The notes below the pieces were generated by a model, which saw only the letters and a list, made by a program, of their open reading frames with translations, was not told where the DNA came from and did not search any database. Source: Chrysemys picta bellii (Eukaryota). Taken from it: a stretch of 64,000 nt of DNA. The translations under genes and the position numbers were made by a program. Location: positions 26,722,001-26,786,000 of the forward strand of contig NC_088794.1 in NCBI RefSeq assembly GCF_011386835.1. The letters are read 5' to 3'. Every line of letters starts with the position of its first letter. The stretch's first letter is position 1. Of this stretch, positions 1 to 64,000 are shown piece by piece.

Positions 1-69
1 TCCCTGCCCCCCTCATTGAAGCTTCCGGGAAAGGTGTGCAGGATTACTGCCCTGGGAACTCCAGGGCAC

Positions 70-845
70 CACTGGACATGGGGCTGGCTGGAGACAGGGC
101 AGGGGCTGACTGGAGGTAGGGTCTGGCTGCAGGCAGGGGAAGGGATGAGGGGCTGGCTGGAGACAGGGGTGTGTGCGGTGGGCTGGCTGGCTTCAGGCAG
201 GGCCGCAGGGGTGTGTGGCATGGGTTGGCAGGGCTGGAGACAGAGGAGTGCGGGACTGGCTGGCTTCAGGCAGGGGTGTGCGGCAGGGGTTGGCTGGAAA
301 CAGGGCAGAGGGTGCGGGGCTGGCTACAGGCAGGGCAGGGGGTGCAGGGCTGGTGTGGGCAGGGCATAGGGTGCAGGGCTGGTGCGGGCAGGGGTGTGTG
401 TGGGGCTGGCTGGCTTCAGGAAGGGCTGCAGGGGGGTGCGGCAGGGGCTGGCTGTGGGCAGGGGGTGCAGGGCTGGCTGCAGGCAGTAGCAGGGCAGGGG
501 GGGCAGGGCTGGTGCGGGCAGGGGGTGTGGCAGGGGCTGGCTGCGGGCAGGGGGTGCGGGGCTGGCTGGAGACGGGCTGGCTGGAGGCAGGGCAGGGGGT
601 GCGGGACTGGCTGGAGACGGGGCAGGGGGTGCGGGGCTGGCTAGAGATGGGCTGGTGTGGGCAGGGTAGGAGGTGCGGGGCTGGCTGGAGACAGGGCAGG
701 GGATGTGGGGTTGGCTAGAGATGGGCTTGCTGCGGGCAGGGCAGGGGGTGCGGGGCTGGAGGCAGGGTAGGGGGTGCAGCAGGGGCTGGCTGCGGGCAGG
801 GCAGGGGGTGTGGGGCTGGTGCAGGCAGGGGGTGCGGGTACAGCC
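70..845 (+). repeat. G-rich degenerate minisatellite (~30-bp unit GGGGCTGGCTGCGGGCAGGGCAGGGGGTGC)
   Basis: Visible tandem recurrence and strong G/C skew; lies in fascin-like intron 4. Confidence 0.85.
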
Positions 846-879
846 CACCCTGTACGGTGAGTGCCCCCTCCTCCTCCCT

Positions 880-1289
880 CCCCCACTGGGGTAGCAGCAG
901 CAGCAGCCGCCCGTGGCTTGGGGGCTATTTAAAGGGCCCGGGGCTCCCCTGCTTCCACTGCCCCAGCCCTGTATATAGCCAAGGGAGCCCTGGGGAAGCG
1001 GTGGGGCTCCAGTGGCTATTTAAAGGGCCAGGGCGGTAGAAGCAACGGGAGCCCTGGACTTTTTAAATAGCCCCCAGAGCTCTGCAGCCCTACCCCAGAG
1101 CTCCAGCAGTGGGGCTCTGGTGGGAATTTAAAGGGCCTGGGGCTCAAGCCCCTGCTGGGAGCCCTGGGTCCTTTAAATTGCCCCCTGGGGAAGCCGGGCC
1201 ACCCTGGTACCGGGGCTTGGGCGCGGGGCCCTTTTAGGCACGGGGCCCGATTCAGGGGAATTGGTTGAATTGGCCTAAAGCCGGCCCTG
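880..1289. mobile_element. hAT-like non-autonomous element, one end only
   Basis: End GCCGGCCCTG at 1280-1289 (reverse complement CAGGGCCGGC); repeated TTTAAAGGGCC subterminal motifs; other end not seen. Confidence 0.45.
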
Positions 1290-1588
1290 GGCCCCGAAGC
1301 AAGGGGATTTAACCCCTAACTTGCTGGCACCCTCTGAATAGGCCACTCCTGGAACGGGGCACACTCTAGCAGCTGGGATTGGATAGCAGGGCAGGGGAGA
1401 GCCAGGGCCAGCCTGCCCTGTGCTGGCAGTTGCCTACATCCCTGTCCCAGCGATGTGTTCGCCCCCTGCTGGTAGATCGCCAGAGCTGCACTGCGGCAGG
1501 CAGCATGCTGCAGGCCAAAGCCGGTGGTTCTGTCGATCTCCCCCCATCGGGGGATCTGTGCCAATCCCCTGGCTCCGGCCACACTCAC

Positions 1589-1707
1589 CACAGCAAGATA
1601 GGTGCCGGAGGAGCTGCGAAAGCAGGCCTGCTTAGTGACATCGTTCAGCAGCAGCTGGAAAATCTCCGTGTTGCCGACGGACGTGGCATTGGCATAGATG
1701 TCAGCCC
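1589..1707 (-). CDS. fascin-like coding exon 4 (GADIYANA...GTYLAV)
   Basis: acceptor ctgcccacag|GG; donor GTG|GTGAGT; 119 nt. Confidence 0.88.
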
Positions 1708-4700
1708 CTGTGGGCAGCAAGAGACACACAGTAAAAAGGCTGGCAGTGTGGTGCCAGCCTGGAAAGTCAATAACGCCCTCCCCCAGGGCCCAGAAGGGCC
1801 GGTATGTGTATCACTGCTGCCCTCTGCTGGCTGCAGCTGGACCTACTCCAGTCAACTTCCATCCACCACAGCAGATGGGGACACAGCCCTGTGAAGAGAT
1901 CCCAAGGGCTAACTGGGACCCTGTGGCTGCCCACATAATGCAGAGCCCCCTTGAAAATATGAATGGAGGGTAATTAACAATGGGATACCTGCCTGAGGCT
2001 GTAGGCAGACAGCCTGAAACAACAGCTAGGAAAGGAAGTGCCGGCTGATCCGGCAGCTCTATGGACTGTTAAGCATGAAACCTACTGACTATCTGTCAAT
2101 GCCAAACCCCATGGGCCATGTTCAACATGTGGGGGTAGCCCAGTATACAATGCTTTACACAAAATAAACAGCACAGTGCAGATTTCCACATTCCACTGGG
2201 TGCCATATTGCAAACGACTTGTATCTTTCTCAGAGACCACCGGATTTTGCTGCAGAATTCAGATCACACCGTAGTTTAATACAGATGACAACAATAGGGG
2301 CCTGAACCAAGATCAGGCCCCATTGTGCTAGGGGCTGTATAGACACAGTGACAGCCCCTGCCCTACAGATCTGACTGTTTCACTACACAAACAGGGGAGA
2401 AAGGAAGGAACGTTCTGCACATAGGGAACAGAGGCCTAGAGAGATGCAGTGATTTGAGCTAGGTCCCGCAGGGAGCCGGGAAATGAACCCAGATCCAGTC
2501 CCAGTCCAGTGCTGCAACCACTAGGCCTTGTATGTGCAGAGTGCCCCAGAATACATGGGGCCTGGCTGCCAGGTCTGCTCCTGCTGCAGCACGTGTGCCC
2601 GTCTGGAGAGCAGCCCAGGGCGGGGGGGGGGGGGGGGGGAGAGTTGGAGTGGGAATAGCAGCAGCCAGCAGGGCAAGTGGTGCCATCTGGATGCAGCACC
2701 GGGTTCCCCACCCTGCCCCGCTCACCTGGCCTGCAGCAGACAAAGCGGCCCCCGGCGAAGGTGCGCAGCGAGACCTGTGCAGCACTGGGCTCCAGAGCAA
2801 AGAGCTCGTCGCGCCCCGGCTTGTCCGTCTTGAAGGTCTTGACGATGCCCTCGCGCCCAGTCAGGTACCTGCCATCCGTGTCCCGCAGGGCCAGCAGGCC
2901 ACCCCGCAGCTCCAGGGAGTAGAGCGTCTGAGGGGACAGCTCGGCCTGTAGTGAGCCGTCGGCAGCCAGGAGGCTCCCAGCCCCGCTCCGCAGCCCGTAC
3001 TTCTTCTCTAGAGACGGGGCAGGGAGGCAACATTAGAGAGAGAGTCATCCTGGCACCGGGGCACCATGGCCCAGTGCTGCTGGCCTAACAGCCCTCCCAG
3101 CTGTACAGGATCCGAGCCTCTGGCAATCCCAGTGATGCTGCAGGCCCGTGGGACACATGCAATGGGCGAGCATGCACCCCACCTCATCTACACGTATATT
3201 TCCTATCCCACCTCAGTGCCCTGGCCTCCCACATCCTTCCTTGCACCCTCAGATCCTTCCCCACCCACCCCAGCGCCCAATACCCCACTCCCCTGCTCAC
3301 ATCTTCCCCCTTCCCTCCGATCTGCTCCCACATGGCACCCCCCTGGTCCCCCACCCCCTTACTCTCCAGTACCTCCCCTCAGCTCCCCTCACCCCAGCAG
3401 GGCAGAGCACCCCTGAGGAAGCGGGGAGGGGCTGCCCACCTTTGAGGTCAAAGTGGAGGGTGATGACGGCCTCGGGCCCCCAGGGCAGATCGCGGTCGCA
3501 GCGCATGTGCCCGGTCTGCTGGTCGCAGCGCATGTAGCGCTGCTTGCCGGGGTTCAGCATGTGCCCGTTGGGGTGCTGGGCCAAGTGCAGGCTCCACTTC
3601 TCGCCCTCACTCACGGTCTGGGCAAAGCAGGTGACGTTGTCCTCGGCCCCGCCCAGGTAGCGCTGGGAGAGCTCGCACTGCAGGGACACCTGCCGGGAGG
3701 GGCAGCTTGTCAGTGCCAGGGCAGGGTGGGTACAGACATGTCTTCCCTGTGGGCAAAGCACATACCCAAGCAAGGAGGGGCCGGTGCCAGCAGGGCTCGG
3801 GGGGCAGTGCTGGCTCCTCCAGTGCAGACCCCAGCACAGGAATCGAGGGCCCCGGTTTGCGTGTGGGAGCCTGGGGGAAGCCACAGGAAGACGTGGGTGT
3901 GTTGGTACATGGAGGAGAGAAGCCGGCACTGTCACATGAGCCACGCTCAGCAGCCAGAGGGGCTGGGCTGGCTGGAAGAGGGTCCAGGAGAAGGGTACAT
4001 AGACCTCTCCCACCTGGGCTGCAGTGCAGCAAGGGAGCCCCAGTGGCACCCACATCCTTACCTTCTGTGGGACCAGGGACCTGCAGGATCCCCCATTTCC
4101 TTGGTAAAGTGGAGGTGGGAAATACTCAGGGCTCGTATGTCTGAGGAGAGGATGTCCGGGCCTTAGAGCACAGGAGCGCCCCCAGCTGGGTCCATGCTGA
4201 CACGTGAGCTTTGACAGCTCGTCTTCTGCCTGCTCTTCAGCCCCTGGCTCCGTCCGACCCATGGGCAGGACCCGCTTGACCCCAAGACCCCTGAGCAATC
4301 ATGCCCCTGGCTCCGCTTCAGCCCACATCCAAAGTGACTCAGTCAGTCTCAGCTCAGGGGCTCCACCCACCCCTCATGCTGGCCAGGTGGCTTGTTTGGA
4401 GGCTCCCAGCCACAGCATCTGAGACATGGGCACCTGCGCCACCAGGTTGAGATGCCTACAACTTATCTGCCCCAGACCCCTCAGCAGCCGGCCCGCGGGA
4501 AGGCTTTTGGTCACTACCAGCTCCAGCCAGACTCCAGTCACTGGCCTGGAGGCAAAAAGTGCCTCCCCATCCCTGGAGCTTACAGTGGGACCAGCACCCT
4601 AAAAGCGGGCCCCGAGCCAACCGGCCCTCAGGGAGCACCCAGTCACCTCCAGCCAGTGACACAGCGACTGTGCCCACAGAAGGGGGATTTCTTGGGGGCT

Positions 4701-5613
4701 GTGTGGCCCCCTGGTGGCTGCAGGGTAGAGGATCTAAGCAGGCACAGGACAAACTTCCTTCCCAACACACAAATCGGGGGGGACGGGGGAACTGAGATGA
4801 GCCCACCCATCCTGTGTTGTAGAGACCCACTAATGGTGGGTTGAGGCCATGGTCACTCTCCAATATAGTGCGGTGCCCCTAAGGCCTTGGCCACAGCAGA
4901 GAGGTCGCTTGGTGGGAGAGCTAATTCTGACTTGACATGGCACCCGAGCTCATCTGCACTTCCCCATGCCCCGGCTCAGTGCAAGGACCCCCACTGATCT
5001 GTGGGGAGCCCCTTTGTCAGCTGAGCCCTAGCCAGCTTTGCTCCTCCCCCAGTTGTCAGGTCCCCCTAGCCGGGGTGCTGGGAGATTGCCCATAGGGAGG
5101 GCAGGGGACTGCGGGCTCTACCATCAGATGGGCTGATATGGCAGCAGTATGTGGGTGCTAGGTGCTGGGGCAGGTGGGGGCTCACACCTTGCCCTCAGGT
5201 GCTGCTGCAGCAGGAGGGGGGCCTGGGGTCAGTGGAGCTGGTGCCTGGGGTGGGGGGCAATGGAGAGTTCTGGGTGGGTGGAGTTTGCACACCTTGCCAT
5301 CTGGGTACTGCCGCAGCAGGAAGAGGGCACCTGGGCCCGGGCTCTCCTGGTCACAGGTGACTTTGCCGTTGGGATCGGCCGCCAGGAAGCGCTGCAGCCA
5401 GCTGAGCAGATGCAGTCTCTGCCCGCTCTCCTCAGCCTGCCCGGCCGCTCCGGCTCCCTGTGAGGGCACGAAGCGGAGCATCCAGACCTGGCGGAGCCGC
5501 AGCACCAAGCCCGTGGCCACCACCTGGAAGCGGAAGGGCTCGGCGCTCAGGTACCGGTTGGCGGCATTGATAAGGCCACAGGGCAGCGAGGTGGGTACAG
5601 TGGAGTCAGCCAT
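1589..5613 (-). CDS. Fascin-family actin-bundling protein, divergent paralogue, 3'-partial; join(5613-5293,3689-3440,3007-2726,1707-1589), 324 aa visible
   Basis: Four GT-AG exons join in frame. Motifs GLINAANRYLSAEPFRFQV, RYLGGAEDNVTCFAQTV, CDRDLPWG, KPGRDELFALE and EIFQLLL match fascin beta-trefoil repeats. Remaining exons were not found in 1-1588, so they lie beyond the left edge. Confidence 0.88.
2726..3007 (-). CDS. fascin-like coding exon 3 (EKKYGLRS...FVCCRP)
   Basis: acceptor ccccgtctctag|AG; donor CCAG|GTGAGC; 282 nt, frame preserved. Confidence 0.9.
3440..3689 (-). CDS. fascin-like coding exon 2 (VSLQCELSQRYLGG...HFDLK)
   Basis: acceptor ctcccggcag|GTG; donor AAAG|GTGGGC, phase 1. 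Confidence 0.88.
5293..5613 (-). CDS. fascin-like coding exon 1 (MADSTVPT...YPDGK)
   Basis: ATG at 5613; donor AAG|GTGTGC, phase 0. Confidence 0.85.
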
Positions 5614-6650
5614 GGGGCTCTGATCACTCCCACTCGTCCCACCTGGGCTGCTATATGGCACTGGGACTGCTCAGACACGCCCACAACAATGGGCACCAGG
5701 CAACTGGGCCGTCACTGCATAGGCCCCACCCCACAGCACTAGCCCCGCCCACTCCACAGCTCCACCCCCACACATCTAGCTCCACTTACACCCTGGCTCC
5801 ACCCCCACCTTATGAGCCACTCAGGCGCTCATGGCTTCACCCCCAACATGGACACGTCACTAACGGAGCAGCATCCACAATGGAGGGGCCATAGCTGTGC
5901 TCCATCCCTACAACCTAGGGGGATGTTACACTTGCTGGTAAGGGCTTTGCCCCCAGCCCTCTCAGGGACCACAGCCCAACCCCCACCCTGCGTTAGGAGC
6001 AGAACCCCTCCCTCAAGCCCTCCAGCTGCAGCCTTTGACTCCAACCCCAAGCGCTGCTAGGCTAAGCTGGTGGCAGGTAAGGACACCCTGTCCCAGGCCC
6101 CTGGGGGAGGGAACAGAAGACAGTGAAGCCATTGAGAACGAGAGTGCACATGCCACCCCAGGGCGAGCGCATCAGCCAGCTCCCCTCTTCCTGCAGGTTC
6201 CAGAACATCTCTGACAGCCCTGATTACTGGGCGGATGGAAAGCTGGAGGGCCAATAGCTGACATCAGAGCCATGGCATCTCATGGCCCCACAGAAGTGCT
6301 GGAAGAGTACAAGATTGAGCCTTGCAAGACTTCACAAGGGAGGGCCTTAGAGTACCAGCCGCAGCTGCCCATCCTCCTGCGATCCCCAGAATGACCAGAG
6401 TCAGTTCACGCTGCCCCAGCCACTCTGGCCTGGGCTCGCAGGCAGGACTTCACACTCATCAGGGTGAAAGGCTGCAGACTGAGCAGTGTGAGTACAGACA
6501 CCTGACCTCTGGCCACAGCCTAAAGCTCAGTGCTACCACAGCTGGTCTGAAGGGCACAAGGCTAGGGGATGCAGTCTGATTGCCACTGGCACTTCAGCCA
6601 TACCTGGGAAAGAGAGGCCTGAAAGGGCAGCGGCTTACAAGACTGGCACC

Positions 6651-6890
6651 CAGGGCCGAAGAGAGGGGGGGAAGCTGGTACAAATTACTGGGGCCCGATG
6701 GTCCAGAAGGGGGCCCCAGCTTGCACTCCCTCTTGTTGGCCCTGTTTAGCCGGTCCACCCTTGCTGGGGGGCCCAAAAAAATTCCAGGCCCAGCTTTTCC
6801 CCACCCCACCCCCGTTTAGCTGGTCCGCCCTTGCTGGGGGGCCCGAAATTTTTTTTTCACCAGGGCCCGAACTCTCTCTTGGCAGCCCTG
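6651..6890. mobile_element. hAT-type MITE
   Basis: TIRs CAGGGCCG.../...CAGCCCTG with an 8-bp TSD CTGGCACC at 6643-6650 and 6891-6898. Confidence 0.85.
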
Positions 6891-7689
6891 CTGGCACCAT
6901 GCAGGGCTGCTTTCTTGATTGCTGCCTGAAGGATGCCTCGAAGAGACAGGCAGGCTGTTTCTCTGCAGGAGCCACCAGCTAGCCCTCATCATCCCTGGTG
7001 GGACCCATTTCACATGTGACCTGAATGTACCTCAGCTTCCCAGGACCTCAGTGATTGGTCCAAACTCAAAGAAGGTATTGTACCCTAGGGCCCAGCACAC
7101 AACATCCCAGGGGCCCTCACACTGGGGCCAGACGGAGCAGCCCTGCATCTGTCTTGTTACATGTGCTCCGATCTACCAGCTCAGAAGGGCTCTGGCTTTT
7201 TCTCAGCAGGGTGGCAGAAGATTAGTTTCTACCTATCACACTGGGGGGCTCTCACTGGACTTCATATGTAGCTAGTCAATGTAGGTGCAAAAATCACAGC
7301 TAGGCAGGGCAACTGACTCCTATCATAGCATATACTTCCCTCCTTGCCTCTTCCTCCCCCAAATCCTGCTGAGGGCCACAGCTCCTTCAGCATGGGGAAG
7401 GGAATCGCCCCCACCAATAGAGTCATTGAGTCAGAGTTCAAGGCCAGAAGGGGCCACCAGATCATCAAGCCTGACTTGAATACTCCAGGCCATCACCACC
7501 AGCCTAACTGGATGTGCTCCATTCTCTCTTTCCCCACTAGTTTGGGTCTCCCTCCCTCCTCACACATACACCAAGAACTAGTTCATAACTGACACCGAGT
7601 CCCAACCCCTTGTGCAGGGCTGCCAGAAGCCTGCATTTGCCAAGTGTCTTCCTTTTACAAGGAACCACCCCAGAAATTCAACTTGGAAG

Positions 7690-7860
7690 GGGCCAATCAG
7701 GTCCCACTTAGTCCATCAGGATTGGTCCCAACAGGACATCATCTAGGAATTTGTCCCTAGTCTAATTTTAGGTGTCTTCAGTGGTGGGGTTTCCCCCACT
7801 TCTCCTGGGAGATTGTTCTGCAGATCTCACCTCTGTGTGGTCCTCTCCATAGGGAAGTCT
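7690..7860 (-). mobile_element. old CR1 3' fragment
   Basis: Resembles CR1 3' end reverse complement (GTCTTCAGTGGTGGGGTTTCCCCCACTTCTCCTGGGAG). Confidence 0.45.
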
Positions 7861-7914
7861 GCAACTAGCCTTCTGCCATACCTCACTTGAGAGCTACCTC
7901 CAGCTCTGTCTTCC

Positions 7915-7960
7915 AAATAAATCCGTTAGTCTTTAAGGTGCCACCAGACTCCTTGTTGTT
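7915..7960. mobile_element. Penelope-like terminal fragment
   Basis: AAATAAATCCGTTAGTCTTTAAGGTGCCACCAGACTCC, similar to the copies at 21020 and 24494. Confidence 0.55.
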
Positions 7961-9714
7961 TCTCCAGCTCTGTCAACACTCCTCCAATCCACCCTACAGC
8001 TCATGTTAGCTGCTTTAGCCAGAGAGCTGCCTCAGGGAGGGATCAGAAGAGACGTTCTTGAGGGAGAAGAGTTTCGAGGAGACTCAAAAGGACTTTTAGG
8101 TTACCTGATATTTTGCATGGCCCTTCTAAACTTGATGAGGTCTCTTGCACCCATTGTAACAGCAGGGTTCCAGCCCGAGCCAAAGGCTCTGAGCAACAGC
8201 CAGAAGAGGGAGTATTTTGACTAGGACCAGGCGTGGCAGAGATGTAGGAATCTGTATGCGGTTTCGAATGGCGCAGGCCGCGCCTATGAACTCCACAGCA
8301 GTCACAGCCCCGGGAGGGAAGGGGGGGACCTCTGCTCCCATCGGCCGCAATTCCATCTACAGAAAGTTCCACACATTATAAAAAGCTGTCGCCAAAAAAG
8401 TAATCTCCCAACCAAAAAACCCCCCAGTAAGGTTGTAAAGGAACCATGCAGCTGCCCTCTGGCAATGAAATCATTAAGCACTTGAAAACCAGGAAATATG
8501 GAGATAGGTTTAAAAAGCACAATTTTAGAACACTATAGTTCAAAGAAACAGAAACACTGCCAACCCCCATGCTGGCAGTATGAGACAAAACCGCCACATT
8601 ACCCTACACATGATCTATCCAATATCCTGTCCTCATCCACCAATAAGAGCTCTGCCCCAGTCACCCTCCCAAAGAGACCCAAGCCCCCCGCCCACAATCC
8701 AGATCCAAGCCAAGGCCAACTTTCCCTACATTCATCATGGACATACAGGCCACCTTCCCTTGATACAGGGGGCTAGACCATCAACAGAAGTCTGTATTAT
8801 TGTAATGCGAACAGAACAGAGAAAACAGCTGACAGTGGGTAGGTGGCCAGGGGAGGGTAACGGAAGGCAAGGGGGGCCGTTTGCATTGACATGTACACCT
8901 CAGTGATTATTTCCAGACTCCAGCATTTAGGGTTTCATTCTAAACCTCTGACTTTCCTACTTCTGATTATTTTAACCTTAACTCAGGCCTACCCAGAATG
9001 GCGCGGTTTCCACCCGCTCAAAAGCACCATGACGTTCAGATCCTCTTGGATAGCAAGGACTGACATACAGCCTGAACCAGTCTGCTGGAGAGCACTCATA
9101 ACTTTGCCTCTGTCTCTTTTGAAGAGTGGATCTCAAAGCATCCCACAGGCACTGATCTGACCTCCTGGGGTGGGGGGCAGCATTCCCTACACTTCACAGG
9201 GCATGGGACTGGCCTGCTGAGGTCAATGGGGCTGCCTAAGGGTAGTGCTGGAAGGTGGTGTTTTTAAAGCGCTACAGCCCTGAATGCTGTCTTGGCTGAG
9301 AGGCAGAGATCCACAACTCCCAAACACTGCTGCTAGTGAACGGTGTGCCCTTAAAGGGTCAGAAACCCATGAAATCTCCCCTACCTGGAGAGGAGGTAGC
9401 CAGAGTGAAGCCATGGCCAAGCGGTTGCTTTCAGTCCCAGCCACTGCTGCAGAGCAGGGGGCTGGGCTGGAGGTGTAGTTTAGAAGCATAGACTTGGCTG
9501 AGGGAGGGCATAGCTGGCATAGCATCCTAGGCAGCCTTCTATATGTCTGACCATTAAATGCTGGTGCTGGTTTTGAGGACTCAGTGCCTCAGAAAATCAG
9601 ACCACAAGCAAGGCCAAGAACCCAAGAGTCCAGAATCCCAAACCCTAGATCCCCATTCACAGCACCAATACCACCACGGCCCCAGAGAGAGAATATTATT
9701 CAATGCAGGTTCCG

Positions 9715-11883
9715 TAAAACAGCTCACACCCCATTTATTATTTAAAATATTTTGTTACAAAAGGAAAAAAAAGAAAACATACAATGCAGTATAAAAGATT
9801 GACAACGTCATCAAGTTTATTACACAATTTCCAACCTATCAGAAAGAGACAAAAATCAAATCACCGAGAACTGGGGGAGGGGAATTGGGGCGTTGCTTTT
9901 TATTTTATTTTTATCATCCCCCCTCCCACCACTATTCTGAAATAAACTAAAAATTTGTGTCATTACGTAAAAAAACAGAACACTCTCCTGTCAAAGGGTT
10001 TTCTGGTATTTTACACTTCTTTTTTAATGTCACCTCACTTTAAGTTTCCGTTGTTTTTTTTTCCATTTTCTTTTTAAAAAGACATCCAGAGCTGGCCGTT
10101 GCTCACCGATCACAGTTCTTAGGGAGGTGTCACTTCACTTCGCCAGCCTCCAGGCAGGCTGTGCACTCTCGTCCCCTGCCACCCTCTCTGATGTGTCCAA
10201 CTGGAGACCCCTGCTGGGGGGATGGTGCCCAGGTTTTGCCCAGCTGTGTCCACAACTTGCCAGGAGGGCCACGCTGAATGGCATGAAATGCAGCAGGTGG
10301 TTGCTATCCTCAGTCTTACATAAAGGTGCAGGCTCTGGAGACTACAGGTCCCAGCATACAATGTGTTATAGCTTGAGCTAAGTGACTGGAGAACTGCATG
10401 CTGGGATGTGCAGTCTCCACAGTCTGCCGCTCAGATGGGCACAGTCATGCGACACATGCAGGCTGCTCTCTGGCCACCTGTACCCTAGAGCATCCTTTGC
10501 TCGAGGGAACATGGCTCCTTCCACACCACCTATCCTACCAGCCTTCAAGAATCACCAGCTGAAGGCTGTGGTGGAAATAGTGGTTATGTTTCCCCCTGGC
10601 CCTTCAGGCATCACACTGTTGGGCACAATCAGCCCCATGTGCTGGAACAGGCACCAAGACTCCTTAGCTAGATGTAGACCAACTCTCAGCCACCCCAAAC
10701 TCTTTGCTCACCGTCACGCACCATAGAGCAATAGCAAGCAGCAGTGCTGTCTAAAGAAACCTCCCACCCAGCACTCGATTGGGAGCTCCCATTCCTAGAG
10801 CGTTTATGAAGAGGCAGGAGTCCCCACCAGAGTTCTCAATCCCTGGAATCAATGCACCTCCCACCACACAAAAATGCTAAGCAGCTCGCCAGGTTATCAG
10901 TTGTTGGGCTCATCCAGCCAGCCCCCAGCCCACCCCATCTCCATCCACCGATATCACAACACTCAAGTCTCTCCCCATGCCGCTTCCTCTAAAACAAGGA
11001 AGGCAGCCTCTCTGGGAGGAGGCTGGCTCTGAAGAAACAGGTTGCTGGGGCTTGCGGTAGGGAAAAACGTGAACTGGAACGGTTATTGCATGAGATCAGC
11101 ATGGAGAGCCAGAGGCATTGAGTCCAGCTGAGAGGGGCCACCTCTGTTCCGGACAAGCCCCCTAGAGGAGCCAGGGCAGAATGCAGAGAACTCAGAAGCG
11201 CCTACAGGAACGGCAACTGGGAGCAGAAAAAGGTGATGGGAAGCAGCAGCCAGCCTGCTCTCCATGAGGCGGGGGAAGAGGAAATGCTGTTATCTAAGAT
11301 GAGTATAATGGGCCAGACAAGCCAGGCCTGGAACTGGTTGGGAGAAGGGATCGCACTCCTCAAGAGAGCACCCCCACACAGGACGAGAAGACAGTGCACC
11401 ATGGGAGGACATGGATACTGGCCCCAGTAAGCCAAGCAGGCCAGGCGCCAGATACCACGCAGGGATATCTGTGCCCCCACCTCCAACCCTCCCCAGCACA
11501 CACGAGGGTGATGGATTCCCTTCCAGCTGTCCCCGAAAGGGCCACGGAGAGGAAGGAGCTCACAGGCTTCCATGGAAAAGCACCATTTCTCTTTGGGTCC
11601 AAGTATCCGTGGACTGGAGCACTCCCTGCTCACAGTGGCCCCGACGCTATCCCTCCCTAACTCCACGTCTTCCAGCATTTCCCCAGAAAGCAGCAGCAGC
11701 GAGTGTGGGTCCCGAGGCCACCGTGTGCCAGCTGGAGTCCCGCAGGCGACGTGGCTTTCCCTGGGTGCCTGGAAGGAGCTGGGGGCAGTGGGGAGGAGAG
11801 GGGTGGAGCGGCCTCCGTCCTTCAGTCCTGATCGAGGTGAGGAGATACAAGTCCATTAAAAACACTTACTGCCAACCAAACTC
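9715..11883 (-). other. CPSF7: CPSF7 terminal non-coding exon (3'UTR)
   Basis: Acceptor tgttctgtcccttccag|GAG at 11884/11883. AATAAA on the - strand at 9904-9909, 9899-9904, 9816-9821 and 9734-9739. The 3' end is approximate. Confidence 0.75.
9734..9821 (-). terminator. CPSF7 tandem polyadenylation signals
   Basis: AATAAA at 9816-9821 and 9734-9739; TGTA at 9821-9824, 9780-9783 and 9756-9759; U-rich context. Confidence 0.7.
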
Positions 11884-12064
11884 CTGGAAGGGACAGAACA
11901 AGACAACAGGTCACAGTCTCCCTGCTGCGCTGACCAGGCACTGAGTCGCCGCTGATGCCAACTGCTCAGCAAGGATCTGCCTGGGGCCCAGTCAGCCTCC
12001 CCCACTGGAGGCAAAGGCTCCCCCCACGGACCTGCCTTTTAACATTTGTCTTCCTGCAAGTTTG

Positions 12065-12425
12065 GTGCTGACAGGATCAAGGTGCAGGATCCACAGCCTT
12101 GGAGAGAGAAGTCCTCCACCCCCAGGGCAGGCTCCACCAGCTGAGGTGTCTTGTCCCTGCCCCGGTGGCCACCTCTAGGGGTGAGGCAGACACTCCATCT
12201 CCACGGCCCCATTCTGGCCTCGGCTGAACAGTTGGGAACGCCAAGGAGGACAATGCATGTCTAACAGAACGTGGGCTCTCCAGCGAGGACACTTGTGCAC
12301 TAGGAACTGGACTGAGATCAGCCAAACCTGCACAGGTCAAATCGCCGGAAGGTCTTGGCCAACCCAGGCTGGATTGGAACTGGTGACCTAGAGGGGAATT
12401 ATTTCACCTGGAATATTTAATGACA
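12065..12425 (-). mobile_element. LF-SINE-like element in CPSF7 last intron
   Basis: Reverse complement contains CTCTAGGTCACCAGTTCCAATCCAGCC, TCTCAGTCCAGTTCCTAGTG and CTCACCCCTAGAGGTGG in the order of the LF-SINE consensus as recalled. Confidence 0.6.
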
Positions 12426-13761
12426 CCTAAAGTACATTCTCGGCTGATCCGGAATAAATCTTGCAAGCCACACAGGTTCTGCTGAGAGGGAACTTGCCCA
12501 GGCAATTCTCTACACCAAAGGACGTGCTAACAAGACCGGGTTACACTGGGCATTCCTAGAGCGTCTTTCAGCCAAGGATCTGAGCACTTCACAAGGGTAA
12601 TGGGTAAGCCAGAAGTACATGGCAGGTAGGCAAATACTACTGCCATGGGCGGGGGGATGGGGGGGGGGGGAAGGGGAGAGAGAGGGGAGAGGAGGAGAGA
12701 AGGGGGGACTGAGGCACAGAAAAGGGAAGTAACTTGCCATAGTTCACTGTCAATCAGTGGCAAAGAGAGCTGGGCTTCATTCCTAACTCCCCCTTTCTTT
12801 GATTTAACCACCAGGCCCCCATCATGCCTGGACAAAAGCTCACATTGGAAACATTTTGTGGTGGGGGGGATGAACGTTTAAAAGCATAAGGCAATCGTGG
12901 GTTTGAAACCCAGGGCTCCCCAAGAGACCAATGGTTTGATCTGGGTAAGAAACTCACAGTAGCTGGCCCAGTCGCAGTGGGGGGCCTCTCGGTCTTACCC
13001 TGGTACAAATCAGTCGTGTGTCAGGTGTGGCAGTGCTCAGAGGTGAAGGCACTCCAGCGGTAGGCAGATAATTTAAGTGGCATCAGCCCATTGCTAAATA
13101 AAATCCACAAAGCAGAACAAAAACCGCAGAGCACTCCCCCTGCAACAGACTAAGGACACTGCCATCCTATGTCTCAGGCAGCACAACTGGTGCACTGAGT
13201 CCTGCAGGGAGAACTTTCCCACACAGCAGGAATGGGACCAAAACACCATGGCCTCTCGGGAGGATACTGGAGGCTGGTTTGTAGTTAACGCCGCCCACCT
13301 CAGTACAGCTAGAGGTAGGGGAGGCAGCAGAAATTCTGGCATTAGCCCAGGATGGGGAGAGCTCCCATGGGATGTTATGTTTGCATGTTGATGCTATGTA
13401 ATTTCTGAGTCAGCTTGTTCCTTAGTGGCAGCCTCTCTCAGAGGGGAGCAGGAGCAGCGTATGGGTCGCATTGCTGGGCTTTAGTTAAGACCTTCAAAGG
13501 CAAATCTAGTGGGTAACGGTTTTTAATTCTTTAGGACCAAGTGCTGTACAAAAGCCCCAACACAAAGCAGGAGAGGCTGTACACGTGGGTGACACAGGGG
13601 AAACTGTGCAGTCCCCCCCATTCCCCCCACCCACCAAGTAATTCTGAAATGTAGGAGTGACAAACCTGTTGTGGATTGAAAGGCGCACATGGCCTGAAGC
13701 TGGCAGCCCTGACCCATCACCCCTAATTTAAAAGGTCGCATGGCCCTCTCCAGTAGAGCTA

Positions 13762-14108
13762 TAATAGAACCAGAGACCTATAGGGTTAGAAGGGACCGCA
13801 AGGGTCTAGTTCTAATCTAACCCCCTGCCAAGATGCAGGATTTGTTGTGTCTAAGCCATCCAAGACGGGTGGCTATCCAGGCTCTTTTTGAAAACCTCCA
13901 GGGAAGGAGCTTCCACAGCCTCCCTAGACACGTCTGTTCCACTGTCCTACTGTTCTTAGAATTAAGAAGCAGATTTAATCTAAATCTGCAGTGCCGTAGC
14001 TTGAAGCCATTGCCTCTTGTCCTGCCCTCTGTAGCAAGAGAGAACAACTTTTCTTCATCTTTTTTATGGCAGCCTTTCAAGTATTTGAAGACCACTATCA
14101 TGTCCCCC
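13762..14108 (-). mobile_element. CR1 LINE 3' fragment
   Basis: Translates GDMIVVFKYLKGCHKKDEEKLFSLATEGRTRGNGFKL (CR1 ORF2 C-terminus), followed by 3'UTR. Confidence 0.85.
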
Positions 14109-14969
14109 AACTATTGGGCGTGGGGACATGCTATTGACACTTGCATCCTAAAAATCCAACAAGCTTTCGTACTCGACCCAGCTACCACCATGTGGGCAAA
14201 GCCACTTCTCCCCAGCCAAGCCACCCACCAACAGCAGAGCTCACTGCCCCTTGGCTCTGAAGATGGTTAACAGGAAGTGAGAACACTGCAGGGTGCTGTA
14301 ATCAGCCAGTGAGGGACTTTGGCAGGCTAACCACAGAAGGGAATTCCATAGCTGGAGGATACCTGACCAAGGAAAGCCCCGTCCTCACACTGCCCGCACT
14401 GAACCTAGAAAGGAGGACCGAGCGCAAAGGGCAAGGAGCTCGCTCTCTGCTGTTCGGTGTGGGCCGTGTAGGTTCACAGCCTGCTACAGATCAATCAAGT
14501 GAAGACACGGGAAGGAGAGGAACGGGGCTGGAATTGACTCTGCTGATGCATGTGAACGAGTAGCAGCACCAAGCTGGCTGCAGTTTCAATGGAAAACCAC
14601 CAATGAGGGACTTCAGTGCCGGTTATTCAGCAGCCATCAGAGGAGATTAAGGGACATTCCCTTCTCTTCTCCTCTGGGGCTTTCCCTCTTGGAACACCCG
14701 CTGCGGGCAATGAAAGATCATTTGTTGCTTGAGATCCGGAGGGTGGCCACTGACTGTGTAGTTAGAACACTAACTGGAGGGGCTGCCATGTTAGCCATGG
14801 AGAGTCAACTGCTAAAAGCCAGGGGAAATAGACTGCTTAACGTCCAGTCTGCACCCCCAGGAGGTTGCCACGTCCCTCTAAGGGAAGGGGTGCTCCATCA
14901 GCAGCAGGTAGATGGCCTCGCCGCACAAGGGAGATAGAAGGAGCAGGGCCTCGGGCCAGCTCACCTTTC

Positions 14970-15138
14970 TCAGTGGTGCCGGTCCCTTTCTCTGTCTCTG
15001 TCCCGATGTCTCTCATGCTCCCGGTTCCTTTCTTGGAAATAGTCCTCGTGCCGATCCTCATTATGGAGCGGGTCCCGGTGCCTCCTGCTGCTCTCGCGGG
15101 ACCGACTGGGCGACCTCTCCCGAGACCGGTGTCTTTTT
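14970..15138 (-). CDS. CPSF7: CPSF7 exon 9 (last coding); exon ends 14965, 5 nt after TGA
   Basis: [13 protein letters not shown]...RDRHH*; TGA GAAAG|GTGAGC. Confidence 0.95.
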
Positions 15139-18100
15139 CTGAAAGACAAGACTAAGTGCTGAGTATCTCCCAAGCCGTGCTCCCCTCCAGATCTTCAGAC
15201 AAAGAGGGGCTGCTGCCTCCAACTCAGGTCTCCCCAAAGGATAGTGAGCTGTGCCTGCCCCCCAAATCTCCAAAGGCCCAAGATGAGAGCAAGCAGTTCT
15301 TCCCTCTTACTCTGGTTGGCAAGGATTTACCTGGAGGAGCTGCTGCTGGCACCCATGCTGTAGGACTTGGCTTCGATCCCATGAAGACAATCCTTGAGGG
15401 AGGAGATGAGGACGCGGCACCGCTCGTCGTTGGCTACGCGGGACTGTTTGATAACGGCGATGGCCGTGAGCAGGGTCTCTATGGCATCACTGTAATCCCC
15501 TGCAGGAGATGAGAAGGGTGAGGAAAAGGACCAGGCAGGGGACGGAGGATGACGGGTGTCAGGGGGCCACTGTTACCTGCGCTGGCTCCAGACACCGCTT
15601 TGGAAATGGCACTGCTGGAAATCGCTCGGTTCCTGTTCATGATCTCCTCGAACTCGGCTTCGCTCACTGCGGGAGGCAGTGGGCCCAGCTCTCGACTGCA
15701 CAGAACAGAGCACGCGCCTGTCAGCCGGGCATGGGGAGAAAGCTCCCACCCCCGGGGACTGACCCGACAGGTGCTGAAGGTCAATGCCCACCTGGCAGAG
15801 CTCCCCAGGGGCACCAGCCAGGGGGCATCCCGGGCACACTACCCACCTGGCAGGGAGCTCCCCAGGGCACCAACCGGGGGCATCCCAGGCTCACTGCCCA
15901 CCTGGCAGAGGTTCCCCGGGACACCCACCTGGCACCCCATAGCAACACCTTTTGCCCTCTTGGGGCCCAGTAGGCCCAGATCTGGCTGACACACGGTTAC
16001 GACAGTGCCGATGTCTCCTGCCCCCACGATCTCAGCTCGTTCTTTCTAAATCCAGCAGAGGCTGCAGCTCATAGACTCATAGACTTTAAAGGTCAGATGC
16101 ACCAGCCAGCACCCAGGAAAGAATTCTCTGTAGTAACTCAGATCCCACCCCATCTAACATCCCATCACAGATCATTGGGCATATTTACCTGCTAATAATC
16201 AAAGATCAATTAATTGCCAAAATTAGGCTATCCCATCATACTGCTCTCACCTGCTGTGGTTATAGGCTGCAGAGGTCTTGTAGGTGTCCGGCGGGGGGGC
16301 CAATGCTGCATTTGGCGGGGGGAAGAAGGCAGGGTTGAGGTGCAGGGCGGGAGGGACTGCCCCTGGAGGTGGCACGGCCAGGTGTGGGGGCAGTCGAGGA
16401 GGAGGGGGCATTAGATGCTGGTAGTGGATTCCTGGGGGGGGAGGTGGCACTCCAAAGCTGGAGGAGAGAGGTGGTGGGGGAGGCATCGGGGGAGGGGGCA
16501 GGGCCATGAGGGGCATGGCGGCAGGGGGGCGGTTAAAGAAAGACAGCACGGAAGGGGGCTTCTCCACACGAGGGGGCGGCACAGCATTCTCCGTCGGCGT
16601 GGCTCGGCCATCCATCGAATCCCAGGAGTCCCGGGAGTGAGCCCTCGGTGGCACCCCTGTTAGCCAACAGAGAAGGGGAATGGCTTGTGAGCATGGGGGT
16701 GACTTCACCCATAGGAAAGCCACCTGAAGAGAGCCAGCTGGTGCGGCAGCCCCCACAAGCCTGGGGAGGGAGGAAGGAGGCGGGGGATGGAATGACCCAG
16801 TGACCGAGGGAGGGATATATCGTCCCCTCGACCCTGCACCAGCCCCCATCACCTCCCCGTCTCGAGATCGGGGCACCCGTCTCCCACGGCCACACGCCTG
16901 ATTTCAGCGGAGCCTGAGGTGCCAAGAGAAAGATCCAGCCAGCCAAACGTAGCCTCCACTTCCACGGGCCTCAGCCAGGGCGTGATTGCTCTCCACCAAG
17001 GTATCAGGAAAGCGTCAAAGGCAGTGCCCCGGTGGCGAACACAGGGGATGGAAGTTGCAAAGCAAACTGATTACCTGGGCAGAAGCCAAAAGCCCTGACA
17101 AATGGCAAGAGGCCTCAGCGGAGAGGCCACCGGGCACTGTGTGAGTCAGAGCTTGCCTGTTTGTTGGTTAATACAGCTGGTTTGGGCCTGCACAGAGGCA
17201 GAGACTGAAATCCTGCCAATAAGAGACCCTGACCCAGAAAGCCTGCAATCCCCTACGGGAGTGGATCTGGAAAGGGCTGATGGGACTATAAGGTGAACAA
17301 ACTTAGAGGGACATAGCTTGGATCCAAAACTCCCATGGCTACCAAGTATTGGAGAGCAAGTAACCAGATGCTGACCATGAGAGAGTCTGAGGGGGTTAGA
17401 TCTGCAGCAGCCATGCAGATGTTGCTCATCTGCAGCCATGGGAACAAGCCAAAGGAGATTACTACTACAAGGAAACTTTCCCTTCTCTAGCCCCTTTCAG
17501 CCCAGAATCAAAGGGCTGGAGACACACTGAGGCCTTGCCTGCCCCGGTGAGTGGTCCTGTAACAGCCACTGGTGCAAACCCCTTAGTGTCCATGCTAAAC
17601 TGCTATGAGCTGGCCCGGTTTCATCCAGGTAGAAGCTCCATTAATGCCCGGTGTTGGTAAGCTCCATCAGGGTGAGCACAGCTACACCAATGGCTATAGC
17701 CAGGGCAATTCCCCAGTGCAGACAAAGCCACAGCCTCACAACAGCCCTGTGAGGTAAGGGACAGAACAGAGGAACCTCTCACCTGCCACTGAAATGCAGC
17801 CACCTCCATGGCAGAAGGTGGCAGCGGTCTGACAGTGCAGAGCACTTCTTTTTGACAATTCAGGATGGGCAACGGAAAATTTGGTGTTCCACTGCAGTTG
17901 CCTAGGGTGCGTGAAGGCTGCAGGACAGTCACCCAGTTGGAATTTGTCCAGGGCACTGGGGGCAGTAATTCTCCTCGTACGAAACATGCCATGGGATCGA
18001 CAATGACCACAGGTGGCCAGTTTCGTCATGTGTGTCCCTGGAAAGATGGCACCTCCAGCTGCACAGCGCCCCCTAGCTGGGGCGGGGCTGGGACGCTGGG

Positions 18101-21100
18101 CTGGGCCATCAGACTGAGGAAAAAGGCCATTGTACAAGGCCCATGGTGAGGCCCCAGCTGGAGTACTGCGTCCAGTGTTGGGCACCTTACCTCCGCAGGG
18201 ATGTACAAATTCTGGAGAAGGTCCAGAGAAGAGCTACTAATAGATATGGAGGGTCTTAGCTATGATGATAGGCTGAAGAGCTTAAGCCCATTCAGTTTGG
18301 AGAGGAGGAGGAGGAGGAGGCTACGAGGGATCTTCGCAGTCTATGAGCACCTAAAATGGGATCATAAAGACTCGGGTCAGGATCTGGTCAGACTCGGCAG
18401 CAATAGGAAAAACACGCAGAGACTCCTGGGAATTCAGCCCCCACCCCAGGATTTTGGTTGGATCAGGCTGCTGAAGCTCTGCTCAGGATCTCTAGGGCCC
18501 AATGGGAGTCTCCCCTTCCTCATGCACCCTGTGCCCCGCCCTGGCGGCGGGCCTGTCCCACTTACGTTTCCGAGCCTGTGCCTCAAACTGCGACAGGTTC
18601 TGCCGGGTGGCCAGTCTCACCTCCACCTTATCCCCATTGAGGATCTTGCCGGGCAGCAGCTCCAGGAGCTTGTGGACTGAGTTCTCGGAGGCAACTACCA
18701 CCTCTGCATACCTGGGGGGAGCCAGAGACAAGCAGATGATGGCAGGCCAGTACCCCATCACATCGAGGGACCAAGCCCACCCTCCTCCCCAACCACAATC
18801 TGTGGGGACAACCCAACGAGCAACCATGGGTGCTTCAATCTACACCTCTCCCCATGGCCCAGGCAGCATTGAGAGCAGCAATCCTCACCTCTCACTATGG
18901 ACATCTGTGTGCAGCTGAACCCAGCCCACCACTGCAGGGTAGCCGGCATTCCTACGTGCCTCACATCAGCTCCCCACCACCTCTTCACTACCTCGTCCTC
19001 TGTGCTTTGGCACACTAGCTCCATTCACACAAGCATCTTTCAAGCCTCCAGACAGCTCCACAAGAAGGCCTGCTGACACCTTGCCCACTGGGAACAGGCC
19101 GGACAATCATGGTGACAAACCCATAGGAGAAAAGGTCCAGGGTCTCCCCCAACAGTGTTTACTCTTTGGACTGGCCCAGTGCCAGAAGGCCTTGGGTCCC
19201 TCCAGAGCTCTCACCCTTTGGATTGGCCATTGGCTCGGTTCTCCGCGAATTTCAGCTCCACCACATCGTAGACCCCCACTGAGCGAATAATCTGGATCAG
19301 CTGCTGGTCAGTTGTCCACTGATTGAGAACAGGTGGAAGAGGACAGCGTTAGCAGCTAAGGCCCTATGGCAGGATCTCTGGGCCACACACCCTTGTTCCA
19401 GGACTAGCATTATCCATCATTCACCACCACCAAGGCCCACCCTGTTCAATCTCCCCCTAGGATCTTTAGCGTAGGCTCCAGTTTCTGATGCCACAAATGC
19501 TTTCAACGGGAAGATGATACAGCCCAGCCTAGTAACCCTCTGTCTGGGAGACACCAATCCCCAGGGAGACAGTTGTAAATGACAGTCATAAGATCTGGGA
19601 AAAGGCACCCTGGAGAGCTGTGGTGATTGAAGGGCTCTGTCTACAGAGTTTGAGCAGTAGGGTAAAATTCCCCCACGTGCCACTCCACCAACAGACCTGG
19701 AGCAAGAAGGATCACAGGGGTTGTGGGGCCAGAGCTCAGTTTCCAGGCCCATTCAGTCCTTGGCTTCTCTCAGGGACTACCAACAAAGGGGACAATTAGT
19801 CCCAACTGTGTCAGTGGCTTGTGTGGTGGGGACATCTGTTCTTCAGAAAGCCACCACCTCATGTCATATAAGCCAGCCCACAGCCACAAGAGCACATAAG
19901 CTGGCCCAGAGCCATCACCCTCCCACTGCACTAGCTCTGAAGTGTTAAAGGCTCCATATCCCAGGCCCATGCAGACCGCACCATGAGATCACCATTGGCC
20001 ACAGGTGGTCCAGGTCTCTGTTTTACCACACCTCACTAACTGTTTGATAGCACAGCCCTTGCAAGCCCAGGATGGGGCACTGGTTCAGTATTGACACAAA
20101 GGGAAGAGAGCCCCCTATACCATACCCCTTTCTACAGAACATGGGTTTCCTTAGAGGATCCCCATCCACGTACAGACCAAGCTTGATTTCACTTCACTTG
20201 ACAGCAACAATTGCAGCCCAGACTGCAAGCACTGAAGACACCGCATCTGTCCCCAGTAAGTGGAGGACAGTCATACTAGGCCATGTGCTTCCAGCAGGCA
20301 CCAGTGACCTGACTCACCCAGGAGAAGCTGCCCACATACACGGCAGCCCGTTTGTTACGCAGGCCGCTGTAGGTGTACAAGATGGCAGGCGATTTGCTGT
20401 TTGGCTTGGGGGACTGCTCCTGGCGGATCTCGGTCGGTGCCTCCGAGCTGCTGGTGCGGCTTTCGGGTGGCTGCGAGCTTGCTGCTAGCACGTCGTCGTA
20501 CAGATCCATCTGGTCAGCATTACTGAATTCGGAGTCCTAGGACACACAAGAGATCAGTGAGCATTTCTGTGACAAGCCCATGGGGTCAGTTTACCAGCTG
20601 GGCAACAATCAATCACTAGCCAGTCACGTCAAGGGAGAGGCTCCAGCAGGCCAGAGGTTTGCCCTGCCCAGTGCTTCTGATCTGCTGGCAAACAGCCCGT
20701 GCACCCAAGAGATTAAACACCAAACACAAAACAATCCTGAGGAGGAATCATTCTCTCCTGCCCAGACTGAGTTTCTCTAGAACTCCCACTCTCAGAAGCC
20801 AAAGGGAAGGAATGCTACTGGGCTGAGAATTACCATGTAACAGGAAAAGTTTCAGAGTAGCAGCCGTGTTAGTCTGTATCCGCAAAAAGAAGAACAGGAG
20901 GACTTGTGGCACCTTAGAGACTAACAAATTTATTAGAGCATAAGCTTTCGTGGACTACAGCCCACTTCTTCGGATGCATATGAAGAAGTGGGCTGTAGTC
21001 CACGAAAGCTTATGCTCTAATAAATTTGTTAGTCTCTAAGGTGCCACAAGTCCTCCTGTTCTTCTTCATGTAACAGGGACACTCCTGGTTCTTCAGCCTC

Positions 21101-24100
21101 TCTGTGTCTTCCACATCCTAAATCTGAATTATTACCTTGGGTATAACATTTTTCCTGCCTGATTCAGACTGTAAGTGGCTTGGGCAAGGAATCGTTTCTC
21201 TACGTGACTGCAAAACTCCTGCCATAAATTTCAGACAATGAAGGAGTTCAATGACAGAGAGGATTTTTCTCATTGCCACTAACTCTCCCTGAGAACCTCA
21301 AATCCAGATTGGTTCTCACTAGCCCCACCTCCTCTGCCGTGGAACAGAGACCACGATTCTCCCAACGCAGGAGGCACAGTGGAACGTGGCTCACTCTCCT
21401 GTAGCTGTGTGGGCTCTGCAGCCTCATGGGAGTAACGTGTGTCAGTGTGCAGATGTGACTCATTCGGCTTAGGACAACGGCTTAGGACAGGAAGTGAACA
21501 ACAGTGCATCCAAATGAAACTATGGGGAGAACTTCCAAACGCAGAATGGAATCTGGCTAGGGCTCCTCTTCTGATCACGAGTGGCCAGGACCTCTGTTTT
21601 ACAGCTAATCCCAGAGGCACAGCACCCCCAGGCATACTTCTGGGGCACTGATTCAGCACTCAGAGGAAAGAGCACTGCCTTCTGCAGCATCTGGGCTTTC
21701 CTCTGCGATCTCCTGGCCAGGCTTAATTTAGGAGACCTGAACCCGAGGTGGCATGAGGCTTTTGAGGAAGCATTTTCCTCCTACCATTCTTATTAGACCA
21801 TAAAGCATTAGAGCCCTTAGCTTATCATTTTATCCCAGTTACTGTTACAACAAATGCTATGGTCCTTTCAAAACTCTTCTAAAGCTGTTTGCTTTATTGA
21901 CACCCTGCAGCAGCAAGTGCCACAGGTTAATTATGCATTAGCAGCCATTTCATATGCTTGAAGTTAATTATCTTAATTCATCAAGTGCACACTTGTTCTT
22001 GTACTGAGACAATATAAGGAGGAGTGTAAATCCAGGATAGGCCAGAGGCATGAGATCAGGAGGACAATTCCTTCAAGAAAGAGAGCCATTTTAAAGCTAT
22101 TACACACATCTAAGGGCCTGCTCCTGCTCCCAATGAAATCAAGGATAAAACAGCCAATGAGTTCAGTTGGGCGGGATCTGACTTGATGCATCATTTCCAC
22201 GCTACAGTTCCTGGAAGTCCAGAAAAGTACATGCCTTAGTCCAGGGGATGAAATAGTTCACCCCTAGTGCCTGGACCAGTCCATCTCTCCAGGGAGGGGT
22301 GACCATCCTCCTGCCTTGGAACACTAACCCCACATTCCTATAAAAGTCTCCACAGGGGGACCTTTCTGGATACTTGGTCTAAAACTGCCCTCTTTCAATC
22401 TCCTTCCATTCGTCCTAGCTAGACCTTCTACCACCGAGTAAGTCATCTCCAGATCCATGGCTCCTTGCAAACGGTTCTGCCTCCCCATAGTCATCACTTA
22501 GCCAAGACACAAATATTTTTTTACAAGTCACAAGTCAATCTCCCCAGGTCCCGGGCATTTCTCCTGCCCTTTTCTGAACCCCTCCTCCCCCAATATACTG
22601 CCACCTTTTCGATAACAAAGTGCCCAGAACTGAATTTTGTAGCTGGTATCCCACCACTGAAGGTGTACAGAGATTGCCTCCCTACTTTGTAATGTGCTGT
22701 GTCTGTAAATGCAGTGCTGCAATCGCTGCTGGAATACTGTGTCCAGTTCTGGTGCCCACAGTTCAAGAAGGATGTTGATAAATTGGAGATGCTTCAGAGA
22801 AGAGCCACAAGAATGATTAAAGGATTAGAAAACATGCCTTACAGTGACAGACACAAGGAGCTCAATTTGTTTAGCTTAGCAAAGAGAAGGTTAAGGGATG
22901 ACTTGATCAGAGTCTATAAGTATCTACATCAGGAATGACGACTGGCAAGTAATCGAGATTCAGCCCTAGAAAGGGCTTTGACTGCAATCCACAGCTTGGA
23001 TCATGAGTACTCCCACTATTAACCAGGTAATCTTGGGTCACGCAATGAGAATGCTGATACATTGCTGCTGCAAACTGGTTTGGCAAGCTCCACATTTGAT
23101 AAGACGAGTATTGACATGAGGAACAAATATTTAATAATGGGCTCTTCAGTCTAGCAGAGAAAGGCAGAACATGATCCACTGGCTGGAAGCTGAATCTAGA
23201 TAAACTCAGACTAGAAATAAGCCCTAGATTTTTAATAGAGTAATTAACCATTGGAACAATTTACCAAGGGTAGTGGTGGATTCTCCATCACTGAAGATTT
23301 TAAAATCAAGATTGGATGTTTTCCTGAAAGATCAGCTCTAGGAATTATTTTGGAGAAGTTCTCTGGCCTGTGTTGAACCTCTGGTCAGACTAGATCATCA
23401 CAATGGTCCTTTCTGGCCTTCGAATCTCTGAATCAATATCCAGAATCCCACATTTGCTACAATTCCTCAGTTGTGGAATCCACCACAGAACGCGCTTTCT
23501 CCCCCATGACACAGAAATCCCCTTCCTTTGCATTTATCGGTGTCCAGCTGCCCTTTTACACTGCCTGTGTCTCCCCATCCTAGTCAAACGCCTGCCCTCC
23601 AACCAGTCAATCATTAGCATATTTTGTAAAGCGCGGACTCAAGTTCCTTTTTTTTATGGCTACTGTTGTGATAACAGGAGGAGGATTGCAGCTAGCATCC
23701 CAAAGCAGAGCCTATCTTCTAAAACCAGCCACTTCCTTTCTTTATCTTTCAGTCACATAGGGGGAGGTATTCATAGGTACAAATGGTGTTAGGTGCCTAA
23801 CATTGGCAGTCAATGGAAATTAGATGCCCCCTTTGAAAACCTCCCCAATGAGTTTCTGCCTAAAAATGTGTTGCTCTTTTCTATTAACCCCCGCCCCCCA
23901 GTTAATTTAATTTAACAAGGTGCTACTGTGTGCCATACAAACCCCAGTTAATGGAATGCTAAGGTGGCCTGGTTGTGCTTTCAGCATCTGCCAGGAGACC
24001 AGAGCCAGGCCAAACTTGGTATTTCTAAGGTAAAAAGCAATGAGAAAACCCTGACCTTTATAAAGGCACACCAAAGAGCAGGGGCTCAATGAAAGAAAAC

Positions 24101-27100
24101 ACCTCTGCAGATCAAACATCCTAAGGTCATCTCTGTGCCACTGCTAATGCCCCTCACAACCTGGGAGTTTAAAAGACTATACTGAAAATGTACCAGACAC
24201 ATATGGACTTTGGGGAACAATAAGAGTGAAGTCGATTTCCTGGGGAATCCCTAGGGAGAAGTTAATGCAAATTCCCCACCTCCAGTTATGAAGATCCACC
24301 CTGAACAGATTTCAGAGTGGTAGCTGTGCTAGTCTGTATCAGCAAAAACAACGAGGAGTCCTTGTGGCACCTTAGAGACTAACAAATTTATTTGGGCATA
24401 AGCGTTCGCGGACTAAAACCCACTTCATCAGCTGCACGGCGTGGAAAACACAGTAGCAGGTATATATACACAGTACATGAAAAGATGGGAATTCTAAGGT
24501 GCCACAAGGACTCCTCGTTGTTTTTACCCTGAACAGAGGGTCAATGTCTGCTGATTACCCATTACAGCAGGCCAAGATCAAAGGGCCGAGCTGTATAAAG
24601 AAACAGCTAATCTGCCCAGATGGGAGTTCTGGATCTAAGACAGATGAACTTGTAACCAGGGGGAAAACCCAGTTCTGGGTTTTGAAGGACTAAAATCTAT
24701 CAGAGCCCCGGACGGGAGTTGGGGGTCTGATAAGCTTCTGAGCAGTCATGTAAGGTTTTCTTATTGTTTTAATAGATTTTTTCTGTAGTACTTTTTAAGA
24801 ATAAATGTAGGAGCTGCATGGTAACTTATAACTGCTGGCAATACACTGGCCATAGCTCTTTGGAGAGACAGCAGAGCACAGGTGCTGTTCTTCTTAGGCA
24901 GTCTGGCTTTCTGGGGATATCCCAGTGCAAGGCTGGGTGCTCTGCAATTAAACTGGGTGCCCCACAAAGGGGAAATACAGATGCAGTTGCCCTGACCCTG
25001 TGCCATGTGTCTCTAAGGTTGAAGCAAAGAGCAGTAAGATACACTGCATTCCGTACAAAAGGAAGTACCAAGATTGCAAGGTTAGACAATGTGAAGTTGG
25101 GAAATGCCCGTTAAGGTTCTACAGAAAAGCTATGACAGGCCGTTGAACTCTCCTTCATTCCCATAACTGCCTCCCTGTCCTGTTCATCCCTAACACCATA
25201 CTTCAGCCAGCAATAGCCATCTGTTTCCAGCAGATATTTTAAGAGAGGGAAATAGAAGAAACTGGACTGTGCTGCATTGTACAAAGACCTTTCAAGATAT
25301 ACAGGGGCTAAGTCAAGGGCTACACAGCCACACTATGCTTGAGATTTTCAAAGCAGGCCAGAGGCTAACATATTAATCAATCATGTTTATTATCGTAGTG
25401 CCAGGGCCAAACAAGAGGGGGGCCCCATTGTGCTAGGGGCTATACACACTATACTAAATAGTCCCTTCCTTGAACAGTATACTGTTTAAATAAACCAGAC
25501 AGACACAGTGTGAGGGAAAGGGAGTAGAACACACAAGCAGAGTGAACTATGTGATGGCAGCAAATGTCATGTTAATACAGCAATTTTGGGGGGTGGGCAG
25601 CTGGGTTTATTTCAGAGGTGATCAGCTAAATGGAAAGAAAGGGGAAAGAGGTGAGGGGGGCAGGCAAAGAGGGATGGAGTAGGCGTGGACTGAGTGAAGC
25701 TGACGTGAAGAGTCAATGAGGGAAGGGAGGGTTGGAGCAAACAGACAATCTGCACAGAGCAGAGAAAGTCCAGTCAAAATGTAGGAAGTTGTCTGAATGT
25801 CCAGAGGTCCCTGCTTTGGCTGCTTCTGCTCCTACTAGCCAGAGCTACATCTTCCATTAAAGTCAACCTGTGTGGCTGAATCCCATATGCTGCTTTGACA
25901 ATCTCAGCCTACACTCTTTAATGTGAAGGTAAGGGAGTTGTGCATGCACATATGTGCAGTCTGGCACTTCATGAGCTTGGGAAAAGAGGGTGGCAGGGAC
26001 ACACAGCATGCAACTTGCAAAGGGTCACAGCTACATGAAACCAACTCCAATTTTCACAAGCCCTTCTCAAAAGCAAGGGCTATTTCCAAGCCAAATTTCC
26101 ATTTTCTGCTCCCAGCTATTTCAGTTGCAGAAGTGATTAAAAAGGTTACATGAATTTTAACAGGGAAAATATTTTTGTACTCATTCTCAAAAACTGCTCA
26201 GATGTTTCGGTTTAAACTCCTTCTCCACCCCCCAAAAAAGTCACCTTTGCACACAGACCAAGCCTGAAAGGTGAGTTTCAGAAAGTTACAAGTGCATAAA
26301 GATAGGGGGTTGGAATGGAAACCATTCTGCAGCCTTAAATATGCCATTTGCTGCTGCTCCAGGTATAGATTATCAAAGATCTTCCCAAGGTTTGTTCACT
26401 TTTCCATCTTGTCTCACCCCAATATTGTCTTTGCCATGAAGAGAACTGGCTTTTCAGGGCCTTTCCCCACATTGCCATGTGCTGGCTGTAAAAGACTGCC
26501 TCATTCACTAGGACAAAGAGAGCACTTTACAGCCCATCCCCACCTGGGATGTATGGCAACAATGTTCTGCAGCTAAGATCTCCCTGCTGCAACTCAAATC
26601 TGCAAACATGTCTTTATTAATTATTTGAACCTTCCCAGGACTGAGTCCTTGACTAGTTGTATATTGATTAAGTGGTGCATTTTTAGATTTAATTACAATC
26701 TTGTGTTCTGGAATTATTTTGTGAACAAACAGCTGCAGTAGAATTTTTACTTTGCCACAGGATGTAACACTTATCACAGAAATCAGGAGTAGGGGTGTCT
26801 TGTCACAGAATTGAGATCCAACATGCAGCAGGATACAAAAGCCCCAACTCACTAGCCACTATTAGGGCTTGTCTACACTTACATTTTATAGTGATCTAAC
26901 TTGCTGGCTCAGGGGGGTGAAAAATCACGCTGAGTGCAGCACGTTTAAGCGCTTTAAAGCGCTAGTTTGGACAGCGCCCCCAGAGCTCGGAGCTATTCCC
27001 CTCATGGAAATGGATTACCAGGAGCTATAGCTCAGTGGTTTGAGCACTGGCCTGTTAAACCCAGGGCTGTGAGTTCAATCCTTGAGGGGGCTATTTAGGG

Positions 27101-29938
27101 ATCTGGGGCAAAAATCTGACAGGGACAGTACTTGGTCCTGCTGTGAAGGCAGGGGACTGGACTCGATGACCTTTCAAGGTCCCTTCCAGTCCTACACTTC
27201 TAGCTCTCCCACTGTTCACGCGTAACCACACTCACACTTCAAAGCGCTCCCGAACCACTCTGAAGTTTCTAGTGTAGACGTAGCCTTAGAGAGACAAGGT
27301 GAATGAGGTAATGTCTTTTATTGGATCAACTTCTGGTGGCGAACACTTGTCTCTTTCACCAACAGAAGTTAGTCCAATAAAAGACATTATCTCACCCACC
27401 TTGTCTCTCAAGATCTGTGGACCAACGCTACAACACTGCAAACTACTCACAATCATGCCATAGCCTCTTTGTCTTAGCACTGTTGCTTTCTAGGTTTCTT
27501 CCTCCCATTGAAAATGAAATTCCATGGCCTTGGTTATGCAGGTTAGACTAGATGGATCACAATGTTCACTTCTAGACTTAAAAACTACATCTATTCGTGT
27601 GTGTTGGAGAGGTTTTATCAGTGAATATTTTCATCATGCTGTTTACTTCCAGAGAACTTCTGAAGATGTTGAGTAAAACCATGTCCAATACAGATTTTTT
27701 TCTGCATCCAGTAAACATCTTCCTCCCAACTCAATACATTGCCTTTTATTACCATTCTTGTTTTCTGCTTTTCCAGCCACTTCTGAAGCCACGAGAAAAT
27801 ACTCACAGCCAACCCAACCTGGATAATATTGTGGCACAATAAGTGCTTTAAAGTCAAAATAACAGAAAGCCATCAAATGAGATGGGCTTGATTGTTTTTC
27901 TTCATAATTCCATGATGCTTACACTGCTCATATCTCTGCTATCCTCCAAGATGTTTACAGACTTTTATTTTAATTAGGAACTGATAGACCTTCCAAACAG
28001 TAATTGCCAGGGTCACTCTTTCTCCCTTTTCTGAAGATCGGTAGCACATTTATTTTTCTCCAATCTCCTCCCCCAGGACTTTTCAAAATAATGGCCAATG
28101 ACTCAAGAAATCTGTTAGTCATTTTCTATTACCTAGAATGCCTGTAATCCTGATACACTAATCTGCATATGTTCATATTTTCCAAGTTCTCTCATACCTA
28201 CTCTCTTTATCATACCGCCCAACTGTCCAAAGTTACTTTCTGGATTTTGCTTGTTAAAGGTTAACTGCAAGGAAACTAAATTAAGCATATTTCTGTGCTG
28301 AACTGTTTCAATGGCCACATCCCAGAACATAATTCTGACCTATCATTATAGCATGGGATCCAGTGAGACTTGGATAACCATGCTGTACTCTAGGATGCTT
28401 TCAGTCAATCAGAAAGTCCTAAGAGGATTCCAAACAAGGGGAAATGTTTATTTTCAAGTTAAAACTGCTTTCTGTGGGGGATGAAGCCTGGCTATTGGGG
28501 ATCATACAGCACAGAAATGCCATAATTTTTATGCAGTTCTTTGAAAAGGTAAGATTTTAGAAAGGCATTCAAGACCTCGCCCATTTAGAACCATCCTCAA
28601 TTTCATCCTCATTTAATGCATCTACTTCCAATCAAGCACTACTATTTCTCCCAGGATAGCTGTAAAAGCCTCTCACATTTCCCTTATGGTTAACATTCTT
28701 TTTTTGCCACTGTTAACTTTTCCCTCAAGGCTTAACTTCTGGTATAGTCTCATTTGGTAACCTCCCACCTTTTCAGAACAGGGGTTTATTGCCTTAAAAT
28801 TTCTGTTCAACCCCTCATGAGGCCACACTGGCAGTCTCTTGGTTCTTTGCATTTTGCTCCTGGAAAGTAATCAAGATTGATTGCAGTTTCCTAAGAATCT
28901 CTAACCTTCTTCCATGATCTCAGACTTAGCACTTCCATCTCCGAGCTGAACTTTCTTCCATTATACCCACGTGTCCAGATTTCTTAACTCTCCAAAATTT
29001 GCTCCTCTGAAATCTAATACATTTGGACCACTGCATTCACGTTCCTTACTACACTGAATTCAAGTAGTTCCCAAGCTTCCTTATTACTCACACATTCTCA
29101 ATAATTTTCTCCTTGTAAATCTGGGATAGATTTTCAGTTCCTGGTATCATCAGGGTGATTTCTTTGTAATTTAGGCACCTCTCTGATTATACCCAGTTAT
29201 TCAAGCAGATAAAATTCCTTAAGAGCTCAGCATCCTGAAGTCCTGAGTACCCTAAATCAGGTTGTGTTCATGTGCCTACAGTCCCAGAGAGATCTCTAGT
29301 AGTTGCCCCATCTAGCTCTCTTCTGGTTTCGTTTCCTGTCTCTTACCCTCATGTTTTGCAGAAGAGGATGGCTAGGTTCCCAATCTGTTGTATCCACCAC
29401 TGCCCTCTTCTCCAACAACACAGATCTCCCTGGCTTAAGGGATGCTTCAGTCCAACAGGTACTGCCCACTTCTTTCTCCCTATTGCCCACAGACTGTAAC
29501 CAGACAAACACTAGCTCCAGCTAAAAAAAACGTCCCCGCAGATTCCAGTCATCACCCAGACAATGCCTTAACAACACTGCCACTCTTTGCAGGCTTCTCA
29601 AGATCTGTGGGGATTTTCAGAGCCACCCTTCAGCACCATAATGCTCCTTTGCTGGCACACAAGCCCCATCACGTGCCTTTACCAGACGAGTAGGAATCAG
29701 ACCCACCTATGGTCCCTTGCAGCCTACTTCCCAGCCTCCGAGTCTCATGAGTTTGATATCCACCGCAAGGGGGGCCCAAACCTTCTCCAAACAGCCCCCC
29801 AAACTCCATGAGGCTTCCCAGCAACTCTCTGCAAATCCCCCCCCCTTGCCGTGGATGGGGGTGGGGCTTTCACTCGCCGCTCACCTGGTTGAACTCTTCG
29901 TCGGCGTAGATATCGATCAGATCCACCCCCTCGGACAT
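14970..29938 (-). CDS. CPSF7: Cleavage and polyadenylation specificity factor 7 (CFIm59); join(29938-29885,20536-20318,19318-19215,18711-18566,16656-16251,15695-15577,15499-15331,15138-14970), 461 aa
   Basis: [18 protein letters not shown] start, RRM ([17 protein letters not shown]...KGYAEVVV), Pro-rich region, and RS/RE-rich C-terminus ending ERDRHH*. All introns are GT-AG and the total of 1386 nt is in frame. Confidence 0.97.
15331..15499 (-). CDS. CPSF7: CPSF7 exon 8
   Basis: [29 protein letters not shown]...SSSS. Confidence 0.95.
15577..15695 (-). CDS. CPSF7: CPSF7 exon 7
   Basis: [39 protein letters not shown]. Confidence 0.95.
15786..15940. repeat. ~55-bp degenerate tandem repeat x3 (CCCACCTGGCAG...GGGGGCATCCC)
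   Basis: CCCACCTGGCA recurs four times. Confidence 0.7.
16251..16656 (-). CDS. CPSF7: CPSF7 exon 6 (Pro-rich)
   Basis: [10 protein letters not shown]...AAYNHS; ctaacag|GG and AG|GTGAGA. Confidence 0.93.
18110..18400 (+). mobile_element. old CR1 ORF2 fragment
   Basis: GTGAGGCCCCAGCTGGAGTACTGCGTCCAG...GTCCAGAGAAGAGCTACT (RPxLEYCVQ / VQRRAT motifs). Confidence 0.75.
18566..18711 (-). CDS. CPSF7: CPSF7 exon 5
   Basis: [17 protein letters not shown]...EAQARK; donor C|GTAAGT. Confidence 0.95.
19215..19318 (-). CDS. CPSF7: CPSF7 exon 4
   Basis: WTTDQQLIQ...NGQSKG; donor GG|GTGAGA. Confidence 0.95.
20318..20536 (-). CDS. CPSF7: CPSF7 exon 3
   Basis: [17 protein letters not shown]...VGSFSW; ctag|GAC and TGG|GTGAGT. 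Confidence 0.95.
20845..21066. mobile_element. Penelope-like element insertion with inverted terminal copy
   Basis: 11-bp TSD CATGTAACAGG at 20834-20844 and 21067-21077; perfect 85-bp inverted arms 20887-20971 and 20982-21066. Confidence 0.8.
20938..20977 (-). ncRNA. minimal type-I hammerhead-ribozyme-like motif (PLE type, U4C variant)
   Basis: GCAT-CCGAAGA-A-GTGGGC-TGTA-GTCCAC-GAA-AGCT-T-ATGC: 4-bp helix I, 6-bp helix II, palindromic AGCT helix III; activity untested. Confidence 0.55.
22725..23434 (+). mobile_element. CR1 LINE 3' fragment interrupted by a 178-bp insert (22936-23113)
   Basis: [35 protein letters not shown]...RVYKYLH; CR1 sequence resumes at 23124. Confidence 0.88.
24310..24525. 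mobile_element. Penelope-like element insertion with partial inverted copy
   Basis: 12-bp TSD ACCCTGAACAGA at 24298-24309 and 24526-24537; 32-bp inverted segment at 24494-24525; degenerate hammerhead motif at 24396-24435 on -. Confidence 0.8.
24540..25010. mobile_element. possible solo-LTR-like repeat
   Basis: General composition only; termini not resolved. Confidence 0.25.
26865..27285. mobile_element. PIF/Harbinger-type MITE
   Basis: 15-bp imperfect TIRs GGGCTTGTCTACACT / AGTGTAGACGTAGCC with TTA TSD on both sides. Confidence 0.8.
27021..27195 (+). mobile_element. tortoise PolIII/SINE nested in the Harbinger MITE
   Basis: tRNA-like head (TAGCTCAGTGG A box, GAGTTCAATCC B box) plus CR1-like tail. 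Confidence 0.85.
27289..27409. mobile_element. Penelope-like inverted fragment (second family)
   Basis: Imperfect ~54-bp inverted arms GAGAGACAAGG...CCTTGTCTCTC. Confidence 0.55.
27870..29270 (-). mobile_element. degenerate CR1 ORF2 (endonuclease/RT N-terminal region)
   Basis: Reverse complement at ~28000-28050 encodes [17 protein letters not shown] (CR1 RT motif); remainder decayed, boundaries approximate. Confidence 0.6.
29885..29938 (-). CDS. CPSF7: CPSF7 first coding exon (exon 2; full exon ~29885-29998)
   Basis: ATG 29938; donor CAG|GTGAGC; acceptor ctctccccgcag at 29999. Confidence 0.95.
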
Positions 29939-30524
29939 ATTTCCAGCCGCGGCGGGAGCCAGAGCCCGGGGGCACAGGAAGGAAGCAGATGCGGTGCACT
30001 GCGGGGAGAGGCGGCTCAGTAACACGGGCCGGCCATGTGCGCCCGGCCTGAATCTACCCCCCTCCCCGGACCTACCCGCCCTGGCTCCCCTCCATCTACT
30101 CCCCCCGGCTCCCTCCCCGCTTATATCTACCCGCCCCCGATCGGCCCGCCAGCTTCACCCAACCCCCCGGGAGAACAGGGGCCCCGTCCGGCGCTGCCCT
30201 GGCGAGGCGGGCGCAGGGACACGACTCCCCCGTCTCAGGGCCCTGCCGCCAGCCGACCGGCCCGCCCTCCCCGCGGGTCCGATCCCCGCGCCAACCCCGC
30301 TGCATCGAGTCACCGGGGGGCCCCCACCGGCCCGTTACCGCGCCGGGGCCCAGCGTCCCAAGCAGGCCCGAAGCGCGCGAACCGCTCACCGCCACAAGCC
30401 AGCGCCGTCACGCCACGCCCCTTCCGATGCAGGCCACGCCCCTTCCGCCCCTCGCCCGCCGGGACCGGAGGTACCATAGAGAGCGGGGGAGGCCGGAGTA
30501 GAGTGGCCAGGCCCAGGAAGCGGG

Positions 30525-30548
30525 ATGGCAGTGGCGATGGGGCTTCGG
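30525..30548 (+). CDS. SDHAF2: SDHAF2 exon 1 (MAVAMGLR)
   Basis: gggATGG Kozak; donor CGG|GTGAGC. Confidence 0.8.
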
Positions 30549-32955
30549 GTGAGCGGGGCAGGTTTCTCCGGGGGAGCGGAGCCTGACGTTCAACCCCCGC
30601 CGCGGGTGGGCGCCCGGCTCCCTGCGGGGGTTGGGCGGGTCCTACCCGTGCCGGGTGTCTGTGCTGGGGGTGCGGGCCAGTAGGGGCAGCCCCTCCCCCT
30701 CACGCGCCCTCTCTCTCGGCAGCTCCTGTCTCTCTCCCGACGGGCTCTCCGCGGCCCCCGCCCGAGCTCGCTCCCCGCCCGGCGCGGCTATCGGGGGGGC
30801 TCCTCGGCCGACTCGCGGAAGGACCTGCTGGAGATCCCCTTGCCCCCCTGGCAGGAGCGGCCCAGCGAGCCCCTGCAGGCCAAGAGAGCCCGGCTCCTGT
30901 ACGAGAGCAGGAAGCGAGGCATGCTGGAGAACTGCCTGCTACTCAGGTAAGGGGGGCCCCGCGCATGGGGGGCGGATCGGGATCTCTCTCTGGCTGCTAC
31001 GTTCCCTGGATGGATTCGCTTCCTGCCCCCTTCTTGGGGGACGGGGCGGGCATGACGGTCTCCGTCTCCCCAGCAGCTCTCCCGGCTCTCCTTGGCTCTG
31101 CCGGGCTTCCCCGTCCCCCCACGGCGGGGAACCGAGGTTGCCTTTAGGTTTCGGGCCAGGTCCCGTACTGTTCAGTGTAAGTAGTGATCTTCAGAGCGAG
31201 GTCACAAACGTGCAGAGGACACGAAGTCAAGCTACAGGGGACTGCGTGGAACTTCAGCGGGACCGAGCCCAGCTAGTGGAATGGGTAGCACCATGACAGG
31301 TGAAATTCAGTGCTGATAAAATATTTTAATGCCCTATAAATTAGTAGTGCGGCCTCAGCTGGCTAAGGCGTGATTATTGTTACCCCATCTCCAAAAGGGT
31401 ATTGCCGAAAAGAGGTGGTTGAGAATGATCAAGGGCCTGGAAAAACTCTCCTACAAAGAGAGAAAGAAAAAACTGAGATTATTGTTTTAGAAAGGAGACA
31501 AGTAAGAGGGGACATAAATTGATAAAACAATGACTGGTCTAGAAAAGCAAGGTTGGGAGCTTCTGTTCTCCCTGCCTCATAACAAGCACAATGGGACAGT
31601 CAATTAAATAGAACAATGGGAAATTCAGAACTGATAGAGGGGAATCCTTTTTCATACAGTGCATAATTAGCTTGTGGAACTCCCTACCACAAGAAGTTGG
31701 TGAGGTCAGGAACATGGTAAGATTGCCAAGTGACCTGACATTTCTAGCATAACTAAAATATCCAGAGTTATAATTAATGATAACAGATGTTGGCACGGAT
31801 ATTACACCTCAGCTACAGGGTTAAGCTGATCTTTAACTACTAGAGGCCTGGATGAGCCCTTCTTGGGGGTAGATTATCTCACATCTGCTTGCTGCTGGCA
31901 CTGGCCAGTGTCATACAGGATGCTGGGCTGGACGGACCCTGGCTGTGAGCCTGGCAGTTCCTATGTTCCTCGTGCTTCCTGGTTTCTCTCTCGCCTCACT
32001 TAGCCTCTTTGCAAAGGAGAATCTGAACAGCATGACTGAGCGGCAGCTGAACCTCTATGACCGTCTGATCAATGAGCCCAGCAACGACTGGGATATTTAC
32101 TACTGGGCAACAGGTACTGTATTGCAACAGGGCCTTCTTCGGGGGAGACAGTGTGGCCTAGAGGATAGAGCAGTGGGCTGGGGCTCAGGAGACTTGGGCT
32201 CTATTTCCAGGTCTGCTGGGTGACTTTGGACAAGTCACTTCCCCCTCCCCCTGCCTCAGTTTCCCCATCTACAAAATAGGGGTGATGATACTGATCTTTG
32301 TAAAATCTACAGGAGCTAGGTTTTATAACTGGGCCCTGTCTCCTATGATGAGATGGAGCAGGAAGCTTTCTGGGATGATGAGTGTGTCTCAGCTCACCTG
32401 GGCTCCACATGCAGCAATATACAGTATGGAGATCAGAATAGCAACCGCAGTGACTCTTGCTCAGAAACTGTCCAGGGCTTCCAATCCCCATGCTTCAAGG
32501 CACAGGATGATCATAAACTGGGGGCAGGAAGGAATTCCCCTGTACTGCACTAATCAAATGGGTGCAGGGTTATACTCCCTCTGTGTCCTAGAGCTGTTTG
32601 CTGCCATCTGAGATGGGTCTCACTAGGAGGAGTGGTTAGCTGCTCTGACCTGAGTTCCCATGGTGTTTCGTGAAGCAGACTTGAAAGAGGCACTACAACT
32701 TTAGAGGGATATGAGACTGGGTTCAGTGTGACTCCTGATTGGCTGCACAAAGATGTGAAGCTGGTGACTTTGAGAAATGGGGGTGGGGATGCTGTGTCTC
32801 ATCCTGTGTCCTTTCTCCCTGAAGAAGCAAAGCCCACCCCGGAGGTGTTTGAGAATGATGTCATGGTGATGCTGAAAGAGTTCACCAAGAACAAGAACAA
32901 GGAGCAGAGGCTGCGGCAGCCGGACCTGGAGTACCTCTTTGAGCCCTCACGGTGA
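30525..32955 (+). CDS. SDHAF2: Succinate dehydrogenase assembly factor 2; join(30525-30548,30723-30946,32004-32113,32825-32955), 162 aa
   Basis: Arg-rich transit-peptide-like N-terminus, then [25 protein letters not shown]...[16 protein letters not shown]...[12 protein letters not shown] introns, 489 nt in frame; AATAAA at 33106-33111. Confidence 0.96.
30723..30946 (+). CDS. SDHAF2: SDHAF2 exon 2
   Basis: ctctctctcggcag|CTC; AG|GTAAGG. Confidence 0.93.
31290..31745 (+). mobile_element. old CR1 3' fragment
   Basis: GTGCGGCCTCAGCTGG, GAATGATCAAGGGCCTGGAAAAAC and GTGGAACTCCCTACCACAAG motifs. Confidence 0.7.
32004..32113 (+). CDS. SDHAF2: SDHAF2 exon 3
   Basis: [36 protein letters not shown]. 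Confidence 0.95.
32150..32310 (+). mobile_element. MIR/CORE-SINE
   Basis: GTGACTTTGGACAAGTCACTT...CTCAGTTTCCCCATCT core. Confidence 0.75.
32825..32955 (+). CDS. SDHAF2: SDHAF2 exon 4
   Basis: [14 protein letters not shown]...YLFEPSR*. Confidence 0.95.
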
Positions 32956-33105
32956 GGCACGCTGTCTGCTCCGGGATCCTCTTCTCATCCCTAGCAGCAG
33001 AGGCTGAGGTGCCTACACCTATTTGGCAGCCTGCAGTGCTGTGGTCCTGGCTCCTGGAGTCCTCTGCCCGGTGGTTGCTTCTACCCAGGTTTCCAAACCC
33101 CACTG

Positions 33106-33111
33106 AATAAA
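33106..33111 (+). terminator. SDHAF2 polyadenylation signal
   Basis: AATAAA 151 nt after the stop codon. Confidence 0.7.
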
Positions 33112-36100
33112 GTTTCAAGCACTATCCCTGACCGTGGGAATTTCTACGTGGATTTGTCCCACTGTTGTACGGGTGCAGCAGTCCACCTCAGAAGTGGCTG
33201 CATTTCAGTGGCACTGTATGTATATAGCTTGTAGAGCATCTTGGTGCGAGAGAAATAGAAGGTGATAGCATTATGACAGTGTGCTTTGATTCATTGTGAA
33301 ATTCCTCTTGTTGTTTGACTGTGGGGGCCTCTCTGATGGCTACAGCCTCTCCATTAACCATTCCTTGTAAATCCTTGTGGCCAGGGCCCACCAATGGGTA
33401 AATTCAGTGTAAAGGGGGGGGGGGGGAGAGAAGATAGACCCGCCCAGCAGGAAGAGTATCCACCACTTGCTCTTTTCCAGCCTCCTGTTTAAATACACTT
33501 GCGCCAGGAAGGGAACAGCAATGCTCACTCCCTTGTGAGGTTAATGACTGATTATGTGCCCAACCAACCCTGCAGGCTGAAAACGGTTTGCTTAAACTGA
33601 GCATTCTCCAACCTTTTCCAAGAGTGAATCCTGTGCAATTATTTTTTGTTGCAGAAGCACCTATGAGTTTCAATCATGCGCCAGGCCCCCATTGTGCTAG
33701 GCCTGGGGTTGTGCAAACACAAACCAAGTGGGCAGTTCCTGCCCCAAAGAGCTGCCATCCTAGAGAGTGTGTCTCTTGGCCGCTCCCCTCCCAATGGTGT
33801 TCAGATTGTGTCCCAGCAGCAATTGCTGCTATGGGAAAGATGCTAGGAGTGGGTTTGATGAGTTTAGCTTCGTTTATTGCAATGTATCAGCTGGAAAGGA
33901 GGAGGAGCCAATGCGATGTGACCAGCCTGTTCTCAGCTACTCCTTGGACCGCAGTCCCAGGATGCACCTGGCCTGGCTGCCATCTGTCTCTCGTGTTATC
34001 GGTAAGGCCCTGTTAAATCACGGTTTCAGGGACTGCATGGAAATTGTGAAATTAGCCCAATATTGTGATTTTTTCCAGTAAAGGGGGGAGACTGAAGTGG
34101 GGATGGAACAACTCACAGTAATGGGGTGCAGGCTGGGCTGGTTTCATCAAATGACACTGTCTATCCAGCTCAGGCTGTCGTTAGAGCTGCCTGCCTGGCC
34201 AGCAGGGAGAGGGGAGCCCAGCTGACAATGCTGCGGTTAGGAGCCCTGGCCCTGCAGCAGGCCCAGTGGAGACACAGCAAGGGCTGAGCCCAGGATCTGC
34301 CACTGGGTGCATGAGATGGTGTATTAGGGGGCCCTGCCCCAGTGCTGGGGAGTGGGGTGGAAAGATGGATTCCAGACTCACCTCCACTCTGCCAGGGCAG
34401 GGCCCCCTCACGCACCTGGTTGTGTGCCAAGTGCAGATCCTAGTCTCAGCTGCTGCAGTGTTTCCCTGGGCCCACCAGGGGCTGCTGTAGGTTGAGACAG
34501 TCCAGGGCTCCTAAGCACCATGTGTTATCAGTGCCGTCCCCTTCTCCGCACCAGCCAGGCAGGGAACAGCAGCTGCAGCCTGGACCGAGATGGGCTTGGA
34601 CAGCTGGTGCCGTGTGGTGAAACAGCTGCACCGGCCCACCATCGTACCTTGCTCCTCAGCGTAGGACTGACCTGTCGCCTACCCCCATGAGTATCTGTGG
34701 CTTCAGGCGGGAGGTGGAAGCCAGGATGCCTGCTTCCATCGCCCCATGGGGAAAATTGCCGCAGTTTGGGGCAGGGAAAGGGGAGACTTGGCGGTTGTGC
34801 CTGTCCTGTGAAATTCAAACATTGAGCTGTGACAAACACCCTGCAATTTATACAGGGCCTTAGTTACAGTGGCCAGGCCTTCATTCCTCCTTTCTTTTTT
34901 TCTTCTCTCATCCTCCTTTCCTGCAAGCAGCCTCTGCAATGAGGAGACCTATGGTGCTAGCCAATGGTTGGCTTTCAGAGCCCTGGGGTTGTGAAGGGAA
35001 GAGGTGGGGGCTGGCTCTGGATAGCTGGGGACAGTAGGGATTTAGGTATCTCATTGCTACAGGGAGGGGGTGGGACCTGTCATTTCATTGCACGGCAGAG
35101 AAGTGGGCAGAAGACAGGACTTCTGGCTGGTGGAAAGGGGGGGAGCAGGGACACACACAGCAATTGATCTTTTCCCTTGAAGCTCTTGGGAAAGATTCCC
35201 AGCTCAGTGTCTTTGAGACTCAGCAGGAGCTATCCCAGGATCAAGGGAGATTAGCCTCAGCTGCAGTACCAAGGAATGGCCATGGGGTGTTGCTGCCTCT
35301 TCAATGCTGAAGGGCTGGGAGCTAAGCAAGGTGAAGGCTCCCCTGGGTTTGCTACCCAATGGCCTGACCAATCCCTCCACCGCTTGCTCTCAGCCAAGCA
35401 CCCTGTGGCTGCATCTCTTCGCCCCTTGCTTTCTGTCTAATGCAATCGCCTCTTGCTTCGGCCACAGCCCCACTGGCTGCTCTCCCTGCTTCTGTTGCCT
35501 CACAGTAATGCTGGGACATGGGTGCAGCGGGCGCTTGGGTACTCTGGGCACCTGCGCCTGTGTAGTGCCCTCTGTGTGGCTCAGGGCCCATCCAGGCCAG
35601 ATGCACCTATCAGCCTGTGTTGCGATCAGGCAGCAGGGCTGGAAATACCCGCAGCCCTCATCTGGGATGTTGGCCTGCATTGTGAGTGCTTGTAAAGTGC
35701 TTTGAGATCCCCCTGCAGCCTGGGCCTCCGCTCCCTCCAGCTGGAAGCTGTCCTGTTTCTCCAGCTGGTTGCTATGCACTGGTTGCTAGGATACTGGCTG
35801 TGACTGGGCAGGCCTGCACATTCCTCCAGCGAGCTCCTAACCCTGCCCAGCGCCTGCCAGGACCTTGCCAGAGCATTGCCTGGGGCAGGTAAGGGGGGAG
35901 TGGGAGAAGGGTGTGGGGTGGGCAGAGTTGGGAGGCAGCAGAGTGAGCGGGGGAAGCTGCCCGTGTGGTCCCTCTATCCCCAGCACTCTCCCCAGCCCAA
36001 ATAAGTGTGGCTCAGCCCTGCCCCTGCTGTATTGACCCTCAGCGCTGAGGGGGGACTGCTGGCTCCATGGTCTCTCTGCTGAGCGTGCCAACAGGAGGGG

Positions 36101-36936
36101 CAGCCAGTGGCAATAGCCATGATGGGTTTATACTGCTCACTGAGACCCCCAAAGCCCCCTCCCCCTCAAAACCTTCTCCCTCAAGGATCTGATCAGCTGT
36201 CTACCAAGGTCTGCCTACGTGCAGCCTGGGGTCAGATGGGAGGTGAAAGACCCTGAATTCCCTCCGTTGGGCCAGCCAGTGTCCCTGTTTATGGCCATTG
36301 GACTTGGCTGATGGTGGAAGAGCAGGAGCTTCTGGCTCAGCCACATGTGCTGGAGTTGGGCTGGGTTCAGTGGCGTGGCAGGGACCAAACCGGCCCAGGG
36401 CTCTCCCCTGGGATCTGCCCTATCACTGAACAGGGAAGAAGTCTCAACCCCTGATTTTGTACAAAACCTTTGTGATGCAGCCCCTCTAAGGGCCTCTGCC
36501 TCAGCCTGCAGCCTGCGTGGCATGATGGCTCTGAGAAGGGGCACTATCCCCATTCGTCTGCACCTGTTAACCTGGAAGTCTAACAATGCGGTGGCTGTTA
36601 ACATTGTCAATTCTTTCACTGTTGATCAAAGCAAATGAGAAAGAGGAGGGAGGATCAGATGATTGCCAGCTCTTTGGGGCAGGTCTTTTTGTTCGGGTTG
36701 TACAGCACCTACTGGGATTCCTAGGCACTACAATAGTACAAATAATAATGATGGGGAATTTCATAACCTAGTGTGGGTAGCGCCTCCTGCCTGTGTCATG
36801 AGTGAAGGGGTGGAGCTTGGGTTGTGGGCAGAGCTTGGAAAAGTACCAACACATCTTATTCCTGCGCTGACCCTTGGAACTCAGAGGTGGGTACAAGCCC
36901 CTGAGATACCCAAGCAGCAGCAGGAAGGCCAGGTGC

Positions 36937-37264
36937 CATGAAGGGGGTTCCAAAGAGGATGGATCTAGATTGTTCTCAGTGGTACCAGATGACAGAACAA
37001 GGAATAATGGTCTCAAGCTGCAGTTGGGGAGGTTTAGGTTGGATATTAGTAAAAAAACTTTTTCACTAGGAGGGTAGTGAAGCACTGGAATGGGTTACCC
37101 AGGGAGGTGGTGGAATCTCCATCCTTAGAGGTTTTTAAAGTCAGGCTTGACAAAGCCCTGGCTGGGATGATTTAGTTGGGGATTGGTCCTGCTTTGAGCA
37201 GGGGGTTGGACTAGATGACCTCCTGAGGTCCCTTTCAACTCTGTTATTCTATGATTCTATGATT
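36937..37264 (+). mobile_element. young-looking CR1 LINE 3' end
   Basis: DGSRLFSVVPDDRTRNNGLKLQLGRFRLDI followed by 3'UTR and (ATTCTATG)2 tail. Confidence 0.9.
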
Positions 37265-37779
37265 AAGTAGCTTGGAGGGGCCTTCTCTGGGGCCTCTAGA
37301 GTTCGTAAGGACAGCTCCTCGGGCAGAGTACAGCAAGATGATGCTCAGCATGTGCCACTTCTTTATGGGTGGGGGGGATGCACGTGTGCTCCTGTCATCT
37401 GAGCCTCTAGTTGTGCTGGGCCTGACCCTCTCCGGTAAGTTCCTGGACTATCTGCAAACTCCAGTCTGGGGCCAGATCGTCCTCTCTGTAGAGACAGAGC
37501 CTCTTGCTAATCCCCAGCCTGCACTGGGTAAAACTGCCCCAGAGGAGATGGGGTGGATAGCCAGGCTTGGGGAGCTCCACCAACAGGTGCAGGGAGTTCT
37601 CTGCTGGGGAGCCGGAGCAGAAGGGCTGAGGGAGGGGGGAAGAGAAGCTGAAAAAGGAGCCTTGGTTGAGAGGAGGGAAAGCAAAATCCCCTGTAGGGCT
37701 ATCACCTGGTAACTCTCTGGGTGACACTGTTAGTATGTGACCCTCTGAACCCCTCAGTGCCAACTGGCAAAGGGTTCCC

Positions 37780-38790
37780 TATCCTGTAACAGCACTAACA
37801 GGCCTGACAAACTCACTACGCCTAGCACCCCGCTGTCATGGTATTTATCCAGAAATAGCATAGTGTAAGCCTAGGTATCAAATGAAAGCTGGCATCACGC
37901 TGGTCACTAATACCATTGTGAAATGTACGTACTGAGCATATAAATTAAAAGTGATGTGTATATCCTGGCACTGTGTCTTAAAGTCTGTAACCAGGCAGAG
38001 CTGACCCACAGGTTTCTGCCAGACAGGAGAGAAGATAATGTCTCTGTATCATGTAAATTAAGCCAAATCTGTCTATGACATATACAGAAGGCTGGGAAGA
38101 CACTGGAGACTAGACTGCAAGGGCTGTCCTGTCAGGGTTGCAAAGACAATGAACTTGGGGGGGGGGGGGGGCATAAGAGGAAGGCAAAAGGACACCTTCC
38201 GTCAGGCAGAAAAAAGATCAGCACTTTTCCCATTAATGAAAGTTGGCTTCTGGCCTCCTGGGCTAGTGATACTGGGAGGTTGCCTTAGATGAGATTTTCA
38301 CCTGTTAAAAGTTGTTTAGGCTCTAAGACACATGTTGTACCTTTGGTTTTATGTATAACTGGCTGCTCTTATTACCTTTGCTCGGTAGCTCTTAAATCTT
38401 AACCTTTGTTAATAAACTCGGATTGGTTGTCCCTGTAAAGAGGTGCCAGGGCTATGTTGTTATACTGGAGTGGATATTCGGTTGACTCAAACAAGCTGGT
38501 GGGTGTATTGTTCCCTTGAGAGTAGCAAACATAGTAGTTACTGTGAGGGTTCAGTGTCAGGGGCTGGACACTATGGGGGGATGATTTTGAGGTGCACCAA
38601 GTGTTGCCCTTCAAGGCAAAGTAGGGGCTGGCACAGCCCTAGGAGAGTGCTTGAAGGGCTGGTGGGGTCAGGACACCCAGCTACCACCAGAAGTCTCCCT
38701 CTCACTGAGATGGGGGTAACACAGTGACTCATGGCCCCAGGCTCTCCAAGAAAGTATCCTATAGTCCTAGGCCCAGCACGGTTCCCTGTC
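37780..38790. mobile_element. possible LTR-like repeat
   Basis: Composition and an internal AATAAA only; no paired termini or TSD resolved. Confidence 0.25.
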
Positions 38791-38810
38791 ACCTCCAGGC
38801 CCTGGCAGGA

Positions 38811-38989
38811 TCATAGAATATCAGGGTTGGAAGGGACCTCAGGAGGTCATCTAGTCCAACCCCCTGCTCAAAGGGGGACCAATCCTTAGATGGATTTTTG
38901 CCCTAGATCCCTAAATGGCCCCCTCAAGGATTGAACTCACAACCCTGGGTTTAGCAGGCCAATGCTCAAACCACTGAGCTATCCTTCCC
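38811..38989 (-). mobile_element. tortoise PolIII/SINE
   Basis: Reverse complement GGGAAGGATAGCTCAGTGGTTTGAGCATTGGCC... with a tail matching the CR1 3' end at 37180-37262. Confidence 0.88.
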
Positions 38990-39333
38990 TGGAGTCAGAA
39001 CTGTGATGCTGGGACTCGGGGCTCTGGGCCTTTCCCCTGTCCCCAGGATATCCAGGCCTCTGCGGTCCTTCCCTGCCCTGGCTCTGGGATCTGCTGGCTT
39101 GCTGCCCCAGAAGGGCAATGAGCTCAGAGCTGGGCTGTGTCCTTGCCCCTGCTCTGACATCACAGTGCCACAGGTATGACCTCATACTCTGTCGCCAGGG
39201 AGACACCGGAGGAGCAGCTGAGCCGGGCAGGGTAGGTGTCGGTCTTCTCGTCCCCATGATCAGCTGTACCACGTCCTCTGTCTCTATAGCTACTGGGCAG
39301 CCTGCCCCCCAGAGATCCAGCCCTCCCTCCACC

Positions 39334-39439
39334 ATGGGGCGCCTCCCCCTGGGCGGTGTCTCACCCTATGTGAGGACCAGCGCTGGTGGGAGTGTGGACC
39401 CTCTGAAGTTCTACGCCACCAGCTACGGCACGGCTTATG
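39334..39439 (+). CDS. SAXO4: SAXO4 coding exon 1
   Basis: accATGG; G|GTAAGG; possible upstream acceptor at 39289. Confidence 0.92.
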
Positions 39440-42400
39440 GTAAGGGCCCCACAGGAAGTGGTGCCTGAGGGCACGTGTGGCTGTGAAGGATTAGGGGAGG
39501 GGATGGAGAAGTCCATGCCAGCCCTGGAGCCGCTGCCCCAGCAGGCCGTGTCAATGACCTTCCCTCCATCCCTGTGTGCTGATCATCACTGACCCACTGG
39601 GCTCAGGGAGCCAGCCGGCAGCGCTTCCCTCCCACTGTGCACCACTTACCCACGGTGCACTGCTGGCCTGACCCCAGCCTCAGAATCCCAGCAGGGCCAA
39701 GACCCTGGGCAGCTTCCCTAGCAAGGCCCCTGTGTCCCCAGGGCTAACCCACTAAGGACTGAATCCCCCTCACAGTTCCCCACCACGCTTGGCCCTGTCC
39801 CTGTCTGCAGCCACATAGGCTTGAACTGCCTATCTGTGCTCTCTGGTCCCTTCTAGTGGCCAGAGCCTATATAGCCATGTATGAGTCCTGCCCTGGTGCC
39901 AGTTTAACAGACCTGCTGCTTCAGCTCAGGCTCCCAAGTTTAAGCCCTGATAATGCCAACTGCCGAGGCGCCATTGCAATTTGGAGCTTGGGGATTGTCC
40001 TGGAAGAGCAAGTCCTTTCAAAGGCCCTAACAGCATTAGGGGCTCAGGAGGAGTCTCTCACCCTGAGCAAGTGTCTCTCTCTCCATGGGACCCCCCATTG
40101 CCCGTGTGGCTGATAGCTGTGATTCCCCTGCTCTGTTCGGCAGGGCAGGAGAGATTCCATCCTCGCGTCGGCCACCACTCCGGAGCCGGGTACAAATCCA
40201 ATTACCGGCCTGTCATCTCTTACAAGGCCAGCCTGGATCAAGTGGATAATCCAGCTGTGGGGTAGGCTGTCCTTGAGGAGATGAGGGGGGCTGGGTACAG
40301 CTGGGATTGTGTGCAGGGTGGGGACCATCCCATGGACTATAGACCCCTCTCCCTCCCTGGGTGTTCATCCCATCAGGACAGCCCTAGGAGTGTACCCCAG
40401 GTTGGTGGGTCTCCCTCACTGCTCCCCTCTCACCCCTTGGGAGGTGGGTGTATCAGTGCAGAGCTGGGATCATGTTCAGGGAAGAGACTGTCCTGCAGTG
40501 TGGCCTAGTGGATGGAGCACTTGCCTGGGCCTCGGGAGATCTGGGTTTTCTTCCCAGCTCTGTCACTGGCCTGCTTTGCCACCTTGGGCAAGTCACGTCC
40601 CCCGCCCGTGCCTCAGTTTCCCCATCTGTAATGACCCTGACCTCCTTTCTAGAGCACTGTGAGATCTACAGAAGACCTAGCTATCATTATCCCACACTTG
40701 TTCTCTTCCTCCCGCTCCAGACAGCTCCTTCAAGATAACTATGACACAGTGACCACCAAGCACTTCCGGCCCCTCCAGCTTCCCGATGGCAAGTACCCCC
40801 TGCCCTGGAGCGTCTACCAGCCGGGGAGCGGGTTTGTTCGAGACAAGCCCATTTCCTTCCCCACCACCAAAGCCGTAAGTGTCCAGTAAGCCCTGGGTCT
40901 GTGCCTGGCCAGCTCATGGATCAAGACCCTGTCCGCCATGGGTTTGCCATTGGCAATGCAGCCTGGTGACATTGTAGCTAGAGGATTGTGTAGATGGTAC
41001 GTTCCATCCCAGAGCTAGTGCTAGATTGTAGGGCTGGGGGCAGAGAGGGCCTTAACCCTTTAATAATTATATACAAGGCGACCCTTTTACTTTATTAACT
41101 ACATGCAACAAGGAAAATGGAACTTACAAAATTAGCTTTGGTTGTATCCGTCTGTTGTCTATTGTCTTAGATCATCAGGTCTTTGGGACAGAGCTCATCC
41201 TGGTTTTGTGTCTGTACAGCACCTAACACCTTTGGGTATATCTACACTGCACACAAAGCCCAGGTTCTGACTCAGGTTTGAGCCCAATTCCCTCTTCCAT
41301 CCACACACACATTGGTCTGACTCAGGTCAGCAAGCACCCAAGAGCCAGGTCATAGGACCCTGCTAGACTTTGACTTGGGGCTAAGCCCTGGCATTTTGCA
41401 ATGTGGACACAACTTAAGCCACAGACCCGAGTCAGGAGGTCTGCATAGTGTAGTATGGACACATTAGCACAGCTGTGAGACCCTGGTCCAGTGATTGTAA
41501 GCCCAGGTTTACAATGCCATGTGGACACTCCAGTGCAGGCTTGGAAACACAGTCCACAAACCTGGGTCCTGCAGACCCGGGTTTACAATGCAGTGTAGAT
41601 GCACCCACAGGGCCTGGTCAGTGACTGCAGCTCCTACATGCTACTACACAAATAATAAACAATAGCACACTTTGGTTCTGTTCGGATGGGAATATAAATA
41701 ACCTGACAGTGTTAATGAGTGTCCACAGGCCTTGAAAGTGCTGCAGTCTGTCTCCTGAGCGCAGGCTCCATCAGGGAGCGGGTCCCATTGGCATGATATG
41801 ACCCCAGAGGCAGGGTTACCCAGTGACTGCTTGGTGGCCTATGTGAAATGAGGAGTTTGCAGGGAGGTCTCAGTCTGGATTGGACAGGTGCCCCTGCTAC
41901 ATGCAGCGCCCGCACAGCTGGGGTGGGTTGGCAGCTTCAGCAGATAAGGCAAGGACTGAATGGGCATGAAGTCTGCCCTGCCCTCTCCCCCTTAGAGGGG
42001 GGAACAGCGCTAGGGCGTTGGGGCTTGCACTGCAGCTGGGGGCATCCAGAGACAGTCAGCATCCGGGAGTGCTGATTTAACACACGTACAGGTGTCTGTG
42101 CACTTGCGACGTTCCTCCCCTCCTTGGACACTCCCCATCACATCCTGCAGCAAAGGTCCATATAAACCATTCCTCGGCTCTGATCAACCCCTGTGGGGAT
42201 ATAGAGGCTCAGCAGTGCCCTGTGCTGCCTTGCCCATCCTGGCTGAGTGGGGACCTGGCGCTTTGCTGCCATGGAACTCACCAGAGGGGCTCACTCTGCA
42301 GGTTAAGAAAGTCCACTTCAATACGCGGGACCAGGGGCCGCGAGCCATCACAGGGCTGGAGCCCAGACAACTCCCTGTCCTGCACAAGCCCCAGGGGAAA

Positions 42401-45400
42401 GGCTCCGTCGAGGGGGAGAACGCCAGACACGTGAGTGCAGCACCGGCTCTCCCTGGGCCTTGTCCCGCTGGACACATGTCCTGGGCATTGCAGCAAAGCA
42501 AGGGGGACAGCCCTGGTGTGCCTGCGTGCTGGAGTGAAGGGGAGATACCCTGGCACCAGACTGGAGGGCTCCTGCCAGGGGAGGAGGGTGAGGGTCTTCT
42601 GCCAGGGTCTGTGAGAGCCCTGGGTGGGGGGTCTTCTGGCAGGATGGGTACTAGGCTGGGGAGGTGGGTAGGGGCCTACTGGCAGGCCGGGTGCAAGGCT
42701 GATTCCCCTTCCCTGTTCACTCGCTCTCTCCTGCTCCTTGCAGGGCCCTCTCTACATGTCCACAGAGTATAACTCCAAGTTCCGCTTCGACGGTCCCAGC
42801 CAGCCAGGTACGGTCCTTCCTGGAGCCCCTTGCACCCTCCTGAGCCATGTCCTGGGGCAGCCAAGCAGGCCTCTGCCATAGGCTCACTCATAGGAGCTAC
42901 ACCTGTACCCATCCCCCCCGTCTAAGCAGCACTGGGCCTAGCCAGGGCTTGGAAAGGCACCCCGGGTACTCTGTCATGAGCCAGTGCCCCAGCCTGGTGC
43001 CAAGGGGCATTGCGCTGCTGGAGGATGCTGTCTCTTGTCTGAGACAGGAAGCCGAGGTCCCAACAGCTTGTGGTTATTAAAGGTCCCCTGGGACTTTTAA
43101 CCCGTTTCCCAGCCAAATTCCAGTTCATGCGCTTACCTCCTGCCTCCCTAAATTCCTCTGGCAGTTTCAATTGGCCGCGCTCTTTGTTTCCCCTGCCTGT
43201 CCTACCTCGTTGTGTCATGTCACTGTGAGCTGGTAAGCACGTTCCAGCCCTGAGGTGGCTGCATTGCAGTGATGGGGAAGTGATCCCATGTCTTACTGGA
43301 AACCCCTTTATGGTCTGTTGGATGGAAAGTGCTATGTACAAGATGACTTGCTATTCTCATCCGGCAGCCCCTCTCTGTCCCCTGCCTGGGAGCACAACCC
43401 TCTGTCCCTCTAGCCTTAAGAGGTGGGGTCTCCCTGCTGATGAGCTGTCTGACCCTGGGGAAGTAGGGAGGAGGTGTTACTGGAACCCCTAACACGAAGG
43501 GAACCCTAGGTGTACCATGCTTTTTACTGGCTAGAACTGTCTGGGAATGGTAAGGGGTGTGGGGTTCCCAGGGTTGGGGGAGCATGGGGAGCTCTCTGAA
43601 TTGTCCCCTGAGCATGAGCCATTCCTGGGGTTCCCAGTTCCTGTCTCCTGCGCAGACTATGCCGGCTGCACAACTTCACCCCTGTCATTCGCATGGTTCT
43701 TTATCCATACGATCGCTCTCGCCTCCACGCAGCCACCTATGCTGAGGTCACCCTTCAGGCCGGGAGCGTCAGAGGCAGGGTTCCATGCGCAGCCCCCTAT
43801 TCAGTTGCACCGCTACACCATAGCCCGAGCCCAGGCTCACTTGCTGTTTCTCCACAACAGCCCGGGGCCCTCCCTGTGATCTTAGCTACCCATGGGCCAC
43901 CTCGAGATCTTTCCTCCCCCTCCTATGGGGGCTGGTCCCACAGTCGTCGTGGCCCAGCTTATCTGAATCCATTGGCTTGTCCGGCGATCGTTTTCTCTCT
44001 GGTGCTCTTAGCTCCCGTGTGCACCTCATTTTTCATTCAACCCGCAGCCCAGTTAAGTGTGAGGCTAATGCAGACGCAAGCCGGGCTTGCCCTATGGGAG
44101 GCTCTGTCTCCCTCTAGTGGCTAGACCAAATGGAGGTTGATAAGCCAGCTCCCGCCTTCATTAATGGAGCTGATCTTTCTGCTCTGGCCGGAGAGGCTGG
44201 TGATTTTAGAGACAGAGGTCGGAGGTTCAAACCCCGAGGTGCACCGTTACATGACTTCAGGTGGCTTAGATATGTTGGTTGTTGCCCAGCATTGTTGGAC
44301 TCCCTCTGGGAATGTGGGTGACCGTGTACTCCCGTGCCTCGTCTCCCGTTACAGATTTCTTACAGAGGAAGACGATAGGAGCCAAGGAGGAGACGGGATT
44401 CACTGAGGGCACCCAGCGGAACCCCATTGCAATCTTGCCACCTCCTCCGGGAGAGCCAGTAGGTGCTGGGCCCTGGTCTGCTCCCCCGGTGGTCATCTCT
44501 GCACTGGGCTGAGTGGATCACAGCACCCCCTTTGTACCTGGGGGTGACCCAGCTGTTCATGCCCACACTTACCCAGGAGCCTGTGCAGCTTGCCCCTCCC
44601 CCCCTGCCCCCGGTTTCCCAGCCACTCCAGTGGATTTCTCTTCCCCCCGCCCCTTTTGTTCGGAACCGTCTCTGAGCGGCAGCTGGGGTGAGTCTGAAGG
44701 CTCCTGTGCCCCCTCAGGGCTGCCCTGGAACACATGCCAAAGCTGTTTGGGGCCCAGCATCCCAAACACGATCCCCCCCTTACACACACACACACAACAC
44801 ACACAGCTCAGCTACATGGGGGAAGAGAAGGGAGGTCACCCATAGCCTGGCCTCATCCCTACCAGCCTACCCCCCATGTCATGGGCCAGCTCCATACACC
44901 AGCAGATTCCTTAGTAAGATCTCAAGGGATCCCCCTTAGATCCCAAGGGGAGGAGCTGGCCAGGCCTGTCTGGGGAATCCTGGGCCCATCCTGCATGGGG
45001 AAGGGGCCTCACTGCTCAGTGTTTCCCTTGCAGAGGAGCCAGCCTGGCATCAGCATCACCAAGATGGACTTCCTGCCCAGCACTCTCCCCCATGTAAGAG
45101 GGGCTGGGAGGGGGGAGAAAGAGGAGCAGAGGGAGGATAGCAAAGGGTGGGAGGGTCACCCAGAGATGGGGGGCAGGATGGGCAGAGTGGGGGAGTCACC
45201 CAGAGACTAAGTGGGGAGGGCAGAGTTAGGGTCATTCCTGGGCTACAGCTCCAGGCCAGAGAAGCCATTTGGGGTGCCCTCTCCCAGCATCCTGTAATAG
45301 GTGGCCAAGCCCCAGTGCTTGGGCGGCTTCCAGTTCGATCAGAGCCTGTGACCCCACAGAGGCCGGGCTGTGACACCCTCTGCCCTGCTCCCCCGTGCGG

Positions 45401-47273
45401 GCGAGCTGGGTGGCTGCAAAGTCCTTGGGATGGGGGAGGTGACACTTCGACCCTGTCTGCATCACTTTGTCCCACTCCTGTCAGGGCGATGAGTTCCTGC
45501 CTGTGCTGTCGAAGGGCTCCGAGCGAGAGACGGGATTCAGCCGGGACAAAGGCAATGGCCTCAGTGCCATGGTGAGCGACCTGCCTGCCTCACTCCATCC
45601 TGCCTGCCCCCTCCAATCCACTGACACCCCCCATCCTGCCTGCACCCTCCATCCCGCCTCCAGTCTGCCCTCGCCTCCCTGCCCGCCCCCTCCATTCCAC
45701 TGGCACCCCCCATCCTGCCTGCAACCCCCATCCTGCCTCCAATCTGCCCCCGCCTCACTGCCCGCTCTCTCCTTTCCACTGGCACCCCCCATCCTGCCTG
45801 CACCCCCCATCCTGCCTCCAATCTGCCCCCGCCTCACTGCCCGCTCTCTCCTTTCCACTGGCACCCCCCATCCTGCCTGCACCCCCATCCCGCCTCCAAT
45901 TTGCCCCCACCTCCCTGCCCGCCCCCTCCTTTCCACTGGCACCCCCCATCCTGTGCCCCCTCCATCCCACCTCCAGTCTGCCCCAGCCTCCTTGCCTGCC
46001 CTCTCCATTCCACTGGCACCCCCCATCCTGCCTTCAGTCCTCCCTGTCTGCCTGCATCCTCCTCTCCACCTGTAACCTGTCTGTGTGCTGGTCTCTCTGT
46101 CTCCTCCCTCCCAGTCTGTGACTGCCCCCCCCATTCACCTGGTCTCCTCCTGCCCCCCAGGGCCTGCTGCATGCAGCACCCCAGCCTGGGGCCGAGAGAT
46201 CAGAGCCCCTGAGCCACGCTCAGTTCCGAGGGCTCCAGAGGCCCCTGCAGACCCAGACCAACCTGCTGGGCCGGGAGTACGTGGGGAACAAGGTGAGTGT
46301 GAGCACGGCCTGTGCGGCCTGTCCAGCGTCCCGCAGATCCCTCGGGCCTGGCCAGCTCAGCCCTGTGTCCCCCCTCCCAGGAACTCTCCGGATTCAGCAT
46401 CAACAACAAGAAGTATGTGACACCTCCCTATGACCCGGACTTGCCCAACAAGTACCTGAGCAGCTACAACTCCAAGTGAGTCTGGAATACTGCCACCTCC
46501 TGCCCCTGGGGGGAGCTCTACCTGCCTCCCCACAGCCCATCCTGCCTCTGGGGGGAGCTCTACCTGCCTCCCCCAGCCCAACCTGCCCCTGGGGGGAGCT
46601 CTATCTGCCTCCCCACAGCCCATCCTGCCTCTGGGGGGAGCTCTATCTGCCTCCCCACAGCCCATCCTGCCTCTGGGGGGAGCTCTACTTGCATCCCCCA
46701 GCCCACCCTGCCCCTGGGGGAGCTCTCCCCTGCCTCCCCCAGCGCTCTCCCCTCTCTCCATGTGCATGCCCTGTGTGTCTCTTGGTTTGAGTGGGGGTGC
46801 CCTGACCGGGTGTGTGGGGGGGAGGGAAGCGAAGGGGGTCGCTCGGCCAGTGGGGAGGGGTCTGAGCAGCTGACAGACCCAGCAGGATGCAGAGCTCTTT
46901 GACTCTGTTTCCTCCCCTCTGGCAGGTTTTATGACAACACCCTCAAGGGGGTGGACCGTGAAGGATGGACCCGCGGAGGAATCCAGCCCCAACAGCCAGG
47001 TGGCTTCGCCACCAATAACCACGTCACTGAACTGGGCAGCGACCCCAATGCCACGGAGACCCTGAGACGGGTCCACCCCCATGTCGGCAGGTGAGGCTGG
47101 CCGGTTCCCACTGCCCTCCACCCTGTCCCTGACATCCTCCTGCCCCTCCTCTTCCCTCTGTGACGCTCTTCCCCTCTGCTCCCAGGACAATCACAACAGT
47201 GGACCCGTTCTATTGCGACACCCCTCACGACAGCCGCTTCTCTGCTCTTTACCAAACCGCCGTACCTGAGTAG
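39334..47273 (+). CDS. SAXO4: Stabilizer of axonemal microtubules 4 (PPP1R32); join(39334-39439,40144-40261,40721-40874,42302-42430,42744-42807,44355-44458,45034-45093,45485-45571,46161-46292,46381-46475,46926-47090,47186-47273), 433 aa
   Basis: MGRLPLGGVSPYV...DPLKFYATSY, KVHFNT..GPRAITGLEP, GDEFLPVLSKGSERETGFSR, EGWTRGGIQPQQPGGF, HPHVGRTITTVDPFY. Twelve GT-AG exons, 1302 nt in frame. Confidence 0.93.
40144..40261 (+). CDS. SAXO4: SAXO4 coding exon 2
   Basis: QERFHPRVGHHSGAGYKSNYRPV. Confidence 0.92.
40495..40680 (+). mobile_element. MIR/CORE-SINE
   Basis: CTAGTGGATGGAGCAC...CTTGGGCAAGTCAC...GCCTCAGTTTCCCCATCTGTAA. Confidence 0.78.
40721..40874 (+). CDS. SAXO4: SAXO4 coding exon 3
   Basis: QLLQDNYDTVTTKHFRPLQLPDGKYPLPWS. 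Confidence 0.92.
41234..41606. mobile_element. Harbinger-type MITE
   Basis: 18-bp imperfect TIRs GGGTATATCTACACTGCA / TGCAGTGTAGATGCACCC; TSD unclear. Confidence 0.7.
41825..42010 (+). mobile_element. LF-SINE-like fragment
   Basis: GTCTCAGTC...GGACAGGTG...GGCAAGGACTGAATGGGC...CCCCTTAGAGG in LF-SINE order as recalled. Confidence 0.45.
42302..42430 (+). CDS. SAXO4: SAXO4 coding exon 4
   Basis: VKKVHFNTRDQGPRAITGLEP. Confidence 0.92.
42744..42807 (+). CDS. SAXO4: SAXO4 coding exon 5
   Basis: GPLYMSTEYNSKF. Confidence 0.92.
44355..44458 (+). CDS. SAXO4: SAXO4 coding exon 6
   Basis: DFLQRKTIGAKEETGFT. Confidence 0.92.
45034..45093 (+). CDS. SAXO4: SAXO4 coding exon 7
   Basis: RSQPGISITKMDFLPSTLPH. 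Confidence 0.88.
45485..45571 (+). CDS. SAXO4: SAXO4 coding exon 8
   Basis: GDEFLPVLSKGSERETGFSR. Confidence 0.92.
45590..46070. repeat. C-rich degenerate tandem repeat in SAXO4 intron 8
   Basis: Recurring TTTCCACTGGCACCCCCCATCCTGCCTGCACCCCC. Confidence 0.8.
46161..46292 (+). CDS. SAXO4: SAXO4 coding exon 9
   Basis: ...QTNLLGREYVGNK|GTGAGT. Confidence 0.88.
46381..46475 (+). CDS. SAXO4: SAXO4 coding exon 10
   Basis: ELSGFSINNKKYVTPPYDPD. Confidence 0.9.
46499..46740. repeat. ~42-bp minisatellite, ~6 copies
   Basis: CCTGCCTCTGGGGGGAGCTCTA(C/T)CTGCCTCCCCACAGCCCAT. Confidence 0.85.
46926..47090 (+). CDS. SAXO4: SAXO4 coding exon 11
   Basis: FYDNTLKGVDREGWTRGGIQPQ. Confidence 0.92.
47186..47273 (+). 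CDS. SAXO4: SAXO4 coding exon 12 (stop immediately followed by GTAAGG)
   Basis: TITTVDPFYCDTPHDSRFSALYQTAVPE*. Confidence 0.88.
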
Positions 47274-47727
47274 GTAAGGGGCCTTGCTGGGCACCTCCCA
47301 AGGCAGCGGGGCTGGGATTGAGCTACCCCCAGTTATGCAGTGGAGCACCAGGGCACGCACCCAGCAGAGACCTGGCCAGTCAGCTGTGAGCACTCAGCCC
47401 TGGTGCTGGAGCTGATGAGGCCAGGTGTCAGGATCTGCTGGGCCTGGATCAGGCTTTCTGCTCCCTCTAGGGCACAGCTCATGGCATTTCCCTTCAGGGG
47501 ACACTGGGAAGGGAGTCCCAGGCCCTTATGAAGAGTGGGGAGCATGACTGCTGTAGGCTAGGCTGCCCATCCTCATCCCTGTCCTTTCCCCAGCCTTTGG
47601 GGAGGTGGTATGGGTTCCCCAGGGCCACTCCACATTCTCCATTCCCCTCTTGGGGTCCCCCCCACTTTGCCAGATTTCAAGGACCTCTTCTTTGCTTTCT
47701 TGCAGATCTGTGCCTCCACCCTGCAGG

Positions 47728-47885
47728 AGCTGGTCTCCCTGGGCGAGGCAGGGACTCCAGGGCTGGTCTCCCTCGGTGAGGCAGGGACTCCAGGGCTGGT
47801 CTCCTCCGGCGAGGCAGGGACTCCAGGGCTGGTCTCCCTCGGTGAGGCAGGGACTCCAGGGCTGGTCTCCCCCGGCGAGGCAGGG
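47728..47885 (+). repeat. 33-bp tandem repeat, 4 full plus 1 partial copy
   Basis: GGCTGGTCTCCCTCGGTGAGGCAGGGACTCCAG. Confidence 0.9.
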
Positions 47886-49359
47886 GCTTCAGCATCTCCC
47901 AATGGTCTTTACTTCTCCAAGGATATAAAGAGAAATCATCACCCAGTGAAGGCTCATTTGTTCTCAGTGGCCTAACTGCCAGCCCCCCCACCCCTTAGAT
48001 CCCACAGACCTCTCCTCCTCTGCCCCATGGCCCCATAAACTTCTCTTCCCCAGGGACCCCAGGGGCCCCTTCCACCCCCGTTCCCTGCTGTTCTCACAGG
48101 GGAGCCCTCTGCTGTGCGAGCTGACCCCAGCTCTCATCCCACACATAGTGGTACCCATGTGCTGCCATGGGAGCTGGATGGGGTCTTTGCATCTGAAGGA
48201 TCAGCTGGTGCCTCCTGGCAGAAAGGGGAGCACAGCCCTTCCCCAGCACCTTGCCTGCTCTGGCCTGGGGGGGTGAAGTGCCAGGGCATTCCTGGGCCCT
48301 GCAGTTCCATTGTTTTGGCATTCGGGCCCCATCCTGCACGGTGCTGAGCAGTGGGAGAGGAGGCAGCCTGGCATCACGCAGGATCAGGCCCTTTGACTTG
48401 AGACAGGAAACTGGGCCCTGTGTGTGCAGCAGTAAATGGAGTTAACCATTAGACATGTGCTGCAGCCACCTGGGCTACCCCAGCTCACCCCAGGGTCTCT
48501 GCAGGGCCTGGCACTGTCCCTGCAGGGCCCTGGGGCTGTTACCGTGGGGCCTAGGGATGTTCTCGCGGGGCCTGGGAGCTTTCACCGGCACCAGGGTTGC
48601 CTTGATTTGGCCATTAAATCATCACCCTCAATGGAACAAGGCTCATTTACAGCAATGGAGGAGCTGGTGATTTGTTCTTCAAACGTAGCCCTGTTGCTAA
48701 GGCCACCCAAGACCCAGCGGAGACTGCTGAGCTCTGGAGACGGGGGACTGAACCTGCCCTGCAGAGGCACGCTGAGAACCAGTGAGGCTAGGTCACTCTG
48801 TAATGTCCCCCTGCCCCCTGCCTGCTCGGCAGAGTCTTCACTCAACGGCTGCTCTCCAGACTTAAGTCCAGGGCCCTGCACTGACTCCAGCTGAGTAACT
48901 CTGGGTTTGCCTGGCAGGATCCCCCTCTGCCTGGCTGTTTCTCTTTCACAGCTCAATCGCAGTGCTGTTTGTGATGGTGGAGGCAGCTGTGTGGTGATGC
49001 TGCTTGGCTCAGGTGCCCCAGCATGTCGGTAATGCCATCCCGCTCATGCACGTATGTTAGGAACTGACTGGCGAGCTTTCCCTTGTGCCCTGAAAGGAGC
49101 AGCATTTGGCCCAGCAGCACTGTGGCGGTACCCAGATGGGAGAGGGGTAATAGCAGAGCGATGGGCTGGAATTGTCTCTTCAGCTGCTAGCTGGTAACTG
49201 TTAATAGACAGTCTGACACACCACTGCGTTTCCTCCCGGTCCTGTCACACTGTGCATCTACACATGCTGCATTTAAGGACTCTCTTCCTACTGCTCCCCT
49301 CCCCATCCCAAACAGCTGGCAGCTCGATTCCCACACCCTCAGCATGTCCCAAATTCACC

Positions 49360-49840
49360 GGCACCACATGGGGTGATGTACAGGTAATAGGATCTTTTCC
49401 CATGCCCCATAACCTACTGTATGGGGTAGTGCACACAGAGTAGTCTCCACGCTCCCAGCATGGTGTGATAGTACACACACAAAGCAGGGTCTCCAGACAC
49501 CCAGCATGGTGTGATAGATAGATAGATATACACCCACACACGCACCACATTCCCTGCATTGTGTGATGCACTCACGTACCATAGGGTCTCCACATTCCCA
49601 ACATGGCGTGGTGTACATGTGCCCACACACAGTCGGAGCTCCACATTCCCAGCATGGTGTGATACACACAAAGACAGAGTAGGGTTTCCAGCCTCCCAAC
49701 AAGGTGTAATGTTATATAGATACACAGTGGGGTCTCAATTCCCAGCATGGTGTGATGCTCGCACATGCAATAGGGTCTCGAGGCTCCCAGATTGGCATGA
49801 TGCACCCATGGACAGTGGGATCTCCCTGCATGGGGTGATA
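49360..49840. repeat. degenerate minisatellite with a conserved 17-nt core and variable spacers
   Basis: TCCCAGCATGGTGTGAT-like core at 49453, 49499, 49551, 49596, 49647, 49694, 49740, 49785 and 49823. Confidence 0.8.
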
Positions 49841-50854
49841 CAAGACGTAAGCCTTTTTCCCTATTTGGTGTAGTATTGAGCTTTTGGCTCCTGGGGCTGC
49901 AATGCACACCCGCTGCACTCCTGCCCTCGGTCTCACTTTCCGCCCCAAAACATGATATCTCCCTCTTTCCAACTCTCATGTTTCTCTCTGGAGGGTAGTT
50001 TCATTTCCTAGTGCATGTTTCATGAGCTGGTGTGGGGCCTCTGACTTTGACAACAACGAGCACAATCAGTGATACCAAACAAGCCGGCCTCATGTTGCAG
50101 GTAACACTACCTGGCTGCAGTTCTTTCCAGCACACCTGAGCCTGCCGACAGCTGATCTCCCCCCCACCACACTCTGCAGAGGGGAAAGCTGGGTGGGGGC
50201 TGTAGCTTTGCCCAGCAATCCTGCTACATCTCACAGCTTCTCTGGCTACAGCTCACTCGGAGCCTTGACTTACCTCATGTAATGCTAGATATTAAAGGAA
50301 ACTGCAAGTGAGGGGTGAATTCTGAGTGACCGTGTGTGTGTGTGTCATGGCCTGCATCATGTTTGTAGTGTGTGCAGGAGTATTTAGAGATGGGTAGATC
50401 CTATTGGTTCCATCAGCCATAGCCCCTCCTGCACACCTGGGCTAGATTCTCCCCCATAACTGCATCTAGTTTACATGTCCCAAGTGGCCGGCTTCCCACA
50501 ATCTGATGGATCTAACCGCTGGGAACATTTTCCTGGTAGGCAGCCTAAATTTCCCCTCATCCCATTACTTCTACTTCTACTTCCCCTCCCTCTTTCCACC
50601 CACATCCCCGCCCCAAGAATCCCTCCATCAGCTTGACATACTGCAGGGACTGCCAAACTGTCACATTCTCCACTGCCACCTGGCTTATCCAAGCAGGATA
50701 GAGTTCACTCCTTTAATCTCTCCTCATAAACCAGCACCTCCAGCCCAGCCGTTTCTTTTTGTTATGCTTCTCTGACCTCCCTTAAGCCTCTGGTGATGTG
50801 GGACCCCAACCTGACTACAGCAGGTCTGGCAGCAGAGCCAGATAGCCGGACCTC

Positions 50855-51030
50855 TCTGCCCTTATGATGATCATGATAATAGAAGGGCAGAAGCATTATC
50901 CCCATTTTACAAATAGGAAAAATGAGACGGACAGGCAAAGTGACTTGCCCAAAATCATCCAGCAGGCCAGTGGCAGAGCTGGGAATAGAACAGAGGTCTC
51001 CTGAGTTCCAGTTCAATGCCCTGTCCACTA
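50855..51030 (-). mobile_element. MIR/CORE-SINE
   Basis: AAAGTGACTTGCCC...GGCAGAGCTGGGAATAGAAC (reverse-complement MIR core). Confidence 0.75.
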
Positions 51031-51429
51031 CCTTTGCCTGTATAGCACAGAATCACACTGTTTTTTAAATTTTTGCTGTCCTATCACATCTAATGTCCTG
51101 TCCCTTATAACTCATATCTCTGCCTTAGCCTAACTGCCTGTTGGATTTCTCGTTCCTATTGCGCATCTATCTATGGGATTATATTTCTCCAGCTGGATTA
51201 GCTGCACTTTCCCAAGATGGGTCTCCCTGTGCTGCTTGCATTTGTGTTTGAGTGCACAGCAGTTCTGGATCTGACGCTGTGTGTGTGTGTGCCTGCCTGC
51301 GTGAATCCCATGCCCGTGTGCATGTTTGTGTGTATGCCTGTACATGGCAGGTGATCCCAGAGAATGATGATGCACTAGGTAATGGACCATTGTTTCATGT
51401 CTGTTCAGAGCACCAGCAATGCCCTAGCA

Positions 51430-52135
51430 CAGGGGAAGGCAAACTCCGGCCCATCAAGGCTTTCAATCTGGCCCACAGGATTGCCAACCCCGTGGTGCAG
51501 CAGGGCTAAGGCAGGCTCCCTGCCTGCCCTGGCCTTGCGCCACTCCCGGAAGCAGCGGGCACCACATCCCTGCGGCCCCTGGGGGAGAGGCGGGGCAGAG
51601 GGCTCTGTGTGCTGCCCTTGCCTGCAGGCACCACCCCCACAGCTCCCATTGGCCAGGAACGGGGATCTGCGGCTAATGGGAGCTTCGGGGGTGGTACCCA
51701 CAGGCGAGGGTAGCGTGTGATGGAGCCGCCTTCCCCACCCCCAGGAGCCATTGCCAGACATACTGGCCACTTCCAGGAGCGGCGCAGGGCCAGGGCAGGC
51801 AGGGAGCCTGCCTTAGCCCTGCTGCACGCCGCTGCCACCCCTGAGCCGCTCAAGGTAAGCGGCACCGGGCCGGAGCCCCACCCTGAACCCCTCCTGCACC
51901 CCAACCCCCTGCTCTGAGCCCCCTGCTGCACCCCACCTGCACCCCAACCCCCTGCCCTGAGCCCCCTCCTGCACCCTGCTTCCCTCCTGCACCCCACCCC
52001 CTTGCTCTGAGCCCCTTCCTGCACCCCGCATCCCCCCCACATCCCAATCCCCTGCCTTAGCCCTACATTCATGGCCCTACATACAATTTCCCCACCCAGA
52101 TGTGGCCCTCGGGACAAAAAGTTTGCCCACCCCTG
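51430..52135. mobile_element. hAT-type non-autonomous DNA transposon
   Basis: TIRs CAGGGGAAGGCAAAC / GTTTGCCCACCCCTG with an 8-bp TSD CCCTAGCA at 51422-51429 and 52136-52143. Confidence 0.88.
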
Positions 52136-53049
52136 CCCTAGCATGAAGCGAGCATATGAGTGTGGAGCTGAAACGTATGCTGGTTGTTGATTTCAGCTCA
52201 GAAGACAGACAGGGCTGTACATAGCTCTGAAAAAAAAATTCCCTGTTACCTTTACAACCATCTGGAGTGAGACTCATTCAGAGCAAGCGTTACTCATGAC
52301 AACGGATATATAAAGGACTGAGGAGGAGTTAGTACCAAAATAACTAGCCTGGGGACACAGCCACAGAGTGACTGGGGATAAGGGGAGAGCTGGCAAGGAC
52401 TGAACCATGGTATACTGTTCAGGGGGTGTATGAAGGAGTCTGACCAGCTGATGGCTCACCCCGGTAGTCAGTCACAGTCATTGTCTGGAGTAAGGGCCTG
52501 CTCCAATTCCCCTTGAAGTCAATAGATAACTGTCCATTTCCATGTGGTTGGATCAGGGCCTGAGAGCAGCGTCCACCACAGCACAGGTTCAGGAGGTGTG
52601 TCCCCGTTGTGGCTGTATGCATACACGTACGTGTGTGTTTATGACAGGCCCTCGTACTGGCCTGCGTCTGATTCAGTGTTTGCGCGTGCTAGCCCTGTGC
52701 TGTGCACGAGTGCTGCTTGATATAAGCTTGCTAGTGAGAACAGGGTTAACTCCCGCCCCACACATGCCCACGGGTTCACGTGAGCAGGCCTGGCAGAAGA
52801 AGGTGCATGATTGTAGCTACAGTTCTAGCCTGCGCTTGGGTTTGTGTAATGAATCCTGCAGAGGGGTGTTAGTGCACAGGCCGCTAGCTGATGAGGCTGC
52901 TCTTTCTCCTTTGGCATCCTTTGCTGTGTTTAAAATGAAAATTGATCACAGCTCGAGACAATCAGGGTCTGAGTTACAGAGGCGCTTAGCGCCCCCAAGG
53001 AAAGCAATGGGACTTGGTGCACAAAAGGAAGGGTGGGCTTGGAGCTGAG

Positions 53050-53365
53050 GCACTGGAAGACCTGGGTTCAGTACCTGGCTCTGCCCCAGATGTGTGGGAC
53101 CTTAGACAAGTCACTGCATTTCTCTGGGCCTCATTTCCCCATGTGTAAAATGGGGATAACAATCCTTCCTTTGTCTGTGTAGACTAGGCACTCTTCAGGG
53201 GAGGGGCTGTCTCTCACTGTGTGTCTGTGCAATACCTGGCACAAGGGGCCCTGATCTCAACCAGGACTGGGACTGTCTCTCACAGTGCGTCTGTGCAGCA
53301 CCTGGCACTATGGGACCTGATCTTGGTCAGTGCCTCTAGGTGCCGCTGTAACACAAATAATAATA
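53050..53365 (+). mobile_element. MIR-like SINE with L2-type tail
   Basis: GACCTGGGTTCAG...CCTCATTTCCCCATGTGTAAAATGGGGATAA, tail ending AAATAATAATA. Confidence 0.7.
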
Positions 53366-55189
53366 GCAGAGCTCAGAGCCTGTGGAAATCAGCCCCTTGG
53401 GAACTCAGGTGGGGCACCCAAAATTAATCAATGGTTCTGAGATTCTGGGGCTCCCAGTTTTGTTACAGGTTGTTTAGTGTCTGTGCACTGTGAGTAACAC
53501 CAACTGCTCCTGGGCACTTCTTGTACAGCAGCAGTTCTTGCCTCCCAGTCAGTAACACCCGGGCAGACACACTCTTGGGCTGGACAAACAGGCAGTGGCT
53601 GTTTGTTCTGGGTGATGCAGCATTAACAGGGTGGGGCAGAATGTTGGGCTGACCCGGGGGAAAAGGGAAGTGAGAGGCTGACCTGACCTAGGGCGATGTG
53701 GGGGTGGGAAGTAAAGGGGATAAGGGCAGTCTGCCCCAGGCTTGTGACAGGGGGTTGAGTGTCTGCTTCACTGAACCCCCACCCTGAAGAGTGAATTCTC
53801 AGCTCTTAAGTGTTCTCCAGTGCTAGTGGTGGGAATGGACCTCAGACTATCTAGTTTAGCTAATCAAAAATATTCTAATCACATTCTTATCCCACGGTCA
53901 GCACTGAGGTATTGTGCAATGAGACGTGAGGGGCTTGGCGTCTCAGCCCCCACTACCAGAACATGGGACGCTGGGTTGCCCCATCTGTAGTTGCAGCACA
54001 GGAACAAACTGGACCACATTACACTCTCTCCTAACTTGGGCAAAACCCCCATTGACTTGGGTCCTTACTTAGTACAGGCTCCGTCTTTAGTCTGGCAAAC
54101 TCCTGTTGACATTGGTGGGAATTTTGCCTGAGTAAGGTACAGTACCCCACATGCAATCTATGGGAGATTGTCATTGGGACAGCTGCCACTGGAGGGCTGT
54201 CTGAGTATAATTTTTCCCAGGGAAGGTCTTTTGGATGACACGGCTGATTTGAAGAGGGAACTAAGGCAGGAGAGTGGCTGGGTACAAAACACCTGGAGGG
54301 ATGTGTAAGAGGCAATAAGAAATACACAACTGCTGATTGATAACTATAGTTCAATGCATCTTTTGTCTTGGTGGGATGAGATGGGGCAAAAATGAGGGTA
54401 GGGGATGGGATCTCTGGTACCAGATCAGGGGTCTTGGTTCTGCCCATGATCCTTTTCTGTGACAGCAGGGTCTCCACCTGGTACTTCAGAGCCTGGGGTT
54501 GTTAAGCTATTTCTCTAACCTGGGAATGAGGCAGGGTGTATTGAGAGTGGTGTTAATGGATCTGGAGAAGGTGTCTGTGTTCTTCTGGAGAAGGGTGAGA
54601 GCTCACTGCCAGCCACAGGGAGAAGGATAGAAAAAGGGGAGGAGAGAAGATAAGCTCTCAAACTGAACCAAAGTAACTAGACTGTGCTGAGGAAGAGAAA
54701 TTATGGCTTTTTTATGGAGGAGAGGAGACTCAGGAATGTCAAAAGATGAGGAGCTGCAACAGTTTCCATGAGCAGAACCTGGATACAGGAGAGGAGCCAG
54801 GACTTGATAATTTAAAACTCACTGAATATGAGTGAAACAACTAGTGGACAATGTTTGGGAACATTACTGTAAGAAGAGTAGGTACTTGGGGTGGAACAGA
54901 ATTGAGGGTGGCAAGGAATGAGCTGAGGGAAGGGCCAGATGCACAGCTGGTGTACATCTGCATAAATCCATTGACTATGTCCATTCCCACCAGCCGAGGA
55001 GCAAGACCGTCATCTCCAGCAGGGCCACCAGCTCTAGGGATAGGTACTGACGCAGACCTTTGCTGTATTCTCAGAATGCAGTGGACAAAAGGGTCAGTGC
55101 AGGGCAGTCAAAACCCAGTATCTCAAAAGGGATAAGCATGACTGAGTCTCTGAAAGAAACCACGCTGGGTGACGTGATAGTTTATGGAC

Positions 55190-55880
55190 TGTCCCTTAAC
55201 ATGCACATGCATGCATGTTTGTGTGTGCATGGATGTTTGGTGTGTGTAAGCCTTCGGATACCACAGTGGTGGCATGGTATATGAATCTACACAGAATAGA
55301 ATAGAAATGCATGCATGTTTGTATATGTTTGCTGTATGAATTTAGGCACGTGAAGTTGTGTGCGAATGTGCATGAGTTTTCTGTCTGTTTATGTATGTAT
55401 GTTTGGGCATGTAGGTGAATTAAATATTTGTGTATGGCATAGCTTGTGCGTGGGTGTAAAGTCAGTGTGTGTTTGTTTGCATGTAATTTGAATGTGTATG
55501 TGTTCTTTACATGTGTATATTTGTGCACAAATACTGTATATGTGTGCATGTTTGCTCTGTGTACTTAGGGACACAGGTGAATGTGTGACTGCAGATATGT
55601 ATAGGCATGTAGGTGATTTCAGTATTTGTGTATGGCATAGACTGAAAATTCAGTGCGTTTTGTGTTTGCATGTAATTTTAATGTGGTATGTTTGTTCTTT
55701 ATGTGGGCATATTTGTGGACAAATACCATACATGTATGTGTGCTTGTGTGCATATGCCCAGGTGCATGGAGGTGAGTTCATTTGGTGTACAGATCTGCAT
55801 GTACATGAGGTCAGCATGTTTGTGTATGTGCCTCTTGATTTTGTTGTAGGACACAGGAGCTCATGTATGTGGGCATGTGG
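55190..55880. repeat. TG/ATGT-rich low-complexity tract
   Basis: Degenerate (TG)n / TATGTG repeats. Confidence 0.8.
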
Positions 55881-57199
55881 ATCTCTTGTGGGCTGCATTA
55901 AGTGGGAGGAAGGGGATACTGAAAAGATACAGGATAAACCACGTATGAGAGAATTTTGTTTTCAATGTGATTTGGTTGAAAATGAATGAGATGAAATGAG
56001 AAGGGGGCGGGGGGGGGGGAGAATAAAGGCAGCTGCTGTGACCTCTGGTAACCTCTGGGCTAATTGGCTTCACTCTGTTGGGAGATCAATAAACTCTTGT
56101 CAGCACAATTCCCATTCCAGCCTCTCACAGGAGCTCACAACAGACCTACTAGGCCTCTGGGTAACAAACAGAAATACCCCACTCCCAACCAAGAGCTGGG
56201 ACTGGGACACAGGCCTGATCCTTCTTTAGTATCAAGACATTCCTACAGGGAGGGGGACAAACAGGGTTTATTATTTATTAAATTGTCACTGCCAGCCATG
56301 TGCTCACAAGATACAGCTATGAAGACAGTTCCACCCCTGAGGCTAAAGTGCCACAGGATTAATTGATAAAGGAATAACTCTCCTGATCAAAGGAACTTCC
56401 AGGGTACCAGCCCAATCCAAGCCATGCAAACTGCCTGCCTAATCCAAGCCATAAAAGCTGCTTGGCTTGGGAGAGCCTGCCTATCTAAATGCCAACCTAA
56501 TCCAAACCATGTGAGCTGCCTGAGTTCCAACCAACTCAAGGCTGGTTGAGTGTATGAGAGATGGTTGGGGTCTTGTGGGAGGACCTTTATTGGGTTTGTA
56601 AGGAAGAATGATTTTGTGCATGCCCAGAAAAGCTGGTTGGGTGTATGCTGGAGGTTGGGGGGTGGATTAGGTGGAAGGTGCGGTGCTGTGTGTATGTGTT
56701 GGTTGAGGGCATGGAGGATAAGGATTGATGGGTCCTGTTTTGTACACCAGGCTGCGTGAGCAGGAATTGTTAGTGTGGTTTGAGGTGTATCCAGGGGGTT
56801 GCCATATGAAGGAGAAAGGACTGGTCGGAGAATTCTAAGAGACTGAAATCCCATGAGATTGAATGCCATTAATAGGCTGATGACCCTCAGCTCTACATCT
56901 CCAGTGCAGGGGATGTCACTGATGTGTCTGAAGGAACCTGGACAAAAGGAAGCTGGCTTCTGTTAAACCCAGGGAAGAGGGTACCCCAGGTAATGTTAGT
57001 AGGAAAAGGAAAACTTTCTGAGGCAGTGGTATTTGCAGTGGCACTTGCCAAGCAGTCAAGGCAGTGACAAGTCTTGGGGTGCTCATCGCTACTCCTGGAT
57101 ACGCAGACAACAAGAGTAGCCGGTGATATCTTCTTCCTGCTCTGACTAACCAGAAGACTCTCTGTTGCGCAGGGGTGTGTGTCTGTGAGGGAGTTGTAG

Positions 57200-57660
57200 A
57201 AAGGTGTGCTCATGGGATGTAGCAGAAGTAGGTTTGTCGGTGTTGGTATGCAGGGAGACCTACGGTGGGTGTAGTGGGGGGGAGTTTATCAGCGTAGCTA
57301 GGAGGGGAGTTGTGTGGTGGCTGCAGGAGGGAAGGGGAGTTCCTTATTGGAGCTGGGGGTTGCGGGGTGGGGTGGCTGTAGCTGGGGTGGGGGGCGGCTC
57401 TTGCTGGGGAGGGGGTTGTGTGGTGGCTGTAGGAAGGCAGGGAGTCTGTGTAGCTGAGCTGGGGTTCTGCAGCGAGTGTAGCGTGGGAAGGGGTTGTGTG
57501 GTGGGTGTACCTGTAGTGTGGGGGTTGTGTGGAGGGTAGGGAGGCTCTCAGTGGAGCTGGGCTGGGGTTGTGCAATGGGTGTAGCAGGGGAAGGGGTGTG
57601 GTGGGTGAGCCTGGGGCTATAGCTCTGGGGTGTCTGTGCCCTGTGTAGCCTAGGCCGTAG
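57200..57660. repeat. G/T-rich degenerate repeat (TGTAGCTGGGG / GTGTGGTGGCTG)
   Basis: Recurring short motifs upstream of the LRRC10B CpG island. Confidence 0.6.
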
Positions 57661-58140
57661 TGGGGACACGGGTCCTGGGGGGCGGGGCCCGAGTGTAGCC
57701 AAGGCTGTACGGGGGGGGGAGGAAAGGGGGGGCGAGGCCCGTGTCAGGTGCGAGCTAGCCCGCGCTGGGTACAGCCGGGGCCGCAGCAGTCGGCCTCGGG
57801 AGTGGGCGTGTCATAGGGGCGGGGCCTGGGGGACAGCCCGCCCCCGCCGGCCCGAGCGGCTCCGCCATAGGCGGGCTGTCCCGCGTGGGGGTTGCCATGG
57901 AGACGAGTCGCTAGGCGCCGGGTGTGTGGGAGCCGAGCTCAGACCGAGCCGGGAGCCCCGGAGCGAGAGGCCGGGAGGCACCGGGGGGCCGCGCAGCGCC
58001 AGGGCCGTGGGGGGAGGCCGATCCCGGGTAGGGGCAGGGTGCTAGCCCCGGGAGGGCGATCCAGGGGGCCCCGGCCCGGCCCTGGCAGGGGGATCTCGGG
58101 GCTCTGGTCCTGGTCCCGGGAGGCTGATCCGGGACACCGA
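57660..58140 (+). promoter_or_regulatory. CpG-rich LRRC10B promoter / putative non-coding exon 1
   Basis: CpG-rich, GC boxes (GGGGCGGGGC), X-box GTTGCCATGGAGAC at 57891-57904, candidate donor CGG|GTAGGG at 58027/58028, acceptor ttctcccag|cag at 58470. Confidence 0.6.
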
Positions 58141-58377
58141 CCTCATAGAAGGCAGGCTGTTGGGGAGCCCTGGTCCCGGCCCTGGCAGGAAGAGGCAAGG
58201 GGGCACCAGCACTGGCATGGGGCACCCAAGGGGGGCACGTGTCCTATTCCCGGGAGGGTGATCCAGAGGGCACCAGTCCCAGCCCTGGCCGGAGGGCTGG
58301 GCACCAGTCCCAGCTCCGGGAGGCTGGTCAGTCCCAACCCTGACAGGGGAGACCCAGGGGGCGGACACTGGTCTTAG

Positions 58378-59373
<996 letters not shown>

Positions 59374-60440
59374 GAATGGGCACTACAACAACATGGTTGC
59401 TGCTCAGAAAATCTGGTGGACACTGGTGGGCTGGTAGATCCGCTTCTGCGCTGCAAGGGGTGAGAGTTTGCATGGACCATCTCTGGCCATGGGTAGCCAC
59501 AGTCTCCCAACTAGAATCATGGGTTACTACCAGTCCAGGGAGTCATTATGTTCTTGCATGAGACAGGAAAACCATGAATCAAAAGGGTTGCTGTTTCCTT
59601 GCTGGGACCACAGACAGCAAAGGGGAGCATCATCTATCTGCAGGAGTGCTGGGCAATCACTGCACCCCTGAGGCATCCTGCATAGCCACAGGATGTGGGG
59701 GTTGGCAGGGTTGAAACCACAATGCTGTTGTGTTGGATAATCCCATTGGACCAGCTCTGTGGGAGGATGGTCCCTGTTTGAGATGGGCATTGATAAGAGC
59801 TGGCCTTCTCAGAACAGCCAGCCTGTGGTGGAAGCCTGGAATTGAAAGGACTTTAATGTGACAATCTGTGGCTGTTTGGTTAGGTATCTATGAGTGATCC
59901 CTGCTCCTAGCCAACCGGCCCATTGCCACGGGACTCAGATGCAAGACAGGAAAAAGCCATGCTGTTTGGTTTGGTGGGTTTTTTTAATTCCCTTGGACTC
60001 CACGCCCTGGAGGGCTACAGGGTTCGAGTCTGAACAGAAAAGCTTCTCACATCCTAGAGATTCCTATTCTGCTACTGGAATTAGACTCAGAGAGAAACGT
60101 CTCCCAAGCTGCTCCTTCCAGCTGTCAGCTTTGAAAAGAAGCTGATAGGAAAGCCTTGTTTGTGCGCAGTGCTCGCTCTCTGGCCTGGAAAGGGTTTTTG
60201 CCTCCGCTCTTTGTATGGTGGGAAAAGGAGCCCCGTGTGCTGCTTTGCAGGCTGCCTGGACTTTCCATTCCCTTAAATGGGCACAGAAGCAAAAGCTGGT
60301 ATGAACTGGGCCACCAGGACTGTGTGCGTCTGGGGCAGTGGGGTGGCAGCAGCAGGACTCTTTCCAACTCTCCCTTTCCTCCTGGGGGTGGCAGGCTCAT
60401 TCTCATTCCCCCATGGGCTAGATTTGTACCAAATCTAAGC

Positions 60441-60446
60441 AATAAA
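60441..60446 (+). terminator. probable LRRC10B polyadenylation signal
   Basis: First AATAAA noticed after the stop codon (~1.07 kb 3'UTR). Confidence 0.5.
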
Positions 60447-63026
60447 AAGTAGAAAACTGAGAAAATCTGGTAGTGAGAGAAAGAGGCTCCCAGGCTGATT
60501 CTCAGGGAGGCTGCTGCCAGGATGGTTTATTTGGAAAGAGTATGTAAACAGACTAATATGGCCTGGGGAAAGGGAACTGGGTTCTCAAGCATCTGTGTTA
60601 TTTTTAACATTTTGGGGAATCCTGTTTCCTCTCTCTGCCCGTTTCTGAACTGTACTGTCTTCTCTGCACTCTTCCTCACTCTACTCCATCCCTCCCCCTG
60701 CCGCTATCATCTGTGACTCCCTCTGCAGTGTTACTCCTCCCTCACTTGGAGCTAGGTCCATACCTCTGTCTGAGCTCCCCTCCTCACCTCTCTTTCCATC
60801 TCCTCCCCTCCACACTTCCCTGGGCTGTGTTCACCCTCAGCCCAGCTTCAATCTCAGTAACATTATTGGCATGGCAAAGTATACCAGTATTGCCAAAGTT
60901 AATACACTTTGTCAAATCTCTGTGCCTTGGTCAGGAGTAACTGGGTTTTATACCATGTGGCCACTATGATCTATTGTGAATTTGCTGGCTGGGGGCCAGG
61001 TAGCATTAAGACATTTCCACTGTCTTTTTCCTTTCACTCAAAGTTATGTCATTTTTCTTCTTTGCTTTGCCGCAAAGAGTCTTGCTATTTCTGATCACTT
61101 GGAAAAGTCTCCTCTTCTTCTTTTGGATCTCATGCAGCAGAATAAAAAGTGCCTGTCAGTTTCAATCTCTCCTGTCACCGTGGGATACAAAATTGCCCAT
61201 CCCTGGGTTTCTAGTGGAAAGTGTCCTGGTTTTCGTTTTTGCTTTGGGATCACTGCTTCAATACTTGGTGAGAGCACAGCTCTGTTTTACACATTGCCCT
61301 GTAGATAGGGGGTCTGCTAGTGTGAAGAGAGCTAGAGCAATCTAGCTGCTTGTGTTGGTGATGTTCTCTAATCCCAGTAGCTAACATACTTTTCTTTTTT
61401 GGGGCTTCATGCAGTGTCTGGAAGAAGGTGGGAAGATGCTGCCTGTGTAAGAGTGGAGGGTGATTTTAGCAGTGCTTATGTCCCTTCCAGTGCAGCCTGT
61501 GTGCCAATTGCTGTACTCCCCACTCCCCACCCATAAAGATCTAGCAGTAGTTTTATCCGTGGGTTGAAGGTAGCCAGAGGATTTTAAAGGTCTGTAGCAC
61601 ATCCGGTAGCCCTTCCTGCTGCATGACTGTGAGGCCAAGGTGTGGCTTGTTCAGATGGGTTCTGCGGGTGTCTGCACAGTAACATTTTAATTTGCTTTGG
61701 GGCTTTAAGCCTGTGATTTTTGGTCTTTTCTAGGCTGATCTGACGGGGCCTGTGTGCTGCTGTAGCAGGTGTCTCTATAGCAGGTTCAGGTGCCTTGGGT
61801 GGCGATTATTCTGCCCAGTACTGATAACAGGAAGAGTATGACTCGTGTCTCTCAGAACTGCTCGGTCCCTCTCTGCGTCATTTTTGCTCCGGGGGATGAA
61901 TTGGTCTGTGTGACTAGGGGAGGCCCAAACTGCATGATCTTGGTCCCGGAGCTGGCCCATCTGCACCTGAAAACCACGTCCTCCCTCTCTGTTGTTCTGT
62001 CTGAGCCATTGGGTATCTCTTTCTGAGTCGTGCTCCCTCTGTCTCTATTTCAGCGGTGTCCTCTCTCTCGGCCATGTCCTCTCTCACTTGCTCGCTCCCA
62101 CCTCATTTGAAAAGCCCTTGTGGCACCTGAGGATGTGCCATCCCAGCTGCGTACCCTTGGTCATGAGTAGAGAGGCTGAAAGATCAGGCCAGGGAGCAGA
62201 CACGGGCGGTGAGAGAGGCTGACTCAAGCTGCTGTTGGAAAAATGGATTCTAATTGTGCTATCGAAATGAGGGCGGGTGGAGGGGAAGACAATAACTCCT
62301 GACAGTTACAGCCCTTAGTGCTTCTCTGGCCCTTGTATTTCAAAGGACTGTACTGATCTGAGCTCCAGAGTTCTCCTGCCCCCATGTGTTAGGGGTGTAT
62401 TGCCTGTTATCCCTATAGCACTCCGCAGTGATCTCCTCTCTAAGCCCACTGCTGCTGCCTGCCCTGGCTAGCTTGGTGCACTGGGGCATGCCTGCCTGAG
62501 GCTTAGCGCACACATGGGTTTATTAAGCTGGGTACACTGAAGCTAAACTGCTGCCTGGGAAGGGCCTTTTATTGCTGATTGTCCAGACTCCGATGAAATT
62601 GGTGGTGGGGATTCCTGTACCTCTTAAAGGTGTTTTGTTTACCGAGATCAGGAATGTTGCTTGACTGGAGTAGTTAATTCATTTCCCCTCTTCCTCCTGG
62701 TTTGAGTCATTTCTCTGCTCTCCTTCTCTTGATCAGCTTCAAGTGGTTTTATTAGGCTTCTTAAGGGAACAATTTCAAATGATTTCCTTTGCCGTTTCTT
62801 ATAGTAACATCTGGAGTCAGCAAGAGGCTGTCAGGTTAGGGGAGGGGATTGAGACGCGAGTTACCTTCCTCCCCCTCTGCCAGAGGGGGACATTGGACTG
62901 GCGACAGTTGCTGAGTCAGCCGAGGAATCTGGTGTATGTGTGGCAAGAATGCAGGTACCCACAGGAACATTGCTTGTGCTAAAGGCTGACTGGCCCTGAT
63001 TATAAATAAATTAATGGAGATATCCT

Positions 63027-63196
63027 ATGTCCTAGAACTGGAAGGGACCTTGAAAGGTCATTGAGTCCAGCCCCCTGCCTTCACAAGCAGGACCAAGTAC
63101 TGATTTTGCCCTAGATCCCTAAGTGGCCCCCTCAAGGATTGAACTCACAACCCTGGGTTTAGCAGACCAATGCTCAAACCACTGAACTATCCCTCC
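63027..63196 (-). mobile_element. tortoise PolIII/SINE
   Basis: Same head as the 27021 and 38811 copies; tail of the 27021 type. Confidence 0.88.
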
Positions 63197-64000
63197 CCCC
63201 CCCCCAAGCACCTAGAACACCCACTAACAACTATTGTCATCACCTTCTTTTCAGGGGGGAAATCCACCCCATCCCCCAGCTCTGGAGTATGCAGTACTCT
63301 GGCCAGCACTTAAGAATCTATTGCTTGATGTGACCCCCATTACAATCTCCTGTGCTGTTCAGTGATCATGCAGAGCCAGGAAGTCTGACTGAGCATGAAG
63401 TCTAAATCCTACTGCCCATTTGTGAAGGTGGAGTGAATTTCTACTGTCCTGCTCCAGCTGATCAGAGCAGTGAGTCTATCCCATCTGGTATTTCACCTCC
63501 TTGAGGCATCAGAGCAGATCAGTGATCAGCTGGGCCAATATCCCTCCTCCTTGTTATAGTATAATAGACCTGTGGTCTGTCTATTCTGGTATCCTGCCTC
63601 TGGCAGTAGCCAGTATGCTCCCCTGCATGATACATCTAATTGTGCAATACCATAGCAAGGCAGTAGGGGGCGATAATGTTTCCTGATCCCAGACAGGGAT
63701 CAGCTTTCACTGAAGCATAAGAACCTGTGGATCTCACTGAACTCTTTTCCCCCATAACATCCTGCAGCAGTGAGTTTCACAAGTTACTTGTTGGAACAGT
63801 CCAAAGACTGTTTCTGTGGAACAGTCCAAAGACTTCAGACCAAAGGTTTACATTTTTTATTTTAAAAACAGTCAGCGTTGCAAGACGTTTTAACTAAAGC
63901 TGGTCAAAAAATGTTCAGATGAGACAGTTTTCTCAAAACTTTCTGCGGGAGCATAGGGATTTTGACAAAATGTTGTTAAGAAATAAAAGTGGAATTGAAG

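Follow-up and report, generated by a model that had tools for sequence, protein, structure and literature searches.

What is the fascin-like gene that sits beside CPSF7 in the painted turtle, Chrysemys picta bellii? Fascin reviews list three vertebrate fascins, and studies of fascin function in filopodia, stereocilia, photoreceptors and spermatids have been framed on those three. An original prediction, made from the letters of the DNA, read an intact, spliced fascin frame of 324 amino acids over four exons at this locus, and offered two origins for it: a fourth vertebrate fascin lineage retained in turtles and possibly lost in mammals, or a translocated and diverged FSCN3-type gene. Here we follow up that prediction in the same 64,000-nucleotide stretch (the window), and conclude with high confidence that the gene is a real and functional member of a fourth fascin lineage, hereafter FSCN-L.

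A four-exon fascin reading frame in the window

The window carries exons 1–4 of LOC101948111 (‘fascin-like’) on the minus strand, with CPSF7 upstream of them on the same strand, arranged as follows:

14932–16684, minus strand: last coding exons of CPSF7, placed by tblastx against the CPSF7 end of the Lacerta locus
5293–5613, minus strand: fascin coding exon 1, residues 1–107, ATG at 5613–5611
5291–5292, minus strand: donor of exon 1 (GT, 5292–5291), phase 0
3690–5292, minus strand: intron 1, 1603 nt, peculiar to FSCN-L
3440–3689, minus strand: coding exon 2, residues 108–190 and the first base of codon 191
3008–3439, minus strand: intron 2, 432 nt, phase 1, peculiar to FSCN-L
2726–3007, minus strand: coding exon 3, residues 191–284 and the first base of codon 285
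1708–2725, minus strand: intron 3, 1018 nt, phase 1, at a position in common with FSCN3
1589–1707, minus strand: coding exon 4, residues 285–324, with donor gtgagt at 1588
1–1588, minus strand: the part of intron 4 within the window, with exons 5–7 lying to its left

All fascin exon edges are canonical AG or GT, and the four exons encode residues 1–324 without a stop or frameshift (a codon tally of 107+83+1+93+1+39 = 324). These residues are identical to residues 1–324 of the NCBI automatic models P0003 and P0333, of which the latter (isoform X4) is full-length, at 500 amino acids, with an intact C-terminus. Exons 5–7 of the Chrysemys genome fall outside the window and are known only through the NCBI model; positions 1–1588 of the window hold no fascin-like reading frame. 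The introns also harbour repeats, namely a high-copy element at ~2270–2463 in intron 3 and a G-rich minisatellite with units of ~30 bp at ~98–835 in intron 4.

Each of the four exons produces a match to the Pfam Fascin family (PF06268); that of exon 3 is significant (E 4.5e-10, 40 bits, cut-off 23.1), exons 1, 2 and 4 score under Pfam’s cut-off when scanned singly, and full-length orthologues bear PF06268 in precomputed annotation. Against human fascin-1 PDB chains, exons 2 and 3 give E-values of 1e-20 to 1e-22 (exon 2, 4e-22 to human fascin-1 residues 102–182; exon 3, 1e-20). In terms of domain structure, exon 1 contains an 11-residue Gly/Ala-rich insert in beta-trefoil 1, found in the alignment in sauropsids only; exon 2 runs from the end of trefoil 1 into the beginning of trefoil 2, and includes the CFAQ and PWG motifs; exon 3 forms part of trefoil 2, and exon 4 the beginning of trefoil 3. 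In our reading, the window holds the 5′ two-thirds of a functional gene for a 500-residue fascin composed of four beta-trefoils.

Linkage to CPSF7 and TMEM216

The conserved C-terminal region of CPSF7 lies at 15503–15366, and poly(A)-signal hexamers cluster at 9734–10023 (a predicted site), ~4.1 kb upstream of the fascin ATG, which fits the original placing of the gene about 4 kb downstream of the CPSF7 poly(A) site on the same strand. In Lacerta, CPSF7 and FSCN-L point in one direction and are followed by TMEM216 and TMEM138 in the other. Terrapene and Emydura have the same arrangement on the TMEM216 side, the FSCN-L gene of the frog Ascaphus is near TMEM216, and in the shark Carcharodon a CPSF6/7-type gene sits directly upstream of FSCN-L. 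The order CPSF7 – fascin – TMEM216 recurs in lizard and turtles, with its TMEM216 side seen in frog and its CPSF side in shark, and FSCN-L has probably occupied this interval since before the split between cartilaginous and bony vertebrates.

A separate clade, and its place among vertebrate fascins

In the maximum-likelihood tree the window gene lies outside the FSCN1, FSCN2 and FSCN3 clades, and falls within an FSCN-L clade (support 100/100) made up of cartilaginous fishes, sturgeon, two archaic frogs, squamates, turtles and alligator, the branching order of which agrees with the species tree. FSCN3 (coelacanth to mammals) and FSCN1 are each recovered at 100/100 and FSCN2 at 100/99, with vertebrate fascins as a whole monophyletic (98/96) with respect to amphioxus and protostome outgroups. 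Anolis carries both FSCN1 (P0052) and FSCN-L (P0020). Pairwise identities of FSCN-L are 36–38% to FSCN1 and FSCN2 and 22–27% to FSCN3, in keeping with the earlier description of the protein as FSCN1/2-like yet clearly diverged from both.

With regard to sampling, a search with exon 2 (the region of a 333-residue open reading frame at 3300–4298) returned reptile matches only, and an alignment-based search found no FSCN3; FSCN3 sequences were gathered by a full HMMER scan and by cluster names, and then by a search with an FSCN3 alignment. Four sequences resembling mammalian FSCN1 (P0145, P0146, P0148 and P0174), from environmental contigs and possibly human-derived, were excluded from alignments and trees.

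With a site-heterogeneous model, quick and careful trees alike place FSCN-L as the sister of FSCN3 (97/98), and FSCN1, FSCN2 and lamprey sequences form a group of their own (96/93). The resulting shape, ((1,2),(3,L)), rooted by invertebrates and with FSCN-L found among cartilaginous as well as bony vertebrates, matches what two rounds of duplication should produce. We therefore consider it reasonably probable, though well short of certain, that FSCN-L is sister to FSCN3 and that the pair descends from genome duplication, the latter being what we infer from this shape; FSCN-L would then be one of four copies dating from the two rounds of genome duplication early in vertebrate history, and FSCN3’s sister copy. 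The age of FSCN3 is read solely from the tree, because the search with the FSCN3 alignment returned none from cartilaginous or ray-finned fishes.

The main competitor to this placement accepts a real fourth lineage and puts it closest to FSCN2, or to the FSCN1/FSCN2 pair, with the pairing to FSCN3 as an artefact. At 0.63 and 1.26 changes per column, the stems of FSCN-L and FSCN3 are longer than any other in the tree, and long-branch attraction could have joined them; identity to FSCN1 and FSCN2 exceeds that to FSCN3; and an AU test of FSCN-L and FSCN2 as one clade does not clearly reject it (delta lnL 18.7, p 0.065). Human 11q12.2 (CPSF7, DAGLA, MYRF) is also presumably paralogous, by map position, to 7p22 (FSCN1, DAGLB), 17q25 (FSCN2) and 12q15 (CPSF6, MYRFL). 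Weighed against the support for the FSCN3 pairing in both trees, the lamprey-containing FSCN1/FSCN2 group and the duplication-like shape, we regard this competitor as possible, if rather unlikely, and retain sisterhood with FSCN3 as the preferred placement.

Splicing, integrity and purifying selection

Spliced contigs from four public runs (presumed to be RNA) and three organisms carry the exact predicted fascin joints: 1707/2726 in 4/4 runs, 3007/3440 in runs X1, X3 and X6, and 3689/5293 (exon 1 to exon 2) in run X6, with contigs of runs X3 and X6 extending from 1589 into exon 5. One run yielded a spliced contig whose word depth exceeded 2000, although assembled contigs of this kind show splicing and give no measure of expression level. 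Along with the splice sites and the NCBI models, they bear out the intact, spliced frame of the original prediction.

Non-productive isoforms are also found, in which intron 1 or intron 5 is kept or exon 5 is skipped. Intron 1 is unspliced in the contig of run X3, and exon-5 skipping, seen in one run, shifts the frame; a joint at 3689/4062 in run X1 reveals an alternative donor near 4062 within intron 1. NCBI isoforms X1 and X5 begin at an ATG at 4262 in intron 1 (P0324/P0325; open reading frame 3297–4298), isoforms X1 and X3 keep intron 5, and X5 is frameshifted. Such aberrant forms could be taken as signs of a decaying relic in Chrysemys, either a unitary pseudogene or a transcribed, non-functional gene, and to them might be added the last exon of Terrapene, where homology ends directly after ‘...FTLQFV’. 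We consider this very improbable. The frame runs to its full 500 residues in Chrysemys, so that the exons beyond the window, whose disruption would have marked a pseudogene, are intact in isoform X4; models of 499–501 residues exist for Mauremys, Gopherus, Chelonia, Caretta, Natator, Eretmochelys and Pangshura, and 7/7 exons are intact in Emydura. Between Chrysemys and Terrapene, both Emydidae, we count 4 non-synonymous and 12 synonymous changes over 322 codons, giving an omega of 0.11 (binomial p 4e-5), which denotes purifying selection; the values against Emydura and Lacerta are 0.23 and 0.14 (all summed per exon over the window exons, with the two split codons left out). Properly spliced contigs in all four runs and a confident structural model (below) speak against decay as well.

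The lesion was seen in Terrapene only; a poly-G tract marks its beginning, and it may reflect faulty assembly. Odd C-termini in P0003, P0005, P0006 and P0004 had at first suggested that turtles had lost the last exon, an idea that was dropped; the C-terminus is complete in Chrysemys isoform X4 and in many other turtles, and the odd tail of Gopherus comes from an intact exon read out of frame.

Coexistence with FSCN3

The second of the predicted origins would make the window gene a turtle FSCN3 orthologue that left the PAX4/ARF5 neighbourhood, came to lie at the CPSF7 locus and diverged. FSCN3 is indeed the nearest lineage in the tree, and the Callorhinchus member of FSCN-L is named ‘fascin-3’ in nr. 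What nonetheless refutes the idea is that single species carry both genes, and we hold it to be highly improbable: FSCN3 and FSCN-L are both present in Pelodiscus, Eublepharis, Liasis, Varanus, Heteronotia and Chelonoidis, with a separate ‘fascin-3’ in Pelodiscus, Gopherus, Chelonoidis and squamates (P0303, P0314, P0320, P0304, P0307 and others), and the Pelodiscus FSCN3 adjoins a PAX/homeobox gene. FSCN3 forms its own clade, an AU test rejects FSCN3 nested with tetrapod FSCN-L (p 9e-5), and the window protein is less like FSCN3 than it is like FSCN1 or FSCN2.

The exon structures differ as well. Introns after residues 107 and 190 are common to turtle, lizard, frog and sturgeon FSCN-L (the position of intron 1 being held in common by Lacerta, Ascaphus and Acipenser) and are absent from FSCN3, which has an intron after about residue 35, as mapped in frog and Pelodiscus. 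The four 3′ introns are common to FSCN-L and FSCN3. A reading of the extra 5′ introns as FSCN3-type was dropped, the exon mapping of FSCN3 in frog and Pelodiscus having revealed none in common.

The last alternative, a recent, reptile-specific and fast-evolving duplicate of FSCN1 or FSCN2, could appeal to the FSCN1/2-like motifs, but is refuted by the existence of shark and sturgeon members and deserves next to no credence, given that orthologues in sharks, chimaera, sturgeon and frogs are 41–47% identical, have the same neighbours and join the turtle gene in a single, fully supported clade that branches as the species do.

Distribution, probable losses and database entries

FSCN-L occurs in crocodilians, squamates, turtles, the frogs Ascaphus and Discoglossus, sturgeon and cartilaginous fishes, such that the lineage foreseen by the original prediction is retained in turtles, as it proposed, without being specific to them. 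Neither a word search nor a full HMMER scan of protein databases yielded a mammalian, bird or teleost member, and the amphibian members in those databases come from the two archaic frogs only. The predicted loss in mammals is thereby supported, and true losses in both mammals and birds are what we infer; bird assemblies often miss GC-rich genes.

Sharks have, in addition, intronless ‘fascin-like’ copies (Scyliorhinus, Cetorhinus and Carcharodon; P0280, P0122 and P0279) that nest within FSCN-L (100/100), span 1464 bp (487 codons and a stop) and map to another chromosome than their CPSF-linked parent gene; as they are without introns, we interpret them as FSCN-L retrocopies.

Our literature search found no paper on this lineage, which thus appears unnamed and undescribed, with gene models already present in databases. 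Its existence would explain mislabelled entries such as the chimaera ‘fascin-3’ and the fragments from Chelydra named ‘fascin 1 L homeolog’.

Fold and actin-binding surface

As the window supplies residues 1–324 only, the fold was modelled on the 500-residue isoform X4 protein, P0333. The AlphaFold model is all-beta and confident (pLDDT 92.4, pTM 0.88), with low pLDDT at residues 53–60, within the Gly/Ala insert. Foldseek aligns it with 24 human fascin-1 chains, from crystal and cryo-EM structures, at TM 0.84–0.93 and 38% identity over ~497 columns.

The actin-binding positions compared are those of the fascin-1 mutagenesis literature. Lys or Arg is present at fascin-1 positions 22, 41, 43, 149, 151, 358 and 389; other actin-site residues are altered, with K150 replaced by Gln, K359 by Pro, and non-basic residues at R398 and K399. 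Judged by its fold and by those basic surface residues that are retained, FSCN-L would most likely resemble other fascins in cross-linking parallel actin filaments. At the position of fascin-1 Ser39, turtle FSCN-L has Val, that of lizards Gln and that of sharks Ile, with Ser kept in Ascaphus and sturgeon; judged by its residues, the turtle protein is predicted to be without the Ser39-type PKC switch of fascin-1.

Discussion

Bringing these strands together, we lean, by a modest degree, towards a model in which the ancestral jawed vertebrate had four fascins, the fourth (FSCN4) being the genome-duplication sister of FSCN3, with a permanent linkage to CPSF7/TMEM216. In this model FSCN4 would be a constrained and expressed candidate actin bundler lacking the Ser39 switch, would have been the source of the shark retrogene, and would have been lost separately in mammals, birds, teleosts and most amphibians. 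A fourth paralogue, as old as the other three, would bring the copies from genome duplication to a full complement of four, reduced by losses in particular lineages, and would give reptiles, sharks and sturgeon a putative actin-bundling protein that has gone unstudied. The interval between CPSF7 and TMEM216 is a ciliopathy locus that underwent remodelling of its gene order in amniotes, and it would likewise become a site of gene loss in mammals. We see the significance of this as a refinement of the gene family and not as a new mechanism.

How, then, does FSCN-L compare with the fascins already known? FSCN3, the testis fascin, is like it in four-trefoil architecture and in the four 3′ intron positions, but has a PAX gene for a neighbour in place of CPSF7 and TMEM216, other 5′ introns and a far longer stem; it was found here in sarcopterygians only and is kept in mammals, whereas FSCN-L extends to cartilaginous fishes and sturgeon. 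Human FSCN1 (1DFC, 3LLP, 8VO5) resembles FSCN-L in length (493 versus 500 residues), full-length identity (38%) and fold (TM ~0.9), yet belongs to a separate clade and has K150, K359, R398 and K399, which FSCN-L does not keep. In FSCN1 and FSCN2 alike, the region that holds FSCN-L’s two extra introns is a single large first coding exon. FSCN2, the retinal and hair-cell fascin (fascin-2a/2b of fishes), is 36–38% identical to FSCN-L, and its well-supported clade of chicken, hamster, bichir and teleosts excludes FSCN-L; as FSCN2 is present in chicken, hamster and ray-finned fishes, and FSCN-L in frogs and sauropsids, both lines predate the amniotes.

A spliced, expressed fascin gene beside CPSF7

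Minus-strand translation of the window recovered the 324-residue, stop-free fascin frame in four exons described in the original prediction, with AG acceptors and GT donors and phases 0, 1, 1 and 0.

Fascin exons in the window (three-frame translation and splice-site inspection)
5613-5293, minus strand, exon 1
3689-3440, minus strand, exon 2
3007-2726, minus strand, exon 3
1707-1589, minus strand, exon 4

All four match Pfam Fascin, and exons 2 and 3 align with human fascin-1 PDB chains at fascin-1 residues 102-182 and 185-267, respectively (E 1e-20 to 1e-22 for the pair); in window 1-1588 (intron 4), three-frame translation of the minus strand gave no fascin-like frame. A word search for full-length candidates, with exon 2 as the query region of the stop-free ORF 3300-4298, returned NCBI ‘fascin-like’ models from turtles, alligator and squamates. 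The window’s 324 residues are identical in Chrysemys picta bellii isoforms X3 (P0003) and X4 (P0333, 500 aa) of LOC101948111, the latter passing through three further exons (5-7, known through this NCBI model) to a normal fascin C-terminus. Mauremys, Gopherus, Chelonia, Caretta, Natator, Eretmochelys and Pangshura have models of 499-501 aa, and all seven exons are intact at the locus of the side-necked turtle Emydura (L007).

Contigs of four public runs (guessed to be RNA; three organisms, four studies), compared with window 1500-5700, omit exactly 1708-2725, 3008-3439 and 3690-5292, which are the fascin introns, and those from two runs extend past 1589 into exon 5. Selection was computed exon by exon over 322 codons: omega is 0.11 against Terrapene, with four changes non-synonymous and 12 synonymous (binomial p 4e-5), and for the fascin exons it is 0.23 in the comparison with Emydura and 0.14 in that with Lacerta, values in the purifying range for the dN/dS comparison originally proposed. 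The window fascin is an annotated, intact and expressed gene. Its possible status as a pseudogene, which disruption of the missing exons was to have revealed, is argued against by the intact frame and full-length models, the spliced contigs and the low omega of 0.11.

Minor transcript forms were seen once each: one run keeps intron 1, in another exon 2 is joined to a donor farther upstream, near 4062, and a third form skips exon 5, shifting the frame. The exon 2 frame also extends without a stop through 203 further codons upstream, within intron 1 (window 3690-4298; ORF 3297-4298), where NCBI isoforms X1 and X5 begin at an ATG at 4262; with the first two of the minor forms, this suggests either incomplete splicing or an internal promoter. 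Some 105 bp inside intron 1, about 40 nt nearly repeat the exon 1 3' end together with the GT donor (..CCTGCTGC.GCAG.ACC..GGCAAGgtgtg; 5186-5225 versus 5290-5330, minus strand), perhaps as a decoy donor or through a small local duplication. Within intron 3, many unrelated deeper RNA-run contigs begin or stop at 2311-2348, suggesting a high-copy interspersed repeat at 2270-2463. Intron 4 contains a G-rich minisatellite (window 98-835; units of ~29-30 bp, higher-order periods of 65-159 bp), and GC skew is +0.23 across window 1-2000. In the Terrapene last exon (L005:14834 onward), similarity to Emydura ends right after ‘...FTLQFV’, at a poly-G/GC tract, so that the Terrapene model lacks its final 38 residues, through either a fault of assembly or a lesion specific to that lineage.

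Conserved gene neighbourhood

The last coding exons of CPSF7 (14932-16684, minus strand) lie ~5 kb upstream of a minus-strand poly(A) hexamer cluster at 9734-10023 (four AATAAA and one ATTAAA). This implies a CPSF7 3' UTR of ~5 kb that stops ~4 kb before the fascin ATG, in keeping with the spacing and shared strand first reported. Terrapene DNA aligns colinearly with the window, at 95-97% identity.

Gene order and orientation
Lacerta locus: CPSF7 > fascin > < TMEM216 < TMEM138
Terrapene and Emydura loci: fascin > < TMEM216 < TMEM138

In Ascaphus the fascin is two genes away from TMEM216, and in Carcharodon a gene with a CPSF6/7 C-terminal domain stops just upstream of it. The microsynteny check that had been suggested places the gene by a CPSF-type gene, TMEM216 or both in each case, and the linkage to CPSF7/TMEM216 would thus be as old as jawed vertebrates.

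A fourth fascin lineage

A search with a reptile profile matched squamates, turtles and alligator best, followed by the frogs Ascaphus (47% identity) and Discoglossus and by sharks, rays, Callorhinchus and sturgeon (41-42%), and only after those FSCN1 and FSCN2 (31-36%). This word-based search did not extend to mammalian FSCN3; a full HMMER scan gave 1048 relatives, with cluster names leading to marsupial, rodent and frog fascin-3. An FSCN3-alignment search then found ‘fascin-3’ in Pelodiscus, Gopherus, Chelonoidis, Eublepharis, Liasis, Varanus, Heteronotia and others, species that carry the new gene too, and also in Latimeria, Ambystoma and frogs. A PAX/homeobox gene is the tail-to-tail neighbour of FSCN3 in Pelodiscus. 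Human FSCN3 and PAX4 are arranged in this way too.

In a maximum-likelihood tree of 58 rows (LG+C20 PMSF), FSCN1 (100/100), FSCN2 (100/99), FSCN3 (100/100) and the new clade (100/100) are each recovered, FSCN1, FSCN2 and lamprey forming one group (96/93), and branching within the new clade matches the species tree. These supports, the presence of FSCN3 in the same species and the AU test below make the existence of the fourth lineage originally proposed firm. FSCN3 groups with the new clade at 97/98 and is probably, though not certainly, its sister, since both stems are long; pairing the new clade with FSCN2 instead is not clearly rejected (AU p 0.065). The other original suggestion, a translocated FSCN3-type gene, fails on the separate fascin-3 of these reptiles, and FSCN3 as a late offshoot of tetrapod new-clade members is rejected (AU p 9e-5).

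Intron positions give a separate argument against FSCN3 orthology and against either gene being a recent DNA copy of the other: in turtle, lizard, frog and sturgeon members alike, one intron follows residue 107 (phase 0) and another residue 190 (phase 1), whereas FSCN3 lacks both and has one after about residue 35, while the four 3' introns occupy the same alignment columns in the two lineages. Some squamate models, among them Lacerta (L001:11895-11948) and Eublepharis (P0024), insert a further micro-exon of 17-20 residues between exon 2 and exon 3, which is missing from other squamates and every other group.

Distribution and annotation

Neither the profile/word search nor the full HMMER scan of protein databases found new-clade members in mammals, birds or teleosts, nor in Xenopus, salamanders, caecilians, lungfish, coelacanth, gar or bichir. 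This is strong evidence for absence from well-annotated mammals, as had been suspected; the GC-richness of the gene (about 62% in the window) makes the case for birds weaker. No paper that names or analyses the lineage came to light; its database models are called ‘fascin-like’ or misnamed: ‘fascin-3’ in Callorhinchus, ‘fascin actin-bundling protein 1 (L homeolog)’ for Chelydra fragments, and ‘protein singed-like’ and ‘uncharacterized protein’ for Chrysemys isoforms. The Pelodiscus model (P0018) misses 25 residues of exon 2. Scyliorhinus, Cetorhinus and Carcharodon (P0280, P0122, P0279) hold a second copy, a 1464-bp gene (487 codons and a stop), which is intronless and on another chromosome and so a retrogene, conserved across shark orders.

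Predicted fold and function

The AlphaFold model of isoform X4 (pLDDT 92.4; low only at residues 1-4 and at 53-60, a sauropsid Gly/Ala insert) superposes on human fascin-1 with a TM of about 0.9. As best we can infer, the new protein would be a fascin-type, monomeric cross-linker of F-actin, and in sauropsids one probably lacking the phosphorylation switch at the Ser39 site. Fascin-1 positions 22, 41, 43, 149, 151, 358 and 389 still carry basic residues, and positions 150, 359 and 398/399 have changed; Ser39, the PKC target of fascin-1, is kept in Ascaphus and sturgeon but is Val in turtles.
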